From the NCBI GenBank assembly GCA_032718475.1, contig JAUCBJ010006287.1:1-42612 (forward strand): a stretch of DNA of 42,612 nt. The letters are read 5' to 3'. Made by a program: the position numbers and the translations under genes. Origin of the DNA: Nemertoderma westbladi. Its lineage: Eukaryota; Animalia; Xenacoelomorpha. The notes under the pieces are model-generated. The model searched no databases. It was given only the letters and a program-made list of their open reading frames with translations, and was not told where the DNA came from. Of the stretch, positions 1 to 42,612 are shown piece by piece (the first letter of the stretch is position 1; each line of letters opens with the position of its first letter).

Positions 1-1452
1 GTAACCAACCAATAAACCATACATACAATCGCATGGCAATGAATAATAAAAAAAGTAAACATTTAATTTCATGATGATAATACAATAATATTACATTTAA
101 CCGGAAACTGTGGTATAAAGTAATTCATAAGAGTAGCCTACTGTTTAAAGTCAATTAGTTACGTGTCATAATGTTAATAAAATTTTATTCCAAAATTAAT
201 ACATTACAAACGCAGGGCGAGTAAGGACATCTTTCAAGGAAAGCGACACTATTTCCATGCCAATCCCGCTATCTGCTATCTTTCTGACTGACTGTACGAC
301 AAAGTCTCTAATAAATCTTACTCCACTCAACTCTTCTACTTCCAGTCAACATTGCAACAACAGTCAACGAATAAAATAATAAATAAATATTTGTTAAAAT
401 CAAAGGTTTCAGTTTCATTTTTGTAACGGTTGCCGGATGTAGCGTAGCGTTTATCTTCCCCCACCAAATAAGTATGAGTGATTCAATTTAATGTAATGGA
501 TAATTATAAAAAATAATGTAAGAAGAAGTTATTTGAAGCGGAGTATTATAAAAATAGTGTAAAAATTTATTTAATATTGTGTTGGGAATTTGGTGAAAAT
601 ATATTAAAACCAGGGAGTTATTTAATATGGCTGAAACAAATTATATATATGCCTTGTAGATAGGTAATAGAATCGATAATACCTACCTACCTACCCATAA
701 TAAACAATAATCAATATTATTATTATTATATTAATATGGAACTACAATACCTGCATTGAATATTATACATTAAATAAAAATTAATAAAACTCATTTTTAA
801 ATGGAATGATTGGAATTATTTAAATTCACTTTTACTTACACTATATACATACTGTAATAAAATAAATAAAAAACTGAAGTTAACAGAATATTTAACAACT
901 TTAGTTTGCACCTTAACGGTACCAATAATATAATGTATAACTTTATACGGCGGGTAACTTAATGCGGCGGGTGATGACAATTAATACAGTACAGCAGTAA
1001 CGTCCTTAAAGAAACATGGGAAGTAGGCCCGTTACCGTACTACCAGTACAGATAGAGATAGCCAATTCACTTTATGATCTTTGATTCTTTAATTCACAAA
1101 GTGAAGCATTAAAAGATAAATAATAAAATATGTATACATATAAATAAAACGGCACCAGCTTGATAATAAAATAAATTAAAATTAATTGAGAAAAGTTCTC
1201 GATTGGACGGCCGGCCTCTCTAACACTAAGTAATTCACTTTATTTCCCAGTCCATATGTGCACTGCGAGTGATTGCGCACAGATATAGGCCGTCGGAATA
1301 CTATTTACCTGTCATGGTGGTCAAGTATGTAGTGCACATCCACGGGCAGTTCTATAGCCACGGTACTCACTCATACGATAGAATTCAGTATTATGGGTCA
1401 TTTGATCACAAAACATTTACAACCACACGTTGTAAAGGGAAATCGTTTAACC

Positions 1453-2697
1453 TTAGGTGCGTAAGTTGAAACGAGTTTCGCCCAGACGGAAAAGGAATTT
1501 GTTTGGGAGGCGTATAAGTGAATTGAGAGCGGCGGACTTATACAGATCAGCTGGCCCCCCCTGCTGGTACCGGTCCCAACAGATCTGGACAAGTTTAACC
1601 GTGTGTACATCGTGGGTTACATCGCTAATCACATCCTCTTTTATCTCCTCCCAAGATTTCGAATCGAGAACCTCCTTAGACAGAACAGGTTCGCCAGACA
1701 CATTGGACACGCCTTCAGCTATACACCAGATGGCTAGCGATATGAGGTAGGATCGAACCATCATGTTGATGTGATTGATGTTGGTAATAACTGGTAGAAC
1801 CTGCCTCAAGGCCCAAGCTGAAGTTACGCAGTGCAGCAACACAAAATCGTTAGCCCTCGTGCCTGTGCTTGAGTTGTATAACATCGTAGCCATATCGATT
1901 AAATGGTCGCCTATTGTGGTAGCGATATCTACAGTGGCAGACTCGTTTTCGAAAGGAAACGTTATAGAGTTAATAACGTTTAATACTGGTCTAACACAGT
2001 TGGGAGTAGAAAATAATTCATCGAAATTATTTTTCATATTATCATACGGCCAATAGTATTCTTCGAGAGAAAGATTGGGTTGAAGGGAGGTTAGGACTTC
2101 TACTAACTCTGGGTTTGTAGTAACGGATAGCAGATTTTGAACAACTGAGATAAAATTAGAAGGGCCTTGGGCTAAAGGTTGGGACATTACGTCATCCGGT
2201 AGGTTTATAGGTATGTTGTGGAAGTGCAGGAATGTTAATCCTTCTACGATTACACGCGGATTCTTTACCGTCTGACCGTAACCAACCTGGATAATCCCGT
2301 GTAACAAATTTCCAGCCATCCCCTTAACTAACGACGGTGCTTCCTGCCTAATAAGTTCGTCGGTTGATCCTAACTTTTCTAACAAACTTCTGTAGTACTT
2401 AACCAACGGGTAATACTCTGACTCTGCTCCGAGGTACCGCAGACTATCTTCTTTGCTCATTGGCGGTGCGCTGTCAATCTCGGCATTGTACGCATTCGGA
2501 TCAAAATGAAGGCGTTTCGAGTAACGGGAAGCGAATACAGCTATTCGCTCGGTTGTGGCGCCCAATCGGTGTAGGGCAATAATGCCGTGCGTAAGGTGTG
2601 TGGTATGGTGTCTACCCAAACCATCAAGATAGTCAACATAGAAATGTTCCGTTGAATGACTATTAAGGATTTGATCAATGCTTGAAACCGAATCCAT
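1453..2697 (-). CDS. Questin oxidase-like (DUF4243/AflY-like) oxidoreductase, single ORF, 414 aa
   Basis: Long ORF with the His-containing blocks I recognise from this family: HLTHGIIALHRLGA, LLHGIIQVGYG, DFVLLHCVTSAWALR, DVHTVKLV. Family assigned from recalled motifs. Confidence 0.8.
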   Translation of the reverse strand: MDSVSSIDQILNSHSTEHFYVDYLDGLGRHHTTHLTHGIIALHRLGATTERIAVFASRYSKRLHFDPNAYNAEIDSAPPMSKEDSLRYLGAESEYYPLVKYYRSLLEKLGSTDELIRQEAPSLVKGMAGNLLHGIIQVGYGQTVKNPRVIVEGLTFLHFHNIPINLPDDVMSQPLAQGPSNFISVVQNLLSVTTNPELVEVLTSLQPNLSLEEYYWPYDNMKNNFDELFSTPNCVRPVLNVINSITFPFENESATVDIATTIGDHLIDMATMLYNSSTGTRANDFVLLHCVTSAWALRQVLPVITNINHINMMVRSYLISLAIWCIAEGVSNVSGEPVLSKEVLDSKSWEEIKEDVISDVTHDVHTVKLVQICWDRYQQGGPADLYKSAALNSLIRLPNKFLFRLGETRFNLRT

Positions 2698-2730
2698 TAT
2701 AATAACAAATATAGCGTATTAGACAATAAG

Positions 2731-3033
2731 AGGTCTGCCGGCAGATGTATTGTTATTAGGCGATACCGGTACTTTATTCCAATTTCATAGGAGGAAGAAA
2801 CAGGGGGGGGGGGGGGGAACTGGACGCAAAACCCGCCTTGGTGAATTAATACACCAACTCAATGTTAAATTCTCAATTTGCAATTACTGAATTATTTGCG
2901 TCGAATTTCCCCTGGAGAGGCTGAGAGGGATGGATTTTTATTGCGTCCAGCCCCCCCCCCCCCCCCCCCCCCCCTCCCCATCTGCTATCTGGATAGGAAA
3001 TAAGGTCTGAAAAGCATATCTACCGTCAGATCG
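2731..3033. mobile_element. Degenerate MITE-like inverted-repeat element just upstream of the DUF4243 start
   Basis: Imperfect outer IR (ggtctgccggcagat / atctaccgtcagatc) and inner IR (polyG..ctggacgcaa / ttgcgtccag-polyC). No clear TSD. Confidence 0.4.
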
Positions 3034-3627
3034 TACGGATCCCGATCCCATACAACCATAAAAACTGCAAACCATTAGGCCTACCGACACAAAACCGCGT
3101 GGATACTAAAATTCGCATACAATAGAGGCCCACTTTTTATATATAAAACATACCGGTACGTGAATGAGGCGCCTTTGTGCGGCAGAAGCTGCAAGCCATC
3201 TTCTGATGTTAGCGAACAATTATAATTATACTATGGCTACGGTAGGGGCTAAGGGATTAGCTAGTTAGTTATATATTCTGATTTTTTTTTTCAATTCAAT
3301 TCAATTTATTTATTTCTCTTCCGTCTATATATATGTATTTTTTTTTGTTTTGGTTTCCGACACACACTGAAGTGCAAAGTAACACTGACATACTTACTGA
3401 CTTAATGATTGTGGTGATTTGTAGAGGTACTGACTGGTGACTGTGATATCGGTTTGTTTTTTAGGTTACCGGTAGGGATCGTTGCTGAAGCTCATTAATG
3501 TTTGCTAGCATCGGAGGACAGACCGGCTGAATACCCTTTCAGTAAGTCAGCGACAATGTGTGTGTGGAAATCATAATTTCAATAATTACGTATAGAACTA
3601 AAACAAATAGAAATAAACACTGATTTC

Positions 3628-3859
3628 TACGGTGGCTGAATTGTGCCACTTAATACTTTTTTTTTATTTTTTTTTTGAAGCGACTTTTTGGTCGACCAAA
3701 AAGTACTTTTTGGTCGACCAAAAAGTACTTTTTGGTCGACCAATAAGTCGACTTTTTGGTCGACCAAAAAGTAGTTTTTGGTCGACCAAAAAGTAGTTTT
3801 TGGTATTGAAAAAAAAAAAATAAAAAAAAAGTATTAAGTGGCACAATTCAGCCACCGTA
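3628..3859. mobile_element. Non-autonomous TIR element, IS3EU-like MITE
   Basis: Perfect TIR tacggtggctgaattgtgccacttaatacttttt. 6-bp TSD gatttc at 3622-3627 and 3860-3865. Interior is a tandem of palindromic ttttggtcgaccaaaa units. TAY..RTA ends with a 6-bp TSD fit IS3EU. Confidence 0.85.
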
Positions 3860-4655
3860 GATTTCTTAACACATTGAAATAAAATAATTAAAAACTATGA
3901 TAGGTGAGATAATGAAGATCTCATCTATGTATTTTTTTTTATGTATAATTGAATTATTTTATACTATTACATAATTAATTTACATTATAGTAAGACATTG
4001 ATTTCGACAAGTATTGTCAAATGTCAAGTAAAATATTATTGAACATTGAGTTGAGATTTGCCCTTCTACTTAAATGTTAATTGCATCCACCTGTAAGTGT
4101 AATTTTATTTACTAATTATAACTTCTAATTAGGTATTTGTACTAGGTGGTGTTCCCCCTGTTTATATTTTAATGTTTCAAATTACACTGAGTGTCTTAAA
4201 ATTAAAATAAAATAAAGATAAGTATCTTATTATGAAAGTGTTTAATGACATGATGCCTCCCTGCGAGGCATCGCTCCAGTAGTGGTGAGGTCAACAGGTT
4301 GGGGTGATCCGATGCAAGCAGTAGCGTGGAGAGAAGGTGTATTTCTATATTGTATTGTGTATAATAATGTAGGACTTTATCTCACGCCGGTCCCGGGTGT
4401 TAATATTTACAAGAACGAGAGGAGCGAGCGAGTGAAATATTGAAACGAGGGACCGAAGTGAGATAAAAGGTACATTATTCACAATATAATGTTGTTTTAT
4501 TGTTAAATTTCTGGAGTACTTAACAAGATGTATAAATATATAACATTTACCACATTCTTATATTTGTATATGTTTTGTTAACGACGCACGAACATCTTCG
4601 CTATTATATACCAAATTTTTAGAACTATGTTCTACAATAAGGTCTATAAGTTCTA

Positions 4656-6749
4656 GGGTCTTCTTTATTGCCATAGCAACGGGAGTTTTCCTCCTAATAC
4701 GGGAATGCCTATGGTTTCTCAAAATTTGGTAAATAATGCATTTCAGTATTACAGTATTTTAAACATTACAACAATATATTTGAATTGACTTCAATGTTCT
4801 TAGCAACGAAAGTTTACCATAGTAACGGTATCCGTAGCGGTTATATAAGAGTAGTAAGATATCCGTAGCAATGGCATGTTTTGCATAACAATGATAATTT
4901 TATCATAGCAACGTCGGCTCAATGCAGTTTCCGATACACTTATACACGATACACTTTTTCAATACACTTACTTACTTACTTGTACTGTTGTAAACCACAT
5001 AAAGTCACATTCACAATAAAAACATATAAGTGGCAAGCAACTGTTTTTTTTCCACAGCAACTGTAAGTTATCCTTAGCAACGGTATAGCGATAATGAATG
5101 ACGCCTTTAGCTTAGCCACGAATTGTTTTACATGGTAACAACTATTTTTCAAGTGAGACTAAATATTCTTCATCAACTGGTGGAGAGTTTTCTATAGCAA
5201 CAGCGAGTTTTCATAGTAGGAAGGAATGCCTATTCACAACCATTGGTGAACTTCCACAGTAAATCCTTCGACTCTGTTTCCTAAAGGAATGACTGTTCAC
5301 CACCATGGGTGAACTTCCACAGTAAACCCTTCCACTCTGTTTCCTAAAGGAATGACTGTTCACTACCATGGGTGAACTCCCACAGTAAATACTTCGACTC
5401 TGTTTCCTAAAGGAATGACTCTTCACCACCATATGGGTGATCTTCCACAGTAAACCATTCCATTCTGTTTCTTAAAGGAATGCCTGTTCACTACCATGGG
5501 TGAACTTCCACAGTAAATCCTTCGAATCTGTTTCCTAAAGGAATGACTGTTAACTACCATGGGTGAACTTCCACAGTAAATCCTTCGACTCTGTTTCCTA
5601 AAGGAATGACTGTTCACCACCATGGGTGATCTTCCACAGTAAACCCTTCCATTCTGTTTCCTAAAGGAATGACTGTTCACTACCATGGGTGATCTTCCAC
5701 AGTAAACCCTTCCACTCTGTTTCCTAAAGGAATGCCTGTTCACCACCATGGATGATCTTCCACAGTAAACCCTTCCATTCTGTTTCCTAAAGGAATGACT
5801 GTTCACTACCATGGGTGATCTTCCACAGTAAACCCTTCCACTCTGTTTCCTAAAGGAATGCCTGTTCACCACCATGGATGATCTTCCACAGTAAACCCTT
5901 CCATTATGTTTCCTAAAGGAATGCCTGTTCACCACCATGGGTAATCTTCCACAGTAAACCCTCCCCCAATCTGTTTCCTAAAGGATATTCACCACCGTGG
6001 GTGATCTTCCACAGTATACCCTTCCACTCTGTTTCCCAAGTTGCCTTGGTTCCCATTCAGCGACCAGTTAAGGATGAACACCAGGGTTGGGGTAGGCTGC
6101 AGCATTTAAAGCATGCCCCGTTTTTGCCGAAAACATCATTATTAAACATAGCATAAACTGTATAAAAAAATTGCGAAAATCCAGCTGTTGCATTAATATG
6201 CCGTATCTGCGATAAATTTACCGTTACTATGCACTAAGAATTTTGCTATAGAAAACTCTCCACTTCGCCTCGCCAAGCTCGCCTCTTATATGTAAAACTC
6301 ACCTTTTATGTACTGTAATAACATGTTGTTGTGGAAAGACCGCTGTTTACAATGAAAACACGTCGTTGCTAAGCTAAAGTAGCCGTTGCTATGATAAAAT
6401 TATCAATGTTATGCAAAACATGCCATTGCTACGGATATCTTACTACCACCGGTACTCTTATATAAAATTCGCAGTTTTATGAAGAAAAAAAACGCAAATG
6501 CAAATGTTAATACTGTGAAAAACCCAATGTTCTTATGAAAAACACCCCGTTGCTAAGGTAAACTTTCGTTGCTAAGAATAATGAAGTCAATTCAATTATA
6601 TTTTTGCAATGTTTAAAATAATGAATAGCATTATTTACCAAATTTAGAGAAACACAACAGGCATTCTCGTATTAGGAAGAAAACTCCCGTTGCTATGGCA
6701 ATAAATCATTGCATTGTTAAATAAAATAAAAAAAATAATAGAAGACCCC
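4656..6749. repeat. Large degenerate inverted repeat (arms ~4656-5202 and ~6243-6749), rich in gttgctatgg/ccatagcaac motifs; probable foldback transposon
   Basis: ttgccatagcaacgggagtttt is mirrored by aaaactcccgttgctatggcaa, and gtggagagttttctatagcaa by ttgctatagaaaactctccac. True termini not resolved; related motifs continue to ~7590. Confidence 0.65.
5220..6036. repeat. 63-bp tandem minisatellite, ~13 copies
   Basis: cttccacagt recurs at 5251, 5314 and onward. The 21-aa periodicity of the ORF-track peptides (MVVNSHSFRKQSGRVYCGSSP) confirms the 63-bp period. Confidence 0.95.
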
Positions 6750-7689
6750 ATACACTTTTAATAATAAAAAATCCTTAAATTCTTAATCTCTAAGGCGAAT
6801 AAAATACCAAAACGATACTGGAACTGCATAAATAATAAAATATACCCGTTGCTATGGTAACATTAGAATAATGAATTCGCTTGTGATCATGAATGTTGTC
6901 TATATAACATATTGATATGCATATGAAATACAATATATGACATGTTTTTGACGGATATTCCACATACTACATGCGTCGGTAAATAATTGTCTTAGGTTAT
7001 GAACATGTAAGGTAATTGACCCTAAATGGATTTCTTTGTAAACTGATAGTAACTATATTTAAAGTGATGAAACATTACAGGTCTTTTTTGCTAGTTTCCA
7101 TGGTTACATGGCAACTGCGAATCCATTTTTATGGCGTCACAATTAAAAATATAGAGGGTCTTATTGACAATATATTTGGAATGTATCAAATTTTACCACA
7201 AGTGGAACATATATTTGGCAATGGTTTAGAAAACTATTGATACTTGCAAAAATTCACCGAAATTTTCAGTAAAAACGACATTTGAAGACGCATTTAGAAC
7301 AGTTGCCATAGTAACTGGATACTAAAATCTGCCTCAACGGATTCTCCGATGCCGGTTTAGGGGGGATAGCTCATGGTTAGAATTCTATAGGGTCATTAGA
7401 AGATGGTGTTTCGCAAATGACCCTCGTGTTGCCATGGTGAAACGTAACCCAAAAATTCACAATTGAGCTTGGCATCAGACGGATTCGGAATCAGCACAGT
7501 CGATTTAGCTTAAAACCGTTGGATGTCAGCCATTACCCAATTTGCCTTCGCCATCACTATTTCGGCAAAATGGAACCAGACTATTACATCGGTATACAAA
7601 AACTCTATAATCAATAATAATTTAAATGTATTTAGAAATTTATTTAAAAATATTTTTTTTTATTTACTAGCTATTTTAAAATTAAAAAA

Positions 7690-8790
7690 CTATCTATATG
7701 TTTTAGAACATGATATTTTTTATTTCGGGAACAGTTCCACCCGTGCCAACATTTTCGTTGCTTTTTTTCAACAAATTTTCATGCTTTTTTTTTCTTGATA
7801 AATGTTCTAGAACTTTGAAAAAAGTTCTAGAACATTTTAATTATGAATTTTCGAAAAAAAAATTATTATAAAAATTGTTCAATTTATTATTTTTTATGCT
7901 ATTTTGCATGGTTTTTTCTATTTATAAGAGTTCTAGAACATTTATTGAATGTTCTAGAACATATACCAAATGTTCTAGAACATTTTTATTAACAATTTTC
8001 GATAAAAAAAATTATAGAATATTTGTTCTTTTAAAAAATTATCAAAATTATTGTTTTGGAATACAGAACAACTAACCATAACGGTAACATTCTAGAACAT
8101 TTTTTTTAATGTTAGCTAGGGCTGGTATTGAATACGTAGGCCTACACCATAATGGCATCAATAGTCGATCGTCGACGTCTATCGATATCTATTTTTACTA
8201 CCTATAATTATAAATTATTATTTGAGTACATAAAATTACTAGATATATATGTTAATTATACAAAAAAGTGTTAAAAAAACAAAAAATAATTAAAAATAAC
8301 ATTACAACATTAAAAAGTAGTAGCTAGTAAACTATACACATTTTAGAGCAAAATTAAAATGTTGGCACGGGGGTACTAGTGTGTTATAGGTACACCCCCC
8401 CCTCAATTTTTTTTACTAGCTAGTTTTTGCTATTTCTTTTTATGAAATGTTCTAGAACATGAGATGCATTTGAAAAAAATAATAAAATGTTCTAGAACTA
8501 ATATTTTTTGTTCTAGAACAAATTTTAAAAAAAGCTTACAAATGATATTTTTTGTTAGTATTTTTTTATTTGATGTCAAGGAAATTGAATAGCAAAACCT
8601 AGCTAGTAAAAAAAATTTGAGGTGGGTTTGGCTTTCCCGGGCACTCTGGGATTGTTCACAATTACGATTTTTTTAAATTTAGATATACAAACGGGTTTGG
8701 TTATAATATGCGATTTAGGCCCTAAAAATATTTTATTTTTCTAAAAAGTATTTGTTCTAGATTATTTAAATACATTTAAACTTTATCTAT
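7690..8790. mobile_element. AT-rich decayed transposon region with many gttctagaac palindromes and internal inverted repeats
   Basis: IR pairs cccgtgccaacatttt (~7740) / aaaatgttggcacggg (~8357) and cctcaattttttttactagctag (~8401) / ctagctagtaaaaaaaatttgagg (~8599). More than 10 ttctagaa sites. Confidence 0.5.
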
Positions 8791-8889
8791 AGAACATTAA
8801 TTAATTTAAAAAAAGGCAAAAAGCGGCACTGGCGTGTGTCAATCGGTACCACCAGCTACATCATGTGGTGTATCAATACGTTTCAAAAA

Positions 8890-9477
8890 ATGTTACTGCT
8901 ACTGCTGATGATTAGTTTAGGAACATCGATAGCAAATGGGATATTGTGCTATGATACTGGTAATGTCGCTAACCCTGATAGGGAAAACCCCAATTGGTAC
9001 CAGAAATGCACCGGCAGTGACTATGAAGATTGCTTTTCGCAAATGAAGTCCGACGAAATTAAATCATCATCATCTGACGGATTAAAAATTAACGCGAATT
9101 TTAACGGAAGTCCTAATGATTACAATGACGAGTACTGCTTTTGGATCTACGCACACAAAGAAAATCACATAAGAAGGGGAGCTGACAATCTATATTGGAA
9201 ATGCAAAGCCCCAACTGAGAGCGAACCAGCGCCTGGTAAATGTACTGACTACGGATTCAAGGTAAATAGTCAGGGCACCGGTCTAGGAATAGCGGGCGAG
9301 GACAGCGAGTGTTCGTATTACTGTTGCAACACTGATTTTTGTAACAGCGAGAAAAACATGAGAAAAATACTTAATAGAGAACCAATAACAACAACAACGA
9401 GCTCAAGCGCAAACAGATCATTCTCACTAAAAGGTAGCGCTGCAATAATGTGTATCGCGTTGATGCGATTATTTTAA
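8890..9477 (+). CDS. Secreted, probably GPI-anchored Ly6/uPAR (three-finger)-like protein, single ORF
   Basis: Signal peptide MLLLLLMISLGTSIANG, then ILCY, 10 Cys ending in CCNTDFCN, a Thr/Ser stalk and a hydrophobic C-terminal tail. The track start at 8836 is a GTG; ATG 8890 (or 8863) is more plausible. Confidence 0.8.
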   Translation: MLLLLLMISLGTSIANGILCYDTGNVANPDRENPNWYQKCTGSDYEDCFSQMKSDEIKSSSSDGLKINANFNGSPNDYNDEYCFWIYAHKENHIRRGADNLYWKCKAPTESEPAPGKCTDYGFKVNSQGTGLGIAGEDSECSYYCCNTDFCNSEKNMRKILNREPITTTTSSSANRSFSLKGSAAIMCIALMRLF

Positions 9478-10452
9478 GGTCGAAAGAAACCGTAACACAA
9501 CCACAACGTAACAAAACTTTATGTAATTAGATACAAACCAGCAAACTATAAACTATTTAATAACTTACTTCCGGGCTCCAGCCTCTTGCACAATATATGT
9601 ATTTATATTTCATCCAATAAGATGGCAATATGTAGCAATGTTACTGTATAACACCGTAAAACAATATGATGGGTTAATCAACCAATCCAGAAAACAATAA
9701 TAAATTTATTAGATAAATATAATAACAAATATCAACTTAACTATCTAATGTAATTTCGATTTTACTATAGACTAGTTAAACAAACAAACTTACCATTAAA
9801 TGTAAAGTGAAAAATATTATCAACTGCGGCCCCTCGTGTAACTGTCCTATCTGGTTAATAACGGCGAACAAATATTAACAATGTAAATAGGATGAAAAAA
9901 AACAAATATAAGACACACGTTGGTTGGCTACCAATAGAGTGTGCCCTAATGTTATCTAATGTAAAGTAGATTAGGACGTAATAGGCCTACACGTCTTGGA
10001 GGAATACACTGAGTGACACCCAATAACAAAAAAATGGGCCAATCACACAACGGGTAAAGTGGTTTGCAATTATTTTGAGTTAGATAATGCTACATGGTTG
10101 TTGTTAGTGAAGTAAGTCATTGAACTTATTGGGGGCGGCCCCCATAGTTAACACTACACACAGGTGTGGGTGCAGTAAGCCAAGGTGTGGAATATAATTC
10201 CACGTACTCGGTACTCCAAGTAGCAATAATCAACTTCTTGCTCAGGATCAGATTATATTTTCCGTCTCTATTACATTGTAATCCCAATAAGTGTTTGATA
10301 GCAGGACTTTAACCAACAAATAAACGCATCAATAGATATGTAAAGTTTATTAACTCTATTGACTTTCGTTTATTGTTTTGGTTAAAATAACGTACCACTG
10401 TAACTTGCACTCCCTTAATTGATAATTTAACATTGAGACGAGATATTAATTC

Positions 10453-10728
10453 CCCCATGTGAAGAATACCAGGATTTCACTTTTCGGTCGACTTTTTATT
10501 GGATTTTTATATATGAAGATTTTTTATTTTTTTAATTTACCTTTATTAAGTGTTTTATAACGTTTATTTCTGTCTTATAACCTGTACATATACTAATTCG
10601 TTTATTGTTTTGGTTAGATTCAGCCCTTCTGTAACCTGTGTTTTTGGTGAAAACCTGGTATTCTTCACATGGGGTAAACTGCAAAGTGAAATATAACGGC
10701 AGAAAACATGGTATTCTTCACATGGGCC
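10453..10728. mobile_element. MITE with TIR cccatgtgaagaatacc (Merlin/MULE-like)
   Basis: TSD tattaattc at 10444-10452 and 10729-10737, plus an extra internal TIR copy at ~10650-10674. Related copies at ~12542-12757 and ~27257-27412. Confidence 0.75.
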
Positions 10729-11420
10729 TATTAATTCGCCGAGATAGGATCCTCCAGCCCCCCCCCCCCCCCCCCCCTAACTCAACTTTCCAATTATTAT
10801 GTAGTAAATAATTAATATAATTATAGGATCAAAAATAATAAATCGTTACGAATCATTTTGAGTAATATAACTATTTAATAAAATTGAACTGATGTATTGA
10901 CTGAGTGTAACAGACTTTCCACCAGACCAAGAACATCACAATTAAAATATGACTTCGTAAAGCCGCGTGTTTTAAGCAGAAATGTGCCTACGGGTAGCCA
11001 ATTAGTGCCGGAATACACGTATTATATTCCGAGAAGTTCGAATGTCTCAAGCCTGGTGGTTCACAGTGCCATAACACACAAACGATAGAGCCACAGACTT
11101 AACTTTAAATAATTGGTAGATACACAACCATTGGTTGGGATTACAAACTCAGGAATTTAATAGGGATGGGATTCTGAATCACAAAGGTATATAACCTTCA
11201 CCATCACGTTAACTCACCCCCACTTCATAGGATCTTTGGACCTTATGAAGTTAGACCTGACATTGTGACCACTGTTTCACGAGAACTGCGTATATAGAAC
11301 AATGGGGCAGATTTGAGTTCCCAGGGAAATGTACCGTATCCACTCGTTCATAACCTACTAATAGATACCTTCTAATCAAACCTTCTAATCAAGGACTACT
11401 CTACTAGAGTACTAGAGTAG

Positions 11421-11636
11421 GGGGTGGGTGTAAAACGCGGATCCGGATTCCAAAATTATCAATTAAGGGAAAGGAGCAGGTTACAGTGGCACGTTATTTT
11501 AACCAAAACAATAAACTACATTACAATAGAACAGGTTATAGTGGTATTTTTGGGTGTTATAAAAATGTAAAAAAAATCGACTTCCGTAGGGACCATGTTA
11601 AATGTAGAATCCGGATCCGCGTTTTACTTTGACCCC
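11421..11636. mobile_element. MITE with GG..CC ends (Merlin-like)
   Basis: IR gtaaaacgcggatccggattc / gaatccggatccgcgttttac. TSD tagagtag at 11413-11420 and 11637-11644. Confidence 0.8.
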
Positions 11637-11671
11637 TAGAGTAGTCCTTGCTCTTGCTTCTAATAGATAGA

Positions 11672-12327
11672 TAGATACGCCAAGCTGCTGCAAAGCCCCT
11701 AAATTTAGTGGGCCGGGCCAGTTATTTATCTTAGTTAGAATCCCTGAAGCAAAAGGTCTAGCGAGTCGAAAGTACTTGGCCTTAACTATAAATGTGTCCT
11801 CTTTCAGGTGAGACAAATAAAAATTAAATAACCCCCGTAGTTTTAAAGATATGGGGAGTTTGTGACACCCATGTCAGCACCTTTTGGAATTGAAAAAAAT
11901 TACTCCAAATAAACCACTCTTCAAAGGTTGGTATAAACTTCCTATAATGTGTATATATATAGTGTATATAGTGTATATAGTGTATATAGTGTTGAATTCA
12001 TTATTAACAATCCATTTAATAGACACAAAAAAAATTATTAGCAATAATTAATAATAATTCAACACATCAAAAATCACAACAATATGGTTGGTTATACAGT
12101 ATAACTTTTTTAAATGGAAGCGTTTTTTTAAGTAATTTTTTTTCCTATTCTGAAATGTGCTGACATGGATGCCAGGAACTTCCCTTAAAATCGGAAACTA
12201 CTGGAGCTATTTAATTTTTATTTGCCTCATCTGAAAGAGGACATAATTTTAGGTACATTCGACGCGCTAGACCTATTGTTTCAGGGAATCTAACTAAACT
12301 TTGCAGCGGCTTGGCGGGTCGTATCTA
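11672..12327. mobile_element. Degenerate long-TIR (foldback) element with tag..cta ends
   Basis: tagatacg-ccaagctgctgcaaag mirrors ctttgcagcggcttggc..cgtatcta. The arms stay alignable for ~200 bp (ggtctagcg/cgctagacc; tcctctttcag/ctgaaagagga). Confidence 0.7.
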
Positions 12328-12541
12328 GTTTAGGTCATGGTCCGTTTTTTATATATTCGTGTTTCTACAACATTTTGATTGTTTTTACAATAAAAGCGTC
12401 TATATAAGTATGATTGCTAAGCTGAGGGAAGTTTATTGTTGGAGACGATGTTGTATTCCAGTCTGTAACGCTCCAAACATAAAGACCTCCACATCCGTAG
12501 ACCAAGCAAGCACGGGAGGGGGGGGGGGGGGGATAGAAATT

Positions 12542-12757
12542 GGCCCATGTAATGTATTCCAGTTATATTTCACTTCGCAGTTTACCCAGGGGCTATGTGA
12601 AGAATACCAGGTTTCACTAAAAAAAACAATAAACTAAAAAAACTAAAAAAACAATAAACGTATTAGTATAGTATCTGTATAGAATATGAGATAGAAATAA
12701 GAGATTAATATTTCAATAAAATTTCGACCGAGGGGAAAACCTGGTATACTTCACATG
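12542..12757. mobile_element. Second, reverse-oriented and decayed copy of the 10453 MITE family
   Basis: Contains atgtgaagaataccaggtttcac and aaaacctggtatacttcacatg. Confidence 0.6.
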
Positions 12758-13217
12758 CTAGATAGAATGATTTATTTATACATTATGTAAAAACAGTAAC
12801 CCATACTCCAAACAATGTATAGATATTGTCAAACATAACATAGGGTTAAACCCCTAAGATGAATTATAAATTTATATCTGGAGGTAAAACGGGATCGATC
12901 CGGGGTTGAATCAGTCGCTATTTTGTAACGGATGCTGACGCTGAGATTTAATAAATATGGGATTTTCACGGACGCAAATGTGAAACGATAAATAATTCTG
13001 TATAACTTATGTTATTTCTGTATAATTTTATACCCAAGAATGAGCGGGAAGTGTATGATGTTCCCCTAAAAATTAGTATTATATTGAAAAACTACATAAA
13101 TGAATGAACGATAACCTATAGAATGTAAGATGATACAAGATGACATTATCTATATTAATGAAAATTGTAATTGGTATTGAATTGCATAAGTTCTATTGCG
13201 CGATTCAGTATAGATAA

Positions 13218-16028
13218 TCAAAAGGGCAATTTACACTGCTGGCGTAAGTCGAGTGAGAATAAATGTCGCATTGTGGGACGTCCATGGGGACAATTCCAGG
13301 GGCAGTCCATGTCGGACATGTGTCGGACAATACGGGACATTTCGGTAGCGGAAAGCGCCGACCCAATCATAACGGACCTGCGACAGGCGCGAGAAGCCAA
13401 CATCTGGGACACCCGGGACGGCCTTAATGTCCCGGACATTGCGTCCGATGGTGTCCCGGACAGCATAAATACGAGTTCATTGACCTCCTCGGAACCGAAA
13501 CTCCAATTCCCGGATTCCGGGACCGCGGTCAGCCGGATCCGATCGTGACTTGTCAACCCGGAATCATCAATATGGAAGTAGAATCCGTTGTTATGGAATA
13601 CATCCAGGTTGTCCCTGACGACCATCTCATTGGCTGGGGTCAGTTCGAGACCTTTCGGCGTCAGGAGCTTCTGACTCTCGATGTTTGTTTCTCTTTGTAA
13701 AAACTCGTAATTGTATTTTTCGTCGCTGGCGTGTTGATCCACGATAAATAGATCGTTATTGAGTCGCGCGACAATGAATCCGAGGTTGAACTGTCCGACA
13801 ACCGACATCTCCCTAAAGGAATCCTTCATAACCGACGCCGACAACTCGCTCTCAGCTTGTCGATTGTCGGTAGGATTTATCTTTGCGAGGAAACGGCGGC
13901 TCTCGCTAACGGAAACTTCGCTACTCGAGGATAAATTACATCTTGCGAAATTATTCGACATTTTAGCGAAGGAGAATTCTACCGTCTGTGAATGTCTGTT
14001 TGCGACCTGTAGGTCGGGTGTTTCGTTTAACCTAACGCGTTTTCGAGGAGGAGGTGTGTCGGTGGGTGTGTGCGGGTTAATACGGGGGGAATAGTCGCCG
14101 GCGCCGCGGCTGGTACCGAACGTTGAGACGGATGAGTAGCTGGTTGGTTTATCGACTAAATCGGGACCCACTACGTAGATTTCTTTGTCTTCTGAAGGAA
14201 CTACAACTCTGTCCGGAGGATTAAACTCACAGGTAACATCTGTGTACCCATTATTACTACTAGTACCTTCCACTTCAACACAAGACGCGTTAGTACCCTT
14301 ATCAATGTTTATTGTGGAATTTTCCGCAGTTATAGGAACATCAGTAGATTCTCCCCTCAGTATATGTACTAGTGTGTCCTCACTGGTACCATCCAATGTT
14401 ACGTGGGTGTCAATGTAACTAACTGAAGTCGCGTTACAGTTGGGGATGTGAGTAACGTCTGCCCCTACACTGGGTGGTGTTGCGACGTCGAAGTTAAATG
14501 TTTGGTTGTCTGGGTGTGAGCTGGGAGTTACGGGTGGGGATTCGCACTGTGGGACGGGAGGTGATGTCGGAGGGTGACTGCCAGTGGCCGAAGGTATCGG
14601 GTGGGAACTCTGTAACGTTGAGTTAGGTAAGTCCTCAATGCCGGGAGTAGAATAATCCGAGGTGGATGTAAGAAATGGGATCATAGACCATTGCTTGGAT
14701 GAATCGTACGAAACGGGACGAGATAAGTGATTGGGTTGCGTTGGGGTGGATACAGATGTAAAGCTTTCAACTGAATTCGATGTTTCGTTACTTTCAGATA
14801 TTTCTTCAACATTATTATTAGATTTGCCGACAACTAAGTTAATATTCAAACTATCATCTCTCCTGGCCTCAATTACTTCGCAATCGTTTAGTTGACTGAG
14901 TTTATCCAGCGACTGCGATGGTATCAGTGCGTGATTCTCATACTTATTCAACTCAGCATCGAACATGGATCGCAGAGAGAACTTCAGAGTCGCAAGAATC
15001 CGCTTCTCTTCTCCTATAAATACCTGACGTTTATCGGGAGTCACGTTCACGTCAACCGAACCCGCGGTGGCCTCGATGTTGAGGATAACGAACGGCGACT
15101 GGTGTCGGTTGAAGGAACGGTAAACCTCGTTCACCAACCGACACAATTTCGCGTTGTCGCAGGGCCGTTTGTTAATAAACACGAACTGTCTATCAGGTGT
15201 GGACCGCCCGCACCCGTGAACAGAAGACGATATCCAACCGGTTACAGAGAAGTTGCAATCCTCTACAACTTCGTACAAACCGAACTCGTTGAGAACTTCT
15301 AGACTGGGGACAACCTGTTTGATTTCCAATAAATTCTTTACCTGGTTCACTCCGAATATAGAAATAATCGCTTCCTTGATACTGGAACCTCCTTGACACG
15401 AAGTAACGTTGGACTTTACGCCGGTGGTGGTTGTATTGGAGCACGAAATGCGCAGACCGCGGTTCACCAACGCATACGCCTGTATTATATTAACCGTCTT
15501 ACCGAATTCCCTTTTTATAGACTTAGTGAATTCCTTTAGTCTGACCGGTAAGGAAGCGAACAACGACTTCACGGTGACCGTGGTCCCGATATTTCGTGCT
15601 GTGTTCGTAGTTTCCGTGAGTTCTCCACAACGATTGTACGCTAATCTACATCCGAAGAGATCGACACTCGTTCTCGTTGTTATCGTAACCTCTCCGACGG
15701 CGCACAACGAACTTATTGCCTCGCCACGGAATCCGTAGCTAGACATATCCTGGAGGTCAGTAAATACTTTCAGTTTGGAAGTCGCGTGCTTGACCGCAAC
15801 CGAGGCAAAATCTTCTTTGTTTATTCCGCGTCCGTTATCCACGACTTCTATCAGTTGGAGTCCGTAGTTTTTAAACCGAATATCGATATTTGTGGCGTTC
15901 GCGTCCAGACTGTTCTCCAATAGTTCTTTAACAGCGGAGGCGATGTTTACGATAACCTGACCGGAACATATTCTGTGTACACTCTGTCTGTCTAGTGGTT
16001 GGATAGTGCAGCCGGTAGATTCAGACAT
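13218..16028 (-). CDS. PMS2: Mismatch repair endonuclease PMS2 (MutL-alpha subunit), uninterrupted CDS, 936 aa
   Basis: GHKL ATPase motifs VKELLENSLDA, DNGRGI, YGFRGEA and GTTV; VDVNVTPDKRQ; long low-complexity linker; endonuclease motif DQHASDEKYNYE; ACR and CPHGRP motifs. Confidence 0.96.
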   Translation of the reverse strand: MSESTGCTIQPLDRQSVHRICSGQVIVNIASAVKELLENSLDANATNIDIRFKNYGLQLIEVVDNGRGINKEDFASVAVKHATSKLKVFTDLQDMSSYGFRGEAISSLCAVGEVTITTRTSVDLFGCRLAYNRCGELTETTNTARNIGTTVTVKSLFASLPVRLKEFTKSIKREFGKTVNIIQAYALVNRGLRISCSNTTTTGVKSNVTSCQGGSSIKEAIISIFGVNQVKNLLEIKQVVPSLEVLNEFGLYEVVEDCNFSVTGWISSSVHGCGRSTPDRQFVFINKRPCDNAKLCRLVNEVYRSFNRHQSPFVILNIEATAGSVDVNVTPDKRQVFIGEEKRILATLKFSLRSMFDAELNKYENHALIPSQSLDKLSQLNDCEVIEARRDDSLNINLVVGKSNNNVEEISESNETSNSVESFTSVSTPTQPNHLSRPVSYDSSKQWSMIPFLTSTSDYSTPGIEDLPNSTLQSSHPIPSATGSHPPTSPPVPQCESPPVTPSSHPDNQTFNFDVATPPSVGADVTHIPNCNATSVSYIDTHVTLDGTSEDTLVHILRGESTDVPITAENSTINIDKGTNASCVEVEGTSSNNGYTDVTCEFNPPDRVVVPSEDKEIYVVGPDLVDKPTSYSSVSTFGTSRGAGDYSPRINPHTPTDTPPPRKRVRLNETPDLQVANRHSQTVEFSFAKMSNNFARCNLSSSSEVSVSESRRFLAKINPTDNRQAESELSASVMKDSFREMSVVGQFNLGFIVARLNNDLFIVDQHASDEKYNYEFLQRETNIESQKLLTPKGLELTPANEMVVRDNLDVFHNNGFYFHIDDSGLTSHDRIRLTAVPESGNWSFGSEEVNELVFMLSGTPSDAMSGTLRPSRVSQMLASRACRRSVMIGSALSATEMSRIVRHMSDMDCPWNCPHGRPTMRHLFSLDLRQQCKLPF

Positions 16029-16213
16029 GATTTCTGTTCAATGATATAAATTATAAAATATACCTAGCAACAATTATTGGAGCTGACAGTCTGTGGATCA
16101 TGAAAAATAAAGCAGGATACCGGTAATGCCTCATTGTCTTTCTGGTCTTGATGGTTGCGTAGTTCTTACCAGTGTACCCATTCATCACCAGTAGTACTAG
16201 AACAGCATAACAG

Positions 16214-18881
16214 CAAGGTGTACTAAATAACAGGTCATGCAGCGAGAGGATTGCTGAAATTAGCGTGGGCCGATTTTTTCCCAATTTATGGCACTTTTTT
16301 CATAATATTTCCTTAGAAACTTCTTTATGTGCTACTTTGGTTAGGTGGATATGATGACTATGATTCTTAGCAATGTAATAAAATGTCTTTCTGGAATTTT
16401 TATCTTGTAGTTGCCAAGGTAAACCGGGTGCAAATTTCAAACTTTGCCGCTTGTATTTCAAGGCGGCAAGGGATTCTTTCCTTGAGATTTCGTAGGTGAG
16501 TAAAGGGAATAAAACACTATCAAAATATTTTACATTTGAATTTGTTTAAATTCCCGTTGCCATGGAAATAAGTATAATGAAAAGTATGAAAAATTGTCTA
16601 CCAATTCTATAAAACACCATTTTTATTCGGTTTGTCAGTGTAAATAATAAGTTAAAATTGCCAACATTTTATTTTATAATTCGTCAATTGTGAATCATAT
16701 TTCTAAAAGTCAATATTTGCCAATAAACTAAACCGTCCAATCAGAGAGCAAGACCTGTGATACCATGATTGTGACATTCTAGAATATTAAACTTCGGTTA
16801 GCAATTATTAGAAATAAAGGACAATCACCAGGCATGTTTGTTGAAAATTATATAAGTAGTAAATAGTAGCCCAATTTCAATCTGGCGGTCATAATGGGAA
16901 ATTATCGTAATTCCCGTCACCATGGAAACGGGATTGAAACAAATTTAAATGTAAAATATTTTGATAGACTTTTATTCCCTTCACTCATATACCAAATCTC
17001 AAGGAGAGAATCCATTGCCGCCTTGAAATACAAGCGGCAAAGTTTGAAATTTGCACCCGGTTTACCTTGGCAACTACAAGATAAAAATTCCAGAAAGACA
17101 TTTTATTACATTGCTATGAATCATAATCATCATATCCACCTAACCAAAGTAGCATATAAGATGTTTCTAAGGAAATATTATGAAAAAAGTGCCATAAATT
17201 GGGAAAAAATCGGCCCACGCTAATTTCAGCAATCCGCTCGCTGCATGACCTGTGGGGCGAGCCACGAAGTGAGTGAGCCTTAGCGTAGTGGTACCATTAA
17301 TCAACCTGTCGTTCTGTCGTTCTGTCGCGTCCAATTTTAAACGTTAATAACTCAGCCAATCTTTGATGAAATCTATCCAAACTTGGTACACATGTTGTTT
17401 GGCAAAAGTTTAGAAATTTTCCAAGTAGAATTTCCGTGTGGCCTTCGAGAAGCTAAGATAATAGCAGTTAATTAGTTAATTAAGTTGATTACGGTAAAAA
17501 CACCATTTTCAACCTGCCTTTTAAAGGAAATTAATTGTTTTACAGTATAAGATTTAAATAATTATACTTAAAAATTATACAGATGTAATCCACATACGCC
17601 ATTCTATTATAGTTTTTAATTAGTTCAAGTGATTTGCTTTATTAATTGTGTCTTTAATTGATCTAAAGTAATTAAAACGTCATAAAAAATTGATTCTCAT
17701 TAAATACTGCTCATTTATTGGCTAACATGCTGGTACGATGGAAGGATGTGTGTGTAAGGCAGCTATTTGCTGGGAATGATTATTGGTCAAGTCTCTGCTG
17801 GTGTGGAGCTAGCTGGCTTGGAGTTGTGGCTGTAGACTAACCAGAGAGGAATTGTACTGTAATAGGCAACCAGTATTGCTATTCCAGCCCAGACATCATT
17901 CTTGAAATCCAACATCCCAACATCCTTCCTGTATTGACTCTACTATAAGTGTTGTATTGCTCTCAGGTAAATGACAGATATAATAACATAAATACAATCC
18001 ATGGCATGGCTGTTGTGTAGGCTTCTGAAATAGTTTATTCCACAATGTATATGTCTGGTTATTTTTTAATTGAATTTTTGCAAAGTAGTAAAATTAATGT
18101 TCTTAAAAATAATATTATTATTTTATATGTAACCTAGGAAATTAGCTACATTTTTTCGCTGCAGCTTTAAGAGTGTACATTGATTTAATATTATTTCAAT
18201 ACCCATATTACTACATCGGCATAAGATGCGTTGGCGTTGTATCACACATCTCCACATATCACACATCTCCACATAGATGTATCAACAGTTACTCGCACAG
18301 TTTCGAAACTTCGCATAGTTATAACTGTATAAAGATCGTCAGTCTGCGTTTAGGAAAAATATTTTATGACAAAACAGGACAAGCGACGAGCGCAACGAGG
18401 CATATAATGAAGACGAGTACTGCGTTGACTAAATTGTTATATAAACCACCTGGCTTCACATATTGATCGCATCCCTAGTTATTATTATTATAAAGATCGT
18501 CCTAGCCTGCGTTTAAGAAATATATTTAAATACAAAACAGGACGAACGCAAAGAGGCTTATAATGAAAACGAGTACTGCGTTTATTATATTCCTATAAAC
18601 CACCTGGCTTTGCATATTTAACGTGCGATTGGAAATAAGTTCGTGCTACCCTTCCGTGGGTGGTAGATGTCCCGGTTATGTATTGGTGGTTGGGAAGGGT
18701 GGTGGGGGGGGGGATTAAAAGGGGTGAACACGTTCTGTCCGCCTTTCTTTGATTGATTGGTGGTGTGGGTAAATTTCTCAAAACCTGATTTTGTGATACA
18801 GTCGCTCAATTTTAATTTGTATCTAATAACTGGGCCTCGTGCTGCGCGAAGGCCCCACGAACGTGTTATTTATACACCTTG
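16214..18881. mobile_element. Long-TIR non-autonomous element (P-element-like ends), right TIR split by a nested insertion
   Basis: ~350-bp arms 16214-16567 and ~16912-17253. The right TIR resumes after the insert (tattta-tacaccttg, 18867-18881), matching left caaggtgtactaaataacagg. Flanks cataacag / tagaacag match 6/8, a degenerate 8-bp TSD. Confidence 0.8.
17253..18866 (+). mobile_element. Helentron/DINE-like non-autonomous element, copy 1
   Basis: 5' end tggggcgagccacg followed by ctgtcgtt microrepeats; 3' end gtgctgcgcgaaggccccacgaacgtgt. Sub-terminal IR gtggggc/gccccac, no TSD, inserted at a TT site in the host TIR. Confidence 0.7.
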
Positions 18882-18889
18882 TAGAACAG

Positions 18890-19005
18890 TCAGCCATATG
18901 GTAGGCAGGAAGGTGGAGAAATTTAAAATTGCCGCCGCCACGAGCAACGTCTACAACAACTGCAACTTCCGCATTAAGCCATTTGATGATTTCATTGGTT
19001 AAATA
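18890..19005. promoter_or_regulatory. Candidate promoter, possibly of PMS2 or bidirectional
   Basis: Non-repetitive stretch with an ETS-like acttccgc, a CCAAT box (attgg) and gccgccgcc. With the 16214-18881 element removed it would lie ~200-300 bp upstream of the PMS2 ATG. Motif-level evidence only. Confidence 0.25.
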
Positions 19006-19835
19006 ATAGCTGGAATGTTTACAAAATTATTTACAAATAGGAGGGAATTTCAAATCATTTATTATTTAATAAGTTCACTAAAGTAAACAAATTTAGGTAA
19101 AACTTCATTTCCTTACATACTGACTTCGGAGTTGAACAGGCAGGCCTCATAGTGCAGTAGTACAGTACTGCGGGAATTTAGTTTCTGAGTGTCGTTGTCT
19201 GGTTACCGGCTGCCGGTAGTGAGGCTGACTGGTTGAAGTCATTTTTCCACTATTATTATCATTTAATGTTAATCAATACTGCAGTACTATAGTAATGCCT
19301 ATTAGTAATACATATTATTCGGCCTATTACGTTAATCCGGCAGTGCGCGAACCGGTAAATAACTATAAATACTAACACTGGTACTAGTTAACATTTCATT
19401 AAGTAATTAAGGACTTAGTTCATTCAGTTGTAATTTCTTATTTACCCAAAGTATACTTTATTGTTATTCCTATTTTAATATCTATTTAAATTATTATATT
19501 GGTGAGGTGTGAAGGCGAGAGAGAGAGAGAGTACTATTGACGGTGAGGCAAATCCTATCCCTATGTTGGTTAATTCATGCCTCTTCTCGACTAATTAACA
19601 ATATTAATTAAAAATTGGAAGCAGCAGGTAAGGAGCAGGTTACATTAATAAGTTATCCTTATCCTAACCAAAGCAATAAACAACAGTCAATTCAAACCAA
19701 GAGTGATTTCAAGAGTGAAATCAAATCAAATTTATATTATGTGTTTTTCTGTAGTTTTTTACTGTATCCGTGGAGCAGTTATAGTCAGTGTTCTTGTCAA
19801 AGTCAAAGTCATGAGTGTATCCTAGCAACGTGATA

Positions 19836-20276
19836 CAGAGGCGTAGCGAGGGGGGGGGGATGTTCCCCCGGGCGCACTCAACTGGGGGCGCTGAAATGCC
19901 AGGCAAATGTCAGGGAATTCTTGTAAAAATAAGAGAAATTAGTGAAAATTCAGGGATTGTGACACAGTACATACAGGACATGTGTCATAAGCGAAAAATG
20001 TAAAAATTTTCTCTGCTCACTTCGCTCGCCATTCAATATACATTATTAGAATTTCACTATATCAAACTTGTGTATAATATTGTAGATTTGATATAGTTAT
20101 ATACTTTTAGTAAACTGTTTTATAGATGTTTTTTTGTAATTTTATATTCTGCTATATAATATTAAAAAAAAACCGCCATAAATGAAAAGTTAAAATTATT
20201 GAAGGGGGGGGGGGGGGGGGGGGGGGGTATCTCAACTTCATTCCCCTGGGCGCCAGAAGGGCTCGCTACGCCTCTG
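19836..20276. mobile_element. hAT-type MITE
   Basis: 15-bp TIR cagaggcgtagcgag / ctcgctacgcctctg. Perfect 8-bp TSD acgtgata at 19828-19835 and 20277-20284. Confidence 0.92.
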
Positions 20277-21044
20277 ACGTGATATACTGTAGTAGTGTAT
20301 TAAAGGAGTACTGTTTACCTTGATAATGTTTTTGAATGCTATAAATACTTTAATATTAAATACTCTATACTCGTCATTTTTTATTGTTTGCTAGATTTTC
20401 AATTAATGTTAGTTACATATTTAATTATTGTTTATGTTTACTAGTTAAGTCTTGTGTCATTTAATCATCGATAATATTTTATGATCAGTTGTTGGTAAAC
20501 TCTTAAATTGACATAAAAGGTCACAGTGCGGGACTGCTGGTATGTTGGGAATAATGATTTATCGATTTATTGAGTACCACCGGTAGTGTTGCTTACGAGC
20601 AAATACACTGTTATACCATTTACAGTGTTACTGCGCGTTTATACTACTACAGTAGCACTAGGGTGATATCATATCTACATACTGTAGCTCTAACTCACTC
20701 TATAAGTACGTACTATGTTTGTTTACAGTAGGTTTCTTTGTGGTGGGGTTATATTGCACTATGCAAACTAATAACGAAGTTTAAGTACGGTATGTAAATA
20801 TCTATGGTGTATACATTTGTTCACGATGTGCCTCCAATGGTTGCCCACCAATAGGGGCTTTAATTAATAGAGCCAGTACCAGAAAGGCTTTCCATTTTTT
20901 TACGGAAACCTCTGAGAAAATAATTTTTATATAGAGAGCCGCGTAGAATTTAAAATATTTTGTTTCCATATTTTAAATATTATATGTTTTAGATGTATGT
21001 GTGTAAAGAAGCGCGTGTTTATTTGATAAGACTTTTTCTTTGCT

Positions 21045-21729
21045 TGGGGCGAGACACGTAGTCGGCGAGCCTTAGCGTACTGTTCAGTCATATGGTTCAT
21101 GTAGGCTCAAATGGGTCAACCTTTTACATGAGCCGCTAACGGAATGGTTAGAGCGACAGACTTCCAACCTGGAGGTCACCAGTTCGATCCCACCTGGACG
21201 TCATTGCCGACTTTGCAAAGCTGTGCGCGACGAAAGTTATAATATAATGATTCTATACCTCGAGCAGTGTTGGACGAATTCAATGTGATTTTCCTGGGTA
21301 GGTTCGAATCCTAGCCTGGCAATAAATATTTTGCACGTTTTTAAATTAATTCCCAACAATCATTAAAAGCCAACAATCATTACTGAAATTAATCCAAACT
21401 TGTTACGTATGCAGTCCGTCAAAAGTTTAGAAAGAATCTGAAGTTTTGTCAAAAGTGAGACAGTCTGTCAGTCGTTACCGATAGTTTCAGGCTTTTGATA
21501 ATAACCGAAATAAGTCGGTCAATCATTGATGAAATTAATCCTAACTTGGTACGTATGCAGTCCGTCAAAAGTTTGGAATGAATCTGAAGTTTGGTCAAAA
21601 ATGAGACAGTCTGCCAGTCAGTAGCGGTAGTACCGCAGACTTTTTATAAAAACTGAAATAAGTCGGTCAATCACAGATGAAATTGGTGCGTATGCAGTCT
21701 AGTGCTGCGCGAAAGCGCCACGAACGTGT
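21045..21729 (+). mobile_element. Helentron-like element, copy 2 (divergent), with tRNA-derived fragments and an internal direct repeat
   Basis: Same ends (tggggcgagacacg..ccttagcgta; gtgctgcgcgaaagcgccacgaacgtgt). A/B-box-like pieces tggttagagc..gttcgatccc (~21144-21190) and ggttcgaatcc (21301). Confidence 0.65.
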
Positions 21730-22701
21730 ATGTTTGTCGTTTTATTCCAAAATTGTAACATAATGAAACATTGCTGATGTAAATAGCATATGAAACATTT
21801 GTTGTAACAAAATTTGAATTACACATTTTGTAATAGGTATATGATGTGTACCAGGTAAAAAGAACAAGGAAGTTGTTGATATTTTATATTAAACAATTTT
21901 ATCCACACAGTCAAAAGTGACATCAAAACGTTACAGTTGTCTGTACCGGTGTAGCCTGCTAGTTGGTGTTAGCTATTAAGTTTCCTGTGCAGTTCCTTTG
22001 TAAAGTTATTCGTTTAAAACTGTAAGGTATACGTAAGGTCTACAGTAAGCCTAAAGCTACTGTATAATGTGCTAAGTTACTGAACAACTGATAAATGTAA
22101 TCATTTTGGAATAAAATAAATTTTATGTGTTGAAGGTAATTTTTTGTCAGCCTCGTTAACAAACATTAATAATATTATAATAGGGCATAAATTATGTAGT
22201 TTACTATTTCGGTTTATAGCTACATTTACATTGGAAGAAGCTTCCATGGACTGATTGATGACGATATGCGATATGGATGACGATTTATAAATGATATAAA
22301 TAAGTGGTGGCGAAAAGTAGCTTTTGTCTTGCTTTCTTGTTCGTTTCGCCACGCTCGCTAAATAATATACTGTAGCTCGACAGATAGTCTACTTTATTTT
22401 TTATACCACATAAATAGTTGTTCGACGTTGTTCTTGTTCGTATAATCAACAGACGTTTTGGTCACTAATAATTACTTTTGATTCTGATATTGTTGATAAA
22501 AAGAATGGAACATATCCCGGTGTTCGCATGTGTTAATTAAAGATTGGAACAGCTGACACCGGGCTGTGATGTCAACAGAAGATTATAATTATTTGATGAT
22601 AATTTAAAGGTTACCTAACCCTTAATATACAGTTTTTAGTCGTTATCTCTACACATTTCTCTAGGGTTTAATTTTGAAGACAAACATACAGTAAATCAGT
22701 T

Positions 22702-22869
22702 GGGTTAAATCTTCGCCAGCGTCCAACCTTCGCCCGATTGGGGGAAAGGGACATGTTACAGAGACGGCTTTTTCTAACCAAAACAATAAATATTGTTCTT
22801 AACACACATTTTGAGGGCGAAGATTGGTCCGGGCGAAGAGTGGACGCGGGCGAAGTTTGTTGCGTACCC
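22702..22869. mobile_element. Short copy of the cttcgccc-repeat MITE family
   Basis: Ends gggcgaagtttgttgcgtaccc, the reverse complement of the 23616 terminus apart from small mismatches. Shares the internal gttacagagacggct..ctaaccaaaacaat block. Confidence 0.6.
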
Positions 22870-22954
22870 ATAAATCACACTATTTCAATTTTTATGATAT
22901 TTACAATAATTATTATGATATGTATATACAATTATGATATGTACAATATAATGT

Positions 22955-23078
22955 CGACCCGGTCAATTGCGACCCATCAATTTTTCCCAAAATCATGGGT
23001 CACAATTGTGCGGGTCGCAATTGTCCGGGTCGCAAATGTCCGGGTCGCAATTGTCCAGGTCAGGTCGCAATTGTCCTA
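22955..23078. repeat. 15-bp gggtcgcaattgtcc repeats with an inverted copy; probable MITE remnant
   Basis: caattgcgaccc is opposed to 4-5 tandem gggtcgcaattgtcc units. Confidence 0.55.
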
Positions 23079-23615
23079 ACATCAGGTCTAGTCTAGGCTA
23101 TAGGTATTGTTATAAATTGAGATTAAGCTTACCACCGTGAATTACTGTGCACCAGTTTATATATTCGACAGGCAATTTATAAACTAGTAAATCCGATTTA
23201 ACTCAGAGAGTATAAAAAAACTACAGCTAGAGTATTATTTCTTCGTTTTATTTTTCCATTAGCACTTTATTAGGTGTATTGTTATTGTTTTTACATAATG
23301 CAGTAATGTATACATCTATCTACTGTATTTATGTGGCTGTATAAAACCTTTATCTGGCTGACTGTCACTGTACTATTTATACAGCCCTTTAGTGTTATTT
23401 CTCCGACTAACGAACCGGTGGGACTCTGAATTGCTACAAAGTTTACATATTGCAAGAGACTCGTCGCTATCATCAACGTCAAAATAGCCCCAGCCAGACA
23501 AATCATCGAAAAACAACTGGTTTTAATAGTGCAGTGCTGGCGGTGGCGATAATGTCGATGACATTTTCTTAAGTATGAAGGTACCGCTATTGGCTATACA
23601 GTACAGTACTGACTG

Positions 23616-24027
23616 GGGTACGCAGTAAACTTCGCCCGCGAGAAATCTTCGCCCGCGTCCAACCTTCGCCCGGAGCAATTTTCGCCCTCAAAATGAGCAA
23701 CTATCGCCCGGCGGAAACCTTCGCCCGCAGGCAACCTTCGCCCAATAAACAATTATTGTTTTGGTTAGAATAGCCGTCTCTGTAACCTGCTCCTTTCCCT
23801 CAATTAGTAACACCATCGTTTATTGTTTTGGTTAGAAAAAGCCGTCTCTGTAACCTGCTCCCTCAATTTGTTACTAAAATGGTTACTAACAGAAATCTTA
23901 ATGGGCGAAGGTTGCTCGTGGGCGAAGATTGCCTTGCGGGCGAAGGTTTTCCCCGGGCGAAGGTTGTACGCGGACGAAGATTGGACGCGGGCGAAGGTTG
24001 TACGCGGGCGAAGATTGCACTCAACCC
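23616..24027. mobile_element. MITE with ggg..ccc ends and mirrored sub-terminal cttcgccc / gggcgaag arrays
   Basis: About 7 cttcgccc-type units on the left and about 8 gggcgaag-type units on the right. TSD unclear. Confidence 0.7.
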
Positions 24028-24170
24028 TGGCTGGTCTGTGCTACTGTTACAATACAAGACAACAGCCTCTAGACTGCAAGCAGTTGGCGAACCAGTACGC
24101 AACAATACCGGTACTGCAGTGCGGTAATCGTAGGAGCGAACTACTAAGGAAGGCAGAAAGCAGATAAAGT

Positions 24171-24463
24171 GAAAGTATTGGTACCACACTACCGGTATCC
24201 GATAGCAGTAATGTGCGCTGAAAGTATTGGTACCACACTACCGGTATCTGATAGCAGTAATGTGCGCTGAAAGTATTGGTACCACACTACCGGTATCCGA
24301 TAGCAGTAATGTGCGCTGAAAGTATTGGTACCACACTACCGGTATCCGATAGCAGTAATGTGCGCTGAAAGTATTGGTACCACACTACCGGTATCCGATA
24401 GCAGTAATGTGCGCTGAAAGTATTGGTACCACACTACCGGTATCCGATAGCAGTAATGTGCGC
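24171..24463. repeat. 49-bp tandem repeat, 6 near-identical copies
   Basis: gaaagtattggtaccacactaccggtatccgatagcagtaatgtgcgct at 24171, 24220, 24269, 24318, 24367 and 24416. Confidence 0.95.
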
Positions 24464-25622
24464 CATCTTGTTGACAGTGCGGGTATTGTTGAATTGAACC
24501 ATTTATTTTCTCGTGTCATTACGACCTAACCTTTCCCTTTCGTCCTGGGAATGCGATCTTACTGGTATGTGTTCTGCGTCGTTAGGGCCCGTATCTGTCG
24601 ACGAAGGACCTAACGCCCAAAGGACCAAATGACGTCTTACACACCCTCCAGTTTTCCATACAGGTACAATAGGCGAATCAGGATATAAAAGTGGTAATAT
24701 ATTTTTAAAAAATCAGGCATTGGCCGGAATTCCCGGATTTTTTTTTACGGTTGAAGAGGATGAATCCGGCACATCCCTAGTATTAAGGAACATTTTTAAT
24801 TATACCTTGCTCATACTGAGCATTTACAAAAAAATATAGTATGTCATAATCGATTCCTGATAACATTGCCTTCTATTTTCAAATTCATAAGCAATTAGGA
24901 CATCAGATATACTGCAGTTACTGCAAAATAATATCTGATCACCTTTCAAACCGAACCCCATTCACTGTATTAAGTGTTTCCAAAACATAATTCCTCCTCC
25001 CTCTAACTACGATATTTTAATTAAATATAATAGGTCATAGATTACAGCTGTAAATATCCTGTATAAATTACAATGCACAGTTGAGCGACAATGTTTGTTT
25101 ACAGTCTGAGAGAGAGTGGCAGAGTAAACAGTCTTATCTAAACTTGGCAAGCAAAGCACTTCTTGGTAGTTTGGCCCTATGCATTGATTGAATAGCATTA
25201 CTACTGTATGTCCGCACTATTTAACGAATCATACATCTGGAGTGAAGATCTGCAGTCAACTGTACACTTTAACTAAGAATCATTCATCTGGTCCGCTGCA
25301 GTCATTGTAACCTCTCAACAGTATTAATGTTGGTGCAAAGATTTTTAAATACAACAATTATATTATTATTATAGCAGAGTACATTATTACAGTACACATA
25401 ATGCTCGATAATCAGAAGTACAGTATACTGTCTAACTATTGTTTGCCAAGTAAGTCATTAAAATCACTATCGGATTTTTAAATTCTGCAATTATTATTAG
25501 CTGAATTAAGCCTTATTTTTCAGGCCCAGAGTCTATGAACTAATGGTCCCTGGCATGATCGGCTATCATGCCAGGGACCTTTTGAAATTTTTATCGAAAT
25601 CGTTGGAGCGGTTTTGGCTGTA

Positions 25623-25684
25623 TCAGTCAGTCAGTCAGTCATCAGTCAGTCAGTCAGTCAGTCAGTCAGTCAGTCAGTCAGTCA

Positions 25685-25729
<45 letters not shown>
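25623..25729. repeat. (CAGT)n microsatellite, probably inside a Helitron-like non-autonomous element
   Basis: ~25 cagt units, preceded by gaaatcgttggagcggtttt, a context that resembles such elements. Confidence 0.85.
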
Positions 25730-26328
25730 ACAAGTTAACGATTACTTATAAAATGCTTTTAAATTTTAGGGTCCCCAAGAAAAATATTTTATTTGAAAAA
25801 TCCGTTTTTTTTCTCACAAATATTTTTAATAATGAGCAAAATATTCTAACTCTTGCAAATTAGTGAAAACAAAAGTTAGAAAAAACCGGAAAATCAGATA
25901 TTCTGCCATCTTTTGTTGAGTTTCCCACTCATTGGCATTTTAGCAAACTTGAGTAAAACTCAACCACTCGGACTGGATACCAGAGTCGGTCATGGCTAAA
26001 CTGAAAATGCTAAAAAAAATGTTGGGGAGGTGAGTCAAACCTGAATCCTTTCATGGGAAATCGACGCAATTAACACTTGAACTAATTAATAACTATAATG
26101 GAATGAGGTTTGGGGCTTCCATGATTTTTAAGTGCAATGAAGTTAAATTGTTACACCTTGGGACCTCAGGTTATCACGTATCACCTCAGGTGATATTTAT
26201 TATATTGCTGTGAAAACAAAACCAAATAAAACAATTTTATAATATAAATAAAGAACACAGAACACAATTCTGCATAGTTAAGTATGTGACCGGAGATACA
26301 AATAAATGTATATGGCAATATAGCAGCG

Positions 26329-27098
26329 TGGGGCGAGCCACTAAGTAAGATGATCATTAACGTAGGGGTACCATTAATCAACCTGTCGTTCTGCCCATCC
26401 GTTGTTCTCTCTATTTCGACTAATATTTGAACTTTAATAACTCGGCCAATCCTCGATGAAACCTATCCAAACTTGGTACATATGTAGTCTGGCAAAATTT
26501 TATAAATCTTCCAAGCAGAATTTACGTGTGGCCTTCGAGAAGATAAGATAAAGCAGTTTATTATGTTAATTGTGGTAAATAGCGACATTTTCAGCATTTC
26601 CTTGTAATGGAAATTAATTATTTTCTAGTGTAAGATCTTACATCTATAGGTGAGCTAGTTGAACCGGACTAGTAAGACGGTCTGCTTATTATCTCCCTAA
26701 TTGTTTGGCTTGGGTATTTAATGGGGAGTCTTTAGAATTTAGCTAAATTATTTAATTCAGTCATTGAGGGGTTGGCATGGTAAATTTTCAGTATTATTCT
26801 TACATTGGCATAAGGTTAGTTTTAATATATCTGGCGTATTGGGTCGCCTACAGCTACAATCTCTTACTTATAAAACAAAAAAATTATAAGACAATATACC
26901 TGTCGTCATCGACCTTTGGTTGGGTTTAGGAACAGATTAAATATGGGGGTTGAATTGGAGGAAATATCTTCCTTTCTTTGATTTATTGGCGGTTTTGTTA
27001 AATTTCTTAAATACAGATTTTGTGATGGAATCGCTCAATTTTAATTATTTATGTCTCATATCTGAGCTTCGTGCTGCGCGAAGGCCCCACGAACGTGT
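26329..27098 (+). mobile_element. Helentron-like element, copy 3
   Basis: The 5' ~300 bp aligns to 17253-17555 (ggtaccattaatcaacctgtcgttctg; ctatccaaacttggtaca; gtgtggccttcgagaag). Same 3' end, different middle. Confidence 0.75.
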
Positions 27099-27519
27099 AA
27101 GAATACTGTCACTACATGCACAGTGGCAGATATCAGAATTACTGTAATTACTCAATAAAGTAAATCAGTTCGGGTTGGGTATCGGGTAAAAAACAGCTGA
27201 AAGCTAGTGTAAACAGTGGTAGGCCATGGTGTAAGGCGAGTCTTACAGTTCTTATCGCCCATGTTTTTTTTTTTAAATTTATCTTTATTAAGTGTTTTAT
27301 AGCGCTTATTTCAGTCTTATAACCTCTATTGATACTTATTCGTTTATTGTTTTGTTAGAATCAGCCCTTCTGAAACCTGCGCCCATGTGAAGAATACCAG
27401 AATTTGTGAAGAATTATATGGCTAGGCTGGGTGAACTTTGTTCAGTTTTCGTTCAGTGTTTGTTTCACAGTAATATATTAAAATAATCACCTGAAGATCC
27501 CCAACATGTTGAGTACGTA

Positions 27520-27882
27520 TAACTCATTTTATCCGAGGTGAAGACCCTTACATAACATTAACTCATTTTATTATATTATCCGAGGTGAAGACCCTTACAT
27601 AACATTAACTCATTTTATCCGAGGTGAAGACCCTTACATAACATTAACTCATTTTATTATATTATCCGAGGTGAAGACCCTTACATAACATTAACTCATT
27701 TTATTATATTATCCGAGGTGAAGACCCTTACATAACATTAACTCATTTTATCCGAGGTGAAGACCCTTACATAACATTAACTCATTTTATTATATTATCC
27801 GAGGTGAAGACCCTTACATAACATTAACTCATTTTATTATATTATCCGAGGTGAAGACCCTTACATAACATTAACTCATTTT
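27520..27882 (+). repeat. 39/47-bp tandem repeat, 8 copies, centred on ccgag|gtgaag
   Basis: Unit taactcatttta(ttatatta)tccgaggtgaagacccttacataacat, in two length variants. Confidence 0.93.
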
Positions 27883-28156
27883 TGATTGTGTTATTGACAT
27901 CGGTTCCTTTCCATTAATTTATAATTAATATTCTTAATTGTTCTTCGCTGTGCCGGGATCTAGCCCCAAGCCCCCCCCCCACTACCAGTCTGAAAAATTA
28001 TTTCCTTTGGCTACCACCAGAACAATAATTATGACTAACAAGGGTTCCAAAATCTCAAATGTTCCATTTAGTACTTGAATTTATTATAGAATGACTTTCA
28101 TTGTTTCTCCTTAGTTGCTTAACTGCTAATCGCGAATCAGTAGCTAAACGTGTTAT

Positions 28157-28234
28157 ATGATGACGTCATACGGTGGGATGTGGAATATGGGGATGACGCT
28201 GGTCCAAAACGTTCTCGGGACCTCAAACAGACAG
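28157..28234 (+). CDS. PLA2G6: PLA2G6/iPLA2-beta-like gene, predicted coding exon 1 (MMTSYGGMWNMGMTLVQNVLGTSNRQ)
   Basis: Acceptor tttctccttag ends at 28114, ATG at 28157, donor cag|gtaaac. Phase 0 join in frame with the next exon; length matches the expected N-terminus. Confidence 0.65.
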
Positions 28235-28498
28235 GTAAACTGTTAGCTCGTGATGTCTTTTATTCATAAATTTTTTTATGCGACTATATATTTATGCATC
28301 TATTATAGGAAGGGATCTTGGGGTCTTAGCCTCGAATGATAAGTTTATTTTACCGAAAATAACTTATCTTTTATTGGCGCAATTGTAGGACTAATCCCAC
28401 CACCTAATCCCATCACATGCGTACTTTTTAACCGGGTAGTGTACAAATTTAGGAATCGCGTAATTTTTTCTTCAAATTAATATCTCATATCTCTCCAA

Positions 28499-28541
28499 AC
28501 CACGTACGCGTTTCGACCTTACTGGGTCTCATCAGCGTGGT
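28499..28541 (-). ncRNA. Minimal type I hammerhead ribozyme, copy 1
   Basis: Minus strand reads accacg CUGAUGA gacc cagtaa ggtc GAAA cgcg UA cgtggt: intact core, 6-bp stem I, 4-bp stem II and a short palindromic stem III (acgcgt). Confidence 0.92.
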
Positions 28542-28601
28542 GTCGGATTCGAACCTGGGACCTCGAGGTGGAAGCCGGGACTACAACCACTAGGCCACAG
28601 G
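28536..28601 (-). promoter_or_regulatory. tRNA-derived Pol III internal promoter cassette, copy 1
   Basis: Minus strand has A box tggcctagtgg and B box ggttcgaatcc at tRNA-like spacing, running straight into hammerhead stem I. Confidence 0.75.
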
Positions 28602-28923
28602 TTCTTGAGATATGGAGTATTAATTTCAAAGCCAGCTGCCATTTTATTAGCCCCTGATTTTTTTTTTTTTTTTTTTTTATTGATAGTAACAATGTGTTGG
28701 CAAGCTGTATTTTTCGAGGTGTTTGTTATTATACATCTATTATAGGAAGGGATCTTGGGGGTCTTAGCCTCGAATGATAAGTTTATTTTACCGAAAATAA
28801 CTTATCTTTTATTGGCGCAATTGTAGGACTAATCCCATCACATGCGTACTTTTTAACCGGGTAGTGTACAAATTTAGGAATCGCGTAATTTTTTCTTCAA
28901 ATTAATATCTCATATCTCTCCAA

Positions 28924-28966
28924 ACCACGTACGCGTTTCGACCTTACTGGGTCTCATCAGCGTGGT
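28924..28966 (-). ncRNA. Minimal type I hammerhead ribozyme, copy 2
   Basis: Identical to copy 1, offset by 425 bp. Confidence 0.92.
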
Positions 28967-29026
28967 GTCGGATTCGAACCTGGGACCTCGAGGTGGAAGC
29001 CGGGACTACAACCACTAGGCCACAGG
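28961..29026 (-). promoter_or_regulatory. tRNA-derived Pol III cassette, copy 2
   Basis: Identical to copy 1. Confidence 0.75.
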
Positions 29027-29542
29027 TTCTTGAGATATGGAGTATTAATTTCAAAGCCAGCTGCCATTTTATTAGCCCCTGATTTTTTTTTTTTTTTTTT
29101 TTATTGATAGTAACAATGTGTTGGCAAGCTGTATTTTTCGAGGTGTTTGTTATTATACATCTATTATAGGAAGGGATCTTGGGGGTCTTAGCCTCGAATG
29201 ATAAGTTTATTTTACCGAAAATAACTTATCTTTTATTGGCGCAATTGTAGGACTAATCCCATCACATGCGTACTTTTTAACCGGGTAGTGTACAAATTTA
29301 GTATATTAACAAACAAACAAAAGGTATAATAACAAACACCTCGAAAAATACAGCTTGCCAACACATTGTTACTATATATTTATGGGCAGTTCGTAGATAG
29401 TTCAATTTTGCTCCTCAATTCAGTTTTACTTAAAATAGATAAAATTTAACTACAACCACAATATATATTATTGTGTTACTGTTCGGTGTATTTATTAATA
29501 AATATTTTAGTATTTATTGTTTGCATTAATTATTTCTTTTAG

Positions 29543-29686
29543 GGTTTGTACGTAAAAGAGATCCAATGGGCGGACGTGAAGGGATGCGTTGTTATAGAGA
29601 AAGAAGGCAATCTATGTTTGTATCGGAATAAAGCTACCGGGTTGTTTACAGCAGTTCTCGGCCGTCCAGATGTTCCCAACTCCAAG
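29543..29686 (+). CDS. PLA2G6: PLA2G6-like coding exon 2 (GLYVKEIQWADVKGCVVIEKEGNLCLYRNKATGLFTAVLGRPDVPNSK)
   Basis: Acceptor tttcttttag, donor aag|gtgagt, 144 nt, phase 0/0. Resembles the recalled vertebrate segment FRVKEV..AD..REEGQLILFQN. Confidence 0.85.
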
Positions 29687-32600
29687 GTGAGTGCGTGGTG
29701 GTTGGAATAAAGTTACGGATTGTTTACAGCCGTTCTCGGCCGTACAGATGTTCCCAACTCCAAGGTGAGTGCGTGGTGGTTGGAATAAAAATACCGGATT
29801 GTTTACTGCAGTTCTCGGCCGTACAGATGTTCCCCCCTCCAAGGTGAGTGCGTGGTGGTTGGAATAAAGCTACGGATTGTTTACAGCAGTTCTCGGCCGT
29901 CCAGATGTTCCCAACTCCAAGGTGAGTGCGTGGTGGTTGGAATATAGCTACGGGTTGTTTACTGCAGTTCTCGGCCGTACAGATGTTCCCCCCTCCAAGG
30001 TGAGTGCGTGGTGGTTGGAATAAAGCTACCGGGTTGTTTACAGCAGTTCTCGGCCGTACAGATGTTCCCAACTCCAAGGTAAGTGCGTGGTGGTTGGAAT
30101 AAAAATACCGGATTGTTTACTGCAGTTCTCGGCCGTACAGATGTTCCCCCCTCCAAGGTGAGTGCGTGGTGGTTGGAATAAAGCTACGGATTGTTTACAG
30201 CAGTTCTCGGCCGTACAGATGTTCCCAACTCCAAGGTGAGTTGCTTGGTGGTTGGAATAAAGCTACCGGATTGTTTACAGCAGTTCTCGGCCGTACAGAT
30301 GTTCCCAACTCCAAGGTGAGTGCGTGGTGGTTGGAATAAAGCTACCGGATTGTTTACAGCAGTTCTCGGCCGTACAGATGTTCCCAACTTTTAAGGTGAG
30401 TGCGTGGTGGTTGGAGTAAAGCTACCGGATTGTTTACAGCAGTTCTCGGCCGTACAGATGTTCCCAACTCCAAGGTGAGTGCGTGGTGGTTGGAATAAAG
30501 CTACCGGATTGTTTACAGCAGTTCTCGGCCGTACAGATGTTCCCAACTCCAAGGTGAGTTGCTTGGTGGTTGGAATAAAGCTACCGGATTGTTTACAGCA
30601 GTTCTCGGCCGTACAGATGTTCCCAACTCCAAGGTGAGTGCGTGGTGGTTGGAATAAAGCTACCGGATTGTTTACAGCAGTTCTCGGCCGTACAGATGTT
30701 CCCAACTCCAAGGTGAGTGCGTGGTGGTTGGAATAAAGCGACCGGATTGTTTACAGCAGTTCTCGGCCGTACAGATGTTCCCAACTCCAAGGTGAGTGCG
30801 TGGTGGTTGGAATAAAGCTACCGGATTGTTTACAGCAGTTCTCGGCCGTACAGATGTTCCCAACTCCAAGGTGAGTGCGTGGTGGTTGGAATAAAGCGAC
30901 CGGATTGTTTACAGCAGTTCTCGGCCGTACAGATGTTCCCAACTCCAAGGTGAGTTCCATGGTGGTTGGAATAAAGCTACCGGAAGGTTTACAGCAGTTC
31001 TCGGCCGTACAGATGTTCCCAACTCCAAGGTGAGTGCGTGGTGGTTGGAATAAAGCTACGGGTTGTTTACAGCAGTTCTCGGCCGTACAGATGTTCCCAA
31101 CTCCAAGGTGAGTTCCATGGTGGTTGGAATAAAGCTACCGGATTGTTTACAGCAGTTCTCGGCCGTACAGATGTTCCCAACTCCAAGGTGAGTGCGTGGT
31201 GGTTGGAATAAAGCTACGGGTTGTTTACAGCAGTTCTCGGCCGTACAGATGTTCCCAACTCCAAGGTGAGTGCGTGGTGGTTGGAATAAAGCTACCGGAT
31301 TGTTTACAGCAGTTCTCGGCCGTACAGATGTTCCCAACTCCAAGGTGAGTTGCTTGGTGGTTGGAATAAAGCTACCGGATTGTTTACAGCAGTTCTCGGC
31401 CGTACAGATGTTCCCAACTCCAAGGTGAGTGCGTGGTGGTTGGAATAAAGCTACCGGATTGTTTACAGCAGTTCTTGGCCGTACAGATGTCCCCAACTCC
31501 AAGGTGAGTGCGTGGTGGTTGGAATAAAGCTACCGGATTGTTTACAGCAGTTCTCGGCCGTACAGATGTTCCCAACTCCAAGGTGAGTGCGTGGTGGTTG
31601 GAATAAAGCTACCGGATTGTTTACAGCAGTTCTTGGCCGTACAGATGTCCCCAACTCCAAGGTGAGTGCGTGGTGGTTGGAATAAAGCTACCGGATTGTT
31701 TACAGCAGTTCTTGGCCGTACAGATGTCCCCAACTCCAAGGTGAGTGCGTGGTGGTTGGAATAAAGCTACGGATTGTTTACAGCAGTTCTCGGCCGTACA
31801 GATGTTCCCCCCTCCAAGGTGAGTGCGTGGTGGTTGGAATAAAGCTACCGGATTGTTTACAGCAGTTCTTGGCCGTACAGATGTCCCCAACTCCAAGGTG
31901 AGTGCGTGGTGGTTGGAATAAAGCTACCGGATTGTTTACAGCAGTTCTCGGCCGTACAGATGTTCCCAACTCCAAGGTGAGTTCCATGGTGGTTGGAATA
32001 AAGCTACCGGATTGTTTACAGCAGTTCTCGGCCGTACAGATGTTCCCAACTCCAAGGTGAGTGCGTGGTGGTTGGAATAAAGCTACCGGATTGTTTACAG
32101 CAGTACTCGGCCGTACAGATGTCCCCAACTCCAAGGTGAGTTCCGAAGTGGTTGGAATAAAGCTACCGGATTGTTTACAGCAGTTCTCGGCCGTACAGAT
32201 GTTCCCAACTCCAAGGTGAGTGCGTGGTGGTTGGAATAAAAACACCGGATTGTTTACAGCAGTTCTCGGCCGTACAGATGTTCCCAACTCCTAGGTGAGT
32301 GCGTGGTGGTTGGAATAAAGCTACGGATTGTTTACAGCAGTTCTCGGCCGTACAGATGTTCCCAACTCCAAGGTGAGTGCCTGGTGGTTGGAATAAAGCG
32401 ACCGGATTGTTTACAGCAGTTCTCGGCCGTCCAGATGTTCCCAACTCCAAGGTGAGTGCGTGGTGGTTGGAATAAAGCTACCGGGTTGTTTACAGCAGTT
32501 CTTGGCCATACAGATGTTCCCAACTCCAAGGTGAGTGCGTGGTGGTTGGAATAAAGCTACCGGGTTGTTTACAGCAGTTCTCGGCCGTACAGATGTTCAC

Positions 32601-35600
32601 AACTCCAAGGTGAGTGCGTGGTGGTTGGAATAAAGCTACCAGATTGTTTACAGCAGTTCTCGGCCGTACAGATGTTCCCAACTCCAAGGTGAGTGCGTGG
32701 TGGTTGGAATAAAGCTACCGGATTGTTTACAGCAGTTCTCGGCCATACAGATGTTCCCAACTCCAAGGTGAGTGCGTGGTGGTTGGAATAAAGCTACCAG
32801 ATTGTTTACAGCAGTTCTCGGCCGTACAGATGTTCCCAACTCCAAGGTGAGTGCGTGGTGGTTGGAATAAAGCTACCGGATTGTTTACAGCAGTTCTCGG
32901 CCGTACAGATGTTCCCAACTCCAAGGTAAGTGCGTGGTGGTTGGAATAAAGCTACCGGGTTGTTTACAGCAGTTCTCGGCCGTACAGATGTTCCCAACTC
33001 CAAGGTGAGTTACATACGTGGTGGTTGGAATAAAGATACCGGATTGTTTACAGCAGTTCTCGGCCGTACAGATGTTCCCAACTCCAAGGTGAGTTACATA
33101 CGTGGTGGTTGGAATAAAGCTACCGGATTGTTTACAGCAGTTCTCGGCCGTACAGATGTTCCCAACTCCTAGGTGAGTTGCTTGGTGGTTGGAATAAAGC
33201 TACCGGGTTGTTTACAGCAGTTCTCGGCCGTACAGATGTCCCCAACTCCAAGGTGAGTGCGTGGTGGTTGGAATAAAGCTACCGGATTGTTTACAGCAGT
33301 TCTCGGCCGTCCAGATGTTCCCAACTCAAAGGTGAGTGCGTGGTGGTTGGAATAAAGCTACCGGGTTGTTTACAGCAGTTCTCGGCCGTACAGATGTCCC
33401 CAACTCCAAGGTGAGTGCGTGGTGGTTGGAATAAAGCTACCGGATTGTTTACAGCAGTTCTCGGCCGTCCAGATGTTCCCAACTCAAAGGTGAGTGCGTG
33501 GTGGTTGGAATAAAGCTACCGGGTTGTTTACAGCAGTTCTCGGCCGTACAGATGTTCCCAACTCCAAGGTGATTTGCGTGGTGGTTGGAATAAAGCTACC
33601 GGGTTGTTTACAGCAGTTCTTGGCCATACAGATGTTCCCAACTCCAAGGTGAGTGCGTGGTGGTTGGAATAAAGCTACCGGGTTGTTTACAGCAGTTCTC
33701 GGCCGTCCAGATGTTCCCAACTCCAAGGTGAGTGCCTGGTGTTTGGAATCAAGCTACCGGATTGTTTACAGCAGTTCTCGGCCGTACAGATGTTCCCAAC
33801 TCCAAGGTGAGTGCGTGGTGGTTGGAATAAAGCGACCGGATTGTTTACAGCAGTTCTCGGCCGTCCAGATGTTCCCAACTCCAAGGTGAGTGCGTGGTGG
33901 TTGGAATAAAGCTACCGGGTTGTTTACAGCAGTTCTCGGCCGTACAGATGTTCACAACTCCAAGGTGAGTGCGTGGTGGTTGGAATAAAGCTACCAGATT
34001 GTTTACAGCAGTTCTCGGCCGTACAGATGTTCCCAACTCCAAGGTGAGTGCGTGGTGGTTGGAATAAAGCTACCGGATTGTTTACAGCAGTTCTCGGCCA
34101 TACAGATGTTCCCAACTCCAAGGTGAGTGCGTGGTGGTTGGAATAAAGCTACCAGATTGTTTACAGCAGTTCTCGGCCGTACAGATGTTCCCAACTCCAA
34201 GGTGAGTGCGTGGTGGTTGGAATAAAGCTACCGGATTGTTTACAGCAGTTCTCGGCCGTACAGATGTTCCCAACTCCAAGGTGAGTTACATACGTGGTGG
34301 TTGGAATAAAGATACCGGATTGTTTACAGCAGTTCTCGGCCGTACAGATGTTCCCAACTCCAAGGTGAGTTACATACGTGGTGGTTGGAATAAAGCTACC
34401 GGATTGTTTACAGCAGTTCTCGGCCGTACAGAAGTTCCCAACTCCTAGGTGAGTTGCTTGGTGGTTGGAATAAAGCTACCGGGTTGTTTACAGCAGTTCT
34501 CGGCCGTACAGATGTCCCCAACTCCAAGGTGAGTGCGTGGTGGTTGGAATAAAGCTACCGGGTTGTTTACAGCAATTCTCGGCCGTACAGATGTTCCCAA
34601 CTCCAAGGTGAGTGCGTGGTGGTTGGAATAAAGCTACCGGATTGTTTACAGCAGTTCTCGGCCGTACAGATGTCCCCAACTCCAAGGTGAGTGCGTGGTG
34701 GTTGGAATAAAGCTACCGGATTGTTTACAGCAGTTCTCGGCCGTCCAGATGTTCCCAACTCAAAGGTGAGTGCGTGGTGGTTGGAATAAAGCTACCGGGT
34801 TGTTTACAGCAGTTCTCGGCCGTACAGATGTTCCCAACTCCAAGGTGATTTGCGTGGTGGTTGGAATAAAGCTACCGGGTTGTTTACAGCAGTTCTTGGC
34901 CATACAGATGTTCCCAACTCCAAGGTGAGTGCGTGGTGGTTGGAATAAAGCTACCGGGTTGTTTACAGCAGTTCTCGGCCGTACAGATGTTCCCAACTCC
35001 AAGGTGAGTGCGTGGTGGTTGGAATAAAGCTACGGATTGTTTACAGCAGTTCTCGGCCGTACAGATGTTCCCAACTCCAAGGTGAGTTACATACGTGGTG
35101 GTTGGAATAAAGATACCGGATTGTTTACAGCAGTTCTTGGCCATACAGATGTTCCCAACTCCAAGGTGAGTGCGTGGTGGTTGGAATAAAGCTACCGGGT
35201 TGTTTACAGCAGTTCTCGGCCGTACAGATGTTCCCAACTCCAAGGTGAGTTACATACGTGGTGGTTGGAATAAAGCTACCGGGTTGTTTACAGCAGTTCT
35301 TGGCCATACAGATGTTCCCAACTCCAAGGTGAGTGCGAGGTGGTTGGAATAAAGCTACCGGGTTGTTTACAGCAGTTCTTGGCCATACAGATGTTCCCAA
35401 CTCCAAGGTGAGTGCGTGGTGGTTGGAATAAAGATACCGGATTGTTTACAGCAGTTCTCGGCCGTACAGATGTTCACAACTCCAAGGTGAGTGCGTGGTG
35501 GTTGGATTAAAGCTACCGGATTGTTTACAGCAGTACTCGGCCGTACAGATGTTCCCAACTCCAAGGTGAGTTACATACGTGGTGGTTGGAATAAAGATAC

Positions 35601-35981
35601 CGGATTGTTTACAGCAGTTCTCGGCCGTACAGATGTTCCCAACTCCAAGGTGAGTTGCGTGGTGGTTGGAATAAAGCTACCGGGTTGTTTACAGCAGTTC
35701 TTGGCCATACAGATGTTCCCAACTCCAAGGTGAGTGCGTGGTGGTTGGAATAAAGCTACCGGGTTGTTTACAGCAGTTCTTGGCCATACAGATGTTCCCA
35801 ACTCCAAGGTGAGTGCGTGGTGGTTGGAATAAAGCTACCGGATTGTTTACAGCAGTTCTCGGCCGTCCAGATGTTCCCAACTCCAAGGTGAGTTGCTTGG
35901 TGGTTGGAATAAAGCTACGGATTGTTTACAGCAGTTCTCGGCCGTCCAGATGTTCCCAACTCCAAGGTGAGTTGCTTGGTG
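29625..35981 (+). repeat. 79-bp tandem array, ~80 copies, made of the last 62 nt of exon 2 plus 17 nt of donor/intron
   Basis: Unit ggaataaagctaccggattgtttacagcagttctcggccgtacagatgttcccaactccaag|gtgagtgcgtggtggtt, with 78-84 bp variants. It accounts for all ORF-track entries between 29.6 and 35.9 kb. Confidence 0.97.
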
Positions 35982-36055
35982 GAAGCTAATCTGCGTTGCG
36001 AAGTTTAGTTTTCACCTCCCGTTTGCGTTCGTGTTATATCTTTTTCCTATTTCAG

Positions 36056-36221
36056 GTGTTTTCAACGTTTATGTTATCATCGGAAACTGAGGCCCGTACC
36101 AATTACTTTCTCATAAAAGAAAAAATACTGCCGTTGTTCAATATGTGTGCCGAGAGAGTGCATACGGAGATGCTGACGCAGTGGATGCAGATATTTAAGG
36201 AACATCCGGACTGGGGTGCAG
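36056..36221 (+). CDS. PLA2G6: PLA2G6-like coding exon 3 (VFSTFMLSSETEARTNY...VHTEMLTQWMQIFKEHPDWGA)
   Basis: Acceptor tttttcctatttcag, donor cag|gtaaat, phase 0/1. Matches the recalled iPLA2-beta segment [23 protein letters not shown]. Confidence 0.9.
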
Positions 36222-36571
36222 GTAAATAAAGTAAACCTTACTCAGTTGCAGGTAAATAAAGTAAACCTTACTCAGTTGCAGGTAAATAAAGTAAATCTTA
36301 ATCAGGTCTAGGTAAATAAAGTAAATCTTAATCAGGTGTAAGTAAATAAAGTAAGCCTGAATCAGGTCTAGGTAAATAAAGTAAACCTTAATCAGGTCTA
36401 GGTAAATAAAGTAAACCTTAATCAGGTGTAGGTAAATAAACTAAACCTGAATCACGTTTAGGTAAATAAAGTATGCCTGAATCAGGTCTAGGTAAATAAA
36501 GTAAACCTTAATCAGGTCTGTAAATAAAGTATACCTGAATCAGGTCTAGGTAAATAAAGTAAACCTTAATC

Positions 36572-37534
36572 ATGTCTCCAAGGAGACAAGGTGTCCTCCA
36601 AGGAGACACACTTGCACCAATCTTGTTCATTATTGTGGTTGACTATGTTCTACGCATGTCCTTAGATCATCATAATGATGATGGGGTGATGATAACTCCA
36701 CCTACTGGCTCCAGAAGTCGAGGAAATCCTGCCAAGTACCTAACTGATCTAGACTTTGCTGATGACTTAGGAGTACTCTCACAATCATTAGAGGGAGCCC
36801 AACGGCTCCTCACCTCATTAGAACATGCTGCTTTTAGTGTTGGTCTTTTTATTAACTCCAGAAAGACCAAAATTCTGACAGTTAACTTTGAAAGTCTTCA
36901 GCAAGTCTCTGATCGGATGAGCATAAGCTCAAAGGATGGTATGCTTGAGCATGTGGACGACTTCTGTTACCTGGGATCATGGATCCGGAAGTCAGTTGAG
37001 GACCTTCGAATACGTAAGGGAAAGGCATGGGCAGCCTTGAATAGGCTTTCCAGGATTTGGAAGTCACCGAGAATTAATCGGAAACTTAAGGTCCGATTAT
37101 TTAGAGCAGCAGTAGTTCCAGTACTCCTCTACGGGAGTCCATGCTGGGCTCTAACTGCTGAGGACACCAAATCTCTGGATGGCACATTCACAAGAATGCT
37201 ACGCCGGGTTCATTGTGTCAAGTACAATGCACACATCTCCAACCAGACACTATATAACATTGGAGGTGTCTCATTGGTTCCCCCAAGCTTGACACTAGAA
37301 CAAAATCGCTTCCGCTTTGCAGGACATTGCTTTCGCCGTGAGGACCAGCCAGTGCATAATCTTGTACTTTGGCAGCCTCATGGAGTGAATAAGCATGGTG
37401 GACAGCCCATGACTTTCTTGAGACGCATCTTAAAGGACACTGGCCTTAAAGATGCGGATGATCTAGCAAATGTCATGGGTGATAGGGAGTTGTTGCGGTG
37501 CAATTTTGTTGACAAGCCGGCACAGCATTCTTAA
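36572..37534 (+). pseudogene. C-terminal half of a LINE reverse transcriptase, frame still open
   Basis: GVLQGDTLAPILF, LDFADD, INSRKTK, FCYLGS, VPVLLYGS and FAGHCFR. The ATG comes from the TSD; endonuclease and N-terminal RT are missing. Confidence 0.9.
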
Positions 37535-37573
37535 AAATGCAGCTGCAATGCAGCATGCCGATCCTAGTAGTAG
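36578..37573 (+). mobile_element. 5'-truncated non-LTR retrotransposon (RTE-like LINE)
   Basis: 12-bp TSD ttaatcatgtct (36566-36577, 37574-37585), very short 3' UTR and a (tag)n tail. Confidence 0.92.
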
Positions 37574-37665
37574 TTAATCATGTCTAGGTAAATAAAGTAA
37601 AGCATAATCAGGTTCAGGTAAATAATGTAGAAGGTACTGCCACTCCTATAATTTATTTATTCCAG

Positions 37666-37889
37666 CTCATGTCGCCGCGAAGTCGGGGAATCCCGATCTC
37701 ATCAACTCCAACGCGTTGCTATGGCGACTAAATCAACACACTGTTAACGGGACTTCTCCCCTCCATATTTCGTGTCGATTTGGCCAAGTTCGTATGATTG
37801 ATGGTCTCATTAAGAACAGGGCCGACGTCAACGCTATTGATCTCAAGGGCAACAACGTCTTCCACTATGCCGCCCAACAGAACTATAAG
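37666..37889 (+). CDS. PLA2G6: PLA2G6-like coding exon 4, ankyrin repeats; no later exon found, so the gene presumably continues beyond the window
   Basis: Acceptor tttattccag; the phase 1 join gives WGA-A-HVAAKSG. Ankyrin motifs GTSPLHISC and DLKGNNVFHYAAQ; donor aag|gtgagt. Confidence 0.9.
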
Positions 37890-38445
37890 GTGAGTTTATA
37901 TCTAAAACATCATAGTTTGTTACTACAGTAATCGCGTAAAGATGTCGGTTTTTCTGTCCTGCGGATCTCCTTGACCTACCCGATCAGGCTGGTTCATCTG
38001 AGTATTTCCTCCTTGGTGAGAGTTTTTCTTTTATTTATTAAGCTCAAAAAAATTTATGTAAATTTAAGAATTGAATGCGGAATTATATCAGTTTGGAATT
38101 CATAAAAAGAATGGCATGAAAATTATTCGTAACATTCTATGAGTGTAAAAATCTAAGTGTTTACATTTTTTTTTTATCGAACAAGATTAATTATTTTAAA
38201 ATAACTGCGAATTAATTCACAGCATTAAATTAGCGATAGTGTGCGTAATTTACAACTTCAAAGGCCGTTATATATATCATCTGAAAGAGGAGAAAATGAC
38301 CTTCAACCTGGTGCATACAGTTTGTTTGTGAATTATAGTTATAATGATGAAACGGCCATTAGAGTTCAAATTATACAATTTTCCCACGCTTTACTACCGA
38401 GTAGTTGTGATCGTCTGGAGTCGTTTCAACTACTGTTGTGAAGCT

Positions 38446-40597
38446 AAGGCCCGTAGCCAGGGGGAGTTCTGAACGGAGCGGTTCGAACGAACTGTCCTTT
38501 AGAGAAATGTGCCCTTTTATACGAACACGCATGTTTGGGAAAGTGCCCTTTTATACGAACACGCATGTTTGGGAAAATGCCCTTTTTATAATCACCATTT
38601 TGAGAAATATTATCCTTTTATATTCACCTATTCGTAAAAGTGCCCTTTCCGGCGTTTCCGACCAGTGCCGGATTAAGCCTCTGGTGGCCCTAAGGCACAT
38701 TTTAGTAATTTCCAAAAATGGCCCGAAGATAGAATTTTTCCGCAAACCCTTTCAAAAGAAAAAGCTGCTAAAAACAACTGAAATTGTGAAAATGTTGCGA
38801 AGGAAATATAAAGTATTTTCGTTGGATGACTGACTGCGTGCAAATAACTACTAAGTACTTTAATTATAAGTACTTTGCACAAATAGTTTTCATCAAGAAT
38901 TTTTAACATTACTAAGCGGCATATTATGCCTATAAAGCCTTTGCTACAAAAAGTGTAGTGGTTTTGGTAGAATTTCTCAAGCTTTACTTTTTAATACATT
39001 AATATATTAATGGGACCATTACCCCAAATCTCTTTAATTTTTAATATATTAATGGGACCATTACCCCAAATCTATTTGTTTTATTTATTAAGTTACTATT
39101 CTGAATACTATTCTGAATACTTAACACAATGATCTGTGATCTTTTATATACTATGGAAACTGAGTATAGAGAGCTTCATAAGCCGTTTATTCGAAAAATA
39201 TGGCACTTTTTGAGCAGGTCGGTTTATTTCAAAAATTCTATAAATTTTGAGCCATTTAAATGTAAATTAGCGCATGTTTAAGGATCTGTAATACCACCTG
39301 CATTGAAGTTCTTGGTCCAAGACTTTGGTAAAATGAACCTAGATATGTAGGCTATTTTCTATGAAAATAAAATAAATATCAGCATTAAATTATGTTGTTG
39401 AAGAGCATTTTTTTGGTCAAAAAATAATTAAATGTTGAAAACCGATATCACCTTATGAAAGCCTTTCTATCAAACTATAAAATGATCGGATCGCAATTTT
39501 GAATAAATGTGGTATTTATTTTCTGTAGGTTTTGCACGACTTTACAGGACTTGCTGAGAAATATAACACACCAAAAGTGTGGGCTTGTGCTCTAATAAAG
39601 TAATGATCTTCTATAAGAGAACAGTCTCGGAAATAAGCACTCTTTGTGACTAATTTTATTTTAACCAAATTCAATTATGCTGTCCGAGAGTTTTAGGTTT
39701 TGCAGGAATTGCACCTAAAATGCCATCGAATGCAAAATTCAATACACGAGGGCAGAACATCTGAATTTCGGTTAAATTAAATTAAATTAGTAACAAGAAG
39801 TTATTTCTGACGCGTTTTTTTTTATCAACAACTATTTTATCTACTACTACATAATTTATCCTTGTTTATCTATTAGGGCCTATATTTATAAAACTAGTTT
39901 CCGGTAAAAAAAATAATTTTGCACTACCATATCTCCACGCCATACATTTACTATGTACAGTATTTCCAGTATGTCATTATTTGGTTGTTCTAGAAAGTTT
40001 AAGAGCATAACTACAAATAATTCCCCACAAATAGATAAAATTAAATTATCCATTGTTCATAATTAGCACTTTAAAGTTTTACTGCCCATGTTTTATTATT
40101 TCCCTGCCATTAGGTCTCGAACTAATAAAACAGCACCTGTCGGTCGACTGAGCTATAATTTTGCACTTTCTATCACAAATTTAGGGATAGAGAGTAGTCG
40201 AAAGATGCACTTTCTTGCTCTGTTTTCTACAAATTTTAGTGAGAAAAAATGTGGACTTTTCAGATTAAAATATTATTTTCACAGGAATGACTCGCTGAGA
40301 AAAAATGGCCCGTATTTTCGGCTGGCCCTAAGGCACGTGCCTTATATGCCTTAAGGTTAATCCGGCACTGTCCGACGACTAAACAAATGTTAAAGTTACA
40401 TTAGAGCTTGAACAGTTAGGATTAATATTATCCCAGTGCCAATGTGCTTTAAAAAATACCCCCCCCCCCCCCGCCCTATTCCTACCTTAGTATGTTCTGG
40501 CTAGACCAATGGATATTTGTCATCATTTAAATAAATTAAAAAAGTGCCCTTTTTTGAAAAAACGAACCGCCCTTTTAAAATCCTGGCTACGGGCCTG
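38446..40597. mobile_element. TIR element (outer member of a nest)
   Basis: TIR aggcccgtagccagg / cctggctacgggcct. (tg)aagct occurs at both junctions. Internal gtgcccttt repeats. Confidence 0.8.
38663..40370. mobile_element. TIR element nested inside 38446-40597
   Basis: TIR cagtgccggattaa / ttaatccggcactg, sub-terminal tggccctaaggcac at both ends, and a 6-bp TSD tccgac (38657-38662, 40371-40376). Confidence 0.88.
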
Positions 40598-40788
40598 AAG
40601 CTCATCAACAGCCCAATACAATGTGCCTGTTGACGTTGACAGAAAAGTCGATGATACCTTCCTGGCAGCTGATAATCAAAAGTATAGCCGAAACTCATAT
40701 GTGAGTTGAAACCAAGTCAGAACGGTTTTACTGTAACTCATGAGTTTTCACCAATAGGAATAGATTGAAGGAAAAGTTCCCACCAAGT

Positions 40789-41765
40789 ACACGTTCGTGG
40801 GGCCTTCGCGCAGCACGAGGCCCAGTTATGAGATACAAATTAAAATTGAGCGACTGTATCACAAAATCAGGTTTTGAGAAATTTACCCACACCACCAATC
40901 AATCAAAGAAAGGGGGACAGTACGTGTTCACCCCTTTTAATCCCCCCCCCCCACCCGTCCCAACCACCAATACATAACCGCGACATCTACCACCCACGGA
41001 AGGGTAGCACGAACTTATTTCCAATCGCACGTTCAATATGCAAAGCCAGGTGGTTTATAGGAATATAATAAACGCAGTACTCGTATTCATTATAAGCCTC
41101 GTTGCGTTCGTCCTGTTTTGTATTTAAATATATTTCTTAAACGCAGGCTAGGACGTTCTTTATAATAATAATAACTAGGGATGCGATCAATATGTGAAGC
41201 CAGGTGGTTTATATAATAATTTAGTCAACGCAGTACTCGTCTTCATTATATGCCTCGTTGCGCTCGTCGCTTGTCCTGTTTTGTTATAAAATATTTTTCC
41301 TAAACGCAGACTGACGATCTTTATACAGTTATAACTATGCGAAGTTTCGAAACTGTGCGAGTAACTGTTGATACATCTATGTGGATATGTGTGATATGTG
41401 GAGATGTGTGATACAACGCCAACGCATCTTATGCCGATGTAGTAATATGGGTATTGAAATAATATTAAATTAATGTACACTCTTAAAGCTGCAGCGAAAA
41501 AATGTAGCTAATTTCCTAGGTTACATATAAAATAATAATATTATTTTTAAGAACATTAATTTTACTACTTTGCAAAAATTCAATTAAAAAATAACCAGAC
41601 ATATACATTGTGGAATAAACTATTTCAGAAGCCTACACAACAGCCATGCCATGGATAGTATTTATGTTATGATATCTGTCATTCACCTGAGATAGCAATA
41701 CAACATTTATAGTGAATTTAAAGAATGCTGTCTGGGCTGGAATAGCAATACTGGTTGTCTATTAC
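40789..41765 (-). mobile_element. Helentron-like element, copy 4 (3' ~1 kb), closely matching 17859-18866 in inverted orientation
   Basis: Begins acacgttcgtggggccttcgcgcagcac. ORF-track peptides 18173..18466 and 41187..41480 are almost identical. Confidence 0.85.
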
Positions 41766-41805
41766 TATCCCCCGCTACGAAGTTATTATGGTGATGCTCG
41801 GTAGA

Positions 41806-42190
41806 CAGTGGCGGTTCTAGGGGGGGGGGGGGGGGGCAAGGGGGCATCTGCCCCTCCGCAGGTATCTTGGGGGGGGGGCTTGCCCCCTCCCTAGCGAAAG
41901 GTAATGTGGTAAATCCGTACCAGTGGGTACCGACTTGCTCGAAAACAGACCTCTCTGGGAAAAGACTTCTATTTTTTTTCAAAATTTAGTTACTACCCGG
42001 AGATATCCATTATAAAACACTCTGATATTTTTGTAAAATTCTGGAACTTTGGGAATTCGGGAAAAAATCGGGAATTTTCTTCAAAGTTTTCTTCTTCGAA
42101 CTGTAGCTTGTTTCCGAAACGTGCAGTGGCGTGCAGAAGGGGGGGGGGGGGGGGGGGGGGGGCACCTTCCAAGGGGCGCCAAAATTTGAG
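41806..42190. mobile_element. Left ends of hAT-like MITEs (cagtggcg-polyG) at 41806 and ~42124
   Basis: cagtggcggttctag-G(n) and cagtggcgtgcagaa-G(n). No matching right TIRs seen in the window. Confidence 0.45.
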
Positions 42191-42612
42191 CAGTAGTGGC
42201 ATCATAGCCAGCTGATAGTATAATGGTGGTTCCAAGTTTAGCTTATTGATGCTAGACATTTAGCCCATCCAACATACAAACATAGTAGTTTGGTTCTGTA
42301 TTGGTTGCATAGCCTTTCAGCACTGCCCACATTGCACATGTGAAGGTGTCACAGGTGAGAAGGTAGATGTCTCCTGCGATTGGTCCATGGTATGGTCACT
42401 GGAAATATCTCCATTGGTAAGTTCAGTGGCTTTGTGGTTTAAGGCATGTGCAAGTAAATTTAAGCAGTAAATTTCTTAATATAATATAATTTTGCAATTA
42501 AAATAGTCTTAAAATAGTCATTTAATTACTTCAATATTTTCCACTACCACACATGTTATGAAAGTTTGTGCGGCTAAAATACTAAAGTATATTTATTGCC
42601 TCTTAAATAATT

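What the first reader, a model, noticed from the sequence alone, without database searches (positions are those of the whole stretch)
28297..29384. Retrozyme-like element fusing a tRNA-type Pol III promoter to a hammerhead ribozyme, inserted as a multimer
Seen (minus strand): A box, then B box, then immediately accacg-CUGAUGA-gacc(cagtaa)ggtc-GAAA-cgcg-UA/cgtggt, repeated at a 425-nt interval. The ~2.3-mer lies between copies of a TSD of up to 14 bp. Established: minimal type I hammerheads with a palindromic stem III cleave as dimers and occur in Penelope-like elements and in animal non-LTR retrozymes or satellites such as schistosome Sm-alpha and newt satellite 2. Inference: self-cleavage after GUA (28505/28504 and 28930/28929) would release a ~425-nt monomer able to circularise, and rolling reverse transcription of a circle would explain a permuted multimer within one TSD. 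Caveats: each unit has an internal ~22-nt A tract and a T4 that could end Pol III transcription.
Basis: partly seen in the sequence, partly recalled or inferred. Interest (0 to 1): 0.85.

Follow-up and report, generated by a model that had tools for sequence, protein, structure and literature searches.

The report
Penelope-riding ribozyme SINE in tandem
This is a young, multi-copy, non-coding 425-base repeat in an animal genome that joins a tRNA-type promoter motif to a hammerhead ribozyme motif, and its insertion scar matches Penelope-type retrotransposons, which likely copy it, possibly from a circular RNA.

Summary
Minus-strand A and B boxes at tRNA spacing run into a type I hammerhead, repeated at 425 nt; 2.33 near-identical units lie inside an exact 14-bp TSD. 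Partial tandem, inverted 5' copy and 'tail' are the published signature of Penelope-like elements (PLEs). Public DNA contigs show a multi-copy, head-to-tail family whose shown ends cluster at the two tail borders, not at the A tract or cleavage site. Best reading: a non-autonomous, likely Pol III-transcribed retrozyme mobilised by a PLE through internal priming. The template crossed the cleavage site twice intact; circle versus uncleaved multimer is undecided, and cleavage, expression and the partner PLE are not shown. The promoter-plus-hammerhead fusion is already known (Schistosoma Sm-alpha), and PLE dependence of animal retrozymes is already proposed. New here: a further lineage with a direct PLE insertion footprint. 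New variant of a known kind; interest 0.5.

The parts
29371..29384 (.). TSD copy at the element's 5' side (14 bp, 86% AT); its last 5 nt in element sense also match the start of the inverted tail
29324..29375 (+). Inverted 52-nt tail: exact reverse complement of unit segment 28683-28734 / 29107-29158
   Evidence: (I1, I2); junction into right flank seen in contigs of runs X1 and X2
29302..29323 (+). Stuttered partial re-copy of the end of the inverted tail (15 nt at 93%) joining it to the forward part
   Evidence: (D11, I7, I8)
28878..29301 (-). Unit 1 of the forward part (424 nt, 5'-truncated phase)
28453..28877 (-). Unit 2 (425 nt; identical to unit 1 except one extra A in the A tract)
28297..28452 (-). 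Partial unit 3 (13-nt duplication, 1-nt deletion); ends at the unit position equal to 28734, the tail's 5' border
28970..29022 (-). tRNA-type Pol III promoter motif, copy 1: A box 29022-29012, B box 28980-28970; degenerate tRNA-Gly(TCC)-like head
   Evidence: ARAGORN only at 70% threshold; ARAGORN default and Rfam negative
28545..28597 (-). tRNA-type Pol III promoter motif, copy 2
28919..28972 (-). Type I hammerhead motif, copy 1; distal stem I is predicted to use the last 3 nt of the B box; predicted cut 28930/28929
28494..28547 (-). Type I hammerhead motif, copy 2; predicted cut 28505/28504
28683..28734 (-). Tail segment of the unit (also 29107-29158), the inferred interval between two reverse-transcription start sites
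28658..28678 (-). Internal A21 tract (A20 at 29083-29102); short and interrupted in the best-supported family joint
   Evidence: table 5c
28471..28629 (-). 23-nt imperfect inverted arms (28471-28493 / 28607-28629; also 28896-28918 / 29032-29054) enclosing head and hammerhead; predicted to bring the ends of a cleaved monomer together
28283..28296 (.). TSD copy at the element's 3' side

Best explanation
It is a non-coding, multi-copy tandem element with a tRNA-type promoter motif and a type I hammerhead motif, likely transcribed by Pol III and likely inserted by the enzyme of a Penelope-like retrotransposon acting in trans. Inferred cycle: (1) Pol III reads from an A/B box through a leaky T4 into the next unit. 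(2) Two hammerheads pair through ACGCGU and cut out a 425-nt monomer, which a host ligase would close; the monomer or circle cannot form stem III and so would be stable. (3) The PLE protein binds near the tail, nicks AT-rich DNA on both strands 14 bp apart and primes internally at two sites about 50 nt apart. The first start (28734 equivalent) copies 2.33 units across two intact cleavage sites. The second start (28683 equivalent, 5-nt microhomology to the target) copies only the tail back to the first start, leaving it inverted at the 5' end. Shown: anatomy, TSD, inverted tail, multi-copy head-to-tail family, end clustering among the shown rows. Inferred: Pol III use, cleavage, circle, PLE as partner. 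PLE mobilisation about 0.8; circle as the template about 0.5.
For: The inverted segment ends at the same unit coordinate as the 3' end (1-nt overlap); a random end falls within 2 nt of it at about 5/425. PLE papers describe this layout: partial tandem, adjacent inverted 5' copy, tail, TSD of 8-10 bp (PMC8557442, PMC3846280 passages), and two internal RT starts bounding the tail, on both strands of AT-rich DNA, downstream of the hammerhead (PMC11167929). Family data: of 11 shown 3'-side loose-end rows (18 rows shown, 410 hidden), 4 rows (44 contigs) follow the unit to about 28730 and then diverge, 2 rows (11 contigs) stop at 28683-4, none at the cut site. One X1 contig joins a 5'-truncated copy at 28808 to an inverted tail-region sequence. 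An X2 joint (depth 1838) breaks exactly at 28734; 5 of the 16 listed X1/X2 pieces are 400-2050-nt contigs at or below single-locus depth that leave the element at 29373-29380. One head-to-tail joint has depth 4557 against 36.7 for this locus's flank, about 120-fold. The window allele at 29003 holds at most 0.1% of summed depth (about 3 single-locus depths in X1 and in X2) yet both heads carry it, so the units share one rare template. Folding z-scores are -3.4 and -4.9.
Against: No autonomous PLE was seen: no genome is held and a recalled-motif scan of the window found none. The tail is 47-52 nt, longer than the published 30-40, only 65% A+C against 56% for the unit, and its hairpin is weak (-1.5 kcal/mol). 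The double hammerhead is only about 0.16 of the ensemble in the two-unit model and 0.00 in the insert-wide model. Loop 1 differs from the HH9 consensus. Each unit has a T4 that could stop Pol III. In the anole PLE the hammerhead was not needed for insertion, and only 1 of 9 Xenopus retrozyme dimers cleaved in vitro (PMC11167929; bioRxiv 2026.07.22.740005). Loose-end tables show only top rows. Rows at 29375 also include contigs that simply continue along the unit. Summed depth is not a copy number.
Confidence: 0.62

Rival explanations
1. Same PLE-mobilised element, but no circle: the template is an uncleaved read-through transcript of a tandem source, or a 1.33-mer that was later duplicated in place; the hammerhead is a slow or vestigial inheritance from the PLE pseudo-LTR.
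For: Low predicted double-hammerhead occupancy. Unprocessed RNA was the main PLE substrate in vitro (PMC11167929). Head-to-tail sources are abundant. Local duplication would also give shared rare alleles.
Against: A linear Pol III template would need about 1.1 kb or more through three T4 runs. The 29003 allele amounts to only about 3 single-locus depths, leaving little room for a homogeneous source array (soft, depth-based). One search lists core substitutions at 5% or more of depth in only one X6 contig and not in X1 or X2, consistent with youth or with selection.
Confidence: 0.3
2. The unit is only the pseudo-LTR or end fragment of an autonomous PLE, and this is a 5'-truncated PLE insertion with no separate life cycle.
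For: PLE-type junctions; retrozymes match pLTRs in Xenopus (bioRxiv 2026.07.22.740005); long X6 contigs of 1.8-1.9 kb and high depth share 70-100 nt of the unit.
Against: The unit joins to itself head-to-tail at high depth in X1, X2 and X6, has no long ORF and carries its own A/B boxes.
Confidence: 0.1
3. An ordinary tRNA-derived SINE moved by a LINE, with a twin-priming 5' inversion (mechanism recalled from L1, not from a call) and a chance or local tandem.
For: A/B boxes, A tract, 14-bp AT-rich TSD, microhomology at the inversion; a LINE-like RT fragment lies in the window.
Against: The 3' end is about 55 nt short of the A tract; shown family ends fall at the tail borders; the A tract is short and interrupted in the best-supported joint; the inversion stops exactly at the 3'-end coordinate.
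Confidence: 0.07
4. A satellite spread at the DNA level, or an assembly artefact.
For: Sits between two satellite arrays; no empty allele among the shown rows.
Against: Exact 14-bp TSD; the inverted-tail-to-flank junction occurs with 0 differences in contigs of two studies (25-27 letters before 29375, under the tool's 31-letter bar for a bridge); many dispersed junctions.
Confidence: 0.03

Closest known systems
Schistosoma Sm-alpha / Sj-alpha SINE-like hammerhead repeats (seen through PMC6765202 and PMC2770079 passages; Ferbeyre 1998 not held)
   Same: tRNA-derived Pol III promoter followed by a type I hammerhead, tandem copies, promoter left at the 3' end of the cleaved monomer, high copy number.
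   Different: Head resembles tRNA-Gly(TCC) weakly, against tRNA-Gln for Sm-alpha. A PLE-type inverted tail and fixed ends are not described for Sm-alpha in the passages read. Sequence homology was not tested; cleavage is shown there, not here.
Animal non-LTR retrozymes (Cervera and de la Pena 2020, PMC7229834; review PMC7761336; Li et al. 2026 preprint)
   Same: 150-450-bp tandem units with a type I hammerhead, GC under 50%, TSD over 4 bp, weak helix III, predicted self-paired monomer, PLEs proposed as partner.
   Different: The review says these seem to lack promoters and any motif pointing to the partner; this one has A/B boxes and a PLE-type tail scar. Circular RNA is shown for those, not here.
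EN+ Penelope-like elements (Penelope/Poseidon; PMC11167929, PMC8557442, PMC3846280)
   Same: Partial tandem, inverted 5' copy, tail between two inferred RT starts downstream of a hammerhead, AT-rich target, TSD.
   Different: No RT or GIY-YIG ORF; tail about 50 nt rather than 30-40; TSD 14 rather than 8-10 bp; Pol III-type head.
Non-autonomous Chlamys elements such as MRC1 (PMC8557442 passage)
   Same: Non-coding PLE passengers with multicopy head-to-tail insertions.
   Different: Green algal; the paper says this PLE clade lacks canonical hammerheads; no tRNA head in the passage read.

Membership tests
Animal non-LTR retrozyme | Tandem 150-450-bp units, each with a type I hammerhead | tested here: met
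   425-nt units, a hammerhead in both complete heads; head-to-tail joints in 3 of 4 runs as table rows and as one closed contig in the fourth
Animal non-LTR retrozyme | Non-coding, GC under 50%, TSD longer than 4 bp | tested here: met
   No ORF of 100 aa or more at the locus; GC 165/425; TSD 14 bp. PBS/PPT were not searched.
Animal non-LTR retrozyme | Self-cleavage as monomer or dimer | not testable with these tools
   Only folding models: dimer 0.16 or 0.00, monomer 0.00
Animal non-LTR retrozyme | Expressed as linear and circular RNA | not testable with these tools
   Only contigs were available; no raw RNA reads
Animal non-LTR retrozyme | No internal promoter (a generalisation in PMC7761336, with Sm-alpha an exception) | tested here: not met
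   A and B boxes at tRNA spacing
Sm-alpha/Sj-alpha family | tRNA-type Pol III promoter directly upstream of a hammerhead, in tandem | tested here: met
Sm-alpha/Sj-alpha family | Sequence homology to Sm-alpha and tRNA-Gln-derived head | tested here: inconclusive
   No Sm-alpha sequence on hand; head called Gly(TCC) only at a lowered ARAGORN threshold; best Rfam hit HH9, two overlapping clan hits not shown
Autonomous EN+ PLE | ORF with telomerase-like RT and GIY-YIG endonuclease | tested here: not met
PLE-mobilised element | Partial tandem with adjacent inverted 5' copy | tested here: met
   a second example in one X1 contig
PLE-mobilised element | 30-40-bp tail with ends at two fixed sites | tested here: inconclusive
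   Two end clusters seen, but about 50 nt apart and from top rows only
PLE-mobilised element | Autonomous PLE in the host sharing the hammerhead-to-tail region | not testable with these tools
   No genome held
LINE-dependent tRNA SINE | 3' end at an A-rich or simple-repeat tail, monomeric insertions | tested here: not met
   3' end at 28297, A tract internal; multimer

The most novel reading that the evidence does not exclude
A self-promoting circular-RNA retroelement born by fusing a tRNA head to the hammerhead-to-tail cis-signal of a Penelope element: Pol III makes it, dimer hammerheads cut it, and the PLE enzyme rolls round the circle from one start while a second start writes the inverted tail. 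The B box doubles as part of the ribozyme stem. This insert would be a direct genomic footprint of PLE-driven rolling reverse transcription of a circRNA, arisen independently of Sm-alpha.
Probability: 0.35. Interest if true: 0.75.

Novelty: new variant of a known kind. Interest (0 to 1): 0.5.

Why it matters
Which enzyme mobilises animal retrozymes, how they are transcribed, and whether circles are true intermediates are stated as open in PMC7229834, PMC7761336 and the 2026 preprint, which rest on co-occurrence and pLTR similarity. A young, abundant family with its own promoter motif and a clean PLE-type scar gives an insertion-level argument and a ready substrate: promoter, ribozyme and tail can each be mutated. 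It also suggests how the PLE inverted tail arises, by a second primer copying back to the first start.

Tried and rejected
Whole host genome: none held, so copy number and partner could not be searched directly. Rfam at gathering scores: 0 hits; Rfam on the head alone: no tRNA hit; ARAGORN default: 0. Sequencing runs: no RNA holder listed. X3 (RNA is a guess, another organism label) holds one closed 441-nt contig of the unit, which tandem DNA or trace contamination would give as well, so it was not used. X7 (small share) laid 0 contigs on the tail stretch. Empty allele: none among 18 shown rows, 59 hidden; inconclusive. B-box-plus-hammerhead pattern scans gave 48 metagenome and 1 viral locus: 0 of 49 related to the unit (best BLAST E 0.49), 1 of 49 (L011) a convincing type I hammerhead, without a properly spaced A box. 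Exact hammerhead in viral contigs: 0. PMS2 search placed the host only as an animal far from listed species (listed hits 43-53% identity). Recalled GIY-YIG/PLE-RT motif scan of the window: 0. Earlier-finding look-ups by sequence and by place: nothing. Ferbeyre 1998 and Lunse 2017 not held. Rejected: the A tract as a poly(A) 3' end; 'minimal' hammerhead label; free permutation of ends.

Full report
Observation. The element lies on the minus strand of an animal genome window (intronless PMS2-like ORF, listed hits 43-53% to animal proteins; no whole genome held). An exact 14-bp TSD (28283-28296, 29371-29384; 86% AT) encloses 1074 nt. The forward part, 29301 to 28297, is 2.33 units. Units 1 and 2 are identical at 424 of 424 aligned positions and differ by one A in the A tract; the last partial unit has a 13-nt duplication and a 1-nt deletion. 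Each complete head has an A box and a B box 42 nt apart (2 pairs in the window, 1 in 300 shuffles), then a type I hammerhead (2 strict hits, 0 in 100 shuffles; Rfam HH9 26.6 bits, E 4.5e-4, under the gathering score). The head is called tRNA-Gly(TCC) only when ARAGORN's threshold is lowered to 70%, so tRNA ancestry rests mainly on the boxes. No other copy is in the window.

Between the upstream TSD and the forward part lie a 52-nt inverted copy of unit segment 28683-28734 (29324-29375) and about 22 nt that partly re-copy its end. The inverted piece starts with a 5-nt overlap with the TSD and stops at the very unit coordinate where the insert's 3' end lies; a random stop lands within 2 nt of that at about 5/425. 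At the 3' junction the target and the following unit sequence share 4 of the first 5 letters. PLE insertions are described as partial tandems with an adjacent inverted 5' copy and a 30-40-bp tail (PMC8557442, passages), with TSDs of 8-10 bp (PMC3846280, passages). A purified anole PLE nicks and extends both strands of AT-rich DNA and starts internally at two sites that bound the tail, downstream of its hammerhead (PMC11167929, parts 1-2 of 4). The same order holds here: hammerhead, about 200 nt, tail. Differences: this tail is 47-52 nt, only mildly A+C-rich (65% against 56%) and weakly structured.

The family. Of 12 listed runs, 7 hold the unit or part of it, in 5 studies. Laying the unit gave 1156, 3125, 1 and 72 contigs in X1, X2, X3 and X6. 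Head-to-tail joints across the A tract occur in X1, X2 and X6; the best has depth 4557 against 36.7 for this locus's unique flank in X1, about 120-fold, and its tract is short and interrupted, so the A tract is not a fixed poly(A) end. I infer hundreds to thousands of units; summed depth is not a copy number. Of 18 loose-end rows shown (410 hidden), 11 are on the 3' side: 4 rows (44 contigs) follow the unit to about 28730 and then diverge, 2 rows (11 contigs) stop at 28683-4, 5 rows (18 contigs) are elsewhere, none at the cut site. One X1 contig joins a 5'-truncated copy at 28808 to an inverted tail-region sequence, a second example of this architecture. On the stretch 29296-29600, loose ends behind 29373-29375 account for 30 of 68, 29 of 72 and 7 of 12 partly laid contigs in X1, X2 and X6. 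Some of these merely continue along the unit, but 5 of the 16 listed X1/X2 pieces are 400-2050-nt contigs at or below single-locus depth leaving at 29373-29380. One contig each in X1 and X2 matches 29351/29349-29600 with 0 differences, so the filled junction is unlikely to be an assembly artefact (25-27 letters before 29375, under the tool's 31-letter bar). No empty allele was among the shown rows.

One template. The window's alleles at 28737, 28898 and 29003 hold at most 0.3% of summed depth in X1 and X2; at 29003 that is about 3 single-locus depths in each run, yet both heads here carry it, and all three partial repeats share the 28737 allele. The units therefore derive from one rare template. 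That fits rolling synthesis on a circle, but also a small homogeneous source or local duplication.

Ribozyme. By PMC4209133 (passages) this is the canonical metazoan type I form, which needs a second copy to complete helix III. Models agree: stem III probability is 0.00 in a single-unit transcript and in a circular monomer; the strand-swapped double hammerhead is the MFE of a 567-nt two-hammerhead transcript but only about 0.16 of its ensemble, and 0.00 in an 832-nt model. The cut-to-cut monomer folds with its ends together (z -3.4); the head-plus-hammerhead region has z -4.9. The distal stem I is predicted to use the last three bases of the B box. Activity is unproven; 1 of 9 Xenopus dimers cleaved in the 2026 preprint (parts 1-3 of 5; its supplements are closed and may list similar families), and the anole hammerhead needed protein and was dispensable for insertion.

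Mechanism. Most likely: Pol III transcription through a leaky T4 (29221, 28797, 28359), dimer cleavage, ligation, then PLE-driven priming at two internal sites. A cleaved linear monomer offers only about 195 nt upstream of the first start, and this insert crosses the cut site twice without a seam, so the template was a circle, an uncleaved multimer, or a shorter insert later duplicated. I put PLE mobilisation at about 0.8 and the circle at about 0.5. LINE-type SINE movement, a bare pLTR and DNA-level spread fit worse (see rivals).

Comparison. Pol III promoter plus hammerhead in tandem is known for Schistosoma Sm-alpha (PMC6765202, passages; PMC2770079, passages; the primary paper was not held). 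Tandem type I hammerhead units with long TSDs are the non-LTR retrozymes, with PLEs proposed as partners (PMC7229834, abstract, passages, sections 13 and 17). A review says metazoan retrozymes seem to lack promoters and any motif pointing to their partner (PMC7761336, passages). PMC10886601 (passages) covers Pol III-bearing LTR passengers, not this. Nine full-text searches showed no title or opened passage describing a tRNA-headed hammerhead unit with a PLE inverted tail; most listed papers were not opened and the library lacks most subscription papers and Repbase. Two unchecked notes of this scan describe ribozyme-free, tRNA-headed, PLE-dependent tandems in another genome; they are leads, not support. 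No relative was found among 49 pattern hits in metagenome and viral contigs.

Verdict. A real, young, multi-copy element. It works like Sm-alpha and the animal retrozymes and bears a PLE-type scar; formal membership awaits cleavage and circRNA data. New variant of a known kind, interest 0.5.

Noticed in passing
window 13218-16037 (-): Uninterrupted 939-codon PMS2-like ORF; listed homologues are animal proteins at only 43-53% identity.
   Followed up: partly
window 29625-35982: 79-bp satellite, about 80 copies at 94% match, starting about 240 bp from the insert; a perfect 133-bp (47+39+47) minisatellite lies at 27529-27882 on the other side.
   Followed up: no
window 36563-37534 (+): C-terminal fragment of a LINE-like reverse transcriptase (RVT_1 E 1e-9, weak DUF6451), next to a 30-bp tandem array.
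   Followed up: partly
window 1453-2718 (-): Uninterrupted questin oxidase-like ORF (PF14027, E 5.6e-32) in an animal genome.
   Followed up: partly
window 8770-9477 (+): Cysteine-rich ORF with a hydrophobic N-terminus and no Pfam hit; its C-terminal cysteine motif recalls Ly6/three-finger proteins (recalled, untested).
   Followed up: no
window 18146-18466 and 41187-41507: Near-identical dispersed repeat, seen as two almost identical 106-aa frames.
   Followed up: no
L011 (reverse strand about 313-380 and 609-674): Marine metagenome contig with a well-formed type I hammerhead in a 68-nt segment repeated 296 nt away at 88%; possible retrozyme, unrelated to this unit.
   Followed up: partly
L007: 14 tRNA genes within 3 kb, probably a phage-like tRNA array.
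   Followed up: no
run X6, records 22 and 23: Contigs of 1914 and 1831 nt at high depth share only 70-100 nt of the unit, one with a broken hammerhead core; possible larger related elements.
   Followed up: no
window 28734/28820 equivalent, run X2: A joint of depth 1838 skips 28735-28819, breaking exactly at the tail border; a possible deleted subfamily.
   Followed up: no
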